DNA from: an uncultured Spirochaetota bacterium
GTDB taxonomy: Bacteria > Spirochaetota > Spirochaetia > SZUA-6 > Fen-1364
Assembly (NCBI GenBank): GCA_963745235.1
Contig: CAVUXE010000075.1
Span: forward strand, 1-64,000
Direction: 5' to 3'
Length of the DNA: 64,000 nucleotides
Positions 1-64,000 of the stretch are shown piece by piece (positions within the stretch are counted from its first letter, which is position 1; each line of letters begins with the position of its first letter). The notes below the pieces were generated by a model that worked only from the letters and a program-made list of their open reading frames with translations, made no database searches and had not been told where the DNA came from. The translations under genes were made by a program, and so were the position numbers.

Positions 1-752
1 AAGAACATGTGCTCGGTGCGGCACAAACCGATCCTGGGCGCCATTGCGCGCCAGCTTGGCGTCCCGCGGGATGTCCGCGTTCGCACGCACGCCGAAGTTG
101 CCGCGAAACCCTTCGGCCCAACCCATGAACATAGCAAGCAGGCCGGAACTGGTATCCGGCTCCTCGGTGGCGGCCTGGCCCGCGAACACTTCACCGGTCG
201 AGCCGTCGAGCGACAGCCAGTCGCCTTCCTTCAGCACCAGCGTTTTGCCGCCGCTCAGCGCGACGCTGAGCTGTTGCTTGTGCTCGTCCACGTGAGCGCG
301 CCAGCGCCGGCAACGCAGGGGATTCCATGCCGCGCGCCACCACGGCCGCGTCGCTGGTCATGCCGCCTCGCGATGTCGGATGCCCTTGCCACTTCCATGC
401 CGTGAATGTCGTCGGGCGCGGTCTCGGCGCGGACCAGATCGCCGGCGACTTCCGGCCGAGGCCGTCACTGCATCGTCCGCGGTGGATACGACCTTGCCGA
501 CCGCGGCGCCGGGAGAAGCCGGCAAGCCGACGCGAGCTTCGGAAGGTCTGCCCCGACGCGGGCACGATCACCGGGTGCAGGAGCTCGTCGAGCTGATCGG
601 ATCGACGCGCAGGATCGCTCCTTCTTGTCGATGAGCCTTTCGTTCGCCATATCGACCGCGAACTTCAGGCTGCGGCCCCGTCCGCTTGCCGTTGCGGGTC
701 TGGAGCATGAACAGCTTGCCGTCCTGGATCGTGAACTCGGAGTCCTGGATGT
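1..752 (-). pseudogene. ppdK: Internal fragment of pyruvate phosphate dikinase, frameshifted, with no 5' end; joined to an epimerase N-terminus
   Basis: Minus-strand peptides QDSEFTIQDGKLFMLQTRNGKRTG, FAVDMANERLIDKK and TSRGGMTS.AAVVARGM are PPDK motifs, spread over several frames. Confidence 0.8.
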
Positions 753-993
753 GCCAGGACGAGCCTCCCACGCCAAATGAAGGAGCAACTCCGGCCGTAC
801 TTCTCGAATGACATTTATTGCGGTTCCGGTGCGCAAAAGATCGGCATCTTTCCACCGTACCCCATTGGCCAGTTCGGCCGTGCGGGTACCTATCGTCATG
901 GCCGTTACATCGTAGCCTCTCTCTATCAATAAGGGCACAACGTTCCTCCCTAAGAAACCCGCCACCTCCTGTCACAAGAATACGTCTTACCAC
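753..993 (-). pseudogene. NAD-dependent epimerase/dehydratase, N-terminal part only
   Basis: RILVTGG.GFLGRNVV...VRPELLLHLAW Rossmann start; the sequence switches to ppdK near 752. Confidence 0.75.
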
Positions 994-2211
994 TTAGAAT
1001 ATCTGCATTCTGGGGATCGCTATGACAAACTTGGCGCCCCAATCCCGTACAAAACCTATTTGTTCGACAATTTCTTCACGAATATTCCAGGGAAATATCA
1101 ATATGTAGTCGGGTTTGCGTTCTGAAAGAGCTTCGCGGCTAACAACAGGGATTCGGCTTCCGGAAGGTAGCGACCCTGCTTCGATGGCGCAGCATCAACG
1201 ACAAACTCGAGCAAATCGTTCTTTACGCCGCAATAGTTGAGAAGAGTGTTCCCCTCTCGCCGCGGCGCCATACGCGGCCACCTTCCTTCCCTTGTTCTTT
1301 GCTTCGAGAAGAAAAGCTAGGAAGTTAGGCTCTCATCCGCTGTACTCTGTTTTGAAACCCGTCATAAAACCGAAGCGTTCCGATTCCCGCCTGCGCTTCG
1401 CGCAACAGAAGGCTGGAGACCCTGTTGGTCGGAACGGCACCCGAGGAGTCTTTGCGGCACGCGTATATACGTAGAGAGCCCCCTTGTGTCGGCAATTCCT
1501 CGACATCGCAAATTTCCAGTCCATGCGCCTTGAAGACGGAACGAACGGTCGTAAAGGAAAGATAGGAAAAATGCTCGTGATAGATCGTATCGAATAGAGT
1601 TTCCTGTACAAGTTTCATGAGATGCGGAAACTCCATTGTATCGTGCCATGTTGCTCTACTATGATTCATCCTCTACAAAATCGTTTATATCCGGGACATG
1701 AGCGAGAACATTGTCCCCAATTACCAAATCAGAAACTTTGCCCTCCTGCACGAGCCTTTCCGCTAACGCGACGCCGAAAAACTCCTCCACGACTTCTATT
1801 CCCTTTTTTCGCGCCGCTTCAGCGGTGCTGGAGGTCGGTTCGATTCCCAGGCAAGGAATCCCTCTCTGCTTGAAAAATTGAAGCATGTAGCCGTCGTTTG
1901 AAGCTATTTCGATGACGCTCGACCTCCCTGTAAGTCCCAAACGAGGGACGATCATATCGACGTACTGCCTTGAATGCGCTAGCCAAAAACTGGACATGGA
2001 GCTGAAGTAGACGTAGTCATCGCTGAATATTTCCTCGGCTCTCTTGTATTCGTCGACCTGAACAAGGAAGCATTCGCCGCAAATCATAACTTTTAGCGGA
2101 TAGGCACCTGCTGGTCAACTGTTCCTTCTTCATGAAAGAGTTGGAGGGAGGCGCGGAGCCAAGATCCACAAAAGCATGGCGCAATTCAGCATGACAAAAG
2201 CGACACTTCAT
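994..2211 (-). CDS. NDP-hexose C-methyltransferase (Zn-binding + SAM), several frameshifts
   Basis: MKCRFC..DLGSAPPSNSF; VIEIASNDGY; FDTIYHEHFSYLS; C-terminal KFVIAIP, across ORFs 2017-2211, 1659-2087 and 1325-1669. Confidence 0.85.
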
Positions 2212-2767
2212 ACAATTATCCCTTCGAAATCTGCAACGCCTCGATATTTCCGTCCCGCTTGGAGACCGACGCTCACCTCAATCGGCCATGTGATTCCTAG
2301 CCGCTTGTCATCGTATCTCAACCCGCCTTCGTGGTCAGGGTCGTAGAAATCCGTATGAAAATAAAGCATCTCAACGTCTTCTTGGAGTGTCTGAAAACCG
2401 TGGGCAGCTCCAGGAAGATACAGCATCCTCGAGTTGGATTCAGCTCAGCTCTTCGCCATGCCATTGGAGAAAAGTCAACGAATCCTTCCGTTGCTCCCAC
2501 CAGAACGTCGAATACGCCTCCCTTGGTGCATGTCACAAACTTGATCTCTGCATTTGGGAAATACTGGAAAAAACCTAAGCCGCGTATCGTGCCCCGTCTT
2601 CGAGTCCTCGATTGGTTTATTTGAATAATGCCTTTGCGATGCCCAATCTTTTCCAACTGACGCATGCAAGCTAGCCTTGAGTGAACTCCCCTCGATTGTC
2701 TTCGCCTGGCGCAAGCTCGATTCGATAAGCACCCGAAAGTTGAAGGGGAACAAATCTCGTCCCTCAT
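2208..2767 (-). CDS. rfbC: dTDP-4-dehydrorhamnose 3,5-epimerase family, frameshifted
   Basis: QINQSRT..RGTIRGL..Q...EIKFVTC.KG.VFDV and MLYLP.GAAHGFQTL....Y...HEGGLRYDD. Confidence 0.8.
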
Positions 2768-3850
2768 GAAAGTTTGCTGTAGGCTTCGATCTGTGCTCGG
2801 CACAAATCGTACGCATCTCTGCCGGAGAGGTATTCCTTAAACCACGAGACCGTCATTTCAAGCGCCTTGTCTATCTTCAATCGAGGCTTCCAGGAAAGAA
2901 GTTTGAGGGCTTTCGTGCTGTCCAAAAAGAAAAAGGAAGAACAAAAACCCTCGTGAAGATTCTGCCCCTTGTCTACTGTGTAGGATGCTCCTGTTCCCCA
3001 CAACTGAACCAGACGATCCACAATTCTCTCGACGGGCTGCGAATCATCGATGGCGGGGCCGAAATTCCAAGGACCAGAAAAGGTCTGCCCCTCTTCGAAC
3101 AATTTCCTCGCGAGCAACAGATAGCCGGTCAGTGGTTCCAGAACGTGCTGCCACGGTCGTGTCGCCTGCGGGTAGCGGATGCGCATTTGATCGTGCTTCT
3201 GAAAGCTCGAACGCAATCCGGGACGAGCCTGTCATGAGCCCAATCACCGCCGCCTATCACGTTGCCAGACCGGGCAGTCGCGATAGAGACGTTTCGCGCG
3301 GAGCCATCATTTGAACGAAAAAAGGAATCCCGATAGGATGCAGTAACTATCTCAGAACAAGTCTTGCTGCTCGAATACGGATCGTAACCCCCCCAGGGTT
3401 GTTCTCCCGATATGCCCACATCCACTCTTTGTTCTCGTATACTTTATCCGTGGTCACATTCACCAGGGCCCGAACAGTCATGCAATTTCGTATTGCTTCA
3501 AGGAGATTGACAGTACCCATGACATTTGTCGTAAACGTGCCAACCGGATGTGCGTAAGATTGTCGCACCAGTGGTTGCGCGGCGAAGTGTATAACAATAT
3601 CCGGCTCCGCTTCCGATAGAGCCCTTTGGATCGCTTGGGGGTCTCGGATATCTGCAGCTATCGACGAATCTATCCGTCGCGCAAGGCCACCTTCATCAAA
3701 AAGCGAAGGAGTTGTTGTGGGGCTCAGAGCGTAGCCGAATACCTTGGCGCCGAGTGTCTTTAGCCATATGCAAAGCCACGCGCCTTTAAAGCCTGTGTGT
3801 CCCGTGAGGAAAATGCGTCGATCCGCCCAGAAACTATCGCCAGTTACCAT
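2764..3850 (-). CDS. rfbG: CDP-glucose 4,6-dehydratase, frameshifted
   Basis: FLTGHTGFKGAWL, HFAAQPLVRQSY, GGYDPYSSSK, ARSGNVIGGGDW, ATRPWQHVLEPL. Confidence 0.92.
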
Positions 3851-4033
3851 TGTCCCAGTCCTTCGACTTCCTGCAATCAAGATGATGTTGCACATTCTAT
3901 GCATTCAAAACCGCAGAATGGCCAGCAAATCCCTCAGCGATATCTCTGGATGCTTGCGCCAGCCGTTCGGGCGAATCTATTGCACAACGATAGCCGGAAA
4001 GCGGATAAGCATAAACGCGTCCGGAGGGATTAG

Positions 4034-4597
4034 AGTTCCTACGATGAGAAACCCCTCGCCTTCAGGCGAAGACTTCAGTAGGCTTGCGGTACATATGAAG
4101 GACTATCGTAAAGCGTCGCACTGCATTTACGACATCAAATATCACGTAGTGTGGACAACCAAGTACCGCAAGCAGTATTGAGTCCAGAGATAGGTCGGCG
4201 AGTACGAGATATGGTTCGGCTAATCTGCACAAGTTTGGACGTTGAGATCATAAAAGGAAACATCAGGCGGGATCACGTGCATCTACTGGTAAGCGTGCCA
4301 CCCACACTATCGGTGTCCAAACTTGTGCAACGCATGAAGGGGGTGACGTCACGGAAACTGCTGCAGGAGAACCGAGGATTGAACAAAGCATACTGGGGGA
4401 GGCATCTATGGTCCCGCGGGTATTTCGTGGCAAGCATAGGGGATGTGACAGAAGAGATGATCGCGCGGTACATAGAGGATCAGCATGACATGGAGCGGGA
4501 CGAAGATGCCGACTTCAAAGTGGAGGAGTGACGGCAACCCCAGTCGGCTTTAGCCGACGGGCGCAGAACCCACCGACTTCAGTCGGTGGTGGTTTAG
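4034..4597 (+). mobile_element. Minimal IS200-family element (tnpA only)
   Basis: Left hairpin TCGCC-TTCA-GGCGA (4056-4069); right hairpins at 4543-4558 and 4570-4589; TTAG at both junctions; removing the element rejoins the host gene as L-P-M-L-I-P. Confidence 0.85.
4095..4531 (+). CDS. tnpA: IS200/IS605 Y1 HUH transposase, one frameshift near 4172
   Basis: YDIKYHVVWTTKYRK, DHVHLLV (HUH), LWSRGYF, YIEDQ (catalytic Tyr). Confidence 0.93.
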
Positions 4598-5019
4598 CAT
4601 GGGCAGCATGTCCTTCGGGATATCGCTTGTACCCTCAGCAGGAATTACATTCAGGAATTCAGGGGAGCATACAAGAATTCCCGAGTTCACCCAGTAGGAT
4701 GACGCACTCCGCCGGTAAATCTTCGCGCAAAGTCAGTGACGCGCCCTTCATGATTCATGAAGACAGTGCCGTTTGAACCCGGGCGATTGTGCACCAGCAT
4801 AGTCACAGTGGCATTTCTGCTCTTATGAAACGTGACCTTTGTTGCCGAGGCGGATAATGAATGAACTCTGACTGTCCGAATCGAGAATAGATAGTCACTA
4901 TGTGCCAGAGAATAGGTCACGGCCGATTTCGACCATAGGCTTCGGTCTCACATCTGTCTCTTCGCTGAGCCGTGTGCCGAGCCCTCCGGTGAGAATGACA
5001 ACTGTCATTTTCCGAACTG

Positions 5020-6286
5020 CCCCAACGCTCCACTTCAAAGCCTGCCGTAGTACGCCAGGGACCGTTCCTCCGTATCCATATCGATTGGACCGCGCCGATT
5101 GAAACGAAATGTATTATTACTGCAGTGCGAGCGGTTAAAAATATGTAGAGCAACCTCGCCCTTCCCAGAAACCGTCAACGCTATCCCGACGAAACAGCTC
5201 GTTCATAAATCGGAGGGTATTTCGCACGTCGCGTCATACGTCCCAGGGTCGACGAAGTCACCGCATCGCGAACGAAAGCACATGTACCTTCAGGCGTCAT
5301 CAGGCGAAAGTTCGGGACAAGTCGAGCATCTGTTCGCTTGGAGACTTCGTAACGCATCCGTATCAAGAGTCGGTCATGGATACTCGCCTCTGGCCTTGAA
5401 TTGCCAGAAGAATCTTCGATGGACGCGAAACGAAGGATCGCCACATCGTCGCCGACCAGCGGCTTCCCTGAAGCGAAAAGACCGCCTGTGCGGGACTGTA
5501 GTATCCGTCCGCTGCATAGTAGTTCGCGATTGCTGCTGAGGTCGTACCGTCCATGACACACTTTCCCTCGGAAAGCAGGATCACCCGCTGGCAAGGCGGT
5601 GTATGGCATCCATGTTGTGGCTCACGAACAGCACCGTGCGGCCCTGCTTGGCGACGCTCGCCCATCTTTCCCAGGCACTTCTTCTGGAACGCGGCGTCGC
5701 CCACCGCCAGCACTTCATCGACGAGCAGAATCTCCGGCTCCAGATGGGCCGCCACGGCGAAGGCCAGGCGCACGTACATGCCGCTGGAATAGCGCTTGAC
5801 CGGCGTGTCGATGAATTTCTCGACCTCGGCGAAATGCGACGATCTCGTCGAACTTGCGCTTGATCTCCGCGCGCTGGTCATGCCCAGGATGGCGCCGTTG
5901 AGGAAGATGTTCTCCCGGCCGGTCAGCTCCGGGTGAAAGCCGGTGCCGACTTCCAGCAGGCTGGCCACCCGCCCCTGCAGCTTCGATCCGCCATCGGTCG
6001 GTTCGGTGATGCGGCTGAGGATCTTGAGCAGGGTGCTCTTGCCCGCGCCGTTGCGCCCGATGATGCCGTACGACTCGCCTTTCGAGAGGGGGGAAAAAAA
6101 CCACGTCACGGAGAGCCCAGAAATCACTAACCTCGGGCCTTTTTGCGCCGACGACACCATTCGGATCGTCCATTCCTCGTATCCTTGCCCACCAGCTGGA
6201 CAAGTCCCTTGTCAAGCTTCCATAGCCGATCGAACCGAGTTGATACTTCTTGAGAGTCCCTCTACCTTGAGTGTAATGTGTGCCAT
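5020..6286 (-). CDS. wzt: Polysaccharide ABC exporter ATP-binding subunit with C-terminal extension, frameshifted; 3' end approximate
   Basis: [55 protein letters not shown]. Confidence 0.88.
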
Positions 6287-6292
6287 ACACGG

Positions 6293-7151
6293 TCAAGCCA
6301 CGTCGATGAAAAAGCTCTCAGCTCGATGGAATAGAATGAGCCCAACAAAAAGCACAATGGCAGTGAAGACAACGCTGACGCCGTATTCCGGAAGCGGAAC
6401 GGTGCCTGCACCGGTGAAAGCGTATCTGAAGATCTCCACGACCGGGGCCATTGGATTAAGTGTGACGAATATCCGGTACTTTTCAGGAACCAAAGATAAG
6501 GGATAAACAATGGGGAGTAGCCCACATCCAAATTGAAAGACCAAAAGCCACAAGCTGACTCAAATCCCGGTATTTCACCGTCAGAGCGGAGGCACAGAGA
6601 CCGAAGGCGAGGCCGAGAGCAGCCGATTGCAGCAGGAGCGCGGGCAAGAGCAACAGCCATAGATTCGGTGCCATGACAGCGCCGCGCAGCATATAGGCCA
6701 GATATACTATCAGGAACAACGCCATCTGCAGCAGAAAAGTCAGGAACTTCGTAGCAACGGTCGTGATGGGAACAGTCAGCCGAGGGAAGTAGACCTTGCC
6801 AAAGATCCCGACATTCCCTATCAGCGCTGCACTTGTTCCAGACAGGCACCCCGAAAAGAAGCCCCACAAGGTTATCCCTGCCATGTAGAAAACCGGCTGT
6901 GGAACGCCCTCGGTGGGAATCTTCGCGAGATTCCCGAAAATTATGGTATAGATGCCCGTCGTGAAAAGCGGCTGAACCACAAACCACAGGGGCCCCAAAA
7001 TGGTTTGTTTGAACTGCGAAACGAAGTCTCTTCGAACAAACAGAAACATTAGAAACTTGTAGCTCAGCAACTCCTTTAAATTGAAATCCAGCAGACCCGT
7101 TTCCGGCTTGATAACGGTGGTCCACAATTCCGTATCTGAGGGCTCTCTCAT
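6293..7151 (-). CDS. wzm: Polysaccharide ABC exporter permease, one frameshift
   Basis: FVRRDF...FKQTILGPLWFVVQPL, KVYFPRL, KYRDL, LNPMAPVVE.FR. Confidence 0.9.
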
Positions 7152-7209
7152 AATTCGTGCCTCCAAAGCTGCTCTAACGCGGCGAAACGAAAGGCTCGTC
7201 GTTTCAATC

Positions 7210-8532
7210 TCATTGTCCAATACCGAAATACTTGAACCCCACGGACTCTATTTCGCCTCGACGGTAGATGTTTCTGAAGTCGAAAAACGCGCTCTTTTTC
7301 GTAGGGTTTTTCATTTTGTCCAAATCCAGGTTCCGGAACTGGTTCCACTCGGTCAGGATCACGAGCGCATCCGCGCCCTTCAGGGCGTCATATTCGTCCG
7401 CCGCAAAGACACTTGCCTCTGAATGGTCTCAAGCCGCCACTTCGCTTCTTTCATCCCCGCCGGGTCCCAGACGCGAAGGCGCGCGCCCTTTGCCACCAGC
7501 CCTTCGCAGATCGTGATGGACGGGGCCTCTCGCATGTCGTCGGTGTTCGGCTTGAACGTGAGGCCAAGGATGGCAATCGTCTTGCCCGCCACCCCGCCCA
7601 TCCCCGCCTCTATCTTCTCCACCATTCTCAGTTTCTGGCGCTCGTTGGCGGCAATTGTCGCCTCGACGACGCTCAGGGGCTCGCCGTAGTCCCGACCCGT
7701 GCGGGCCAGCGCCCGCGTGTCCTTCGGGAAACAGGAGCCGCCGTAGCCGGGCCCCGGATGCAGGAACTTCGGCCCAATGCGGCCGTCCTTGCCCAGCGCC
7801 TTGGCAACCTCCTGGACGTTCGCCCCCACCTTTTCGCAGAGGTTTGCAACCTCGTTGATGAAAGTGATCTTCACGGCCAGGAAAGCGTTGGCGGCGTACT
7901 TGATCATTTCAGCCGTTTCAAGGCCGGTTTCGATGTAGGGAGTCTCGTTCAAGAAAAGGGCTCGGTAGACTTCCTTCATCGTGGTCCGAGCCTGCGGGCT
8001 GTCTGACCCTATCACCACCCTGTCAGGGTGAGTGAAATCCTGAACGGCGGAGCCCTCCCGCAGAAACTCGGGATTGGAGACAACATCGAAGGCTTGCGTG
8101 ACCCCTCGGCCGGCAAGCTCCTCTCCAATCCAAGTCTGCAACTTTGCGACCCGTGCCGACCGGCACCGTGCTCTTGTCCACTACGACCTTGTAGCCGTTC
8201 ATGGCGCGGCCAATGGTTCGCGCCGCCTCCTCCACGTGGCGGAGGTCAGCGCTTCCATCCTCCGCCGGCGGCGTGCCAACGGCAATGAACAGCACGTCGT
8301 TCGCCTGAATGGTCGCCTCGATGTCGGTTGTGAACGCCAGCCTTCCGGCCGCCGCAGTTCTCCTGACCACATCGTCCAGCCCGGGCTCGAAGATCGGGAT
8401 TTCCCCGCGCTTCAGCCTTTCGATCTTGGCAGCGTCGATGTCGACGCACGTCACGTGGTTGCCGAAGTCAGCAAGGCAGGCGCCGCTGACCAGGCCCACG
8501 TAACCGGTGCCAATTACGGCTATGGAGCTCAA
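7210..8532 (-). CDS. ugd: UDP-glucose/GDP-mannose 6-dehydrogenase, frameshifted
   Basis: [44 protein letters not shown]. Confidence 0.93.
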
Positions 8533-9508
8533 AGGATGACCTTCGTCCCTTCGAAATCGAAGCGGAAGCGCACTTCGGAAAGCCCCGCGCCCGCCATGGC
8601 GTGCCGCAGCTTGGAGGGGTCTTCCGTGTAGAACATGAGGAACCCGCCGCCGCCCGCGCCGACGAGCTTGCCGCCTATGGCGCCGTTCTTTCTGCCCAGC
8701 TCGTACCACTCGTCGATCTGGTCGTTGCTCATGCCCTGGGAGCGCTTCTTCTTGTTCAGCCAGTGCTCGTGCATGATCTCTCCGACCACGCACGGCTTCC
8801 CCGCTTCCAGGGCATCCTTGCTGCGGATGCCCGAGCTCCTTCACGTAGTGGAGGTTCTCGATCATCTGTTGAGTCCGCGCTCTTTGTCTTCTCATCCTGG
8901 TCCTTCAGGACGCCGCCCGCGCTCCTCGACACCCCAGTAAAGAAAAGCAGCAGGTTGTCTTCCAGGTCGAAGAGAGTCTCGCTGTCCAGCCTCAGGGGGA
9001 CGGCCTCCACGCTGTCGTCAGGATTGAAGGTGAAGCAGCTTATGCCGCCGTATGCGGCGATGTACTGGTCCTGCTTTCCGATTGGCTCCTTCAGGCGATC
9101 GATCTCGATCTCGCACGCAAGCCGTGCAAGGTGGCTGGGCAGCATGGGCCGCATGCTGTGCGCGCTCAGCGCGCGCAGCAGCGCGGTGGTGAAGCTCCCC
9201 GAAGAGCCCAGCCCTGTGCCTGCCGGAATGTCTGCGAAGGTGCTGATCTCGATCTGCGGATCCGCGAAATCCAGCGCCTTCAGCGCTTCCCTGATGATGG
9301 GATGCTGGATCTCATCCGTGTGCAGGACGTGCTCCAGCCGGGAGTACTTGATGAAGATGCCGGGGTAGAAGGGACGGTTGACCGTGACGAACACGTACTT
9401 GTCGATGGCGCCTGCGACCAGGAACCCGCCGTGCTCGCGATAGTATGAGGGGAGGTCCGTGCCCCCGCCGCCCAGCGTGATGCGAAGGGGACTGCGCGTT
9501 ACTACCAT
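8529..9508 (-). CDS. hddA: D-glycero-alpha-D-manno-heptose-7-phosphate kinase (GHMP kinase), frameshifted near 8830-8880
   Basis: [41 protein letters not shown]. Confidence 0.88.
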
Positions 9509-10472
9509 GCTGCTGCCTTCCGCGCTGCGAACACCCAGTCGTTTGCCTGCAGGAATCTCAGCGTTCGCCCAACCGCTTCCTTGATCGTCAGCTTCGGCTT
9601 CCACCCGAGCGTCCTGATCTTCGAGCAGTCCAGCAGGATGAACGGGTTGTCGCCGATCCAGCCCCGTGAGCCGCCGCTGAAGGAAAGCGTGGGTTTCAGG
9701 CCGAGCTCTTCCGTGATGAACCGGATGGAATCCTTGACCTGGATGTACTCGTCGGTTCCCAGGTTGAAGATGTTCACTTTCTCCCTGGCCTTTTCTACGG
9801 CCAGTGAAGATCGCGTCAATGCAGTCCTGGATGTACAGGTAGGACTTCTTCTGGGTCCCATCGCCAAGGACATTCAACTTGCCCGGTTCACTTGCAAGCT
9901 GCTGGTAGAAATCGAAGACGTGCCCGTGCGTGTACCTTTCGCCGAGGATCGAAACGAACCTGAATATCCAGGCCTGGAAGTCATACCCCTCGCAGAAGGC
10001 GGAGATCAGCCCTTCGCCCGCGAGCTTCGATGCGCCGTACAGGGAGGTCTGGACGGGAAAGGGCGCATTCTCCGGCGTGGGAATGACTTCCGCCTCTCCA
10101 TAAACGGACCCGGTGGAGGAAAAGGCGATCTTCCTGACTCCCGTTTCCTTCATGGCAAAAGAGCACGTTGTACGTGGCGATGGTGTTCTGCTCCAGGTCC
10201 TTCCGGGGGTGCTGCGTCCCGAAACGGACGTCCGCATTCGCGGCCAGGTGGAAGACCATGTCGCAACCGGCCATCGCACTGGTCAGGGCGCCCAGGTCCA
10301 GCGTGTCTCCCCTGACGAGTGTGAACCTGGGATTCTTCCGCGCGCCCTCCAGAAACTCTATCTGGCCGGTGTCGAAATTGTCGTAGCAGACAACTTCGTC
10401 ACCCCGCGCAAGGAGCCGGTCTGCAAGGCTGCTGCCAATGAAGCCCGCGCCGCCTGTAACGAGACATTTCAA
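9502..10472 (-). CDS. NAD-dependent epimerase/dehydratase, frameshifted
   Basis: LVTGGAGFIGS, HLAANADVR, YGASK, GW.GD. Confidence 0.9.
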
Positions 10473-11188
10473 AGCTTGAATCCTGACTTGCGGCCGTCTT
10501 CGTAGAACATCTTGACCGTATCAAGGGAGTACTCGTCCAGGTTCTTGCCGACCAGCTCCAGCTTCTTGAGGATGTCGTGCGTCACGGTGATGATGTGGCA
10601 GCCGATCTCCTCAGCGTGGAAGATATTCAGAAGCTCCCGCGGGCTTGCCCAGATCAGCTCCAAGGCAGGATTCGGCTTCAAGAGCGCAACCGCTTCTTTC
10701 ATGAGGCCCAGAGGGTCGCAGCCGGTGTCGGCTATTCGTCCGGCAAAAATGGAGACGTAGCTGGAAGGACTTCCCTTGAAGCAGGGAAGAATGTCCCGCA
10801 CCTGCTGCAGGGTCATCATGGCGGTGATATTCAGCTTGAGCCCCTTGGCGGAAAGCTTTCTGATCACCTCCTTGGTGGACTCCCCTTTCGTGTTGGTGAT
10901 GGGGATCTTCACATACACGTTGGGGCCCCACTGGGAAATGATCATGGCCTGGCGCTCCATCTCAGCCATGTCGTCCGCAAAGACCTCGAAAGAGAAGGGC
11001 CTGTCAGGGACTTCCTTCAGGATGGACTTCGCAAAGGCCGCGTAGTCCGTGATGCCAGCCTTGTTCATCAGCGTGGGGTTGGTGGTGAAGCCCTTGATAT
11101 AAGGCTGCTTGTACAGAGCCAGGATTCCTTCCCGGTCCGCGCCATCAGCGAAAATCTTGGTCTTCATCTTTGCGATTCTTGAGTTCAT
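10469..11188 (-). CDS. tal: Transaldolase (short FSA-like type), in frame with upstream gmhB
   Basis: KIFADGAD, GFTTNPTL, VYVKIP, SIFAGRIAD, WASPRE; own SD GGAGGT before ATG 11188. Confidence 0.9.
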   Translation of the reverse strand: MNSRIAKMKTKIFADGADREGILALYKQPYIKGFTTNPTLMNKAGITDYAAFAKSILKEVPDRPFSFEVFADDMAEMERQAMIISQWGPNVYVKIPITNTKGESTKEVIRKLSAKGLKLNITAMMTLQQVRDILPCFKGSPSSYVSIFAGRIADTGCDPLGLMKEAVALLKPNPALELIWASPRELLNIFHAEEIGCHIITVTHDILKKLELVGKNLDEYSLDTVKMFYEDGRKSGFKL

Positions 11189-11713
11189 CAGGATTACCTC
11201 CACAGCCTCTTTGAAGTTGCTCACAGTGTATGTTGGCCTGGTCTTGTTGGGCTCAGCGTAATGATTGTCGATCAGCACTGTCCGGCATCCCGCGCGCCTG
11301 CCGGCTTCAACGTCTTTCCACCTGTCCCCGACCATGAAGCTTGCCTCAAGGTCTATCTGCTTCTCCTGGGCCGCCGCCAGGATCAGGCCGGGCTTCGGTT
11401 TTCTGCATTCGCAGTCATCCGCGTTGTCGTGGTAGCAGACGCGGATTGAATCCATGGAAAGCAGTGCGGAAAGATACGCGTTTATCTCCAGTACAACTTC
11501 TTTTTTCGTAATCCCGCGCGGGACATCGGGCTGGTTCGTTATGCCGATCAGCAGGTAGCCTGCTTCTCGGAGCGCCCGGCAACCCTGCTCCACTCCGGGA
11601 GCCACTTTCAGCTCAGCGAGGTTCGCGGGTGGGTACGGCTTGCCGTCCCGCACAACGGAGCAGTTGAGAACACCGTCCCGGTCAAGGAAGATGGCACGTT
11701 GCTTCCCTACCGT
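11189..11713 (-). CDS. gmhB: Heptose-1,7-bisphosphate phosphatase (HAD IIIA); no canonical start and no stop before tal
   Basis: AIFLDRDGVLN, ITNQPD, CECRKPKPG, MVGDRWKD. Confidence 0.88.
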
Positions 11714-11776
11714 ACCGGTGCCCCTTCTCTTGAGAACACTTCGTGATAACTGTAGTTTATGTGCGCGGAGGCGATT

Positions 11777-12025
11777 GTGGCTGTTAAGACAATCACTATT
11801 GACATGGAAGCCTACGAGAGGCTCTCCCGGGAAAAACGGCCAGGGGAATCCTTCAGCCAGGTGATCAAGCGAGTGTTCAAGAAGCGCCGAATGACAGCGG
11901 GTTCATTTCTGAGGTCGCTGGAAGGCGTCACGCTGTCAGACCGAACGCTTGAGCGGATCGAACAGACCGTGAACAACCGCGAGCAAGGCCTCGAAACCCC
12001 AGTCAAACCGAAGGCGCGCCTCTGA
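11777..12025 (+). CDS. Orphan VapB-type antitoxin (KTITI..EAY family)
   Basis: VAVKTITIDMEAYERLSREKRPGESFSQVIKR; SD GGAGG; no adjacent toxin. Confidence 0.8.
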   Translation: MAVKTITIDMEAYERLSREKRPGESFSQVIKRVFKKRRMTAGSFLRSLEGVTLSDRTLERIEQTVNNREQGLETPVKPKARL

Positions 12026-12033
12026 AAGCCCGA

Positions 12034-12633
12034 CTACCGCACCGACTCCCACTTGGTGGCGTTCTTTTGGAGGGCCGGGTGGGAAACGATAAGATGCCAG
12101 ATCACGGCGTGGAATGCCTCCGTGTGGGGCGTCACGGTCTTGGGATTCACCGTGGGGACGATGACCGCGGCGTCAGCAACCTTGGCGGTGTAGCCGCCGT
12201 CACGCCCGACAATGCCAACCACCTTGGCGCCAATCTCTTTCGCATACTGAACTGCGCGAACCAGGTTGGGGCTTACCATGGGCTCCAGGCTTCCGCCGCC
12301 GACTGACAGGACGAACAGCATGTCCTTCTTGGACAGGTGGCTGCCTTTCAGCCACTCGACAAAGACCGTTTCCCAGCCTTCGTCGTTCGTCCGCGCGGTC
12401 AGCTCGGAGACGTTGTCCGTTGGCGCGTACGACTCGATACCGGCAAGCTTGCGGAAATCGTTGACCGCGTGAGCCGCGTTTGCCGCGCTTCCCCCGACTC
12501 CCAGGAAGAACAACCGGCCTTCCTTGTCACGAACATCTGCAATGAGGCGGACCATGGATTCGATCTTTCCCGTATCGATGAGTGGAATGATCTTTGCCGC
12601 TTCCTTCAGGTGCGTTGTCGTGTAGTCTTCCAT
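12034..12633 (-). CDS. gmhA: Phosphoheptose isomerase (SIS domain)
   Basis: GVGGSAANAAHAVNDFRK, LTARTNDEGW, TPHTEAFH. Confidence 0.88.
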   Translation of the reverse strand: MEDYTTTHLKEAAKIIPLIDTGKIESMVRLIADVRDKEGRLFFLGVGGSAANAAHAVNDFRKLAGIESYAPTDNVSELTARTNDEGWETVFVEWLKGSHLSKKDMLFVLSVGGGSLEPMVSPNLVRAVQYAKEIGAKVVGIVGRDGGYTAKVADAAVIVPTVNPKTVTPHTEAFHAVIWHLIVSHPALQKNATKWESVR

Positions 12634-13339
12634 GTGGCCTCCGTCTTGTTTTGAAAGAAACTCTCTTGTTTCCTCGAGACCGGTTGTCGTGCCGATCTCG
12701 TAAAAGCGCTGGAATACTTCAACGCCGGCCAGCTGCCCCTTGGCTACCAGCTCCTGGTACAGCGCGGCCAGGTCAAAGGGCTGCTCGGGAGGGATACTGT
12801 CCAAGGCCTCTTTTTTCAACATCCCGAGGCCGTAGTCGATGTACTCCATCTCGAGGCGAGCGTTCCCGCTTGTCGTACCGGACAATCTTCCCGTCTCGGA
12901 ACACCACGTTGCTGGTGTCCCATTTCCCCTCGTTGCGGTAGACGGTCATGAGCCCGAGGGCCCCGGAGGCGCGGAAGCGTTCCGCAACTTCCTTGTAGCT
13001 CAGCTGGAGGTACGAATCCCCATACAGCACGAAGAAGGCGCCGTCAAGGAGCTCCGCCGCGCGCTTCACTGCCCCGCCGGTCCCCAGGAGCCGTGGTCCG
13101 TCTGACACATACTGGATGACAAGACCGAACCTGCCGCCATCGCCAATCTTCTCCCGGATCCTGTCTCCCAGGTGACCCACGCTGAGGATCACGTGCTCGA
13201 TCCCTTGCGCGCGGAGGGCAATGAGCTGGTGCTCCAGGAAAGGCTTTCCGGCCACCTCGATGAGAGACTTGGGGATGGATTCTGTCAGGGGCCGAAGGCG
13301 TGTGGCAAGGCCGCCGCAAAGAATGACAACGGGATACAT
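12634..13339 (-). CDS. hddC: Heptose-1-phosphate guanylyltransferase-like nucleotidyltransferase, one frameshift; in frame with gmhA
   Basis: ILCGGLATRL, PKSL, LLGTGGA, YGDSY, YIDYGL, FYEIGT. Confidence 0.8.
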
Positions 13340-13460
13340 GGTTCTTACAGTTCTCACGCGGGCGCGGAGGTTCCAACCGTGACACGCGGACGGGAAATCC
13401 GCGGCGCGGGGAAATGCGCAATGACCTGAGGGGCCCTGGAGCGCCGCCGTAACTGGCTGC

Positions 13461-14057
13461 TCAGCGGCCGATCAGTATGTCGTGGAGGTAGACCTCCTCC
13501 TGCGCCGCCTTTCCGTTGGTGGACGTCCCATCTGTGGACTTCCCATCGGTGGAAAGGGCGCCTGCAACATCCTCCGCGTAAACCAGCTTCGCGCCCTCCC
13601 GGCGCGATGGCGTCTGGGACTCTATGAACTCCAGTTGATGCTTCTGGCAGAGGTAGGCAAGAACGAAGTCGAAATCGCTCTTTCCCACCAGGACGATGGC
13701 GCGGTAGCCGCGCGTCTTCAGGTCAGCGACCAGCTGGTCCAGCATGTCCTTGTAGAAAACGACGTTGCGTACCGTTCGTTTCAGGAAAAGGAAGCTTTTC
13801 TTGCTGATCTGCTCGATGCCGGAAGGGGTGACCGCGTACTGGATGTTCCTGCTGTTGATCCTCCGGATGATGACCCAGCCCTTCTGAGCGAGCTTCTGGA
13901 GGATCACGTTCGTCATGCCCAGAGATATGCCGACCACCCTCGCGAGGTCCCGCTGCCTGACGGGGCGGTCCTCCGTGTGGTGGTAGATGCTTTCCAGAAG
14001 CGCATATTCATGGTCGGTCAAATCTTGCGTGTTCAAACAGTGAACACAATACTGCAA
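13461..14057 (-). CDS. Winged-helix (MarR-like) regulator of the type found in polysaccharide loci
   Basis: QRDLA..VGISLGMTN..L.KL..KGWV...NSRNIQYAVTP.G. Confidence 0.8.
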   Translation of the reverse strand: MQYCVHCLNTQDLTDHEYALLESIYHHTEDRPVRQRDLARVVGISLGMTNVILQKLAQKGWVIIRRINSRNIQYAVTPSGIEQISKKSFLFLKRTVRNVVFYKDMLDQLVADLKTRGYRAIVLVGKSDFDFVLAYLCQKHQLEFIESQTPSRREGAKLVYAEDVAGALSTDGKSTDGTSTNGKAAQEEVYLHDILIGR

Positions 14058-14170
14058 AAAAAAGAAAAATCAAGCCCCAATTTGCGGGCGCCGTATCACG
14101 CATTTGAACCGCGGACGTGCGCTGAATCAGCGCGCCAAACGCCTTGTTGATTTGCGTCATGGACGGCAAC

Positions 14171-14206
14171 TTGACCACGGAGAGCGGGACGTATAATGTA
14201 ATTACA
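14171..14206 (+). promoter_or_regulatory. Promoter/operator of the mazEF module
   Basis: TTGACC ... TATAAT overlapping palindrome TGTAATTACA (14197-14206). Confidence 0.55.
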
Positions 14207-14221
14207 GAGGGGAAACCTCAG

Positions 14222-14470
14222 GTGAAGACAAGACTGATAGCAATTGGCAACTCTCGAGGCGTACGTATTCCCAAGCCGTTGATAGAGGAAGCGGGCCTTG
14301 ATGATGAGGTGGAGATCCGCGCACGGAAAGGGGAGATAATTATCAGGCCACTGGCAAAACCTCGAGCCGGTTGGGCTGAAGCCGCTAAACTTGCTCATGA
14401 TCGAAAGGAAGATGTTCTGTTGGACCCTGAAATATCGACGCGTTTCGATGAAACGGAGTGGGAATGGTAG
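14222..14470 (+). CDS. mazE: AbrB/MazE antitoxin
   Basis: IGNSRGVRIPK; C-terminal FDETEWEW. Confidence 0.9.
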   Translation: MKTRLIAIGNSRGVRIPKPLIEEAGLDDEVEIRARKGEIIIRPLAKPRAGWAEAAKLAHDRKEDVLLDPEISTRFDETEWEW

Positions 14471-14488
14471 CCCCCATGGCGGCCCCTG

Positions 14489-14812
14489 ATGAATGTGAAA
14501 CGAGGTGATGTTGTCCTGGTAAGTCTGGATCCAGTGGCGGGCAGCGAGATTAGAAAATCCAGACCCTGCCTGGTTGTCTCCCCGGATGAGCTGAACGTCC
14601 ATTTGAATACTTTCATCATCGCCCCGATGACAACGCAATGGCACCCTTACCCTTTCCGCGTCAAATGTGGATTTCAAGGAAAAAGTGGCTATGTCGTCCT
14701 GGACCAGATCAGGACAATTGATCGAGGTCGCATCGCCGGGCACTTGGGGAGACTGCCCGCGCACAATCTGAAGAGCGTTTTTGCCACACTCCAGGAGATG
14801 TTTGCCGAGTAA
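14489..14812 (+). CDS. mazF: PemK/MazF toxin
   Basis: RGDVVLVSLDPVAGSEIRKSRPCLVVSP, LDQIRTID. Confidence 0.93.
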   Translation: MNVKRGDVVLVSLDPVAGSEIRKSRPCLVVSPDELNVHLNTFIIAPMTTQWHPYPFRVKCGFQGKSGYVVLDQIRTIDRGRIAGHLGRLPAHNLKSVFATLQEMFAE

Positions 14813-14858
14813 AGCCCAGCACCTTGACGTCACGGGGGTTGCATAGCAAATTGTACAC

Positions 14859-15080
14859 ATGAAACGCACAAATCTTGTGCTTGATGAAGACCTCCTGAAA
14901 GAGGCCACCAGACTTGCCGGCGGCAAGACGTATTCGGGGACAGTCAACCTCGCGCTCCGGGATTTTGTCAGGAGGGCGCGGGCGCGCCGCATCCTGGAGT
15001 TGGAGGGAACCGGCCTGTGGGAAGGAGACCTCACCGAGATGCGGGCGGACGCGCCTCGCGCGAACAAAGGAAAGAAATGA
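14859..15080 (+). CDS. vapB: VapB antitoxin
   Basis: MKRTNLVLDEDLL..A......TYS..VNLAL...WEGDL..MR. Confidence 0.88.
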   Translation: MKRTNLVLDEDLLKEATRLAGGKTYSGTVNLALRDFVRRARARRILELEGTGLWEGDLTEMRADAPRANKGKK

Positions 15081-15469
15081 TTCTGGTCGACAGTTCGGTG
15101 TGGATTGCTGTCTTCAGAAAGAAGAATCCCTACAGAATCGAAGATTCTCTCGAGCTGGACGAGGTGATCACATGCCTTCCCGTGATCCAGGAGATCCTCC
15201 AAGGATTTCGAGAGGAGCGGGCCTACCGAACTGCCCGGGATGCCATGCTTGCCTTGCCCATTGTCGAATCCCCCATGGAGGAGTCTCTTTTCATGGAGGC
15301 TGCGCAGCTTTACCGTTCCGCGCGGCGCCACGGTCTCACGGTCCGGTCGTCCGCGGATTGCCTCATTGCTGCCTGCGCGTTGCGTCACAACGCCCCGGTG
15401 CTCCATCGTGACCGAGACTTCGATCTGTTGTGTGAAGTATCTCCCTTACAGGCCAAAACCATCCCCTGA
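15077..15469 (+). CDS. vapC: VapC PIN toxin
   Basis: MILVDSSVWI, QEILQG, DCLIAA, HRDRDF; ATGA overlap with vapB. Confidence 0.92.
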   Translation: MILVDSSVWIAVFRKKNPYRIEDSLELDEVITCLPVIQEILQGFREERAYRTARDAMLALPIVESPMEESLFMEAAQLYRSARRHGLTVRSSADCLIAACALRHNAPVLHRDRDFDLLCEVSPLQAKTIP

Positions 15470-15470
15470 A

Positions 15471-15803
15471 TCATGTTCGGGGGCGCGCGGGTCCACCACC
15501 GAAGACAGCGCGCATCCTCGCGTCTGAGACCAACTTGATCGAGACGCGGCGGCCGACCATCGCCGCCGCACGCTGCAGGCTGGAAAGCGTGATGTCGTTC
15601 TTTGGATCAAGCAGCCGGTCAACCTGGGTACGGCTCGTCTTGAGCAGTGACGCCATCTTGTTCTTGGAGATTTTCTTCTTCTTCATGGCCTCGCCGAGCT
15701 GCCACGCGACAACCTCCTTGACCGCCTGTGCCTGCGCTTCTTCGAAGATGCCCCCCTCCTTGAGGAAATCATCGATGCTGGAACCGATATGCTTCTTGCT
15801 CAT
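15471..15803 (-). CDS. XRE/HTH antitoxin; expected stop near 15530 is missing
   Basis: MSKKHIGSSIDDFL, MA..LKTSRTQVDRLLDP, TLSSLQRAA. Confidence 0.85.
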   Translation of the reverse strand: MSKKHIGSSIDDFLKEGGIFEEAQAQAVKEVVAWQLGEAMKKKKISKNKMASLLKTSRTQVDRLLDPKNDITLSSLQRAAAMVGRRVSIKLVSDARMRAVFGGGPARPRT

Positions 15804-16014
15804 CGTTGCAGCTCCTTCTGGCGTTTTCGCGCCAACGGGCGACACAGCGGCATGCCCACCGGCCAGCGCCACTGCGCCCGCAGCAGGTCCTTCCCTAATC
15901 GCTGGGCGCTCGGCCTCCGGCAATGCCTTCAGCCACTCTATCACGGGCTCGCTTCCCCCCCGTGCGCATCAACACCAGCGGAATCTTTTGCGGCTGTTGG
16001 TCTTTTGTCATCAT
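15800..16014 (-). pseudogene. RelE/Gp49-like toxin with an internal deletion
   Basis: KIPLV...EPVIEWLK.L, then (shifted frame) GKDLLRAQWRWPVGMPLCRPL joined directly to the terminal ARKRQKELQR*. Confidence 0.75.
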
Positions 16015-16182
16015 GAACCTTATGGTTCACGTGTACCTTAAAATGTACAGGAGAGCAAGCGCCCGGCTTGCCGCCAGGCAACACAAGTCCTCGCTGGATG
16101 GCACCGGCAATAAGTGGGAAGAATCACCTGTTTCCTGTGACATGTGACTTGATTTCGTGATCAATCACCGTACATTGGTAGT

Positions 16183-16419
16183 ATGAAAGTGAAGACATCA
16201 ATCACACTCTCAAAAGAATTGGTCGCACAGATAGATGCACTTGCGGAAGGAGCTGGCAATCGGTCAGCCTTCATCGAATCTGCCGTTGCAACGTATATCG
16301 AGTTGCTTCGCAGGTCGAAACGTGACCGGGATGATCTTCGTATTCTGAACGAACACTCAGAAAAGCTGAACAGAGAAATGAGGGAGTTCCTCAAGTACCA
16401 GGTGGAGACGTGGGAGTGA
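16183..16419 (+). CDS. Ribbon-helix-helix antitoxin
   Basis: MKVKTSITLS...ID......NRSAFIE.A...RD..DL.ILN. Confidence 0.85.
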   Translation: MKVKTSITLSKELVAQIDALAEGAGNRSAFIESAVATYIELLRRSKRDRDDLRILNEHSEKLNREMREFLKYQVETWE

Positions 16420-16742
16420 AGCGCGCAGAGCTATACCGTGTCCGTCAAGCGCAAAGAGGTGATCCCAAAAAGTCGCGTGTCGTCGTTGTTGTAAGCCGGC
16501 AAGTGTTGATTGACTCAGGGTTCTCTTCGGTCATTTGTGCCCCGATTTACAGCTCCTATCATGCGCTCTCGAGCGAAGTCCTGGTTGGCGCTGATGAAGG
16601 TTTGAAGCATGAGTGTTCAATACACTGTGACGGGCTCATGAGCCTTCCCAAATCCCTTCTTGCCGACTTCGTCGGAATGCTAGGACCTCAGAAGATCGAG
16701 GACCTCAACAACGCGCTCCAGGTATCGTTGGGTCTCAGATAA
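16416..16742 (+). CDS. PemK/MazF-family toxin
   Basis: KRAELYRV....GDPKKSRV.VVVSR...VICAPI...GLKH...IHCD.L. Confidence 0.85.
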   Translation: MKRAELYRVRQAQRGDPKKSRVVVVVSRQVLIDSGFSSVICAPIYSSYHALSSEVLVGADEGLKHECSIHCDGLMSLPKSLLADFVGMLGPQKIEDLNNALQVSLGLR

Positions 16743-16757
16743 GGCCCTAAGACCGAA

Positions 16758-18422
16758 TCATTGAGCCTTTGCCACCGGGATCTGGATCTCGGTCAGCCAC
16801 TGCCGAGGGTCCGTTTCGTTCCATGACCCGAGGTAGTAGTACTCGCGGTTCGGTCCGACCCTCCGGTAGCCATGCTTGGCGATCCATTGTTCCAGCTCTT
16901 GATAGGAGTCTGGGACATGATCGTACGAACCCTGCACGACCATTCCGGCGGCCTTGCAAGGTTCTCTCCGCGTGAACTTTACGCGGCCTCCGTCCGTTCC
17001 GCGGCGCTCCACGGCTTGAACCACTTCCACGTCCTGCTGCTCACCGACTGCTCCGTGGTACACGGTATACGCCGGCGCCGCTGGGACGGTGCCGCTTTGG
17101 CGCAGGTAGCTGTCAAGCTCCTTTCGGAGCTCTGTCTGGGCGTCATAGGAAGGAACGAGGCCCCGCACCGAGGCGACCGGGATATCGTCAAGCCTCTTCA
17201 CCGTAACCGTGCCAGGCGCTTCGTTCATGAGAAGCGCGGCCGTTCTGCGAAGGAGTGTGGAAAAAGCCGAGCCGCTCCTGCCGAAGAACTTCGAGCCGTT
17301 TGCCACGTACGCGAATGTCAGCTTCATTGACGGCACGTACCAAAGCTCCGCCGCATAGCCAAGGTGCCCGCCGGAGTGACCGTACATCACTTGGCTGTTC
17401 GGCAGGGGCACTTCGAGGATCCCCAGACCCACGTAGGAGCCCGTTCTCTGTTCTGGACGCATGTCCGCCGTCATTTCCGCAAGCGTCGACTTGTCGGGGA
17501 GACGCCCCTCCTCGAACAGTGCCTCCATGAAGGCAGCAAGCTCCATCACCGTTGATACAATGCCGCCGTCCGGAGTTCTGCAGGCCTGGTCCAGATTTGT
17601 CACGTCAATGAGGTTCCCCTGATAGTCGACATACCCTCGGGCAATTCCGGGATGCACGGGGTTCTCGGGATCATAGTACGTGCTGTTCATTCCCAAGGGA
17701 GTGAATATCCGCTGTTGGTAGAGCTCTGTCATCGCCTGCCCGGTGACGGCTTCCGCGACAAGGCCCAGGAGCACAAACCCCGTGTTTGAATAAGACCTGC
17801 CCATGCCAGGCGCAAAGGTCGCGGGGTGCCCGCGCACCAGATCCAGCGCCTTGGCCGATGTCAGATCGTGGGCACGGCCGCTGGCCGTGCGTTGTAGCCC
17901 CAGGAATTGCGTGTAGTCAACCACCCCGCTCGAGTGATTGAGAAGCTGCCGAATGGTCGCTGTGTCGGCGTTCGCGATTCCCCGCGTCAGATTCTCCGGC
18001 AGATAGCGCGCCGCGGGCTCGTCCAGCGCCAGCCGGCCCTCTTGCGCCAATTGAAGAATCACCACCGCGGTGAACATCTTGGTGACACTTCCGATGCGAC
18101 TGCGGCTCCCCTCCTTGAAGGGGATGTGGTTTCGCAGGTCAATCAATCCTTTTGCGCCGGCCCACGTGTCGTGGCCGGAACGCACAAGCATGGCAATCCC
18201 CGGGATTCCGTTGGCGACTGCGTCAGAGAGAATAGGTTCCAGGAACCGGGCACTCGGGTGGCCTGTGTTTCGAAAGGGAGCGGTGTCCTGGTTGTCATAG
18301 TAGCCGACGTCCACGATCACAGGCATCGACGCCATGTTGCTGGCAAGCTGCGCGCCGGGCTGGCCGGCGCAGGACACGAGTGTCGCCCAAGAGACAAGCA
18401 CCATCATTGACTTCACGTTCAT
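16758..18422 (-). CDS. Lipoprotein serine hydrolase (beta-lactamase/DD-peptidase fold) fused to a GyrI-like domain
   Basis: Lipobox LVSC; SVTK (SxxK), LLNHSSG, YSN, GHSG; C-terminal GSYD....Y..L..WI...GY...GP.REYY..TEIQIPV. Confidence 0.85.
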   Translation of the reverse strand: MNVKSMMVLVSWATLVSCAGQPGAQLASNMASMPVIVDVGYYDNQDTAPFRNTGHPSARFLEPILSDAVANGIPGIAMLVRSGHDTWAGAKGLIDLRNHIPFKEGSRSRIGSVTKMFTAVVILQLAQEGRLALDEPAARYLPENLTRGIANADTATIRQLLNHSSGVVDYTQFLGLQRTASGRAHDLTSAKALDLVRGHPATFAPGMGRSYSNTGFVLLGLVAEAVTGQAMTELYQQRIFTPLGMNSTYYDPENPVHPGIARGYVDYQGNLIDVTNLDQACRTPDGGIVSTVMELAAFMEALFEEGRLPDKSTLAEMTADMRPEQRTGSYVGLGILEVPLPNSQVMYGHSGGHLGYAAELWYVPSMKLTFAYVANGSKFFGRSGSAFSTLLRRTAALLMNEAPGTVTVKRLDDIPVASVRGLVPSYDAQTELRKELDSYLRQSGTVPAAPAYTVYHGAVGEQQDVEVVQAVERRGTDGGRVKFTRREPCKAAGMVVQGSYDHVPDSYQELEQWIAKHGYRRVGPNREYYYLGSWNETDPRQWLTEIQIPVAKAQ

Positions 18423-18526
18423 CCGCGATTCCTCTCAACTGCCCGGCCGCCGCGCGTTCGAGGCCGGTTCCCGGTCTATTGGCGTTGCGAGATCCCGCTG
18501 CCCTACGGGCCCCGCCTCAGCCGGTG

Positions 18527-18751
18527 TCAGCCGAGCTCACGCCTGCTCGATCGAATGCTCTCGAGTATCTCCTCTCTTGAGATCCCCAGATTGAGGCCTG
18601 GCACGTCCAAGGGAGAGCCCGATTGCTTTTCCGGCTTCAGAATGAACTTCTGCCCGTCCCTCTTTCTGATTCTCACTGCACCTTCTTTTCTGGCCCTTTC
18701 GAGCAAAGACGCTAAACGCTGCCTCGCTTCGGAAAACGTGTATTCCTTCAT
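18527..18751 (-). CDS. Phd/YefM antitoxin
   Basis: YTFSEARQRLASLLE.A..EG.V.I. Confidence 0.88.
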   Translation of the reverse strand: MKEYTFSEARQRLASLLERARKEGAVRIRKRDGQKFILKPEKQSGSPLDVPGLNLGISREEILESIRSSRRELG

Positions 18752-19149
18752 TGATCAGTCACCTCTATTACCGGGACTCCGGTGTCCCTGGCTGCCTGAA
18801 TTAAGCTCCTGTCCAGTGAGATCAGGCTGCAGTGCTGGCTTTGAGCGCATGAGACCACGTAAGCATCGTACGCGTACAAGTTGTTGGCGCCGGCAATCCT
18901 GAGAGCGTCCAGGAGGCTGACTTCCAGGAATCGTATCGGGATCTTGGCGTATGCATGGATGACTTCGGTTGCTTGCTCAAGTGTGAGTCGCTTTCTTTTG
19001 AGCATTGCGGATAGCGCATTCCCGATTTCCCAATGGACTGACGCCGGAGCTATCAGGTCCGCATCCTTTGTGAGGTCGATTATCCTGGCTCGTTCGGGCT
19101 CGCTTGTGAGAACGGCAAGGACTATGGAAGTGTCAACAACTACATCCAT
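18748..19149 (-). CDS. vapC: VapC PIN toxin (toxin-first order)
   Basis: VVDTS, WEIGNAL, YAYDAY, SLD. Confidence 0.9.
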   Translation of the reverse strand: MDVVVDTSIVLAVLTSEPERARIIDLTKDADLIAPASVHWEIGNALSAMLKRKRLTLEQATEVIHAYAKIPIRFLEVSLLDALRIAGANNLYAYDAYVVSCAQSQHCSLISLDRSLIQAARDTGVPVIEVTDQ

Positions 19150-19334
19150 GCGAATCCAAGGTACAATTGTACAACAGTTCTCAAGATTTTCAAAGCGTCC
19201 CTGCGAAGCTATTAAAATCAGAAAAACGGTGGCACAAAAGCAGACTACGCGGTCGAGGCCGCTCACGCGTGGAAAAGACCGTTGCCAATTCCATGCCCAT
19301 GGCCAAATTGGGGCGCTGTAGTGATGCCAGGTAC

Positions 19335-19350
19335 TGGCACCCTTCTTGCA
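19335..19350 (+). promoter_or_regulatory. Sigma54 (-24/-12) promoter
   Basis: TGGCACCCTTCTTGCA matches TGGCAC-N5-TTGCW, 47 bp before the GTG at 19397. Confidence 0.75.
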
Positions 19351-19396
19351 ATGACTGATGCGCTAGCCGGATAATCACAACGGAACAGGAGTCACA

Positions 19397-20992
19397 GTGA
19401 AAACCTGCATTCTGAGCGCGCTTGTTGTCTTCTCCCTGCTTGTGAGCAGCGCGGCCCCTTCCTTCGCGCAGCTGGTTTCGGACCCGAACGACCGTCTCTA
19501 TACCGACCTCGAGCTGTGGATGGATCGTGGCCTGACCGACAAGCTGCCCCCTCTGCGGCCCTACCCCGTTCAGCTGGTGGTGAAAACCCTGCACCAGGTG
19601 GCAGCAAAGGGAAATGACGCTGACCAGAAGCTGGCCACGTTCTACCTTTCAAGAGTCGAGGGCGGCTCCAAATTCCACGCTGTAGCCAGCGCCCTGGGTC
19701 GTACGGTCTTCTCCAGCAGCTACCTGCAGCTGGGCCTGGAGGGCTCCATGCAGGGGAGCATCAACCCGTGGATGACCTACTCCGCGCAGCTGGGGGCGGT
19801 GGGCCTCAGCTCGTTTGGAAACGAGCTGCTCCCGGAGTACCAGCGAAGCACTCTGGACTTCGTCCAGGACACCGGTGTCACCTCAGTCAAGGGCATCTAT
19901 CCCCGCATGAGCATGATCGGGAGCGCCACCCTGGGCAACGATGCCACCTATTTCCAGGCAGGCGCCATCCGCGGGTCGTATGGCCCGTTCTGGGGGGACA
20001 ACGCCGTCCTGAGCCCCACCTCACCCCAGTCAGGCCAGTTCTCATTCGTCTTTCACGACAATGCGATGTCGGGAACCATTCTCCTCATGGATATCTCCGC
20101 AACGGATTCCAGCGGCGGGAGTCTTTCCCCGGAGAAGTTCCTCTCCATCGGAGGGCTGGAGTTTTATCCCTTTGATTGGCTCACGCTCGGGGTTTTCGAT
20201 GCGATGGTTTGGGGCCAGAGGTTCGATCCGCTGTACGTTCTGCCGGTTGTTTCGTTTTACACCGAAGGCATGGCAGGATACCCGGACAACGCGTTCATCG
20301 GTATTTCCGGCGGAGTGAAGCTGCCGGGGGCGCTCAAGGCGAACTTCATTCTCTATGTCGATGATGCCGCATTCAATGACCTGATCAGGCTCAATTTCAA
20401 CACCATGCTCCTGGTTTCCTTCCAGCTGGGTGTCAGCTGGACTCCAAACCTCCCCTACCTCACACGGCTCAGCGTGACGAACCTGCTCATCACTCCCTAT
20501 ACGTACAGTCACGAGAACTACGGGAACTTGACATCAACTGATCCGAATTACCTCAATTACACCAACAACGGCCAGAATATCGGGCCTTCCATCCAGCCGA
20601 ACTCTGACAGGATCGAGGTGGACGCGCTGATCAGGCCGGTGGACTGGGTGGATCTCAACGTGTTCAGCAGGTTCATCATTCACGGGAACGCCTCCGCAGG
20701 GATTCCGCAGCTTGCCGGGAACGATGGCTCCATCAACGATACCGGGATCAACTCCACCGGCGTGGATTATTTCCACACTCTCCGCTTCTTGAGCCAGTCC
20801 GTTCTGGAAAAGGTCATCCAGGCAGGGTTTGGCACCACCGCGTACCTGGAAACTCCTGTTGGGGAAATCCGCGTAGACCTGGGATACACGTTTGAATACA
20901 TCCTGGACGGCTCGGTTGTCGGAACAGGGCCTGTCTCCGGGAACGACGCGACGAACAACTACGTAAGCCTGGGTGTGACGTTCACCTATTGA
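19397..20992 (+). CDS. Outer-membrane beta-barrel protein, possibly Wzi-like (capsule assembly)
   Basis: Signal peptide, LRPYP N-terminal motif, amphipathic strands, G...PNSD motif, C-terminal LGVTFTY beta-signal. Confidence 0.6.
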   Translation: MKTCILSALVVFSLLVSSAAPSFAQLVSDPNDRLYTDLELWMDRGLTDKLPPLRPYPVQLVVKTLHQVAAKGNDADQKLATFYLSRVEGGSKFHAVASALGRTVFSSSYLQLGLEGSMQGSINPWMTYSAQLGAVGLSSFGNELLPEYQRSTLDFVQDTGVTSVKGIYPRMSMIGSATLGNDATYFQAGAIRGSYGPFWGDNAVLSPTSPQSGQFSFVFHDNAMSGTILLMDISATDSSGGSLSPEKFLSIGGLEFYPFDWLTLGVFDAMVWGQRFDPLYVLPVVSFYTEGMAGYPDNAFIGISGGVKLPGALKANFILYVDDAAFNDLIRLNFNTMLLVSFQLGVSWTPNLPYLTRLSVTNLLITPYTYSHENYGNLTSTDPNYLNYTNNGQNIGPSIQPNSDRIEVDALIRPVDWVDLNVFSRFIIHGNASAGIPQLAGNDGSINDTGINSTGVDYFHTLRFLSQSVLEKVIQAGFGTTAYLETPVGEIRVDLGYTFEYILDGSVVGTGPVSGNDATNNYVSLGVTFTY

Positions 20993-21056
20993 AAGCGGTC
21001 TATTGGAGAACGACCTATTGAACGGCCGTCAGGGTGCAGGTATTGTGGCGAGAAGC

Positions 21057-21911
21057 ATGCAAAAGACACGCGGCGTGATAGTCACGGGAGCTTCCTCAGG
21101 GATCGGGCTTGAATGTGCCAGGTGGCTGTCCGGCCGCGGGTTTCATGTTTTCGCGGGGGTTCGCCGCCAGGCTGATGGGGATCGCCTTTCCAAGCTTGCT
21201 CCTGAGAACATCACACCCGTTCTCCTTGACGTGACTGATGCCGGATCCATCAAGGCCGCCGTGAAGGCGGTGTCGAAGTGCCCTGAAGGCATTTCTCCGT
21301 GTGCTCTGGTGAACAACGCCGGGATCACCATCGCGGGCCCCCTGGAGCTTCTTCCCATAGACTCATTCAAGAGGCAGATCGATGTGAATCTGACGGGGCA
21401 GCTTGCCGTGACCCAGGCATTCATACCGCTCATGCGGGCGCACCACGGCCGCGTGCTCCTCATGGGCTCCATCCTGGGACGCTTCGCCCTTCCCTTCCTT
21501 GGTCCGTACTCCTGCGCCAAGTTCGCGCTGGAGGCGCTGGCTGAGGCGCTGTGCATGGAGCTCTCCGGTACCGGCGTAGCCGTCTCAATCATCGAGCCCG
21601 GCAACATCGCCACGCCAATCTGGGAAAAGTCCAAGGGGACCGCGCTGGACATCGCGGGGGACATGTCAGCAAGCAAGTGGGACATATATCGGGAGGACGC
21701 CAGGTCCGCCCTCGGGTACATCGAACGGCTTGCGGAAAAGGGCATGCCGCCGTCAAAGGTAGCCAAGGTGATTGAAAAGGCGCTGACGGCAAGGATCCCG
21801 AAGAAGCGATACACGGTGGGTCCGGACTCTGCCTTCCTTGGCCGCGTGCTGCCTTTCTTCCCGCCCGGCCTGCGTCAGGCCATCCTTCGTCGGGCCGTGC
21901 TTCGAAGGTAG
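21057..21911 (+). CDS. Short-chain dehydrogenase/reductase
   Basis: TGASSGIG, NNAG, YSCAK. Confidence 0.92.
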   Translation: MQKTRGVIVTGASSGIGLECARWLSGRGFHVFAGVRRQADGDRLSKLAPENITPVLLDVTDAGSIKAAVKAVSKCPEGISPCALVNNAGITIAGPLELLPIDSFKRQIDVNLTGQLAVTQAFIPLMRAHHGRVLLMGSILGRFALPFLGPYSCAKFALEALAEALCMELSGTGVAVSIIEPGNIATPIWEKSKGTALDIAGDMSASKWDIYREDARSALGYIERLAEKGMPPSKVAKVIEKALTARIPKKRYTVGPDSAFLGRVLPFFPPGLRQAILRRAVLRR

Positions 21912-23155
21912 GTCTCGACCACCCGTACGCCGGCTGAAACGCCGTCTTCAGCCCTGACGGCCTTTGCCAGGCATCTGGCGTTCGAGGCCATCGAGTCGCT
22001 TTCCAGAACCGACCTGATTGCGTTTTCCAGGGAGTCTGCGGTGAGCTCCTTGCGGGGAACTGGTGCCGAGCCGACGCCGAGCACGCAGACCTGCCTGCCC
22101 CAGAAGAACTGGTCAGCAAAGAATGGGACGATGATGCTGGGCGTCCCGGCCTTGAGCACCGCCGCGACAGTGCCCGCGCCGCCATGATGGACCGCCATGG
22201 ATACCCTGGCAAACAACCAGTCGTGCGGAACGAATCCGACGGGGAGAACAGACTTCGGCAGATCTTCGGCGTGCAGCCCGCCCCACCCCGCGGAGAGCAC
22301 TACTCTCTGGCCGGTTCTTCTTGCTGCTTCGAGGATGGTCCGCGTCATGGCGGCCGGGTCACCGCTTGTCATGCTGCCGAAGCCCACGTAGATGGGCGGC
22401 GGCCCCGCTGCCAGGAAATCCGCCAGTGGAGACGGCGGCTGCCATTCTCCGACATCGTCCAGAAACCAGTATCCGCAGACCGCCCGGGTCTGCGGCCATC
22501 GCACGGGCGTGGCAATCACCGAAGGGCTGTATCCGTAAAGGAAAGGCAGACCTTTCCTTTCCATCCGGGACAAAGGCGGCAGAAGAGGCATCCTCCCGAG
22601 CCCCTGGTTCCTGTGGAAGTCTGCCAGGAGAGATCTGCCGAGGCTCCAGAAGAGATCCATTACCGCGGCGCCGCTCAGCCAGTTGACTCCCCGGCCGAGG
22701 GACAAGCCCGGGGTCATGATGGATGGAAACTCCCGCGAAGGATGAAGGGGATACAGCGCCGCCGGTATTCCGGGGATTCGAAGCGCCTCGGACACCGTGT
22801 AGCCGCAGATGGTCAGGGGAAGGCTGAAGATTGCCGCGTCGCTTCCCGCAGCGGCGGCCAGGGCGTCCCGAGAAATCAGGGGGTAGAGGTCTTTCGCCAT
22901 TCTCCTGGCGCTGGAAAGAAAGCGAATGTAGCTGTCCGTGGAGCTGAGCCAGGCTCGGCCTTCCGGACCCTGGACGATATCCATTGGATTACCCGCAATC
23001 AGTGAAAAGCCTAGGCCGCAACGCTTTGCCATTTCACGAAACGTTTCATGGCTCGCCAGGCAGACGGAGTGGCCGGCTCTAGCCAGACCACCTCCAAGCG
23101 CGGCATAGGGCTGAACGTCGCCCTGGGAACCGACTGCAAGAATAGTGATGCGCAT
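21875..23155 (-). CDS. GT1 glycosyltransferase, sterol 3-beta-glucosyltransferase-like
   Basis: GSQGDVQPY, PPIYVGFGSM, VPHDWLF, HHGGAGT, PFFADQFFWG. Confidence 0.9.
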   Translation of the reverse strand: MRITILAVGSQGDVQPYAALGGGLARAGHSVCLASHETFREMAKRCGLGFSLIAGNPMDIVQGPEGRAWLSSTDSYIRFLSSARRMAKDLYPLISRDALAAAAGSDAAIFSLPLTICGYTVSEALRIPGIPAALYPLHPSREFPSIMTPGLSLGRGVNWLSGAAVMDLFWSLGRSLLADFHRNQGLGRMPLLPPLSRMERKGLPFLYGYSPSVIATPVRWPQTRAVCGYWFLDDVGEWQPPSPLADFLAAGPPPIYVGFGSMTSGDPAAMTRTILEAARRTGQRVVLSAGWGGLHAEDLPKSVLPVGFVPHDWLFARVSMAVHHGGAGTVAAVLKAGTPSIIVPFFADQFFWGRQVCVLGVGSAPVPRKELTADSLENAIRSVLESDSMASNARCLAKAVRAEDGVSAGVRVVETYLRSTARRRMA

Positions 23156-23283
23156 GTCAGACCTTACCCTGTTCGCCGGACCGATAATGAGATATAATGG
23201 CAGCCAACGTACCACAGTGGTAACAAAACGCTGGGGAGGGGTCAACAGACAGCCCCAAAAAGACGGTTTGAAATGGAGTACCC

Positions 23284-24324
23284 ATGCGAATTGAATCTAT
23301 CGGCGTCAGTGTGCCATCACGGAAGATTACAAATGACGACATTCTGAGGATGTTGGAAGAGAAAAGTAACGGAATCTCCCCAATCATCCTGAAGACCTAT
23401 CAGCGGATGGTCCGAGGGCTTTTCACAATGGCCGGGTCCGACATCCGCTACGTGAGAGATGACGAAAAGGGAGAAAAAGCCAGTTTCTTCATAATAGATG
23501 CCATGAAGACAGCGCTGGAAAAGGCAAACCTCACTACGAAGGACATCGATCTTCTGATCTACTGCGGCGTCGGAAAGGGCTTCCTGGAGCCCGCCAACGG
23601 GTACTTCTACGCCCAGAAGATGGCAATGACCTGCTCCTGTTTCGATATTGTGGATGCCTGCATGAGCTGGATCAGGGCCCTGGAGATCTCCTACGAGTTT
23701 TTCAAGAGCGGCCGCTACAAGCACGTGATGATCCTCAACGGGGAGTTCAACATCCAGCACGGCTTCCCTGACAATTTCAAGATCAAGAACCTCCGCCAGA
23801 TCGAGTACACGTTCCCCACCTACACCATCGGGGAGGCGGCCACGGCCACCATACTCAGCCCCTCGGAAAGCGAGTGGAAGTTCGCGTACAAGTCGGTCCC
23901 GGCGCTGGCTGACCTTTGCACAATTCCCCTGGACGGCTACGACAACTTCGTGGAGCCGAACAAGAGACTCGGCAAGAACGGCCTGTACAATTTCGTGTCC
24001 TATGGAAAAGAGCTTTTCGATGCCGCCCGTCGTTACCTGGTCCCCGTTGTGCAGGAACTGGTTGCGGACCTCAACGAGCCGGACATCTACTTCCCGCACG
24101 CGGCATCCGATGCCGCGTATCTCACCGCCAGCAGGGACATCTGCCTGCCCCAGGACAAGATGTTCGCCAAGGTGTTCCCGAACTTCGGCAATATCGTATC
24201 AGCCAGCATTCCCATGGGGATGGACATGGCTTTGAAGGAAGGCAAGCTGAAGCGCGGGCACAAGGTGGTGCTGTGCCCTGCAAGCGCCGGGATGGTCTAC
24301 AGCGCAGTCCGCTTCGTGTATTAG
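23284..24324 (+). CDS. 3-oxoacyl-ACP synthase III family (OleA/FabH-like)
   Basis: Catalytic Cys in DACMSW, His in FPHAAS, Asn in FGNIVSASIP. Confidence 0.85.
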   Translation: MRIESIGVSVPSRKITNDDILRMLEEKSNGISPIILKTYQRMVRGLFTMAGSDIRYVRDDEKGEKASFFIIDAMKTALEKANLTTKDIDLLIYCGVGKGFLEPANGYFYAQKMAMTCSCFDIVDACMSWIRALEISYEFFKSGRYKHVMILNGEFNIQHGFPDNFKIKNLRQIEYTFPTYTIGEAATATILSPSESEWKFAYKSVPALADLCTIPLDGYDNFVEPNKRLGKNGLYNFVSYGKELFDAARRYLVPVVQELVADLNEPDIYFPHAASDAAYLTASRDICLPQDKMFAKVFPNFGNIVSASIPMGMDMALKEGKLKRGHKVVLCPASAGMVYSAVRFVY

Positions 24325-24342
24325 CGCCGTCCCCGGGGGGTT

Positions 24343-25068
24343 ATGGGGAAGCTTTACATCATCGCCACGCCAATTGGAAACCTCGAGGATATAACCCTGC
24401 GCGCCCTGCGCGTCCTCGGTGAGATTGACGCGCTGGCGTGCGAAGACACCCGCCGGACGCGCATCCTGTACGCCAAGCACGGCATCAAGAGCCCCCGCAC
24501 AGTCCTTTCCTACAGGGAGAGCACGGAGCAGCATTCAACGTCACGGATCCTGGGCCTTCTTGCGGAAGGCTTGAGCGTCGGGGTGTGCTCGGACGCCGGC
24601 TATCCGGGGATAAGCGATGCGGGCTTCAGGGTAATCCAGCGCGCCCTGGAGGATGGCCACACGGTGGAGGTGCTCCCCGGGGCCGGGGCAGTCGAGCCTG
24701 CTCTCCTCTCCTCGGGCCTCCCGACCTCGAGCTTCACCTTCAAGGGGTTCCCCCCAAGGAAGCCCGGCGTCCGCCGCAGGTTCCTTGAAATGGAAAAAGA
24801 CCTCCCCCATACTCTGGTCTTCTATGAGTCGCCTTTCCGGCTCCATACTCTCCTGGTGGACGCCCGGGAGGTGCTGGGAGACCGCATGGCCGCGGTGAGC
24901 ATCGAGCTGACAAAGCAGTTCGAGAAGACGGTGCGCGGAAGCCTTGGCGAGCTGTGCGGGAAGTTCCAGGACTGGAAGGCGCGCGGTGAGGTCACCGTGG
25001 TGATTGCCGGCAACAATCCGAAGTTCATGGGGGGCGCTGATGGGAAAGCTCTGGGAGAAGACGTATAG
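24343..25068 (+). CDS. rsmI: 16S rRNA C1402 2'-O-methyltransferase
   Basis: LYIIATPIGNLEDIT.RA, CEDTR, SDAG.P.ISD, FYESP.R. Confidence 0.95.
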   Translation: MGKLYIIATPIGNLEDITLRALRVLGEIDALACEDTRRTRILYAKHGIKSPRTVLSYRESTEQHSTSRILGLLAEGLSVGVCSDAGYPGISDAGFRVIQRALEDGHTVEVLPGAGAVEPALLSSGLPTSSFTFKGFPPRKPGVRRRFLEMEKDLPHTLVFYESPFRLHTLLVDAREVLGDRMAAVSIELTKQFEKTVRGSLGELCGKFQDWKARGEVTVVIAGNNPKFMGGADGKALGEDV

Positions 25069-26469
25069 CCTGGATGCCCTGGTAGAGGCCTTCACGGTTT
25101 CTGATGATCCCGTCATTGACGCCCGCCTTGTGAACGCTGACTGCGTGGCCAGCATGGCGCACGCAACCATGCTCGCCTCCATCGGCATCCTGTCGGAGGC
25201 TGATGGAAACGCCCTGGTCAAAGAGCTGGGCGCCATAATCGATCTGAATGACAAGGGCCGCTTCTCCATCCAGAGGTCGGACGAAGATGTCCACACGGCC
25301 ATAGAGAACCACCTGGTGCGCGCCCTGGGAGACGCCGGCAAGCGCATCCACACGGGAAGGTCCCGCAACGACCAGGTGTTGACGGCGCTGCGTCTCTGGA
25401 ACCGTGGGTTCCTCCAATCCTTTCAGCGTGCCTGCCTGGACCTGGTCAACCGGCTGCTGGACCTTGCGCAGGCAAACGAGAAGACTCCCATGCCCGGCCG
25501 CACGCACATGCAGACGGCCATGCCGTCATCCGTCGGGTTGTGGGCGGCCGCGTTCGCCGAAGAGCTTTTGGACGATGTGGCCCTGGCCCGTGCCGCCTTT
25601 GCCATTACGGACTGCTGCCCGCTCGGGTCAGCGGCCAGCTACGGCGTTCCTCTCTCTCTGGATCGGCAGCTCGTATCCGACCTGCTGGGGTTCGCGCGGG
25701 TGCAGAACAACGTGCTGTACGCCAACAACAGCCGCGGAAAGTTCGAGGCAATCGTCCTTGAGGCGGTGGAGCACGTTGCGCTGACTCTTGGCCGGCTTGC
25801 ACAGGACCTCATCCTTTTCTCGTTGCCGGAGCTCGGCTACTTCACCCTGCCGCAGGAGCTGTGCTCCGGCTCCAGCATCATGCCGCAGAAAAGAAACCCC
25901 GACGGCCTGGAGCTCGTGAGGGCGCGGGCCTCTGCCATTGCCGCGGACCTCATGGCAGTAAAGGCGGTGACGCGCTCGCTTCCCAGCGGATACAACAGGG
26001 ATTTCCAGGAGACCAAAGGGCCCTTCTTCCGGGGATGCGAGACGGGGCTCGCTTGCGTCCGGGTGATGGACCTCACCATGGAGAAGCTCGTCGTCAACGG
26101 GGGCCGGCTGCGCGCGGCATTTACTCCTGACATCTTTGCGACCGACAGGGCGTTGGAGATGGTGGCTGAAGGTATTCCTTTCCGTGAGGCCTACCGGAAA
26201 GTAGGGACGGACCTGGCTGCTGTGGCCGGCCGTGACCTCTCGTTGGCCGACCGTGACCCCGTTGAGGCAATCTCGAAAAGAACCTCCCTGGGAGCACCGG
26301 GGAACCTCAGACTGCAGATTCCTCGAGCGGCGGCCGCTGGCTTTGCGGAAGAGCTTTCTCGCATGTCGACGGAAAAGCGAAAGAAGATTGCCGCCCTGGC
26401 GGGCCGCGAAGTGGAGCTGTTCAGGGACCCGCTGGCAGCGGCCACGGGTGGTTCTTCGAGAGTCCGTGA
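25040..26469 (+). CDS. argH: Argininosuccinate lyase; 3' end uncertain (ORF reads through to 26968)
   Basis: EDVH, HTGRSRNDQV, MPGRTH, GSSIMPQKRNPD. Confidence 0.92.
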
Positions 26470-26565
26470 TTTTCTGGCGGCTGGCGGTCGGCGGCTGCCG
26501 CCTCGCGGGCCCTCCCTCTTTGGCCAGGATTGCCCGCGCCCACCCCGAGCCGTATCTTTTATCCC

Positions 26566-27567
26566 ATGGCAAACGGAACAAGTGCTGCTGACATTGCGAC
26601 ACTGGACGCATATTCCCGAGCCGTTGTGGAAGGCGTGGAGAAGGCCAGCCCGGCCGTCGTCCACATCCAGGTGGCCGGTCCGGCCAGGCCGGGAAGTCGG
26701 CGCTGGAACGGCGGTGCTGCCCCGGAAGCGCAAGGCACGGGCTCGGGCTTCATCTTCGCCCCTGACGGCTTCATCCTCACGAACAGCCACGTGGTTCATG
26801 GAGCCACGAGCATGGAGGCTACGCTCGCGGATGGTCGAAGGTTTCCGGCGGAGCTGGTGGGAGACGATCCCGACACTGACCTCGCGGTTGTCCGTGTCTA
26901 TGAGAGCGGGCTCCCCGCGGCCCAGATGGGGGATTCCAGCACTCTGCGCGTTGGGCAGCTCGTCATAGCCATCGGAAATCCGTTGGGCTTCCAGTACACC
27001 GTGACAGCCGGGGTGGTGAGCGCGCTGGGACGCTCCCTGCGGTCCCAATCCGGCCGGCTCATTGACAACGTGATTCAAACGGACGCCGCGCTCAACCCCG
27101 GCAACTCTGGCGGACCGCTGGTCACCTCGCACGGCGAAGTCATTGGCGTGGCCACTGCAATCATCCTGGGGGCCCAGGGGCTGTGCTTTGCAACGCCCAT
27201 CAACACCGCCCAGTACGTGGCGCCGCGCCTTATCAGGGACGGGAGAATTCGAAGGGCGTGGCTGGGCATCGGCGGCCAGAACATCCGGATACCGCCGCAT
27301 GCGGCGCATGTGCTCGGCCTGACGACGGAAAGCGGTGTCCTTGTGATCTCAATAGAAAAAGGGAGTCCCGCGGAGAAGGCGGGATTGAGCGAGCGCGACG
27401 TTATTGTGGCCTTTGACGGCACGCCCATTTCTTCCATAGATGACCTTCACAAGGTGCTCACCGTGGAAAGCATTGGCGTACGGTCGCGCATAGACGTCAT
27501 TCGGCACTCGGAGCGGCTCAGCATCCAGGCCGTGCCCGCGGAGCCGGGAGAACCGCTCAACAACTGA
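26566..27567 (+). CDS. HtrA/DegP-like trypsin protease with PDZ, no signal peptide
   Basis: [29 protein letters not shown]. Confidence 0.92.
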   Translation: MANGTSAADIATLDAYSRAVVEGVEKASPAVVHIQVAGPARPGSRRWNGGAAPEAQGTGSGFIFAPDGFILTNSHVVHGATSMEATLADGRRFPAELVGDDPDTDLAVVRVYESGLPAAQMGDSSTLRVGQLVIAIGNPLGFQYTVTAGVVSALGRSLRSQSGRLIDNVIQTDAALNPGNSGGPLVTSHGEVIGVATAIILGAQGLCFATPINTAQYVAPRLIRDGRIRRAWLGIGGQNIRIPPHAAHVLGLTTESGVLVISIEKGSPAEKAGLSERDVIVAFDGTPISSIDDLHKVLTVESIGVRSRIDVIRHSERLSIQAVPAEPGEPLNN

Positions 27568-27604
27568 CGCGGCTGCGTGGTATAGTCAGACCCAGGGGGC
27601 GTTC

Positions 27605-28489
27605 ATGAAGAGAGCTTTGGGTCTGGTGTCGGCACTTGTCCTCGTGTTCGCCGCATCGGCCTTCGCCCAATCGTACTCGGTCACCTATTCCGACGGCGTT
27701 GTAGAATTGAAGACCACGACCGGATGGACTGCCCTTTCCATTGGAGACTCCGTGCCCGCCAACGCGAGCGTACGCGTTTCCCAAACGGGATCCCTCGAGC
27801 TGACGCGAGCCAAAGCAAAAATCACCATCCTCAAGGACGGCACCTACGACGTTGCCGCTCTTGCCAGCGCCTCGCAGAAAAGTGGCGCAGGCGGCATAGG
27901 GGCCGATATCTCTCAGAAGCTCCAGTCCCTCACCTCAGGCAAGCAAAAGACCGGCACGGTTGGCGGTGTCCGGGCGGCTGAGCAGGGACAGCAGAGTGTG
28001 ACTTGGGCAGAGGAAAGCGATGAGGTCCGTAGCGAGGTGGCCGCCCTGCTTGCCGAAAAGAAGTACCAGGATGCCGTAAAGACCTTGGACAACGCGATCA
28101 ACGATGCCTCCTCTCCGGAGGACGAGCAGGAGTTTACCTACCTCCTGGGCGTTGCATATTACGGGTCCGGCCAGGCCGTCAAAGCGTACCGTGCAATTGC
28201 GAAGGTATCAGCGGATCCCAGCGCGCAGTGGTACGCGAGCTACATCATCCTGAAGTCGCAGCTCCTTGTGGACTCCCTCGACTTTACGGGAGCGCTTGCC
28301 GTTCTGCAGCCCTTCATATCGGCAAATCCGTCCGGAGAGCCCACCCAGGTTGCATACCTCCTCACGTACTACTGCCAGAAGGGTCTGGGCAATATACCAG
28401 CCGCGCGGGCCGCCCTTGACGCCGGCTACCAGATTGACCCGGAAAGCGAGACCGCAAAGCTGATGGACCAGGAGAGAAAAGCGCCATGA
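27605..28489 (+). CDS. Secreted protein with FecR-like N-terminus and TPR-like C-terminus
   Basis: Signal peptide; G.VE.....W..L..GD...VRV...G; TVGGVRA; helical repeats. Confidence 0.55.
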   Translation: MKRALGLVSALVLVFAASAFAQSYSVTYSDGVVELKTTTGWTALSIGDSVPANASVRVSQTGSLELTRAKAKITILKDGTYDVAALASASQKSGAGGIGADISQKLQSLTSGKQKTGTVGGVRAAEQGQQSVTWAEESDEVRSEVAALLAEKKYQDAVKTLDNAINDASSPEDEQEFTYLLGVAYYGSGQAVKAYRAIAKVSADPSAQWYASYIILKSQLLVDSLDFTGALAVLQPFISANPSGEPTQVAYLLTYYCQKGLGNIPAARAALDAGYQIDPESETAKLMDQERKAP

Positions 28490-28860
28490 AACACCAGGTA
28501 AGCACAGAGGGGGCGCCCGCCCCCATTGGCCCCTACTCCCAGGGCATTGTCTGCTCGGGAAGCCTGCTTTTCGTCGCAGGACAGACGGCAAAAGACCCCG
28601 CGTCAGGGGAGATCAAGCCGGACGTCCGCGGGCAGACAGAGCGCTGCCTGGAGAACATCAAGGCCATCGTGGAAAAAGCGGGGGCCAGTCTTGCGGACGT
28701 GGTCAAGGTGAACGCGTACCTCAAGAGCATGGCCACGTTCGCGGAGTTCAACGAAGTCTACGCACGGTTTTTCCCCAAGCCCTATCCGGCGAGAACAACG
28801 GTGGGCGCTGATCTGCCGGCAGGGACCCTTGTGGAGATCGACGCGGTGGTCGCGTTGTAA
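28486..28860 (+). CDS. ridA: RidA/YjgF enamine deaminase
   Basis: APAPIGPYSQ, NEVYA.FF..PYPART.V, VEIDA. Confidence 0.93.
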   Translation: MKHQVSTEGAPAPIGPYSQGIVCSGSLLFVAGQTAKDPASGEIKPDVRGQTERCLENIKAIVEKAGASLADVVKVNAYLKSMATFAEFNEVYARFFPKPYPARTTVGADLPAGTLVEIDAVVAL

Positions 28861-28971
28861 CACGGGGTCAAGCCGCATCGCCGTCCGAAGCCAAGCAACG
28901 GCGGCGTCTACGGTTCCTCTGCCGCACTAGAAGCCGGCCGTCAAGGGATCGGCTTCAACGATGTGTTAGGC
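28855..28971 (-). other. Integron attC-like recombination site
   Basis: Top strand GCCTAAC-ACATC-GTTGAAGCCG ... CGGCTTGAC-CCCGT-GTTACAA; 117 bp; upstream gene's TAA lies in R''; extra base in L''. Confidence 0.8.
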
Positions 28972-29187
28972 GTCAGCTCGTGCGTACTCGTAGACCGGTG
29001 TCTCGACAACCTTGTCGGGCTTCCGCCGGCTCTTGATTAAGATACGAATGTGCTCAACTGTCTCTGGCGCGAAGTATTGCTCTCCCGTGTCCTGAGAAAC
29101 CTTGGCGGGAACATGTTCCACAATATACACCTGTCCGTCATACTCGACGGTGTAGGTGACCTTGGCGTCGACCAATGCCTCCGGCAT
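28966..29187 (-). CDS. YgiT-type antitoxin-like protein (Cys-less variant)
   Basis: VTYT.EYDG..YIVEHVPA.V...TGEQYF.PETV. Confidence 0.82.
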   Translation of the reverse strand: MPEALVDAKVTYTVEYDGQVYIVEHVPAKVSQDTGEQYFAPETVEHIRILIKSRRKPDKVVETPVYEYARADA

Positions 29188-29196
29188 CTGTATCTC

Positions 29197-29445
29197 CTAT
29201 TCGCGCCGGCGGATCCGCATGTCGGTCCACCTGGCGGGATCGGGTTCGTAGACCGTCACGATCTTGACGACCGTTGGGTCGGAGCAGGCGCACTGCACGT
29301 GTAAAGCCCTTCCGGCATCAGTATACCCAAGAATCAGGCAGCTGGGGCCATACTTGTCCTGAGGGTATTCCTCGATCATCTCCGCTTCCCCAAGGAGGGC
29401 CTGTTCCACCTCGACAATGCCGATGTCCCTTGTGATCAGCTGGTC
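29197..29445 (-). pseudogene. DUF4258 toxin-like gene, 5' truncated
   Basis: DQLITRDI..EVEQA...IEEYPQDKYGPSCLILG.T..GR.LHV, TVYEPDP..W; no start codon before the IS. Confidence 0.8.
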
Positions 29446-29498
29446 GGCTTGCGCACTACTATCGGAGTCGGGCTCTGTGCCCCACGAGGAGGAATATC

Positions 29499-30485
29499 AT
29501 GCAAGCAATTTCCGTCGGCTTTGATGCTCACAAACACTACTCTCAACTTGAGCTCCAGGACGCCAGTGGCCAGGTGCTCAATCGAGTTCGCATCGATCAC
29601 TCTCCTGGAGCCATTTCCTCGTTTTTCTCTCGACTGCCAGGTGGAACTCCCGTCGCCTTGGAAAGCGTCGGCAATTGGTACTGGATCGCCGACGAGATCG
29701 AAGCGCAGGTTATCTGCTGACAAACCCCGCCAAGGCAAAGCTCATGATGGGCCACGTCAACAAAACTGATAAGCTCCATGCAAACGGCCTCGCCACTCTT
29801 CTTCGTTTCGGCAGCCTCCCACTGTGTGGCTGCCTCCTGCTGCCTTACGTGACCAGCGTGAGCTTTGGCCAAGTATAACCTCTGTCCCGAAGACGGCTCG
29901 CAGCTATTCAGCAAGAAAGGCAGATCCTGGCTTGACTCTTCCCTCTCACGCCTTCCTCCGGAGACCGGCCGTTGCCTCGCACAGCAAGTCGAGTCGCTCG
30001 ACTTCCTTTCTTTACAAATTGACACCCTTGAGGAACGAATCCATTACCTGATCGCCCTCCCCCCGACGATGCAGCTCCTGAAGAGCCTTCCTGGCGTTGG
30101 GGACATGTTGGCCATCGTCATCGAGCGCGAGGTGGGCACTATCGGCCGCTTTCCCTCGACCCCTCAATTCAGCAGCTACTGCGGCACCACGCCGCGGGTC
30201 AGTTCCAGTGGCGGCAAGACTCGCTATGGAAAATTGAGAACCGAGTCCAATCAGTGTCTCAAATGGGCGTTCATCGAAGCAGCCAACGCCATCTCGGCCC
30301 ACCACGCCCAGCGAGGCTGGACTGCCCGCCATGTCTCGAAACTTTACCTGCGCATCCGCTCTCGCAAAGGATCCTCGGTTGCCATCGGTGCCGTGGCCCG
30401 ACATCTTGCAGAGTCGACATTTTGGGTACTGACAAAAAATGAGCCGTATCGAGAATCCTCGAAGGTCTCACCGAGCCAGGGGTGA
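29499..30485 (+). pseudogene. IS110-family DEDD recombinase, frameshifted and internally deleted
   Basis: GFDAHK, ALES.GNW, KTDKLHA (last Asp is His), LPGVG, SYCGTTP...SSGGK, LKWAFIEAA, AVARHL. Confidence 0.9.
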
Positions 30486-30612
30486 GCACGGACCTAACAT
30501 GTGTCCTTGCGGTACGCGATTTGATTGTGACACCCCTGCTGAAGGTGATCATGCCCCAATGACGGCGCATAGATGTTTCCGGTAGGACGGGCTCAGTTGA
30601 TGTAGGGACAGG
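30486..30612 (+). ncRNA. Candidate bridge/seek RNA in the IS110 right end; boundaries approximate
   Basis: CCTAACAT (30493-30500) is the reverse complement of junction 30658-30665; ATAGATGTT (30569-30577) equals 30654-30662; two hairpin-containing loops. Confidence 0.6.
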
Positions 30613-30660
30613 AGGAGAAAGAAACTGGATTATCTTCAGACGCGAACGCTGTTATAGATG

Positions 30661-30972
30661 TTAGGCAGTCGATCCTCGTCTTGCCGAGCGTCTCGACCCG
30701 GAGAGTGAAGCTCCTCGCGCCGAATCCCTCCAGAAGCCCTGCTGGGTTTCCCCCCGGCCGCCTGCGATGCTGCGTCGAGATTTGCTCAACAGTGAGCGAA
30801 AGCGCGGCGATCGCGAAAGCAGTATGCCCTCGAGGTCGGCATCATCCGCCGGGGCGACAATCACTGCCACAGCCCGACCGTTGCGGGTGATTACGACCGG
30901 GCCGGAGGTCTCGGCCTCCAGCAAGTACGCGCTGAACTTGGCCTTGATCTCGGCCAGAGAAGCAACAGTCAT
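30661..30972 (-). CDS. Phd/YefM antitoxin; stop codon lies in the attC R'' box
   Basis: ASLAEIKAKFSAYL......PVVITRNGRAVAV; ends GCCTAAC. Confidence 0.9.
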   Translation of the reverse strand: MTVASLAEIKAKFSAYLLEAETSGPVVITRNGRAVAVIVAPADDADLEGILLSRSPRFRSLLSKSRRSIAGGRGETQQGFWRDSARGASLSGSRRSARRGSTA

Positions 30973-31291
30973 GGTACGAACTCCTTGCCGGCAATGAAAA
31001 GCCGAGCGTGGTCTTTGACCCCTATTGCCAGAATCCAGACCTGCCGGGATTCCGCCTCGACCTCGTAGAAGACACGAAATCGACTGTCGGGGCCACAGCG
31101 TAACTCCCAGGTAGCACCGTAGGGGCCAGGAGACCGCTCCAGCGGCTTGCGGTTGGAGTTTCCTGCCGCGGCGCGAAAGACAGTTGTTCCTTGACGGTCT
31201 CCCGCAACAGGCGCAGGTATCTCCGGTCTATGGCGTTGATGTGCGCATGGACTTCGGGAGCGTAGGCAAGAGATCGAGTACGTCCAGCCAC
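30969..31291 (-). CDS. RelE/ParE-family toxin, one frameshift
   Basis: LAYAPEV..H..AI...EQLSF.P..ET + NRKPL....WELRCGP..RFRVFYEV....V.ILAIGVK. Confidence 0.85.
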
Positions 31292-31292
31292 A

Positions 31293-31328
31293 GACTATAA
31301 TTATAGTCAGACAGCATTCCGGTATCAA
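31293..31328 (-). promoter_or_regulatory. Sigma70 promoter with palindromic operator
   Basis: TTGATA-17-TATAAT; perfect 16-bp palindrome GACTATAATTATAGTC (31293-31308). Confidence 0.8.
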
Positions 31329-31588
31329 TTGACACCGGGCCCCATGGTCAAGGATCGGAGCGTTGCGTAAGGTACGCCACTATGGCAGCGGACAGCGACC
31401 GCATCCATTCGGGCATAGTACGGTCAGACCCCCACGCCCGGGAACCTATGCCATAGAGGACTCAGAGCCGCTGTTGGGCCACCCATGAACCTGCTGACGG
31501 CCGCCTTAACGATTCGTATGCCCCACTCCACGTGCAGTGCTCCGCCAAGAGTTTTCTGACACACCCATCTCAACCTCAGCATGCTTCC

Positions 31589-32005
31589 TCACGTTTTCTC
31601 TCTTGCCAGAACTTCGACGAAACCATCCGGATTGACTATCCGCACTCCTTCACATTTTCCAATTGAGAGCAAATGATGGTCTCCTGATACAAGGTAATCA
31701 ACATTCGCTTCTATCGCGCAATCCAAGAACATATTGTCTTCCGGATCATCCTTGACTAATCCACGATGTTTCCGCGGTTCAACCCATTCTGCAATAGCAA
31801 TCATTTCGGAAATGATCGCCTGAACCGTTTGAGGGCCAAATCCAAACTTCGGTCTATGAAGAACTGCGCCAAGTTCCGCGATCGTCGGACCGGATATGCA
31901 GATTCTTATTGTCCCCCCGACGGCGGCTTCGAGAATTTGGCGAGGCTTGCCTCCAAAAAGAACGGCCGACAGCACTACATTTGTGTCTAGAACAACTTTG
32001 ATCAT
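31589..32005 (-). CDS. PIN-domain toxin
   Basis: VVLDTNV.LSA, DDPEDNMFLDCA, VSGDHHLL. Confidence 0.92.
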   Translation of the reverse strand: MIKVVLDTNVVLSAVLFGGKPRQILEAAVGGTIRICISGPTIAELGAVLHRPKFGFGPQTVQAIISEMIAIAEWVEPRKHRGLVKDDPEDNMFLDCAIEANVDYLVSGDHHLLSIGKCEGVRIVNPDGFVEVLAREKT

Positions 32006-32251
32006 TTACTTTTGTTTTTCTTTTCTGTAGTTGGCTATTTCCTTTTCGATGTCAGCTTCCGTCAGCCGATTCGCCCGGGCAAGTTTGGTACCTGCCTGAA
32101 AGATCTGATTCCATCTGCGCTTCCGCTCGATGTAGCTCCGGGCAGCTTCGCGAATAAGCTCTGACCGCGATCTCGACTCCTCTTGCGCTACCTCATCTAT
32201 TTGCTTGAGCAAATCCCTGGTAAAGGAAATGTTGACAGTACTCATGATCAC
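32006..32251 (-). CDS. CopG/RHH antitoxin
   Basis: TVNISF..DLL..ID.VA..E.RSRSELIREA. Confidence 0.9.
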   Translation of the reverse strand: MIMSTVNISFTRDLLKQIDEVAQEESRSRSELIREAARSYIERKRRWNQIFQAGTKLARANRLTEADIEKEIANYRKEKQK

Positions 32252-32368
32252 ACCTCAAATGAAAGCGTGCATACAAACTTTGTACATTGTCAAGGGACCT
32301 CACAGCGACGTCAACCGCAACGACTTGACATGTCCAATCAGGATTGTCAGCCAGGCCACGCGAGGCGG

Positions 32369-32785
32369 TCAGTCGGTCCGATCTTTCTTGTTCTTCAAGA
32401 TCTCCCAGAACTGCCTTGGCGGTACTATCGAAATTTCTGCATGCCGCTCCAGGATCAGCAGGTCCTCGTCTCCTGTGATGATGTAGTCCGCCTTTGACTC
32501 TTCGGCGAGGGCCAGGACATGGTCATCTGACGGATCCCTCGACACACGCCTTGATAGACGTTTTGTCTCTTGGACGGACGCGTGGTTCGTGAGATAGTCG
32601 ATTGCGCCGTCGACGAGGGCCGGTGGCACCTTCAACTTGTTCTGGAGGGCACCCGCGACTTCTCTCAAGATTTCGTCACTGAGCACGATCTCATGCTGGT
32701 CAATACATACCTCGAGGAGGGCATGGCATAGCCCCTGGGTTGCGAACGCCGCTATGATGACATTCGCATCCAGTACAAGTCTCAT
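32369..32785 (-). CDS. PIN-domain toxin
   Basis: LVLDANV.IAA, RDPSDD.VL, ITGDEDLL. Confidence 0.92.
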   Translation of the reverse strand: MRLVLDANVIIAAFATQGLCHALLEVCIDQHEIVLSDEILREVAGALQNKLKVPPALVDGAIDYLTNHASVQETKRLSRRVSRDPSDDHVLALAEESKADYIITGDEDLLILERHAEISIVPPRQFWEILKNKKDRTD

Positions 32786-33000
32786 GAAATGCTTTTGAAC
32801 ACATCCTCATCCGTCAGAATCCCCTGCGCTTCGGCGAACGGAAGGATGGTGTTGCGCAACTTTCTGAAGTTGTAGATCGACACGTATCGCTGAATCGACT
32901 CGCGTACCAGATCGCTTACGGGCTTTGCTTCTGAATCGCTTATCTCCTGCAACTCTTTGCGGAGATCATCGGGAATACGGACGGTCAGGGCCCGTTTCAT
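32782..33000 (-). CDS. CopG/RHH antitoxin
   Basis: LTVRIPDDL..EL......SDLVRES...AEAQGILTDEDVF. Confidence 0.9.
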   Translation of the reverse strand: MKRALTVRIPDDLRKELQEISDSEAKPVSDLVRESIQRYVSIYNFRKLRNTILPFAEAQGILTDEDVFKSIS

Positions 33001-33017
33001 AGTTTCACCTCGTGCTA

Positions 33018-33042
33018 CAACGTACTACAACGTAGTACGTTG
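33018..33042. promoter_or_regulatory. Inverted-repeat operator in a TA promoter
   Basis: CAACGTACTAC-AAC-GTAGTACGTTG next to a minus-strand TTGACC. Confidence 0.7.
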
Positions 33043-33165
33043 GTCAATGTGCCTCCATCAAGGGCGATTGACATAACACAGATTTATTCCTGTTTTATCC
33101 CGGGTTAATGGAATCTGCTTCCCTTCGCTGCGAGATTATGATTTGCAGAAAGGGAACACGGCAGC

Positions 33166-34152
33166 ATGTCCATCAACGGGAGCGTCTTCGCCCCCATCGC
33201 CCTGCTTGCATATAACCGCCCGGCACATCTCGAAAGATGCCTCGCCAGTCTGCGACTGAACCCGGAGTGCGCCCGGACCGTCCTCTACTGCTACTTGGAC
33301 GGTCCCCGCTGCTCTGAAGACGCCCGCATGGTTGAACAGGTCCGAGGGATTGCCCGAGCAGCCACCGGGTTTCGCGCAGTGAACATTGTCGAGAGAGACT
33401 GCAACTGGGGCCTTTCCAGAAACGTCATAGGCGGCGTCACCCAGGTCCTTGCGCACCACGAGAAGGTCATTGTCGTGGAGGATGACCTGGAGGTGTCCTC
33501 GACGTTCCTGCGCTACATGAACGAAGCGCTGAGCTTCTATGCATCATCTCCGGAGGTTTTCAGCGTCAGCGCATACAACTACCCGAAGAAGCTGTTCTCC
33601 GTTCCAAAGGGCTATCCCTTCGACGCGTTCTTCGTTCAACGGCACATGTGCTGGGGGTGGGGGACCTGGCGGGACAGGTGGCAAAGGGCGGACTGGCAGG
33701 TCCGTGATTACGACTCGCTGAGCAGGAGCGAATCGTGGCAGCGCTCTTTCCGCGAGGGCGGAGTGGATCTTCCGGGCATGCTGGATGCGCAGGTCCATGG
33801 TCAAGTCGATTCATGGGCCATCCGGTGGACGCATGCTCATTTCACCCACCATGCGGTCTGTCTTGTCCCGGTGGAATCTTTCGTCAACAACATGGGTGCG
33901 GACGGCTCCGGGGTCCACATGAAGCGCTCCAACCGCTATTTCCACCCGACGTTGAACAACAGGGAGGAGCTGCGGCTCCCCTCCCTCGTGTACGTGGACC
34001 CGTTCATCGCCCGAATGTACAAGACAGTGGAAAGGAGAAGCCTTGCTTTCCGAGCGGTGCGCAAGGTCTCACGGATGGTCCTGGGCGTCGGAAGCCCAGG
34101 CACCTTGAGCGCGGCGCTGAATCAGAACAGGGCCAGTACGTCCCGCGGGTGA
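33166..34152 (+). CDS. GT-A fold glycosyltransferase (family 2-like)
   Basis: APIALLAYNRP.H, DGPR, N.GL, IVVEDDL, CWGWGTW. Confidence 0.88.
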   Translation: MSINGSVFAPIALLAYNRPAHLERCLASLRLNPECARTVLYCYLDGPRCSEDARMVEQVRGIARAATGFRAVNIVERDCNWGLSRNVIGGVTQVLAHHEKVIVVEDDLEVSSTFLRYMNEALSFYASSPEVFSVSAYNYPKKLFSVPKGYPFDAFFVQRHMCWGWGTWRDRWQRADWQVRDYDSLSRSESWQRSFREGGVDLPGMLDAQVHGQVDSWAIRWTHAHFTHHAVCLVPVESFVNNMGADGSGVHMKRSNRYFHPTLNNREELRLPSLVYVDPFIARMYKTVERRSLAFRAVRKVSRMVLGVGSPGTLSAALNQNRASTSRG

Positions 34153-34775
34153 GCCGCAAGGACGCGGGCGCCCGCCTCCCGGAGCTCCCCTTCCGGGCGA
34201 AACCCCCACAGCGCGCCAACAGGGAACATCCCGGCCGCCACGGCCGTCTGCATGTCCGTGTTCGTGTCACCAAGGTAGAGGAAGGCAGCGGGCGCCACCC
34301 CGACACTTTCGCTGATTGCCAGGGCCGCTGCCGGATCCGGCTTTCTCGGCATTCCAGGCTGCGCGCCCTGAGCCGGGCTGAAGCGCCATCTGCCAAAAAA
34401 ATGCCGCGCAATCTCCTTCACAAACGAGTCCGGCTTGTTGGAAAGAATCGTAAGGAGTGTGCCCTTTTCCGTGAGGCCGTCCAGGAGCTCAAGTATCCCC
34501 GGGTACGGATGGCTTTTGACCTTCCAGCGCAGCCCGTACTGGTCCCTCATTCCCAGGACGCATGCCCTGACTTCCTCCGGGTCCTCGCTCAGCGCTGGGG
34601 GCAAAGCCCTGCGGGCAAGCACCTCCATCCCGTCTCCAACAAAGTACCTGTACTCCACAACGGGGTGCGTGGGATGACCTCGAGAAGCGAGTACCGCATT
34701 CATGGAGTCCGCCAGGTCCTCAAGCGTGTCCAGGAGAGTGCCGTCCAGGTCGAAAAGCACAGCCGTGTATGTCAT
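34122..34775 (-). CDS. HAD hydrolase, phosphoglycolate phosphatase-like
   Basis: FDLDGTL, SNKP, KPDP, GDTNTDM. Confidence 0.9.
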   Translation of the reverse strand: MTYTAVLFDLDGTLLDTLEDLADSMNAVLASRGHPTHPVVEYRYFVGDGMEVLARRALPPALSEDPEEVRACVLGMRDQYGLRWKVKSHPYPGILELLDGLTEKGTLLTILSNKPDSFVKEIARHFFGRWRFSPAQGAQPGMPRKPDPAAALAISESVGVAPAAFLYLGDTNTDMQTAVAAGMFPVGALWGFRPEGELREAGARVLAAHPRDVLALF

Positions 34776-34865
34776 GGTCGATTGCGGAGTATAGCGGAAT
34801 TCCGGCGGATTGCCATACAGGCGAATTGACATGCGGCGGACCTAACCTGCACTATGCATGCCGTT

Positions 34866-35918
34866 ATGGAAAAACAGAAAACCGTGCTGGAGAGTGAGAT
34901 TGGAGAGCAGCCTGAAGCGCTTGCTCGGACTTTGGATTCATGCGGACCGGCAGTGGAGAAGCTCTGCGCGGAGATAAAGCGCAAGGACATCTCCTACGTA
35001 ATGATTGCCGCTCGGGGAAGCTCGGACAACGCCGGGACCTACGCGAAGTACCTCTTTTCGTCCTTCAACGGCTGGCCTGTGGTCCAGAGCACGCCGTCTC
35101 TCTATACCTTCTATCACACGCCGCCGCGCCTGAAAAACGCGCTTGTGGTTGGGATATCGCAGTCCGGGCAGTCCGAGGACATTGTGGAGGTCATGGCGGA
35201 CGCGCGCAGACAGGGCGCCTTGAGCGTATCCATTACAGCGGATGCATCCTCCCCCCTTGCCAGGACCTCGGACCACGTTCTCCTTCTGCAAAGCGGCGCT
35301 GAGAAGGCGGTTGCCGCAACAAAGACCTTCACGTGCTCTCTCGCCCTCCTTGCAAGCCTCTCGGCAACCCTGCACGGGGATAAGAGCAGGGTTACCGCCA
35401 TGAAGGGGCTTCCGCAGCACGCGGCAAGAACGCTTGAGACTGCCGCGGGAGCTGCAGCGGCCAAGGCGGAACGCTACCGGTACATGGACCGGTGCGTCGT
35501 CATAGGGAGGGGATTTTCATACGGAATTGCGCTGGAAATTGCCCTCAAGCTCAAGGAGCTGACATACGTCACGGCAGATCCTTACTCCTCCGCGGATTTC
35601 CTCCACGGCCCCATGGCAATGGTGGAGCCCGGGTTCCCGGTGATCCTCGTGGCTCCCAGCGGAATCCTGCTCCCGCACATGAAGGAGTTCGCTTCCCAGC
35701 TTGCCCACAGGGGGGCCGAGGTGCTTGCCATCAGCGACTCCCCGGAGATCCTCAATTTCGGCCACACGCGTCTTCCCCTGCCGGAAGGCCTCCCCGAATG
35801 GCTGGCTCCGATAGTGGCCGTGATTCCCGGGCAGCTCCTGGGGCTCCACCTGGCGCTTGCCAAGGGCTTTGACCCGGACGCGCCGCGGGGGCTGAAGAAG
35901 GTCACCGTGACCAGGTGA
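34866..35918 (+). CDS. Double-SIS sugar-phosphate isomerase/deaminase (GlmS C-terminal-like)
   Basis: EI.EQP, ARGSSDNA, ISQSGQS, VAATKT, ALKLKE, HGP, LKKVTVT. Confidence 0.9.
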   Translation: MEKQKTVLESEIGEQPEALARTLDSCGPAVEKLCAEIKRKDISYVMIAARGSSDNAGTYAKYLFSSFNGWPVVQSTPSLYTFYHTPPRLKNALVVGISQSGQSEDIVEVMADARRQGALSVSITADASSPLARTSDHVLLLQSGAEKAVAATKTFTCSLALLASLSATLHGDKSRVTAMKGLPQHAARTLETAAGAAAAKAERYRYMDRCVVIGRGFSYGIALEIALKLKELTYVTADPYSSADFLHGPMAMVEPGFPVILVAPSGILLPHMKEFASQLAHRGAEVLAISDSPEILNFGHTRLPLPEGLPEWLAPIVAVIPGQLLGLHLALAKGFDPDAPRGLKKVTVTR

Positions 35919-36665
35919 TCAGCTCTTGCTGACTTTCTTGACGTAAAAGAACAGGATTCCGCCCTGCGCTTCGAAGGAAAGCTCCCAGGACCCCGGATCG
36001 AAGACGGCAAGGATCTTCTTCATCGCATCCGGCGCTATGGGGTTCTCGCTGAGAATCTCCTCAGGCGGCGTCTGCACGAAGACCGTCCCGAAGACGCTTC
36101 CGTCCTTCTTCAGGGTGCGCAGCATCTCTTCAGCGGCTTTGGAGGGATTGGGGAAAACGTTGAAAGCCATCAGGGCAAGGCAGACGTCCACGCAGGTGTC
36201 GGGAAGCGGAATACGCTCCGCGTCAATGTTCCACAGCGCGGCGTTGAGGTTGTCACCCAGGAGGCTCTTGGCGTGGCCCAGCATTTCAAGGGAGATGTCC
36301 ATCCCCAGGTAGATGGAGGTCTGGGGAAGAAAAGACACAACCGGAAAAGAAGTTCCGCATCCGACATCCAGGATGACCTTGCCCCCTGCCGTGCTCATGA
36401 ACGCCTCCAGCTTGGCGGTGTAAACGTTCCAGGGGCAGGAAAGGCTCTCCACGAGCCTCACGATGGCGTTGTCATAGGTGCCTGAGACCGAATCAAATGT
36501 GGTCTGGACGATCTTCTGTGTATCTGTCAGGGGAAGGGATGTGAGGAAGTCGACAATTCCATTTTTCAACGGGTACACCCTGCCGCACTTGGAGCAGGTA
36601 AAAGAATCTCCGTTGCGGGCCAGGTTCTCCCTGCAGCTCGGGCAGAAGGGCGAGGAGAGTTGCAT
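35919..36665 (-). CDS. Class I SAM methyltransferase with N-terminal Zn ribbon
   Basis: CPSC...CSKC, LDVGCGT, DIS.EML. Confidence 0.85.
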   Translation of the reverse strand: MQLSSPFCPSCRENLARNGDSFTCSKCGRVYPLKNGIVDFLTSLPLTDTQKIVQTTFDSVSGTYDNAIVRLVESLSCPWNVYTAKLEAFMSTAGGKVILDVGCGTSFPVVSFLPQTSIYLGMDISLEMLGHAKSLLGDNLNAALWNIDAERIPLPDTCVDVCLALMAFNVFPNPSKAAEEMLRTLKKDGSVFGTVFVQTPPEEILSENPIAPDAMKKILAVFDPGSWELSFEAQGGILFFYVKKVSKS

Positions 36666-36781
36666 GAAGATGATTCTATGGCAACAGGTTGTCGTCTGTC
36701 AAACACTATCCTGGCAGTTTCGCCGCTTCTGAAAGCTGTTACGGCTCCATACCGAGTTCATACCGATTGTAGAGGCACGAT

Positions 36782-38777
36782 TTGAGCGATTTTTCCCGTT
36801 TCCTGAACGAAAAGCAGTCCGAGGCGGTGCATTGGATGAACGGCCCGGTCCTTATCCTGGCCGGCGCAGGCTCGGGCAAGACCAGGGTCATCACGTATCG
36901 CATCGCCCACCTTCTGACCAAAGGCGTCCCACAGTCTGAGATCCTTGCGGTGACTTTCACGAACAAGGCAGCCCGGGAGATGGCGCAAAGGATTCGGGCC
37001 CTCGTTCCCCGGAAGCTTGCCCGGCTCACCGTCAGCACTTTCCACTCCCTGGGGGCGCTCATTCTGCGGGAAAGGGCTTCGATTCTCGGCTACAGGCCCA
37101 ATTTCACGATCTACGACTCCCAGGACCAGGCAAGCCTGATCAAGGAGACGGGCCGCGAGTTGGGATTGAAAGGGGATTCCCTGGACCTTGCTGAAGCTGC
37201 CAGGGTCATTTCCCTGGTGAAAAACGGAAGGGCCGGGTGGACGGATGCGAACAAGCATCTGAAGAAGCTCTACGGCGAGTACCAGAAGAACCTCAAGCTC
37301 TACAACGCAGTGGACTTCGATGATCTCATCATGCTTCCCGTTCAGCTCCTCGCGGAGTCCAAGGAGACCAGGGCCCACTACACGTCCCGGTTTCGCTTTG
37401 TCCTTGTGGACGAGTTCCAGGACACCTCGGGCAACCAGTACGACATGATGCGTTTGCTCGTTGGGGAAGAGAGGAACGTGTGTGTCGTGGGTGATGACGA
37501 CCAGTCCATCTATTCCTGGCGTGGGGCAAGCTTCGAGAATATCAAGAGGTTCGAATCTGACTTCCCGGGCGTCCACGAGATCAAGCTGGAGCAGAATTAC
37601 AGGTCCACCGGCACCATTTTGCGGGCCGCGAATGCCCTGATCTCCCGCAATTCCAACCGCAAGCCAAAGGAGCTGTGGACGGGGCTCCCGACGGGGGATC
37701 CGATAGAGGTTTTTGCCGCGGAGAACGAGCTTGAAGAGGCGGAGTACATCTCTTCGAAGATCAGGACGCTGATGATCCGTGATTCACTGCGCTTCCAGGA
37801 CTTTGGCGTCCTTTTGCGGGCAAACCATCTCACCCGGGCGCTGGAGGAAACATTCCGCAAGGAGAACCTTCCTTATTCGGTTTCCGGGGGAATGAGCTTC
37901 TTCGAGCGCCAGGAAGTCCGGGACATGCTTGCCTATCTCAAGCTCATTGCAAACCATGACGACGATACGAGCTTCCTGAGGATCGTCAACACGCCTCGCC
38001 GCGGCATCGGGAGGAAGCTCCTGGAGCACATCGCGGCCTACTCTGCTGAGCACCACTGCTCGCTTTTCAGCGCGCTCTCCACGCTGGCCGGGCAGAGGGA
38101 GACCGCGCTGGACGACAAGTCCGGGGCCGCCGCCGGGGAGTTCGCGGAGCTGGTGGGCAGGTTCCGCTCGAAGCTTGTCGGGGGCGGAAAGATAGCGCAG
38201 GGCGTGCGGGAGCTGGTGGAGGAGATAGACTACTGGGGGCACCTGGTTTCGGAGAACCGGGACGCTCGAGGACAAGGATGTCGTGAAGTGGAAGTTCGCG
38301 AACGTGGAGTCCCTGATCGGCTCTCTTGCGGATTTCGAGGAGGACCCTGACAACCACCGCCCGAGCCTGTACGACTACCTTGCCCGAGTCACCCTGGCAA
38401 GCAGGGATGACCTGGATGACAAGGAGGAGGAAGGCAGGGTCAGCCTGATGACCATCCATTCAGCAAAAGGGCTGGAGTTTCCCGTCGTCTTCATTGCCGG
38501 AGTCGAAAAAGACATCATTCCGCACGCGCGCTCCGTAGAGGAGGCGGAAACCAACCTCGAGGAGGAGAGGCGGCTTTTCTATGTCGCCCTCACACGCGCC
38601 GAGCGCAGGCTGTACCTGACCTGGTGCTCGTCCCGCAGGCGAATGGGAAAGCCGTCGGAGGCATTCCCCTCCCCGTTTCTTGACGAGCTGCCGCCGGATT
38701 GCCTGGAGATGCACGCGCCGGATGAAAGCTTCACTCCGGACTTTGCCGCCGCGTGGAAGAAGATCGCAAAGGAGTAG
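36782..38777 (+). CDS. UvrD/Rep/PcrA helicase, frameshift near 38270
   Basis: LAGAGSGKTRVIT, TFTNKAA, DEFQD, QNYRS, LMTIHSAKGLEF, EERRLFYVA. Confidence 0.93.
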
Positions 38778-38785
38778 GAAAAACG

Positions 38786-38809
38786 AAAGGCGCCCTCTCG
38801 GGCGCCTTT
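38786..38809. terminator. Hairpin terminator between convergent genes
   Basis: AAAGGCGCCC-TCTC-GGGCGCCTTT. Confidence 0.8.
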
Positions 38810-38835
38810 GCGTTGTGTGCCATTCCGTGCGGTTC

Positions 38836-39717
38836 TTACATGTACGCTCGCAGCAGATGACTGCGTGAAGGGTGCTGGAGCCTCTTGATGGCCTTCTTCT
38901 CGATCTGGCGGATGCGCTCCTTGGTCAGCTTGTACATGCTGCCGATCTCCTTCAGCGACATCGGCCTCTTTCCATTCAATCCGAAGCGGTACTGGATGAT
39001 CTCCGACTCCTTCTGGGAGAGGGATGTCAGGACGTTGTTTATGTCCCGGCGAAGCGAGCTTTCTATCACCACGTCATCCGGGGTGATGTGGTTCTTGTCT
39101 TCAACGAAATCTCCAAGGAGAGACGAGTCCTTCTCCGAATACACGGGCGTGTCCAGCGAGATGAGCTCACGGGAGATGTTCAGCAGGTCCGAAACGTGCT
39201 CCCGGTCGATCTCCAGCTTCTTGGCGATCATGTCGGTCTCCGACACGAGGAACTGCTCACCCTGGAGGTCCTTGCGCACTTTCTCGATCTGCACCAGCTC
39301 GTTGGCCCTGTTCAGGGGCAGGCGGATCATCCGGGATTTCTCGCAGATTGCCTTCAGGATGGCCTGTCGGATCCACCACACCGCGTACGAGATGAAGTGG
39401 TAGCCCTTCTCGACGTCAAACCGCTCGATTGCGTTCATGAGCCCGATGTTGCCCTCGCTGATCAGGTCCGCGAGGGGGAGACCCTGGTTCTGATATTTCT
39501 TTGCGACGTTGACCACGAATCGGAGGTTGGCCCTGATGAGCTTCTCTTTGGCCAGCTGGTCCGCCTTGGCGGCCCGGCGGGCAAGCTTCTCTTCTTCCTC
39601 ACGAGTCAGCAGAGGTATCTTGTTGATCTCCTTGAGGTAGAGGGAAAGGATATTCTCATCTGCCCTGGATGTTTTCTTCTCTTTCTCTATTGAACTGACT
39701 GCAGTGCTCATATTCAC
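38836..39717 (-). CDS. Sigma70-family factor lacking region 1.1 (RpoS-like)
   Basis: YLKEI..IPLLT, NLRFVV.VAK.Y, DLISEGN.GL, YAVWWIRQ, ERIRQIE; 293 aa. Confidence 0.9.
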   Translation of the reverse strand: MNMSTAVSSIEKEKKTSRADENILSLYLKEINKIPLLTREEEEKLARRAAKADQLAKEKLIRANLRFVVNVAKKYQNQGLPLADLISEGNIGLMNAIERFDVEKGYHFISYAVWWIRQAILKAICEKSRMIRLPLNRANELVQIEKVRKDLQGEQFLVSETDMIAKKLEIDREHVSDLLNISRELISLDTPVYSEKDSSLLGDFVEDKNHITPDDVVIESSLRRDINNVLTSLSQKESEIIQYRFGLNGKRPMSLKEIGSMYKLTKERIRQIEKKAIKRLQHPSRSHLLRAYM

Positions 39718-39734
39718 CTCTTGCCCCTATTTGA

Positions 39735-39751
39735 AGCAAGGACCATGCCAA
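39735..39751 (-). promoter_or_regulatory. Sigma54 (-24/-12) promoter of the sigma factor gene
   Basis: TTGGCATGGTCCTTGCT (GG-N10-GC), just upstream of SD GAGGTG. Confidence 0.8.
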
Positions 39752-39881
39752 GGGATTCCCGGGGAGGTAATCCAAGATGTTTGGTGATAACGAGTTAGAA
39801 GTCGCTACTTTTCAGATCTGTTATGGAATCCTAACAATGGGTCAATATGACACAAATCCTGCGATAACAGAATATTATGAA

Positions 39882-40563
39882 TCAAAATATACCAGTCAGA
39901 AGCTCCTCGTTTGCGGGGGTGCGCCCGCAGCACAAAGCGAAAGGCAACCCGGAGCCGCAAAGGCACCGCTCCTCCAGCTCCACCTTCTTTCGGGTCTGGA
40001 AGTTCACACCGATGACCTGGGAATCCTGCCGTCGCCTCGGGCACCCCCGCCCCTGGAAAAACGATGCTGACCTTGCGGAAATAACTGAGCTTGTCGCATG
40101 ACGACCTGCCCCGCAGATCCTCCGAGCTCAGCAGCGCAACCCAGTGGTCATGGATCAGGTCGCTGATCATGTCCTTTTCAGCCATGGTGGAGAAGGTTCT
40201 CTTGTTCTTCCCCATCAGGTAGCGAGCCGTCTGGATGGAAGAGAACGCCTGCCAGTCATCCTCCAGGGCGTTCGCCTTGCGCTCCATGCCGTAGGAGTTC
40301 GTGAGACGGGCCAGCATCTTCCGCGTGTGGCCCCTCTTGTTCAGCCGCTGGCAGGAAATCCAGCTCTTGATGGCTGACTGGGAGAAGCCCATGCGCCTGA
40401 GGGCAACGCCCGAGAAAAGGCAGATCCGGTAGAGCTCCCGGGAGCGCGACGCCGGGCACTTCTCCATTGCCACTTGAAGAAAATGAATGGCCTGGGCTGG
40501 TTGGTGGCGCGCAAGCGAGCCCAGCCCCTTGTCAAAGTACATGCTCCACGGCGAAATAGGCAT
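39882..40563 (-). CDS. Hypothetical protein with TPR-like N-terminus and SEC-C-like C-terminus, frameshift near 40040
   Basis: Helical N-terminus; shifted-frame C-terminus RCLCGSGLPFALCCGRTP..EELLTGIF*. Confidence 0.65.
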
Positions 40564-40733
40564 CCCAATCGAAGGTACTCCATGCCGTTTCTGAAGACAA
40601 GTATTTCAACGCGGACAACACCGCGAACAAATCCTTGACGCTCACGGGGAGCGTTGGGTATATTCCTCTCAAAATCACTGTCACCCAGTGTGAGATTCGC
40701 GGCATCACAACTATTAAGGGAGGACGACTGAAA

Positions 40734-41000
40734 ATGAAGGTCATGCCACTCGGAGATCGTATTCTGGTCAAAATGGTGGAGATGGAGACCAAGACGGCTG
40801 GGGGGATCCTGATTCCGCAGACTGCCCAGGAAAAGACCCAGGAAGGGATCGTAATTGCGGTCGGAGATGATGAAAGCATCAAGGTGAAAGCCAAGGACCG
40901 GGTCATCTACGACAAGTACGCGGGGACGACAATCAAGATCTCCGGGGAAGAGCAGCTCATCCTCAAGGCTGCTGACATCCTGGCCAAGGTGGAATCGTAG
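40734..41000 (+). CDS. groES: Co-chaperonin GroES, no adjacent groEL
   Basis: PLGDRILVK, TAGGILIP.TAQEK, YDKYAGT. Confidence 0.95.
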   Translation: MKVMPLGDRILVKMVEMETKTAGGILIPQTAQEKTQEGIVIAVGDDESIKVKAKDRVIYDKYAGTTIKISGEEQLILKAADILAKVES

Positions 41001-41009
41001 AGGCAGGGC

Positions 41010-43585
41010 TCACGAAGCTTCGGGGGAGGAAGGCGCGGAAGCGTACTCCTCCCCTTTTTTTTCTCCAAAGAACTCCGCCACCGCCCCCTGCACTGCCTCC
41101 GAGCCGTCGATCACCCGGGCCGTACGGGGGAGGCTTTCAAGAAAGACGGCCCCGTAGCTCCTGGTGACGATCCGGGAGTCCAGGATCAGGACTACTCCCC
41201 TGTCCGAGTGCCTCCTCATGAGCCTGCCGAACCCCTGGCGGAGGCGCACCACCGCGTCCGGCAGGGAAAGCTCTCCGAAGGGGTTGCCGCCCTTCTGCTC
41301 AATGGCGGCCATGCGCGCTTTGAGGACGGGCTCAGTGGGGACCCGGAAGGGAAGCCTGCACAGGATCACCATCTCCAGGGTTTCCCCGGGCGCATCCACT
41401 CCCTCCCAGAATGAGTCAGTCGCAAAAAGGACGCTGGAACGCTCCGCGCGGAAAGCGTCCAGCAGACGGGAGCGCTCGTCGTCCCCCTGTTTCAGAGCTC
41501 TTATTCCGCGCGAAGCGAGCAGGGGTTGCACTTCCGCGAAGGTTTCTCGAAGCAGGGAATACGAGGTGAAGAGCACAAGACCGGCGCCACCGCTTGATCC
41601 CAGTGCCCGCGCAATAAAACCGGAAAGAAACGGCTTGTAGCGCGGGGAATCCGGAGGGGGGGCATCCGTGGGCACGCCGAGAAGCACGTTTTCCCTGTAA
41701 TTGAACGGCGACGGAAAGGTCTGGAAAAGCGGTTCCCTTTCCACGGACCTGTCGAGGCCTATCCTCCCGGCCCAGAAGGAGAAGCTGCCGGACACGGTGA
41801 GAGTGGCGGAGGTAAAAACCGCAGTCCTGATGGGCTCGAATACGGCCTCTTTCATGAGGGGGCCGATGTCCAGGGGAGTGACAACGAATCGTACGCTTTC
41901 CCCCTTGATTGTCTCCAGCCAGAAAATGTCGTTCCTGCCCCGGTTCCGCCAGCCGAAACCTGTCGCACAGGTCCGCGATCCCGGAAGAGCCTGGCAAGCT
42001 GCACCTTGCAGTCCCAGACGATGTTCTGGGTCTCCTGGGGCGGGTTCTTCTCGCTGACCTTCTCCAACAGCTCGTCGAACAGCTCACCCAGCCGCCGAAT
42101 GGACCCTGCAAGCGCCGCCAGGGAAGGGCCAACCCTGTCGATGAATCCAGCCAGGCTGGAGGAGTCCAGGAGGAGAGCCGTTTCATCTCCCATGAGCTCC
42201 AGGCACACGGTATCCAGCTCCTGCGCTTCTTCCCTGATGTCGTCCACGAGCCGCGGCGCTTTGCCGGTGAGCGCGTTGCGTCCCAGCAGGCGGGAAAGTG
42301 CCGCTATGTGTCCCCGCACCCTGCCGCGCCCGCTGCCGGCCTCTCCGCCTGCCTGTGCGTCCCCGCCTCCGCGGGCTCCCCGGGCGTCCCCGCCTCCGCG
42401 GGCTCCGCGGGTGCCTCCAACGCGGCGGTGAAGCCTGCCCAGGAACCTCTGCAGCGCAAACCGGGAGAAGCTCTGGGAAAAAAAGGAGGTGGCTGCCTTC
42501 TCGATGTTGTGCGCTTCATCGAAGACCACCCGGCGAAACGGAGGAAGCACCGCCGGGTCATCGAAACCCGAGCCCGCCAGGCGAAAGGCAAGGTCTGAGA
42601 ACAGGAGATGGTGGTTGGCAACCAGGACCTGGGCGGATGATGCCTCCCGACGGGCCTTCAGCACAAAGCACCCTTCCCGGTGGCTGCACCGCAGCCCGAG
42701 GCAGGCGTCCGCCTCCGAGCACACGCGGGACCAGCTTTCCTCCGAAGGGAAGAAGGAAAGGTCTGTCCTGCTCCCCGTTTCAGTGGTCCGGGCCCACTCC
42801 CTGATGGCCAGGATCTCCGGGTCCTGCTCCTCGAAAAGGCTCAATTCGTCCAGCGCCTCGTTCAGGCGATGGAGGCACAGGTAGTTCCTGCGGCCTTTCA
42901 CGAGCACCACCTTGGGGTCCTCACCGAGGATCCGTTTGACGAGCGGGATGTCCTTGTCCATGAGCTGCTGCTGAAGGTTGATGGTGTTGGTGGACACGAC
43001 CACGCGTTCCTTGTTCCTGAGCGCCCACGAGATGGCCGGCAGAAGGTAGGCCAGCGACTTGCCCACACCCGTCCCGGCCTCTGCCGCGCACAGCTCGTCG
43101 CCGTTGAACGACTTGCAGACGAGGCGCAGCATGGCGATCTGGCTCTCTCTCTCCTCGTACAGGGGGTACAGGCGGCTCAAGGTGCCGCCCGGCGCAAGGT
43201 GCGCCGGCGAGCTGCTCCTCATCAAGGGGCGTCCTTTGATGAAGCTCCACGGGCTCCGCCACCACGTAGACGGAGTCCAGGGAGTTGTCAACGATGTAGA
43301 AGCCGATGCCCTGGTTTCCCGAGCCGCGCGGCCACGGCGAGGTCCGCGCTGCTGGGCCGCAGCCCGCCCGAAGGGTGGTTGTGGATGATGACGTCCCCGC
43401 CTCCAGATGTGCGGGGCCAGCACCGGGACTGCCTCCTCGTTGCCGCGCGCGCCCACCGTGACGGCCTCCACCCGGCCGTCCTCCCCCACCCTGCCGACAA
43501 GGAACACTTCGTTGCCGTCAGCATCCGCAATTGCTTCGCGGATCTCCTCCACCACGCGGGGGGTGAGCCGCTGGTCAGCTTTCAC
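41010..43585 (-). CDS. dinG: DinG/YoaA helicase with N-terminal JAB/RadC-like domain, frameshifted
   Basis: IIHNHPSG.LRPS.AD; EAGTGVGKS, KGR.NYLC, DEAH, SATL, FWEGVD, QGFGRL.R. Confidence 0.88.
42357..42410. repeat. 27-bp tandem repeat (two copies) encoding a Gly/Arg linker
   Basis: GCGTCCCCGCCTCCGCGGGCTCC(C/G)CGG repeated twice. Confidence 0.8.
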
Positions 43586-44408
43586 CGCTCCCGCCTCCTG
43601 GCCCGGCGGCCTGCAGCCTCTCGATTGTGCCGGCCAGGAGCGCGGCGAACCTCGGTTCCGCCTCCTTCCCCGCGCGGATGACTTCCGCGTGGTCCAGGGG
43701 CTGGTCCATGATGCCCGCGGCCATGTTCGTGACGCAGGAGATCCCCAGCACTCTCATCCCCAGGTAGCCGGCGGCAATCACCTCCGGCACGGTGGACATC
43801 CCCACCAGGTCAACGCCGATGGCCGACAACATCCGTATCTCCGCCGGCGTCTCGTACGAAGGCCCCGCGAAGGCGGCGTACACCCCCTCCTGCAAGGGCA
43901 CGGCGGAGGCGGACCTGGCCAGCGCGCGGAGCTCCGGGGTGTAGACCGAGCTCATGTCTGGAAACCGGGGACCAAGGTCGGGATTCGGGCCGCGCAGCGG
44001 ATTCACTCCCTGGAGGTTGACGTGGTCCTTGATGAGGACAAGCTCCCCGGGGAAAAAGACCTGTTCACCCCGCCGGCGGCGTTCGTGACGATGAGAGTTC
44101 GCACCCCCAGCCGGGCAAGGAGAAACACGGGCAGGACGACGTCGTCCATGGAGTGGCCTTCGTAGTAGTGGATGCGGCCCGCCATGACCGCCACGCGTTT
44201 TCCCACCTTGAAGAGCCCTGCATGTCCGAAAACCGTGGGTTTCGGGAGACCACGAATGGAGCTGAACGGCACGGTGTCACCGGCCACGGTCCCGGCGAAT
44301 GCGCCGAGGCCTGAGCCAAGGATGACCCCGACTCCGGGCCCGACTCTCGGTGCCGGCCGCCAGCGACTGCCACGCCGCTTCAAGCCGTGCCGCAAAATCA
44401 GCATTCAC
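43575..44408 (-). CDS. punA: Purine nucleoside phosphorylase, frameshifted
   Basis: ILGSGLG, GRIHYYEG, TNAAGG, GPSYETPAE, GMSTVPE, TNMAAG. Confidence 0.9.
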
Positions 44409-44421
44409 AGAGAACCTCCTT

Positions 44422-45397
44422 CTACTCCAGTGAGCGCAGCAGCTCGTCAGGACTTCGATAGAAACCCGCACCCGCCACGCGGCCCGCCTTCTGCGCAACC
44501 CGCCAGTTCCAGACAAGGCGTTGTCCCGCGGAAGATGCGATCTCCACCAGCCGTCGGTTCAGGTGGGCCGCCTCGGTCTGCCGGCCCCTCAGGCAGGCCT
44601 GGAGAACGCTGTTGTACGCCCGATCCGGGCAGGTCCCGGGTGACGTCAAACGATGATGGCTTTTTCTCCAGTCTGCCAAGCAGCTCGCTCGGATCCATGA
44701 GGGGAAGCGCCGCCAGGGCAAGGCCCGCCTTTTCCATGGTCAGAAAACCCTCCCGGAGCAGTTCCTTCGCAAGCTCTCTCCCCGCGGGCACGGCAAGGAA
44801 TGCCGGGAGCGTGAGATTGCAGAGCGCCACGGGCAGGAAGAGAAGCTGGTAGAGAAAAAAGGAGCTCATGAACGGGAGGGCGTCCTCAACCTCCAGGACC
44901 TTGAAGCCATAGGCGCCGAGCGCCCCGAAGAGTCTTTGACAGTCGGGATGGCTTTCCACCAGCAGCGTGGACTCTGAGGCCGAAAGCTCCACGTCCCCTT
45001 CCTGCAGCTTCACCGCGGAGGTCAAAGTCAGGCCCAGGCGCGTCCGCTCCGGTGGCAGGGCGAGACGTTGGACCTCCGCCGGATCGCAATTGAAAAGGAA
45101 CACCGGTCCCTCACCGGCGGTCACGCGCGTGAAGTCCGGCCGCCGCATGGCACGAAGGTGATGCCTGCCCAGCGTGACGAGGCAGGCGTCAGCGCCCGTC
45201 TTCCCGGTGGCGGAGCCGCTGCGTTGGTAACGCAGGCCGTCCACCGCGAGCCACCCTGCCGGGTGGCTGATGCGAACAGGCCGGGTGGGCTGCGCGGGTG
45301 TGCCGCGGCCGACAAGAGTCACCTCATGTCCGCACATCTGCAGGAGGCCGCCCAGCATCGTTCCTATGGCTCCGGGTCCGAGGACGGAAACTTGCAT
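44422..45397 (-). CDS. Ketopantoate reductase-like protein, frameshift near 44620
   Basis: VSVLGPGAIG.MLG..L...GHEVTLVGR; C-terminal SVLQA.LRGRQTE...LN. Confidence 0.65.
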
Positions 45398-45486
45398 GAT
45401 CGTGAGGCGGATTATATCAATCTGCCAACGTTGACAGAAGCTCGCCAAAAATGGTAGCTGTCGACAATTACGGAGCACACGAGCGC

Positions 45487-46830
45487 ATGATCGTTCTCAA
45501 GTTCGGCGGAACTTCCGTGCAGAACGCGGAGATGATGGACACAGACCCTCAAGATCGCGCGAGAGCCAGATCGAGCGCGGGCCGGTCCTCGTCTCCTCCG
45601 CCATGTCCAAGGTGACGGACCAGCTCCAGGAGATCGCAAAGCTCCTGGGCGGCGGGAAGGAAGCGGAGGCGGAAGCAATCCTCTGCGCCATCAAGGAGCG
45701 GCACCTTGCGTGCGCCCGCGCTTTCCTCACGCAGAAGAACCTCGACGCCTGCTGAATCGGACATCGCTGCCGTGGTGGGCGAGCTGCGCGCATTCATCAA
45801 GGCGCTGTCCATGCTGAAGGAATGGTCAAAGCGCAGCAACGACGCCGTCTTGTCCTTCGGGGAGCGGCTGTCCACCATCATCCTCCTTCACCGGGCGCGA
45901 GAGACGGGAATGACGGCCACGCTGTACGATTCTCGCGAGCTGGTGAAAACGGATGACACCTTCACCTCCGCCGCGCCCATCGAGGACCTGACGAACAAGC
46001 TCATCAGCTCCCGCGTGGAAGCCGCGCCGGGGGTGCTGTGCATCCTCCAGGGGTTCATCGGCTCCACCACCAGCGGCGCCACCACCACCCTGGGCCGCGG
46101 GCGGGTCGGATTACACGGCAACCATCGTGGGCGCGGCCCTGCGCGCGGAGGAGGTCCAGATCTGGACGGACGTGACCGGGATCATGACCTCGGATCCCCG
46201 GATCGTGAAGAACGCCCGGACCATCCCGCAGATCAGCTACCGGGAGGCGGCGGAGCTGGCCTACTTCGGCGCCAAGGTGATCCACCCCTCCACCATCCAG
46301 CCCGCCGTCAACCTCGGGATTCCCGTCTGGGTGAAGAACACGTTCCGACCCGAGGACCAGGGCACGAAGATCATCCCCAGCCCCGCAGGCAACGGCCTGA
46401 AGGCCATCGCCTGCAAGAAGGGCATCACGCTCGTGAACATCAACTCCTCCCGCATGCTGTTTGCCTACGGCTTCCTGCGGCGGATCTTCGAGATATTCGA
46501 GAAGTACCAGACACCCGTCGACCTGATCACCACCTCGGAGGTTTCCGTGTCGGTGACCATCGACAACCCGGCGGCGGTGAACAACATCGCCCGAGACCTC
46601 TCGGAGATCGGGACGGTAGGGGTGGAGTCGGACAAGGCCATCATCTGCCTGGTCGGCTGGACCTGTGGAAGGATACCGCCTTCCTGGCCCGGGTGTTCGG
46701 ATGCATCAAGAAGACGCCCTTGCGCATCATCTCCCTGGGCGCATCCGACATCAACCTTTCCCTCGTGGTGGCGGCCGAGGATACGGAGGACTCGGTGAGG
46801 AGGCTGCACACCGAGTTCTTCGAGGGCTGA
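45487..46830 (+). CDS. lysC: Aspartate kinase, frameshifted
   Basis: MIVLKFGGTSV, SFGERLS, TTLGRG, IWTDV.G, ELAYFGAKVIHP, ACT domains. Confidence 0.92.
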
Positions 46831-46840
46831 TCGGGAGCCC

Positions 46841-47688
46841 ATGGAGATCGAGTTCCTGAAGATGCAGGGATGCGGGGACGACTCGATCATCCTGAGAGCC
46901 GCGCAGCTGCCCCCGGGCGCGGATTCCCTGCTGCCGGACCTTGCGCCGCTGATCCTGGACAGAAGCTTCGGGGTGGGAGGAAATGCCCTGCTTCTCATGG
47001 GGCAGTCGGAGGACGGGGCGCTCGCCGGTCCGCGGCTTCGACCAGCAGGGGGACGAGCCGCCGCTCTCCTGTCACGCCGTGCGGTGCCTGGCCCGCTATG
47101 CCACCGACTCCGGGGCGGCGTCGGGAGATGCCTTTGTCATCCACACTCCGGACGGGCGCATCCACGTCCAGATCATAGACAGCAGCAATGTGCGGGTCGA
47201 CATGGGCATGCCCATGAGCAGCGAGACGCAGGCGGAGATCAGGGAAAGCCCGGATGGTTCGTTCACCCGGAAGTCTCCTGGTTGACGGACGCAGCCTCTC
47301 CTACACGCCCATCTCCCTGGGCAGATCGTACGCCATGTTCTTCGTTCCCAGCCTCGCGTTTCCGCTCAACAAGACCGCGCGTCGCATCTCCGAGCAGCCG
47401 GATTTTCCCGCGGGGACGGGGATCACCTTCATCAAGGTCTACAGCCGTGACGAAGTCCGCCTTCGCGTCTGGGAGGGCGGGGAGGAAAGCGATGAATGCG
47501 CCTGCGCCGCGGCGGCGCTCGTGGCATCAGTTGTGAATGGGTTCACGGATCGGGAGGTTTTCATCCACCTCAAGGGCGGAGACGTCTTTCTCCAGTGGGA
47601 AGAGTCGGACAACCACCTGTGGCTCACGGGACCCGCGGGGTATGTCTTCACCGGGACATACGATTACGAGCCCCTTGAAAAAGAGTAG
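46841..47688 (+). CDS. dapF: Diaminopimelate epimerase-like, divergent and frameshifted
   Basis: F.KMQGCGDD, DR.FGVG, VRVDMG.P, RVWE.G, LTGPA.YVFTG. Confidence 0.75.
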
Positions 47689-47691
47689 CAG

Positions 47692-48120
47692 GTGGACGGA
47701 TTCATAGATCGCCTCGCGGAGCTCCTGAAGTCGCTTTTCGGAAGCGAGGAACGAAGCACCGCCTCCCAGCGCCCCATCGATCCTGATGTCCAGGCCGCGT
47801 GGGAAGAGCTGGATGAGTACATGCGGACCGGGTCTTCGGGCGCGCGCGGCCGTTCCACCTCAGGCGGCTCCGCGGGCGCGGGCGGCGCGCACGGTGGGGC
47901 AACGTCTCCACGACGCGTGGACGAATCCCTCCGCAAGGACTACGCAAACCTTGAAGTCCCCTTCGGGGCCAGCGCGGAAGAGGTGCGCGCGTCGTACAAG
48001 CGACTGATGCTCAAGTACCACCCGGATAAGTACCCGGGAGACTCCGAGAAGCAGAAGCTCGCCCTGGAGATCGCAAAAAAGATCAATCAATCCTTCGAGC
48101 GGATCAGGACATCGAGTTGA
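47692..48120 (+). CDS. Protein with C-terminal J-domain
   Basis: Y..LEVPFGA..EEVR.SYK.L..KYHPD. Confidence 0.88.
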   Translation: MDGFIDRLAELLKSLFGSEERSTASQRPIDPDVQAAWEELDEYMRTGSSGARGRSTSGGSAGAGGAHGGATSPRRVDESLRKDYANLEVPFGASAEEVRASYKRLMLKYHPDKYPGDSEKQKLALEIAKKINQSFERIRTSS

Positions 48121-48154
48121 CACCATCCTGTTTCCCTCGTATCCTTCGCGGGAA

Positions 48155-49255
48155 ATGGAAATGGTAGTTGCGCTTACAGGCGCAGGGGTGCTTGCCCTCG
48201 TCGTCAGCACCATTGTCACGCCCATCGTGATCCGAATCTCGCACAGGCGGCAGTGGTTCGACATGCCAAACGAAAGGAAAATTCACACAAGCCCCGTCCC
48301 TCGCCTCGGCGGGATAGGGATGTTCATAGCTTTCATCGTCTCAGCGCTGGTTGTTCCAATCCTTCTGCCCCTTGTCTCCCCCGGTCCCTGGCGGCCGCTC
48401 TACGGGGTGAACTTCATCCCGGTCTTCTTCGGCTTTGCGCTGATCCATGCCCTCGGGCTGCTTGACGACTTCCATAACCTCAACGCTCTCCTGAAGTTCG
48501 TCCTGCAGATTGCCGCTGCGGCGCTGGTGACGCTGGGCGGTTTCACGGTTTCCGTGGTGAACATCCCCTCCGTCGGCGCGGTTTCCCTGGGGATCTTCGC
48601 CTGGCCCGTGACCATCTTCTGGATCATCGCCATCACGAATGCGGTGAATCTGGTTGACGGATTGGACGGTCTGGCGGGGGGCATCTCGGGCATCGCGGCG
48701 CTCGCAATGGGAGTCTTTGCCTTCATGCTGTGGTCAGGCACCCCCGCGTTGATGGCGTTTGCCTTGCTGGGGGCAATCCTCGGTTTCATGCTCTTCAACT
48801 ATCCCCCGGCGCGTATCTTCATGGGGGACTCCGGCGCGCTTTTCCTGGGGTTCACGCTCGCCGTCATTCCGCTGCTGCGGGGCCCGGGATCTACCTCCCT
48901 GGGAGACCTGCTTGCGCCGGCAACCGTGCTTGCCCTTCCCATCCTGGATGTCGTGGCGGCAATCGTGCGCCGAGTCAGGGAAAAGCTGCCGATCTACTCA
49001 CCCGACAAGGAACATATCCACCACAAGCTTCTCTCCCTGGGCCTCAAGGACACGACAATTCTTCCCATCGTCTATGCGTTCTGCGTGTATGTCGCCGGGG
49101 CCAGCGTGGTGTCCATCTTTCTCCCTCGGGGGCAGGCGCTCATTCTCTTCGGCTGCGTGTGGGCCACCGCCATCACTGCGTACGGCGTGCTCACCGGCCT
49201 CACGCAGAAACGCAAGACGATGCGGGAGGCAAGGCTGCGGGGAAGGCCCACGTAA
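48155..49255 (+). CDS. WecA/TagO polyprenyl-phosphate GlcNAc-1-P transferase
   Basis: RKIH..PVPRLGG, GLLDD, NAVNLVDGLDGLA, FMGDSG, HIHH. Confidence 0.92.
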   Translation: MEMVVALTGAGVLALVVSTIVTPIVIRISHRRQWFDMPNERKIHTSPVPRLGGIGMFIAFIVSALVVPILLPLVSPGPWRPLYGVNFIPVFFGFALIHALGLLDDFHNLNALLKFVLQIAAAALVTLGGFTVSVVNIPSVGAVSLGIFAWPVTIFWIIAITNAVNLVDGLDGLAGGISGIAALAMGVFAFMLWSGTPALMAFALLGAILGFMLFNYPPARIFMGDSGALFLGFTLAVIPLLRGPGSTSLGDLLAPATVLALPILDVVAAIVRRVREKLPIYSPDKEHIHHKLLSLGLKDTTILPIVYAFCVYVAGASVVSIFLPRGQALILFGCVWATAITAYGVLTGLTQKRKTMREARLRGRPT

Positions 49256-49312
49256 AGGGCCTCAAACCACGGTCGGCAGCGGGGAGCCAGCGCGAAGGGT
49301 CCGGCGCCCTCC

Positions 49313-51043
49313 TCAGGGTTCTTCTTCAACAGGGTCCAGCTCTTCCAGCTCCGTTGCCTCCCCTGAGCCCGCCTGGCCCATGAGCTTTTCATCCGCCCCC
49401 GGAAGCTCCTCAATGGCATCTGTTCCCTGCACGCGCCCGGGAACAGGCGGCCTGATGTCGATCTCCACGGGTGGTCTCTCCGAGGCCTCCCGCTCCTGGT
49501 TGCCGACCTCCGTCTCTCCGACTGCAGGCAGGTCCTCGGTGCGCTCAGGGCCGCTGGGGAGCCGCGTCACAATGGAGGCCACCTGTTCGACCTCTTCTTC
49601 CAGTGACTTGTTGGCGGCCGCGATTGCCTGGGTGCGCTTGACGGTGTCCGCGCCGAGCTCAAGGGCCTGCGTCAGCGCGGATTCCGTGCGGCCCGCCCCC
49701 GCCGCCGCGGTCTCCGCGAGGCTCGTTATGGACTTCAGGGCCTCCGACACGCCCGTGAGATCCCGACGCAGGGACTCAATGGTCTGAAACGAATCCCTTG
49801 CATCCGCCGCGATGCGGCGCACAGCGTCCAGCATGATCTGCGCAAGGTCGGCAATCTCGGAGGCTGAGCGCGCGCTGCGGTCCGCCAGCTTTCTCACCTG
49901 CTGGGCAACGACGGTGAACCCGCGGCCCGCCTCCCCTGCCCTCGCCGCTTCTATGGAAGCGTTGAGGGAAAGGAGCTCCGTCTGGTCCGCGACATCGCCA
50001 ATCAGCGCAACAACTTCCTCGATCCGGGAGGTGCGCTCCTCCAGCAGGCTGGTCGCGTCGATGGCGCGCTGGATGGTTTCCAGCGAAGCCTCCACGGCCA
50101 TCCCACCCGCGCGCGCGGCCGCGAGGCTGCCGTCCGCCTTCCTGGCCACGTCTCGCACGGACTGCGAGACATCCGCGAGGCCGCGGCTTGCGTCTTTGAC
50201 AATCTGCGTCTGGCCCGCAAAGGACTCCTGCACTCGAGCGGCGTTCTTTGCGACGGACGGGAAATCCACGACTATCCTTCCCGCCGCCGACCGCAGGCGA
50301 GCCGCAAGCGCCTCCAGGGAGCCGAGCTTCCTGAGCTGCGCGGCCAGCGCTCCGATCTCCCCGTTTTCCGTCACGTCGAGGGCGTCAACTGCTTCACCCT
50401 GGCCGAGACTGCCGCTGAACTCGATGAGCCGCAGCAGGTCGCGGCGAATGGAGAAAAGAGCCCAGAAGATGAAGCCGAACAGGGAGACCGCTCCGAGAAG
50501 GGCAAACGAGCCAAAGAGGATGGAAAGCGTCCTCTCCATGCCGGCCCTGGCTTGGTCCAGCCCCGCCCGGATCAGGGCAAAGTCAGAGAGCACCTTTTCG
50601 GTGGCCAGGCCGAAGGAGGCCATGGCTGTGCCGTCACCCGCGCCGTTTGCTGCCGCGGCCGCGGCGGCCTGCAGCGCGGCCGACCACGGTGTCCGGACGG
50701 CCTCCTGCAGGCTTGCCGCATCTTCCTTGAGCTTCCCCGGATACAGGATGGACCCCGTCATGGAGGAAACCGTTGTCTTCACCAGTGTGTCGATTTCCCG
50801 CGCGGAGTCGGCAATCCGGCTCACGCGTTGCCCCTTCGAGGCAGAGTCCGCTCCAGCGGCGAGCACCGCGAGGCTGACTGAGACGGCGTTCAATTCCTGT
50901 ACCGCGCGCGAAAGAGCGCCGGCATCCTTGTCCACCAGGTTGTCCGTCGCTGCCCTTGCGGCGAAGCAGACACCCAGGAGGGCAAGCGTGACTACCAGGA
51001 GCACGATTGCGCCGGCCAGCCTCCGCATGATCGACTGCTTCAT
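49313..51043 (-). CDS. Methyl-accepting chemotaxis protein
   Basis: Two TM segments; [34 protein letters not shown]. Confidence 0.9.
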
Positions 51044-51068
51044 GGCGTCAACACTCGCTTGAGTCCTT

Positions 51069-52415
51069 TCATAGTCCGTACTCCTCGATCTTGCGATGAA
51101 GAGTCTTCCGCCCAATGCCGAGGATTTCCGCGGTCCGGCTCTTGTTGCCGCCCTCCCTGCCCAGGGTGGTGCGGATCACTTCCTTTTCCACGTCCGCAAG
51201 CGTGGACCCGACAGGCACGCGAAGGTAGTCGTCCGCCCCCGTGTCCCCGCGCACGTTGGGCGGGAGGTCTTCCAGCGTGATCATGGAGCCCTTGCAGAGC
51301 ACCACCGCGCTCTCCAGGGAGTTGCGCAGCTGCCTGACATTCCCGGGCCACGAGTAGTTGTACAGGGCCAGCCTCGCCTTGGGGTCAATGCCTTCGATGT
51401 TCTTCCCGTTTTCCTGGCTGAACTCCTTGAGAAACGATGCGGCCAGGAGAGGGATATCCTCTTTGCGCTCCCGCAGCGGCGGGATGTGGATGTTGACCAC
51501 GTTGAGCCTGTAGTAGAGGTCCTCCCGGAAGGAGCCGCCGGCTATTGCCGCCTTGAGGTCCCTGTTGGTGGCGGCAATCACGCGGACGTCCACCTCGATT
51601 GTCTCCTCCCCGCCGACCCGCTCGAACTTCTTGTCCTCCAGGACGCGCAGGAGCTTGATCTGCACGTTCTGGTTGATCTCCCCGATCTCATCCAGAAACA
51701 GGGTGCCCATGTGCGCCAGCTCGAACCTGCCCCTCTTTCTCATGATGGCGCCGGTAAAAGCCCCCTTCTCGTGCCCGAACAGCTCGCTTTCCAGCAGCGT
51801 CTCGGAGAGGGCCGCGCAGTGGACCTTGATGAACGGCTTGTCCTTTCGCGGAGAGTTGTAGTGAAGGGCCTCGGCAATCATCTCTTTCCCCGAGCCGCTC
51901 TCCCCCGTGATGAGCACGGAGGACCGCGAGGGGGCCACTTGCCGGACCATCTCGAAGACCTGCTTCATCTCCGCGCTCTTGCCGATGATGCTGGCGAACT
52001 GGCTCCTGCGCTCCAGCTCCTCCTGCATGGCGCGGTTCTGCAGGGCGAGCTCCCGGTTTCCCAGCGCGCGCTTTGCCATGAGGGAAAGGCGGTCCAGGTT
52101 CACCGGCTTCGTCAGGAAGTCATAGGCTCCGTCATGCATTGCCTGCACGGCGGACTCTATGGTGCCGTGACCGGTGAGGATGATCACGGGCACGGTGGGG
52201 AATTGCGAGGAGATGTTTCGCAGGAGGTCCTCTCCCGACATGTGCGGCATCTTGAGGTCAGTGATCACGAGGTCAATGTCCCCCTTGCTGACCGCGTCCC
52301 AGGCTTCCTTTCCATCCGCGGCAAGGACGACGTCGTAGCCGTCCAGCGCCAGCGCTTCCCGCAGCCCCTCGCGGATGTTCTTTTCATCGTCAGCAACGAG
52401 GATGGTGAGCTTCAT
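51069..52415 (-). CDS. NtrC-family sigma54 activator (Rrp2-like)
   Basis: REC (DDE, DLKMP), [23 protein letters not shown], Fis HTH. Confidence 0.95.
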
Positions 52416-53578
52416 TGCGCCTCTCCCTTGTAGTCGATGAGGATCTTCTCCTTCTGGGGCACCGGCAGGGAGATGGTGACGGTGGTCCCTTCCCCCTCGC
52501 GGGAAGTCACCGAGATGTCGCCAAAGTGCTCCTTCACGATCTTGAACACGATGGTCAGCCCGAGCCCGGTGCCGAACGCCTTCGTGGTGAAGTACGGCTC
52601 GAAGATCTTGTCCATGATGGACTCGGGAATGCCGATGCCCGTGTCTGAGATCCGCACGAGGGCCTCGTTTCCCGAGCGGCGGGTCTCAATGCGAAGGACC
52701 CCTCCGTCAGGCATGGCAGCCACGGCATTCTTGATGAGGTTCAGAAGAGCCTGCTTGATGAACCGCGAGTCGATGCGCAGGATGGGAACGGCCGCGGAGA
52801 GGCTGGACTCCACCTTCACCCCGGCCTGGTCAAGCTCCGGGCGGACGAACTCCAGGAGCTCGCCCATGACAGCGTTGATGTCGCCGTCCTCCAGGTGCGT
52901 GTCCATGGGTTTCACGGCAAAGAGGAAGTCAACGACAATGCGGTTGAGCCTGTCCACCTCCTCCCCGATCACCGCCAGGTGCTGCGCAATATCCTTCTGG
53001 TCGATGCACTCCCTGCCCGCGATCTTTTTCTGGATCAGCTGGAGATGGATCCCCATGGACCCCAGGGGGTTCTTGATCTCGTGAGCCACCCCGGCGGCCA
53101 GCGTGGTGAGAGATGCCAGGCTCTCCGCCCGGCGCAGCCTCGCCTCCTTGGAACGCTTCTCCGTCACGTCCTCGATGTGCACCACGTTGCCCTGGACCGT
53201 TCCCTCGCTGACCAGGGGCAGGATGCTCACGGAAACGATGCGGGGGGAGCCGTTTCCCAGGGTGAACTCCCGGTCGGAAACCTTCTCCTGGCCGCTCAGC
53301 TTCGCGGAAAAGAACTCCGACAGGTCCCTGTCCGCAAGGCTCTCCCACAACGGCCTGTTGGCCAGGTCATCCCCCTCGAAGGGGAAGAGCCTTTCCGCCG
53401 CCTTGTTGTGAAGCATGAGTCGATGGTCCCGGTCGGTGACGACAATCCCGTCCGTCATGGAATCCAGCAGCATGCCCAGAAGGTCGTTTTCCTCCGAGAC
53501 CCTCACGATGAGGGCGCGAATCTGGGCTGTATCCATCTTGCCCAGCCTGTCGAGCGCCTTCTGGATGAACTTCCTCAT
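52412..53578 (-). CDS. Cytoplasmic PAS histidine kinase (Hk2-like)
   Basis: PAS region, AHEIKNPL, NLIKNA, DTG.GI, GTGLGL; no TM segment. Confidence 0.92.
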   Translation of the reverse strand: MRKFIQKALDRLGKMDTAQIRALIVRVSEENDLLGMLLDSMTDGIVVTDRDHRLMLHNKAAERLFPFEGDDLANRPLWESLADRDLSEFFSAKLSGQEKVSDREFTLGNGSPRIVSVSILPLVSEGTVQGNVVHIEDVTEKRSKEARLRRAESLASLTTLAAGVAHEIKNPLGSMGIHLQLIQKKIAGRECIDQKDIAQHLAVIGEEVDRLNRIVVDFLFAVKPMDTHLEDGDINAVMGELLEFVRPELDQAGVKVESSLSAAVPILRIDSRFIKQALLNLIKNAVAAMPDGGVLRIETRRSGNEALVRISDTGIGIPESIMDKIFEPYFTTKAFGTGLGLTIVFKIVKEHFGDISVTSREGEGTTVTISLPVPQKEKILIDYKGEAQ

Positions 53579-54811
53579 GAGAGGGCCTCCATCCCGAGGG
53601 CAGCTTCCCTCATGCGCAGGTACAGGGCCTCCAGCGCGGTTACCGGGCTCATGTTGTACGTCTCTATCCGCATGAGGCTCTCCCGGATGGCGCTGATCCA
53701 CTCCTCCAGTGTCTCCAGGGCAACAGTCCCGCCCCGAAGGGGATCCTGGAGCCGCAGCGTCAACTCCTCCAGGAATGATACAACGGCCTCTTTCTGGTTT
53801 CTTTCCCGCGCGGAGCGGCGATCCGACGGCAGGAGGTCCGCGAGCTCAGCCAGCACATCGCTGTCCTGGTCCGCCGCGCTCATCACGGCGTCCATGAAAC
53901 GGCGCGACAGCTGCCCCAGCTTTTCGGGGTTGATCTCCTTCCAGGCCAGGAAGAAAGCGCGGAGGCCCTCGAAATGCCCTGCCTCTTCACGGAAGATCCT
54001 CACAAGGACGTCCGACTCCAGGGCGGGGGTCCTCTGCTCGAACTGGTACGGACGGAGGCGGGAGAGAATTGTCGGGATGATGGCCGCTCGCCGCGTGGAA
54101 AGGGCAATCAGGTGCACCGCGGCCGGAGGCTCCTCCAGGAGCTTCAGGAGCGCGTTACGGGCGGAATCCTGCATCCGGTCCACGTTCTCGAGGATTGCAA
54201 CCTTCTTCGAATCTCCGGCGGTGACATGGGCCCAGGAGGAGAGGCGGCGGATCTGGCCGATGGAGATGCTTTCCCCGCGTCCCAGGCTCGCAAGCTGCGC
54301 GCTGGCGGCAATGATGTCTTCCAGGAGACCGGACAACTTCTTCTGGGCCGGAAGCTCCTGCCCCGGGCTGAGCTGAAGTAGCATCTCCTCGAATGCCGGC
54401 CACTTTTTCCTGCGCCGCCTTCACGCGGGACTCCTCCGCGTCCCACACCACCGTGTCGAACCTGCGCGTGAGCTTGCGCACCGAGCGGAGGAAGAGGTAC
54501 TGGGACGGCGGCTTTCGATTGCGAAGGAGGGAGTCCGCGCACGCCGCTATCTCCACGTCCCAATAGCGTGACCCCAGCATGACCGTGTAGGGATGGGAAA
54601 GTTCCTTCTGGCTTCGGCAGGAGCTGCACTCGCAGGACCATTCCCCCGTTCCCAGCCGGCAGGTGAGCACGCGTGCCGCCTCCAGGGCGGCTGAAAGCTT
54701 GCCGCCGTAGGACGGCCCGAAGAACAGCGTGGACCGGGGGAAACTTCCCCGTGCCAGCTCGGCGCGAAGAGTATCAACGGTGCCCTGCTGCCCAATGATG
54801 TTCTCGAACAT
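53575..54811 (-). CDS. holB: DNA polymerase III delta-prime-like subunit, frameshifted
   Basis: MFENIIGQ, C.C.SC, NALLKLLEEPP, PTILSR. Confidence 0.8.
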
Positions 54812-55956
54812 CAGGAGATCCTCACCAGGATCAGGCGGGCAATGTCAGAAGCGGGATTTCCCTTGCTCATGGCATGCGCCCGCGCGCCCATCCGGGACAG
54901 CTCTTGCGGATCCCCTATGAGCGAATCAAGAAGAGAAAGGAATGACTCCGGTGTCGCCTCTTCCTCTTTCAGCACCACCGCGGCCCCGGCCCGGAAAAAG
55001 ACCTGGGCATTGCGAAGCTGGTCTCCCCTGCTTCCCGAAGCGGGGAGCGGGATCAGCACCATCGGCTTGCCAAGAGCGGCCAGCTCTGAGAGCGTGTTCG
55101 CGCCGGAACGACAGACAACGAGATCCGCGGCGGCCATGATGTCCGCAAGCTCTTCCCCGATGAACGGCGCGGTGAAGTAGCGGGGGATTCCGGAGGGCGT
55201 GAAGTCCTTCTCCCCGGTCTGGTGGGCGATAAAGCACGTCCGTGAGAGCTTCGACACGACAGCGGAAACGAGTGAGTTGATGAAGGAAGACCCGAGGCTG
55301 CCGCCGGTGACAAAGACCAGCGGCGTGTGGGGATCACACCCCAGAAAAGCGCGCCCACGCGCGCCGTTTCCCGTTCGCAGGGCGCCGCGCACCGGGTTGC
55401 CCGTCACGACTGCCTTTTCGCGGTAGCGCGCAGGGAGAAAGCCGACAGTGTCAGGGAAAGAGACGAATACCTTTTCGCAGAAACGCAGGTTGATCCTGGT
55501 GGCCAGACCAGGATCGAAATCCGATTCGTGCGTAAATGACGGGATCCCCAACAGGCGCGCCGCCACCACCGGCGGCACGCTCACGAACCCTCCCTTGGAG
55601 AAGAGCAGCGCCGGGCGCTCTCTGCGGAGGATCCTGAGGGAGGCAAAGACACCGGCAAGCACGCGCACAACGTCCGTGACGTTCCGCAGGGAAAGATAGC
55701 GCCGGAGCTTTCCCGCGGGGATGCCGCGGAAATCTATCCCCGCCTGCCGCACAAGCCTCCCCTCCACTCCGCCGGCGGAGCCTATCCAGAGGACCCGGCA
55801 GCCAAGCTGCTCGGCAACAGCGATGCCCGGGAACACGTGCCCTGCCGTGCCTCCGCCCGTGATGGCCACGACGGGCACCTCACGGGCCGCCACGGTGGAG
55901 ACCGTGACGTGTGCGGCGGTCCCGACAGCTTTGAAGCTTGCCTGACCTGTGCCCAT
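54811..55956 (-). CDS. murG: Lipid II GlcNAc transferase
   Basis: GGGTAGHVFP, GKLRRY, KGGFVS, TGNPVR, GGSLG, RSGA. Confidence 0.95.
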   Translation of the reverse strand: MGTGQASFKAVGTAAHVTVSTVAAREVPVVAITGGGTAGHVFPGIAVAEQLGCRVLWIGSAGGVEGRLVRQAGIDFRGIPAGKLRRYLSLRNVTDVVRVLAGVFASLRILRRERPALLFSKGGFVSVPPVVAARLLGIPSFTHESDFDPGLATRINLRFCEKVFVSFPDTVGFLPARYREKAVVTGNPVRGALRTGNGARGRAFLGCDPHTPLVFVTGGSLGSSFINSLVSAVVSKLSRTCFIAHQTGEKDFTPSGIPRYFTAPFIGEELADIMAAADLVVCRSGANTLSELAALGKPMVLIPLPASGSRGDQLRNAQVFFRAGAAVVLKEEEATPESFLSLLDSLIGDPQELSRMGARAHAMSKGNPASDIARLILVRIS

Positions 55957-55975
55957 AGTGTAGTTTGACCTTACC

Positions 55976-56755
55976 ATGAAGCTCGTGCTGCTAGCAATCC
56001 AGATGCTCATCTTTCTCTCACCGCTTGGCGCGCAGGACCCCCTGGAGCGCTATTTCCCTGCGGCCTCACTGGACAAGCTGCGCGCCGGGAAGACCCTTTC
56101 CGCGAGCGTCCCTGCTGACTGGGGCCTGTCCCTGCTTCCTTCGATTGCCTCCGGGGAATCGATTTCGGCAGATCTCAAGACCCGCCAGCCGAGCATTGGC
56201 GTGGAGATCAGCAGCATCATCGCAGGGCTTCCTCGGCAGATGGACACGAGGGAAGGGTGGCTGCTGCTCTACAACAGCCTGCATGCCGTGAGCACCATGA
56301 AGGGGATCCCCTACTATTCGTTCTCCCGAGGGACCAACCGCGTCCTGTTCACCGAGTCCTACGTCGTGGACTCAACAAGCAGGAAGGAGCGGGTGGCGGA
56401 TTCCACCTTCAGCGAGATACCCGTGGAGGATCTTATCTACACGTTCCAGGAGGACGGCACGTTCGGGAAGAACGTCTACGAAGAGAGCTTTTCCTTCCGG
56501 GACGATCACCTCCTGGTGAGCATCCGCAACATGACGACTATTTCCTTCCTCTTCCTGCCCCTCATTCAGCCCGGAGACCTGGTGAGCCGGATTGCCCTCA
56601 TTCCCAACGGCAAGGACGTCGCTTTCTACGGGGTGTCGTATCTATCCACGTCGTTTCCGATGGGTGACCGCCACAGCAGGGAAGAATCGCTGAAGAACCG
56701 GCTGACGGCAATGGCGAACTGGCTGAAAGGCCGGCTGGACGGCGGGGCGCAGTAA
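55976..56755 (+). CDS. Conserved exported hypothetical protein
   Basis: Signal peptide; VSTMKGIPYYS, FQED.TFG.N.Y, SL.NRL.A..W. Confidence 0.6.
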   Translation: MKLVLLAIQMLIFLSPLGAQDPLERYFPAASLDKLRAGKTLSASVPADWGLSLLPSIASGESISADLKTRQPSIGVEISSIIAGLPRQMDTREGWLLLYNSLHAVSTMKGIPYYSFSRGTNRVLFTESYVVDSTSRKERVADSTFSEIPVEDLIYTFQEDGTFGKNVYEESFSFRDDHLLVSIRNMTTISFLFLPLIQPGDLVSRIALIPNGKDVAFYGVSYLSTSFPMGDRHSREESLKNRLTAMANWLKGRLDGGAQ

Positions 56756-56759
56756 CGGG

Positions 56760-57791
56760 TCAGGCCGACATGATCCTGTTGCGTCCTGCCTGCTTGGCCC
56801 GGTACATCGCCTGGTCAGTCCGCTGGATCCAGGCTTCCTGGCTTTCGCCGGGGCGGTAGCAGGAGACGCCAATGGAGACTGTCACGTGGAAGCCGTCACC
56901 GGAGCACGTGAACACGGCCTCCTCCATGTCGCGCCTGAACCTCTCGCTGATCCCCAGGGCCTGCGCTTCCGTGGTGTTTGACAGGATGATGAAGAACTCT
57001 TCTCCGCCGTAGCGTCCGGCGTAGTCGTACTTTCGAAGACCCCGGGAAAGACGGGTGCCGATCTCGCTGATGACCCTGTCCCCGCACGGGTGGCCGTAAT
57101 TGTCATTGATGCCCTTGAAGGAATCCATGTCCATCATCAGCCCTGCCAGCGGCGCCTGGAGCCGAAGGGAGCGCTCCATCTCGATTGCCAGGCGCGTGAA
57201 GAGGCTCCGGCGGTTGAGGAGCCCGGAAAGGGCGTCATACGCCGCAATCTGCTCCAGCTCCTTGTTGGCCGTCTCGAGCTCCTCGTTCAGCTTGCGGATC
57301 TTGTCGTAGGCATCCTTGAGGCTCTGGTTCTGGTCAAGGACAAGGGATGACAACCTTTCCTCCTCAGCGACGGCTATCCTGTAGAACTCTCTTTCCTTGA
57401 GAAGGGTCGCCTGGCTCTGCCACCTGCTCTGCGCCGCCCGGATGCGGGCGCGAAGCTCCCGCTCGTCAATCGGCTTGCGGATGAAATCATCCGGGCCGGA
57501 CTCGAAGGTGCCCAGCAGGTCCGCCCCGTCCCCCTTGCTGGAAAGCAGGATGAGCTGCAGGGGCTGGCTGCGGTGAAGGCCCCGGATGATCCTGGCAAAA
57601 GTGGGCAGGTCATCATGAGGCATCCCCGCGGCCAGCAGCACGACGTGGATCTCCCTTTCAGAAATGGTGCGTATTGCTTCCTCTCCGCTCTCCGCGAGGA
57701 AGAGCAGGTACGCATCGTTTCGAAGGGATCGATCGATCTGCGCAAGATCTTCCGCGTCGTCATCCACGATGAGCACGTTCGTGGCAGGCAT
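56760..57791 (-). CDS. REC-coiled coil-GGDEF diguanylate cyclase
   Basis: LIVDDD, D.LSGLLNRR, INDNYGH..GD, RKYD I-site, GGEEF. Confidence 0.92.
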   Translation of the reverse strand: MPATNVLIVDDDAEDLAQIDRSLRNDAYLLFLAESGEEAIRTISEREIHVVLLAAGMPHDDLPTFARIIRGLHRSQPLQLILLSSKGDGADLLGTFESGPDDFIRKPIDERELRARIRAAQSRWQSQATLLKEREFYRIAVAEEERLSSLVLDQNQSLKDAYDKIRKLNEELETANKELEQIAAYDALSGLLNRRSLFTRLAIEMERSLRLQAPLAGLMMDMDSFKGINDNYGHPCGDRVISEIGTRLSRGLRKYDYAGRYGGEEFFIILSNTTEAQALGISERFRRDMEEAVFTCSGDGFHVTVSIGVSCYRPGESQEAWIQRTDQAMYRAKQAGRNRIMSA

Positions 57792-57835
57792 ATGGTGCAG
57801 GCAAGGATAGGGAAAAACCGGCTTCTGGTCAACGT

Positions 57836-59161
57836 TCAGGGCATGGCGAGCAGGCGCAGCGCATCCTGCAGGAGCCCGGTGGCCAGCCCCACAACCAGGC
57901 CGAACCACCCCGCGTACCGCAGGAAACGGACGCGCGCGGAAGCAAAGAGCTCACCACCGGACTCTGCCGCAAAGCGCGACGAGGTCGCGCGAAGAAAGCC
58001 GTCAATCTTCTCTTTCCTGGCGGGATCTACCCCGAGCAGGCGGCCGACCGGGAGGGAGGCGTTGTCGCGGAGAAAACCCGCCGCGGTTCCGGCAATCTTT
58101 TCCGACAGGGAAGCGGCGGTCTCCGGCCGGGACAGCCACGAAAGGAGGCTGTTTGCAAGGGAGTCAGAAAGCTCTGTGTCGCTCAGCCCGGCCCGCTGCC
58201 GCAGGAAGGCCCCAACGGTCTGCCCACCCCCGCTCAGGAACGCTTCCAATGAACGGTAGGCGTTCTCCCGCGGCGCCGGCTCGGCAAGCTTCCGCAATTG
58301 TCCGTCGACAAGCTCCGCGATCAGCCGCGCGGTCTCCTCGCGTGACCCGGGGCCGCCCCGCCAGTCCCTGATGGCCAGGAGGATGCTGTCCTGCATGGCT
58401 CTCTGCTGGGTCGGGTCACGCATGATGCGCTCCAGCGCCTGCAGCGTCTCCTGGACAATGGCCGGCATCTGTTCGTCTATGCGCCTGTCGAACTGCCCCG
58501 CGCTCAGGAGCAGCCGCTGCATGACGTTGAGCTTCTCCAATATGCGCGGAAGAAGCTCCCTGCCCCGCGCGGCAATGGTGTCCCGCATCTCAGCTGATTC
58601 CAGCCACTCGATGAGCCTCTCCACCACCCCGGGGAGCAGTTTCCCCAGCGGGGCGGAAATGTTCGTCAGTGTTTCGTCAGAAATGAACGGCCCGGCGTGT
58701 TCCGCGGTGAGCGCGCTGACCGCCAGGGCAACTGCTTTCCTGTTCTTCTCCGTTGCGAGGCCCGGGAGGACCCGTTGAATAAGGAAGGGTTTCGCGTTGA
58801 TCCTGGAAAGAAAATCCTGCATCGAAAGAGCACACAGGGAGGTGACGGCCTCAGACACGGCCTGCCTCAGGTCGTGCAGGAAACGGGGCGTCAGGACAAG
58901 CCCTCGGATGGCTCCTTCAACTGACGCGCGAATCACCCCGGTCATGGTCCGCGGGGCGTCGGGAAAAAGCTCGGCCAGGGGCTTCTCAAGAAGGCTGGCC
59001 GTGAGAAGCGGTACCGAAGATGCAGCGCTTCGCAACAGACCATCGGCGAGACCTCGGGCGGAAAGGCGCGCCGCAAGTCTCCCCGCTGCAAGACCAATCA
59101 GCCCCCCGGCGAGCGGAGGAGCCGCCCAGGAAAGGGCAGCAAGGACGGTCCCGGCGGTCAT
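57836..59161 (-). CDS. DUF445-like membrane-anchored helical protein
   Basis: N-terminal PPLAGGLIG and C-terminal G..FGLVVGL hydrophobic ends. Confidence 0.6.
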   Translation of the reverse strand: MTAGTVLAALSWAAPPLAGGLIGLAAGRLAARLSARGLADGLLRSAASSVPLLTASLLEKPLAELFPDAPRTMTGVIRASVEGAIRGLVLTPRFLHDLRQAVSEAVTSLCALSMQDFLSRINAKPFLIQRVLPGLATEKNRKAVALAVSALTAEHAGPFISDETLTNISAPLGKLLPGVVERLIEWLESAEMRDTIAARGRELLPRILEKLNVMQRLLLSAGQFDRRIDEQMPAIVQETLQALERIMRDPTQQRAMQDSILLAIRDWRGGPGSREETARLIAELVDGQLRKLAEPAPRENAYRSLEAFLSGGGQTVGAFLRQRAGLSDTELSDSLANSLLSWLSRPETAASLSEKIAGTAAGFLRDNASLPVGRLLGVDPARKEKIDGFLRATSSRFAAESGGELFASARVRFLRYAGWFGLVVGLATGLLQDALRLLAMP

Positions 59162-59556
59162 TTCAAAGAGGCGGCAAACGCGTCGGCTTTGGCCCGGCTA
59201 TCGAATATGCTGATGTACGAGCCAAAGACCCAGCCCTTGAGCCCCTCGTAGTTCACGCGGTACCAGAAGGACGTGTCGTTCTCCACCGTGTCCTGCTTGT
59301 CCGACTTGCTGATGACCTCCACTACGGAGCCCATGCGGATGTGGGCAAGGACGGTGGCCTGGCCGGTGGCCTGGTCACGCACCCTGAGCAGCGGAGACTT
59401 CACCACCGCCCACGTCGAGCGGATGCTCAGAACAGGAGTGGGAGGGAGGCTGACGCGCTCCGCGCCCGAAGACCGGCCGCACGAGGCAGCGGCCAGCGCC
59501 GCCGCGCACAGCGCAGCGATCCGCATGAGCTCCCCGAAGCGCACCCTGTTCCGCAT
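59158..59556 (-). CDS. SH3b-domain lipoprotein
   Basis: AASC lipobox, LRVRD, WYRVNY.GLKGWVFG.Y. Confidence 0.8.
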   Translation of the reverse strand: MRNRVRFGELMRIAALCAAALAAASCGRSSGAERVSLPPTPVLSIRSTWAVVKSPLLRVRDQATGQATVLAHIRMGSVVEVISKSDKQDTVENDTSFWYRVNYEGLKGWVFGSYISIFDSRAKADAFAASLK

Positions 59557-59594
59557 TGGTTTTTCGGGCGCCTGAGACCTATATTCTGCTGAGG

Positions 59595-60176
59595 ATGGGA
59601 GGCCGTTCCCTTTCACGAGGAGCAGTATTCATCATTTTTCTGGCATGGACAACTGGGATTGCTTCGGCCTTCTCCATCGGTTTGACGGGAGATGCCGCCT
59701 TCCAGGTGGTCAGCGGCCAGGGTTTCGGCCCCAAGGAGCAGGGCGGTGGGGGCGCTGAGGTGTCCTTGTCATTCCCCATACTCAGGTGGCTCAGCGTCGG
59801 GACGTTCTTCGGTCTCTCCGAGACGTTGCCGTCGGACACCACGGGCGGGTTCGTCTACCGCGGGTACGGCACCGGCGCGCTGGGCGCGTGCGTGGAGGCG
59901 CACGGCTCGATTGGACAGTGGCGTAACGCCGGTACCCTCGATGCCGGAGGCAGACTGGGCGTGGCCGCGGACTGGTCCGCGTACCAGTACACCAGCCTGT
60001 TTTTCTTCTACCCGGAAACGCTGGTGGAAGGCTTTCTGGGCTTCCGCTTCGCCGGGCTTCCTTCGCTGCAGCTTCGGCTTGCCCTGCCGTTCAGGGTTCA
60101 GCTCCGGCGGGATCTGGATTACTCCGTGTCCGCGGCAATCGGGCTCGGCGCGGTCTACACATTCGGCGGTGCCTGA
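59595..60176 (+). CDS. Small putative outer-membrane beta-barrel protein
   Basis: Signal peptide, alternating hydrophobic strands, C-terminal IGLGAVYTF. Confidence 0.55.
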   Translation: MGGRSLSRGAVFIIFLAWTTGIASAFSIGLTGDAAFQVVSGQGFGPKEQGGGGAEVSLSFPILRWLSVGTFFGLSETLPSDTTGGFVYRGYGTGALGACVEAHGSIGQWRNAGTLDAGGRLGVAADWSAYQYTSLFFFYPETLVEGFLGFRFAGLPSLQLRLALPFRVQLRRDLDYSVSAAIGLGAVYTFGGA

Positions 60177-61197
60177 ATGAGACGATTCTTCCCCGCAATT
60201 GCTTCCCTGGGCGCCGCGCTGGGCGCTTCCCTGGGCGCCGCGCTGCTCACCTCCTGCTCGCTCACGCTATGGAACTATTCGAACATCGCCCCGAAGCACT
60301 ACGCCCTCGTGTACGGGGTGGCAATGTACGAGTCCACGGCGTCGGTCGGGGTGCCTCCCAATCTCAACTTCCCGGGCTCTGACGCGCAATCCGTGGCAGC
60401 AATGCTGACGGCGGAGGGCTACCTGGTAAAGAGCAGATGGGTGGACGCGGCCGGCAACGAGTGGGTGGACGGTGTAGAAGGGCCGAATATCGCAACCAAT
60501 ATGACGAATGCTCCGACAAGAGCGAACCTGATTGCGGACCTGGCCGCGCTGGGAAGTCAGGTCGGATCAAACGACCTCTTCGTCTTCTACTTCTCCGGCC
60601 ATGGGATGCAGGTGACAGGCACGCCGCCAGTTGAATACATCGTGCCCGAGGGTGGCGTCAGCGGCGGATATGGGATACCTGCGAACTCTGTCTCGGACAC
60701 AGAGCTCGGGTCTTTCCTCGGGCCGATCTCCACGAAGCGAAAAGTCGTCATTCTCGACTCCTGCAACTCGGGAGGATTCATCGGAAGCAGCCTCGAAGCA
60801 GATTCCATTCCGGCTGCTTCCCTCGGCAACTCGGGAGGCATTTCGGTCCAGGCTCTCGCGCAGGCCCTCGACAACTACCTCAGCTTCAGCGCATCCTCCG
60901 GCGGGCTCTCCCCCTATGGTGGCGCCATGGTCCTTTCGGCGGCCGGGAGGGACGAGTCGTGCTATGAAGACGCGCCGGGAGGCCCATTCCTGCACGGCAT
61001 CGTGACCTACTACCTGTTGCAGGCGCCATGGTCCGCGGACTTCAATCATGACGGCCACGTGACAGTCGGTGAAGCCTTCTCCCTGGTCAAGGCGGCAATC
61101 GATCAGGACTGGAATGGAAACGCCGGCGTCCAGGCCGCCGGTGAAACATTTCGAGCCACGGATCTCCGGCGGCCCGATAGACTTCGTCCTTTGGTAG
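60177..61197 (+). CDS. Caspase-family (peptidase C14) lipoprotein; frameshift near 61150
   Basis: LTSC lipobox, YALVYGV..Y, FYFSGHG, ILDSCNSG; alternative frame ends ISGGPIDFVLW*. Confidence 0.85.
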
Positions 61198-61211
61198 ACT
61201 CGGTTGCAAGC

Positions 61212-63204
61212 TCAGGTGGGCGACATTTCCTTGACTTTCCTGATCTCGTCCCGGACGACGGCGGCCCGCTCGAACTCGAGGTTCTTGGCGAGCTCGAACA
61301 TCTCCTCCTCCAGCGCCCGGATGAGGGCCTTTTTCTCCTTCGGCACGAGCACGTTGTAGCTGCGGCTGAGCACGTCGATGGTGAGCTCTTCCGTCCGCCG
61401 CTTCTCTTCCCGCTTGCGCACGAGGATGTCCTGGATGGACTTGGAGATGGTCTTCGGGGTGATCCCGTTTTCCGTGTTGTAGCGCTCCTGGATGACGCGC
61501 CGGCGCCGGGTCTCGTCTATGGCGAGCCGCATCGCGTCCGAGGTTCTGTCCGCATACATGATCACGCGGCCGTTGACGTTGCGCGCCGCGCGGCCGATTG
61601 TCTGAATCAGCGAGGTCGCGGACCTCAGGAAGCCGATCTTGTCCGCGTCCAGGATTGCAATCAGGGAAACCTCCGGCAGGTCCAGGCCCTCCCGAAGGAG
61701 GTTGATCCCCACCAGGACGTCGAATGTTCCGGCGCGCAGGTCCCGGAGAATCTCCACGCGCTCGATGGTCTCGATCTCTGAGTGAAGGTAGCGGACTTTC
61801 AGGCCCAGCTCGCTCAGGTAGTCGGTGAGGTCCTCAGCCATCCGCTTGGTGAGCGTGGTCACGAGGGTCCGTTCTCCCTGCGCCACCTGGGACTTGATCT
61901 GCGCGTAAAGGTCCTCCATCTGCCCTTCCGTCGGCCGCACCTCCACCGTCGGGTCAAGCAGCCCGGTGGGACGGATGACCTGCTCAGCGGTCTGCCGCGC
62001 CTTGGCGGCTTCCTCCTCCCCCGGAGTGGCGGAGACATAGATGACCTTGTCCAGCATGGTCTCGAACTCGTTGTAGTGCAGGGGCCTGTTGTCCAGCGCG
62101 GAGGGGAGCCGAAACCCGTATTTCACGAGGGAAAGCTTGCGGGCCCGGTCTCCCTCGAACATGCCCCGAACCTGGGGAAGCGTCACGTGGGACTCATCGA
62201 TGAAGGCCAGGAACTTCTGGGGGAAGAAGTCCAGGAGAACGGCAGGCCTCTCCCCTTCCTTCCTTCCGCTCAAGTGCCGCGAATAGTTCTCGATCCCCGA
62301 GCAGTACCCCATCTGCTCCAGCATCTCCAGGTCGTATTCCGTGCGCGTCTTGATGCGCTCCGCCTCCAGGAGCTTGCCCTCCTCCGAGAACTGGCGTAAC
62401 CTGGCCGCAAGCTCGTCCCGGATGAGCCCCAGCGCGTTTCTGCAGGCGCTCCTGCGGCATCACGAAGTACTTGGCGGGATAGACCGTGACGAACTCCAGG
62501 TCCTCAACGGTCGCGCCGGAGAGAGGGTCTATCCGCCTGATCCGCTCGATCTCGTCTCCGAAGAACTCAACACGCACCGCCTCTCTCGAGTACGAAGGGA
62601 ATATCTCCAGCACGTCGCCCCGGACGCGGAAGCGCGACCTCTCGAACACGGCGTCGTTTCTCTCGTACTGAAGCGATACAAGACGATGCATGAGGTCCCG
62701 CATGTCCTCCGTTTCGCCCTTCTTCAGCTCGATGCGCATCTCCCGGTAGTCCTCCGGGTTCCCCAGGCCGTAGATGCAGGACACCGTGGCGACAACAATG
62801 ACGTCCCGCCGCTCCATCAGAGACGTGGTGGCGGACAGCCGCATCCGCTCGATCTCCTGGTTGATGGAGGCGTCCTTCTCGATGTACAGGTCCTTGCCCG
62901 GCACGTATGCTTCGGGCTGGTAGTAGTCGTAATAGGAGACGAAATACTCAACGGCGTTGCCGGGAAAGAAGTCCGTGAACTCCCGATACAACTGGGCGGC
63001 GAGCGTCTTGTTGTGGGAAAGCACGAGAGTTGGAAGCTGCGCTTCCTCGATGATCTTCGCCATGGTGTACGTCTTGCCTGAACCGGTGACCCCCTTGAGG
63101 GTCTGGAACCTGTGGCCGGCCGAAAGCCCCTGCGCAAGCCTCGTGATTGCAGCGCCCTGGTCTCCCGCGGGCTCAAACGGAGATTCGACGTGAAGCCTGG
63201 GCAT
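61212..63204 (-). CDS. uvrB: Excinuclease ABC subunit B, frameshifted
   Basis: [44 protein letters not shown]. Confidence 0.96.
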
Positions 63205-63215
63205 GCACTGACTCG

Positions 63216-64000
63216 CTACTGTCCGGGCGCCGGAGCCTGCACAAGCTTGACGCGGAGCGTTCTTTCCTGCCCGCTGCGGATCACCTTTACTTCAACGGTC
63301 TCTCCCGGCTTCGTGCTTTCCAGAGCGTTCAGGTAGTCGGAGTACGTCGCAACGGGGATTCCGTTGAGGGCGGTGATGATGTCACCGCCGGGGTAGAAGG
63401 TGGCCCTTCCACCGCTCACGCCGCGGCTCGTGTCCCCGCCGCGCAGTCCCGACTGCCTGGCCGTGGGCCCGACGGTATTCACGAGAATCCCCTTGTCCAC
63501 GGGCAGGCGGAAGTAATTGACCAGGGCAGGGAAAAGCTGGACCGGGTCGATGTCGATCCACCCGCGTCTCACGGCGCCGTAGCGGATCAGCTCCTCCGCG
63601 ACCCGGCGCGCGGTGTTCACGGGGATGGCAAAGCCGATCCCCGCCGAGGCGCCGGAGGGCGACTTGATTGCGGAGTTGATGCCGACGAGCTCCCCGCGAG
63701 AGTTCAGCAGAGGTCCTCCCGAATTGCCCGGATTGATTGCCGCATCTGTCTGGATTGTCTCACGGATCAGGTACCCGTCCTCTGTCTGCAGGGGCCGCGC
63801 AAGGCCGGAGACGACTCCCCTGGTCAGGGTCCGGTCCAGACCAAAAGGGTTCCCGATGGCCAGCACTTTCTGGCCGACGCGCAGCGTGGCGGAATTACCG
63901 AAGGGCACCGTGGTGAGGGTCTTGCCGTGAGGATCGAACTGGACCACGGCAAGGTCGTTCTCCGGGTCAGATCCCGGCGATCTTCCCCACCACCTCGGTC
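63216..64000 (-). CDS. HtrA-like trypsin protease with PDZ, cut by the window edge
   Basis: [24 protein letters not shown]. Confidence 0.92.

What the first reader, a model, noticed from the sequence alone, without database searches (positions are those of the whole stretch)
29430..30670. IS110/IS1111 element inserted into an integron attC site, with a right-end RNA that appears to encode the attC target and its own donor end
Seen in sequence: both junctions share TG (29450-29451 and 30659-30660). Excising 29452-30660 gives, on the minus strand, GCCTAAC-AAGCC-GACCAGCTGA, an attC R''-spacer-L'' start containing the phd stop codon. The ~175-nt right end contains CCTAACAT (30493-30500, the target's left half plus core), then a hairpin, then GCGATTTG (30516-30523). 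Together these predict a target CCTAACAAATCGC, which matches the intact attC at 28958-28970 (CCTAACACATCGT) at 11/13. A second region has ATAGATGTT (30569-30577), identical to the element's right junction, next to GCGCA, which is complementary to core + left end. Established: IS110-family recombinases use a bridge/seek RNA with target- and donor-binding segments, and an IS1111-attC group targets attC sites. Inference: this is an RNA-programmed attC-targeting recombinase whose guide can be read from sequence, in a spirochete-like host and with no obvious sub-terminal inverted repeats, so possibly a separate lineage. This copy's recombinase is decayed.
Basis: partly seen in the sequence, partly recalled or inferred. 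Interest (0 to 1): 0.85.

Follow-up and report, generated by a model that had tools for sequence, protein, structure and literature searches.

The report
Decayed attC-targeting IS1111 element with guide RNA
This is a broken copy of an RNA-guided insertion sequence of a known kind (IS1111 type) sitting in an integron-style attC site; its guide RNA gene is still readable, and the mechanism is already published.

Summary
The quoted motifs are all at the stated coordinates. The element is an IS110-family, IS1111-type insertion sequence at the 5' end of an attC-type site, antisense to the cassettes.

Its ~120-nt right-end non-coding region encodes a seekRNA/bridge RNA. In relatives, three guide segments track the DNA they should pair with:
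- Right target guide: 6.68 of 8 matches against 5.02 when flanks are shuffled.
- Left target guide: 4.86 of 6 against 2.65.
- Right-end donor guide: 7 of 7 in 57 of 59 elements.

The predicted target CCTAAC-A-AATCG is the attC consensus of this genome's own integron: 14 sites lie beside intI on contig C9.

- The left "TG junction" is not the real end. About 30 bp were deleted there, taking attC bases and the first ~20 nt of the element, including the left sub-terminal inverted repeat. Relatives have both repeats.
- "GCGCA" is a hairpin arm, not a donor guide.
- The mechanism was published in 2024 for attC-targeting IS1111 elements.

The transposase gene carries four deletions (1, 6, 1 and 64 nt). 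Verdict: a new, decayed member of a known kind. It belongs to a large uncatalogued clade at most 33.5% identical to plasmid-borne IS110-family transposases.

The parts
28855..28971 (-). Intact neighbouring attC of the host's type: R'' GCCTAAC, spacer ACATC, L'' GTTGAAGCCGAT ... L' GCGGCTTGAC, R' GTTACAA.
   Evidence: It aligns end to end with six attC sites of the intI-adjacent array on contig C9 of the same genome.
29442..29450 (-). Remnant of L'' of the interrupted attC (AAGCCGACC on the minus strand). Bases 29448-29450 (CTT) could belong to the attC or to the element, as microhomology at the deletion scar.
   Evidence: Host attCs read GTTGAAGCCGACC. The L048 left flank reads GGGTCGGCTTCAACGACTTG.
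29448..29498 (+). Truncated left end of the element. The first ~18-20 nt, including the core TG and the left sub-terminal inverted repeat TATAACAGCGC, are missing.
   Evidence: Alignment with L044, L109, L048, L019 and L004. Contigs of relatives in runs X1 and X18 continue before 29448 with ...AACGATTTGATAATATAACAGCGCCTC. TATAACAGCG is absent on the + strand.
29499..30485 (+). Transposase (DEDD recombinase) pseudogene. Relative to L044 it lacks 1 nt at 29704/5, 6 nt at 29711/12, 1 nt at 29817/18 and 64 nt at 29865/66.
   Evidence: The ORFs are split across three frames. PF02371 matches 29865-30485. The indels are listed. Relatives' contigs carry the 64 nt in X19, X20 and X1.
30476..30596 (+). 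seekRNA/bridge RNA gene. Outer stem 30477-81 with 30534-38, and inner stem 30487-89 with 30527-29. Two of its 22 pairs are broken in this copy.
   Evidence: 62-sequence alignment A2. RNAalifold gave 18 pairs, 14 with compensatory changes. Broken pairs were counted. There was no Rfam match.
30492..30499 (+). Right target guide ACCTAACA. It is complementary to core TG plus the right flank TTAGGC, matching 7 of 8 here.
   Evidence: Guide and flank covary in 51 elements. The G052 copies A and B show a single-base example.
30501..30515 (+). Hairpin separating the two target guides.
   Evidence: Alignment A2 columns 25-30 pair with 38-43. Four of the six pairs show compensatory changes.
30516..30523 (+). 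Left target guide GCGATTTG. It is identical to the left target plus core in relatives (A/GCGATT-TG). The following ATT (30524-26) matches the start of the relatives' left end.
   Evidence: The left flanks of L019, L044, L049 and L109 read CAACGATTTG.
30545..30551 (+). Candidate left-end donor guide GTGATCA. It is partly complementary to core plus left end (TGATAAT). This assignment is tentative.
   Evidence: 4.84 of 7 matches against 4.49 when shuffled (sd 0.09; 1 of 10,000 shuffles reached the observed value). The effect is small.
30553..30566 (+). Second hairpin (GCCC...GGC).
   Evidence: Alignment A2 columns 82-85 pair with 96-99. Three of the four pairs show compensatory changes.
30569..30577 (+). 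Right-end donor guide ATAGATG, identical to the right end plus core. The TT extension equals the first flank bases.
   Evidence: 7 of 7 in 57 of 59 elements, with four covarying variants. This 9-mer occurs only twice in the window.
30647..30656 (+). Right sub-terminal inverted repeat CGCTGTTATA.
30659..30660 (+). Core dinucleotide TG at the true right junction.
   Evidence: Homology among relatives ends ...ATAGATG followed by TTA(G/T)G.
30660..30666 (-). R'' box GCCTAAC of the interrupted attC. It contains the stop codon of the phd antitoxin gene (30661-30972).
   Evidence: PF02604 matches.

Best explanation
Bases 29448-30660 are a dead copy of an IS1111-type insertion sequence (IS110 family, DEDD recombinase). 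It inserted, antisense to the cassette genes, between the R'' box and the L'' box of an attC-type recombination site that follows a relE-like/phd cassette.

Elements of this clade carry a ~120-nt RNA gene just after the transposase stop codon. The RNA has a first internal loop with two guides flanking a hairpin:
- One guide is complementary to core TG plus the right target half (here ACCUAACA).
- The other is identical to the left target half plus core (here GCGAUUUG).

Together these spell GCCTAAC-A-AATCG, the 5' end of the host's attC sites.

A second loop carries AUAGAUG, identical to the element's right end plus core. It also carries a weaker segment that is partly complementary to the left end. 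By analogy with characterised IS1111 and IS110 elements, the recombinase-RNA complex should pair these segments with the target and with the circular donor junction, then exchange strands at the core TG. That last step is inferred, not shown here.

After insertion this copy decayed:
- A ~30-bp deletion between CTT repeats removed attC bases (CAACGATT), the core, and the first ~18 nt of the left end with its inverted repeat.
- Four deletions broke the transposase gene.
- Two RNA stem pairs are lost, and the right-end TTGAC box is lost by eye from the, 28 sequences (not tested).

The copy can no longer move.
For: Family:
- PF02371 matches the window ORF. PF01548 plus PF02371 match the intact relatives L044 and L092.
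- Relatives carry sub-terminal inverted repeats of 11-19 nt.
- The long non-coding region lies downstream of the transposase gene.

Ends:
- Two 99.4%-identical copies in G052 define the ends as flank|CAACGATT-TG-ATAATATAACAGCG ... GTTATAGA-TG|TTA.

Guides:
- Right target guide against the reverse complement of the right flank, in 51 elements: 8/8 in 21, 7/8 in 16, 6/8 in 11 and 5/8 in 3. Across 34 unique pairs the mean was 6.68, against 5.02 when shuffled (sd 0.19), and 0 of 10,000 shuffles reached it.
- Left target guide, in 57 elements and 22 unique pairs: 4.86 of 6 against 2.65, and 0 of 10,000 shuffles reached it.
- Right-end donor guide: 7/7 in 57 of 59 elements. The variants ATAGGTG, AGATATG and ATACATG each match their own element's end.
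- G052 copies A and B differ at 6 of 1036 positions. One difference is the guide base C/A, and their flanks differ in the same way (GCCTAAC against ACATAAC).

Structure:
- 14 of 18 consensus pairs show compensatory changes.

Target is an attC:
- G052's copies lie 5-13 kb from an intI scoring 448.6 bits (cut-off 265), inside a cassette array.
- The own genome has 14 xxTAACAA(A/G)TCGTTG sites in the array beside intI on C9.
- The window's intact neighbouring site aligns full-length with those attCs.

Decay.

Literature:
- seekRNA lies in the 3' non-coding region of IS1111 elements, including attC-targeting ones, with the top-strand match 5' of the bottom-strand match, as here (PMC11187229 section 9).
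- ISPa21 and ISPst6 insert near the 5' end of attC, antisense to the cassettes (PMC3001079 passage).
Against: - Nothing was shown for this copy itself. It is a single copy in its genome, its left junction is not original, and only its right guide can be checked against a flank (7 of 8).
- No RNA ends or strand were observed. Contigs from three RNA libraries cover relatives' non-coding regions at 90-95% identity, but contigs cannot show transcription.
- The left-end donor guide is weak.
- In the GCGAAGC specificity group, the right guide sits one base off register relative to the hairpin and does not pair with the T of the core.
- The interrupted site has no recognisable attC 3' half within the 42 nt before the first start codon of the DUF4258 ORF, so it may have been only a partial attC.
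- There is no intI in the window. The genome's intI genes are on other contigs.
- The deletion model rests on comparison with relatives, not on an empty site.
Confidence: 0.88

Rival explanations
1. The element is complete from 29452 to 30660, is flanked by a duplicated TG, lacks sub-terminal repeats, and represents a lineage with different end recognition. GCGCA would then serve as its left-end guide.
For: TG is present at both stated junctions. GCGCA (30565-69) is complementary to TGCGC at 29450-54.
Against: - The 92.7%-identical L044 and five other relatives carry about 20 more nt at the left, with the inverted repeat.
- Contigs of relatives in X1 and X18 run on before 29448 with that same sequence.
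- GCG(C/T/A)A is the conserved hairpin arm in all 62 RNAs, whatever their left end.
- The left target guide GCGATTTG fits relatives' left flanks at 7-8 of 8, but fits this copy's flank TCGGCTTG at only 5 of 8.
Confidence: 0.03
2. The matches between the right-end region and the flanks are not RNA guides. They are leftovers of captured attC sequence, or sites read by the protein, and targeting is by protein recognition of the folded attC, as with integron integrases.
For: attC sites are structured, and proteins are known to read them (recalled, from no call). Most sampled elements share one target, so conservation alone could mimic guides. No RNA was observed directly.
Against: - Guides change together with flanks across several unrelated specificities: GCGAAGC/GAGATTG, CTCGCA/TCATTG, CGGTAACA/AGAATG and others.
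- The guides sit in a structure kept by compensatory changes.
- A single-base guide/flank pair separates two near-identical copies.
- Experiments on ISKpn4 and ISPst6 showed an RNA from the non-coding region that co-purifies with the transposase and is essential for movement (PMC11187229 abstract and section 9).
Confidence: 0.05
3. The site is not an attC in any functional sense. The element hit a short attC-like 16-mer in a toxin-antitoxin island outside any integron.
For: There is no intI in the 64-kb window. GCCTAAC occurs only 3 times in the window, no more than chance. The interrupted site shows no attC 3' half.
Against: The neighbouring site at 28855-28971 is a full-length attC of the host array's type. 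Both cassettes end with a stop codon inside R''. This rival concerns only the status of the site. The guide needs only the R''-L'' end, so the mechanism stands either way.
Confidence: 0.25

Closest known systems
IS1111-attC group (ISPa21, ISPst6, ISKpn4, ISPa25)
   Same: The target is the 5' (R''-L'') end of attC. The orientation is antisense to the cassettes (PMC3001079 passage). The elements have sub-terminal inverted repeats, a 3' non-coding region, and a seekRNA with the top-strand match placed 5' of the bottom-strand match (PMC11187229 section 9).
   Different: The best tblastn identity to any PLSDB plasmid hit is 33.5% for the L004 transposase and 32.9% for L092. The named group members are therefore probably distant. 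I could not obtain their sequences, so common descent is untested. The hosts here are Spirochaetota MAGs by record title, plus unnamed metagenome contigs. This copy is non-functional.
IS621 bridge RNA (IS110 group)
   Same: There are two loops, one for the target and one for the donor. Each has one guide identical to, and one complementary to, the top strand, overlapping at a core dinucleotide. The two 'left' guides carry short 3' extensions matching the recombinant junction (ATT after the left target guide, TT or CTT after the right-end guide). These resemble the handshake guides I recall for IS621, a recollection not taken from any call.
   Different: The RNA lies in the right end, downstream of the recombinase gene, not in the left end. 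The core is TG, while CT for IS621 is recalled. The sub-terminal repeats are long. The guide for the left end is weak.
Group IIC-attC introns
   Same: They also insert near the 5' end of attC, antisense to the cassettes (PMC3001079 passage).
   Different: They are retroelements with a reverse transcriptase and ribozyme. Here there is a DEDD recombinase with PF01548 and PF02371.

Membership tests
IS110 family, IS1111 group | DEDD/RuvC-like N-terminal domain (PF01548) plus C-terminal PF02371 domain | tested here: met
   Both domains match the intact relatives L044 and L092. In the window, only PF02371 was detected, on 29865-30485. The N-terminal fragments gave no hit at E<=0.01.
IS110 family, IS1111 group | Sub-terminal inverted repeats of 7-17 bp | tested here: met
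   Relatives carry TATAACAGCGC/GCGCTGTTATA or TATGAAAGCGCTGCACCT and its complement, 11-19 nt long. The window copy keeps only the right one.
IS110 family, IS1111 group | The longer non-coding region lies downstream of the transposase gene | tested here: met
   175 nt follow the stop codon (30486-30660), against about 70 nt upstream in the intact L044.
IS110 family, IS1111 group | G--P----S/TG motif in the C-terminal domain (PMC11187229 section 6) | tested here: met
   GTTPRVSSSG is present in the window ORF and in relatives. The residue after G is T, not the L of the IS1111 logo GL-P.
IS1111-attC group | Insertion near the 5' end of attC, antisense to cassette transcription | tested here: met
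   The element is on the + strand and the cassettes are on the - strand. The junction lies after GCCTAAC-A. The same holds in G052 beside its intI.
IS1111-attC group | Transposase monophyletic with ISPa21 and ISPst6 | not testable with these tools
   The reference sequences were not obtainable. There is only an indirect figure: at most 33.5% identity to any PLSDB hit.
seekRNA / bridge RNA | Two segments in the non-coding region, one matching each strand of the target, overlapping at the insertion point and changing with the target | tested here: met
seekRNA / bridge RNA | A donor-binding loop matching both element ends | tested here: inconclusive
   The right-end guide is clear. The left-end guide is only 4.84 of 7 against 4.49 when shuffled.
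seekRNA / bridge RNA | The RNA is made and binds the recombinase | not testable with these tools
   Contigs in three RNA libraries cover relatives' non-coding regions, but contigs cannot show transcription.
attC site / integron | R''-L''...L'-R' architecture like that of the host's cassette array | tested here: inconclusive
   The neighbouring site 28855-28971 meets this. The interrupted site shows only R'' plus 9-14 nt of L''.
attC site / integron | An adjacent integron integrase | tested here: not met
   There is no intI in the window. TIGR02249 hits above the cut-off lie on C9, and a split one lies on C5. The window's two sites are a cluster lacking an integrase.

The most novel reading that the evidence does not exclude
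The window copy belongs to a large, uncatalogued clade of IS1111-type RNA-guided recombinases from Spirochaetota and from unnamed metagenome contigs. The clade would be separate from the clinical IS1111-attC group.

In this clade attC targeting is widespread, and specificity has been re-set several times by changes in the guides. These range down to a single guide base that distinguishes two copies in one genome.

Its compact ~120-nt RNA carries target guides, a donor guide and product-matching extensions. That would make it a natural panel of re-targeted bridge recombinases.
Probability: 0.45. Interest if true: 0.5.

Novelty: new member of a known kind. Interest (0 to 1): 0.35.

Why it matters
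For this locus, very little: it is a fossil insertion sequence in a small toxin-antitoxin cassette cluster.

The relatives are more useful. More than 50 natural elements have readable guide/flank pairs, and there are at least five distinct target specificities. One same-genome pair differs by a single guide base. Together these are an independent comparative confirmation of RNA-guided targeting in the IS1111 group.

The data also show that attC-targeting elements of this kind are common in environmental integrons outside the clinical Proteobacteria where they were described. Intact relatives such as the L044 type could serve as further programmable recombinases.

Tried and rejected
Searches that found nothing or did not help:
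- Rfam (E<=1) on 28000-32000 gave no match.
- The ORF 33166-34152 was tried as a candidate integrase and had no NCBIfam hit.
- blastn 'distant' of an intact metagenome element against plasmids gave no match.
- Plasmid hit H43 (Pseudomonas) was inspected as a possible known attC element. It is not in an integron.
- A search of all held loci for an element's right end joined to an internal guide site, or to a left end, found none.

Script errors, corrected afterwards:
- sliced the left flank 2 nt off, giving meaningless low matches. One search corrected it.
- One search used the wrong offset for the left-end guide (0.84 against 0.83). One search corrected it.
- The hairpin-based locator for the right guide failed on 20 RNAs with G-U stems. 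It was replaced by alignment columns.

Rows dropped before counts:
- L060, L063 and the minus-strand hits of L085 and L089 were spurious motif hits.
- L066, L076, L100 and the second hits of L096 and L097 have an 18-23-nt insertion inside the left guide.
- L015, L034, L082 and L116 were left out of alignment A2 for atypical layout.
- In one search, 3 of 62 rows had no right end on the contig.

Reads:
- Parts of the stretch without RNA-contig cover carry no weight.
- The RNA runs held only 0.05 of the sampled words, and their contigs were 90-95% alike, so they are relatives and not this copy.

- I did not see Tetu & Holmes 2008 or Post & Hall 2009. They were only cited by others, and one search reported the first as not held.
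- Supplements of PMC11187229 could bear on how alike the folds are, notably Supplementary Fig. 7 with the ISKpn4, ISPst6 and ISPa25 seekRNAs.

Considered and rejected: a group IIC-attC intron (there is no reverse transcriptase, and the DEDD domains are present), and an assembly artefact at the left junction. An X1 DNA contig spans 29300-29486 with 2 differences, though X1 may be the source sample.
Full report
**The observation**

- TG at 29450-51 and at 30659-60.
- CCTAACAT at 30493-30500, GCGATTTG at 30516-30523 and ATAGATGTT at 30569-30577.
- CCTAACACATCGT on the minus strand of 28958-28970, which is 11 of 13 to the predicted target.

ATAGATGTT occurs only twice in the 64-kb window, as the internal copy and at the right junction; 0 of 100 shuffles reached two. 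CCTAACAT also occurs only at the internal site and, on the other strand, at the right junction, though 10 of 100 shuffles reached two.

The element is a single copy in its 5.8-Mb assembly. No Rfam family matches the region.

**What the element is**

The ORF 29865-30485 matches Pfam Transposase_20 (PF02371). The upstream fragments give no hit.

Relatives were collected in three searches:
- 6 loci from species-representative genomes, with record titles naming Spirochaetota, Spirochaetia or Spirochaetaceae MAGs.
- Matches in 12 of 92 genomes of the same order, counting the window's own.
- 80 metagenome loci, kept from 222 confirmed relatives.

The closest intact relative is L044. It is 92.7% identical in DNA (1136 of 1226 aligned bases) and 1307 bp long. 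It encodes a 352-aa protein with both PF01548 (DEDD_Tnp_IS110) and PF02371.

Against L044, the window's gene lacks 1 nt at 29704/5, 6 nt at 29711/12, 1 nt at 29817/18 and 64 nt at 29865/66. Contigs of relatives in two RNA libraries and one DNA run carry the 64 nt.

**The ends**

Two copies in genome G052 are 99.4% identical over 1036 nt but sit in different flanks. They fix the ends as flank-CAACGATT-TG-ATAATATAACAGCGC... on the left and ...GCGTTGTTATAGA-TG-TTA(G/T)G-flank on the right.

An inverted-repeat scan across the loci found sub-terminal repeats of 11-19 nt in most complete elements. They read TATAACAGCGC/GCGCTGTTATA in the window's sub-clade and TATGAAAGCGCTGCACCT elsewhere. They lie 6 nt inside the left end and 4 nt inside the right end.

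The window copy has only the right repeat (30647-30656). L044 reads TG-ATAATATAACAGCGCCTC-CTTGCGCACTACTATCGGA. The window reads ...CAGCTGGTCGG-CTTGCGCACTACTATCGGA from 29448. Contigs of relatives in runs X1 and X18 continue before 29448 with ...AACGATTTGATAATATAACAGCGCCTC.

The left 'TG' is therefore internal element sequence.

The flank GGTCGGCTT is the complement of AAGCCGACC, the L'' box of the host's attC sites. My reading is a ~30-bp deletion between two CTT triplets. It removed CAACGATT, the core TG and the first 18 nt of the element. This is inferred from relatives, not from an empty site.

**The target is an attC**

- In G052 the two copies lie 5-13 kb from an integron integrase scoring 448.6 bits against TIGR02249 (cut-off 265). 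They sit within an array whose cassettes end in ...CTCAACAGCGTC-GTTAGGC-type sites.
- In the window's own genome the integrase is on contig C9 (373.2 bits).
- The motif YCTAACANNTCGYTG, with one mismatch allowed, has 45 hits against 17 for the reversed control.
- Fourteen of those hits are spaced through 238451-251208, directly beside that intI. Others lie next to a split intI on C5.
- These attCs read xxTAAC-AA(A/G)TC-GTTGAAGCCGACC...GGCGGCTTAAC-TCTAT-GTTAxxx.
- The window's site at 28855-28971 aligns with them from R'' to R', so it is a true attC of the host's type.
- The interrupted site keeps R'' (GCCTAAC, holding the phd stop codon) and part of L''. It shows no 3' half in the 42 nt before the first start codon of the DUF4258 ORF.
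- No integrase lies in the window, so these two sites form a small cluster without one.

The position (5' end of attC) and the orientation (antisense to the cassettes) are those reported for ISPa21 and ISPst6 (PMC3001079, passage seen).

**The RNA**

An alignment of 62 distinct right-end regions (A2) folds into a consensus of 18 pairs, 14 with compensatory changes. The layout is:
- An outer and an inner stem close an internal loop.
- The two sides of that loop flank a hairpin.
- A second hairpin follows, flanked by two further single-stranded segments.
- By eye, a terminal CCGG...CCGG hairpin comes last.

First-loop guides:
- The 5' side (window ACCTAACA) is complementary to core TG plus the right flank. 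In 51 elements with a right flank on the contig, the match was 8/8 in 21, 7/8 in 16, 6/8 in 11 and 5/8 in 3.
- Over 34 unique guide/flank pairs the mean was 6.68, against 5.02 (sd 0.19) when flanks were shuffled. None of 10,000 shuffles reached the observed value.
- The 3' side (window GCGATTTG) is identical to the left flank plus core. Over 57 elements and 22 unique pairs it scored 4.86 of 6 non-core positions against 2.65, and again 0 of 10,000 shuffles reached it.

The signal comes from real switches of specificity:

| Right guide and flank | Left guide and flank |
|---|---|
| GCCTAACA | GCGAGTTG or GCGATTTG |
| GCCCAACA | |
| GCCGAACA | |
| CGGTAACA | AGAATG |
| GCGAAGC | GAGATTG or GAGACTG |
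| CTCGCA | TCATTG |

The two G052 copies differ at 6 of 1036 positions. One difference is the guide base C/A, mirrored by their flanks GCCTAAC and ACATAAC.

The order of the guides, top-strand match 5' of bottom-strand match, is the one described for IS1111 seekRNAs (PMC11187229 section 9).

**The donor side**

The segment after the second hairpin (window ATAGATG) equals the element's right end plus core in 57 of 59 elements. The variants ATAGGTG, AGATATG and ATACATG each match their own element. The two exceptions are L007 and L014, at 5 of 7.

The next 2-3 bases tend to equal the first flank bases: TT(T) before TTA flanks and CTT before CTT flanks. L119 and L120 do not fit, at 0 of 3. Likewise, the left target guide is followed by ATT, which equals the start of the left end. 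This looks like pairing with the recombinant junctions.

The segment before the second hairpin (window GTGATCA) is only partly complementary to core plus left end. It scores 4.84 of 7 against 4.49 when shuffled (sd 0.09), and 1 of 10,000 shuffles reached it. I regard it as tentative.

It is not a guide.

In the window copy, 2 of 22 checked pairs are broken, whereas 36 of 62 rows have none broken.

**Comparison with what is known**

- RNA guidance in this family is established. NCR-derived seekRNAs co-purify with IS1111 transposases, including the attC-targeting ISKpn4 and ISPst6. A similar RNA was inferred for ISPa25 (PMC11187229: abstract, sections 6, 9 and 13, and passages).
- Bridge RNAs were predicted in the right ends of 93% of IS1111 elements (PMC11208160, passages).
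- The finding is therefore not a new mechanism.
- tblastn of two clade members against 72,556 plasmids gave best identities of 33.5% and 32.9%. The clade is thus remote from plasmid-borne IS110-family genes.
- I could not obtain ISPa21, ISPst6 or ISKpn4 sequences, so membership of the named IS1111-attC group by descent is untested.
- A tree of 62 transposases of at least 300 aa puts the window's sub-clade (L002, L044, L019, L048, L046, L047) among other attC-targeting branches. The GCGAAGC-type and other specificities sit on separate branches. Target labels are strongly clustered: 6 changes against 16.1 for shuffled labels. Three rows labelled 'other' inside the attC branches (L066, L076, L100) are attC-type RNAs with an insertion, mislabelled by my rule.

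**Verdict**

This is a decayed, immobile member of a known kind, an IS1111-type RNA-guided insertion sequence at an attC site.

Noticed in passing
window 30522-30660 (contig of a relative in RNA run X19): One 170-nt contig joins an element's right end (...TTGACGCGGGCGCTGTTATAGA) directly to TGATTGTGAC at 30522. That is the DNA that encodes the left target guide. It could be a copy inserted into another copy's guide-coding DNA, since that DNA mimics the left half of the target. It could also be a small circle, or a chimera. This is a single contig at depth 8.6.
   Followed up: partly
L066, L076, L082, L096, L097, L100 (right-end RNA region): Some relatives carry an 18-23-nt G+C-rich insertion inside the left target guide, between GCGAG and TTGATTG. 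It probably forms an extra small hairpin.
   Followed up: no
window 28966-33000, minus strand: There is a run of toxin-antitoxin pairs: two RHH/PIN pairs (32999-32369 and 32251-31589), a RelE-like ORF with Phd (31328-30661), and DUF4258 with a 73-aa partner (29409-28966). Only the last two end in attC-type R'' boxes.
   Followed up: partly
window 31330-31590, minus strand: A ~260-nt stretch between the second PIN gene and the RelE-like ORF has no annotated family and no Rfam hit. It was not examined further.
   Followed up: no
window 29409-29451, minus strand: The DUF4258 reading frame stays open upstream of its first GTG, through the attC remnant up to the phd stop codon. The Pfam match starts at profile position 24. 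The gene's true start may therefore have been affected by the insertion or the deletion.
   Followed up: no
L012/L030 (G052:C1, about 1965.7-1967.1 kb): The second G052 copy is itself interrupted in its 5' part by an unrelated insertion of about 1.4 kb.
   Followed up: no
G000:C5:7100-7976: A second integron-integrase gene in the same genome is split into two adjoining matches (183 and 171 bits, both below the cut-off). attC-type motifs lie beside it at C5:9007-10901.
   Followed up: no
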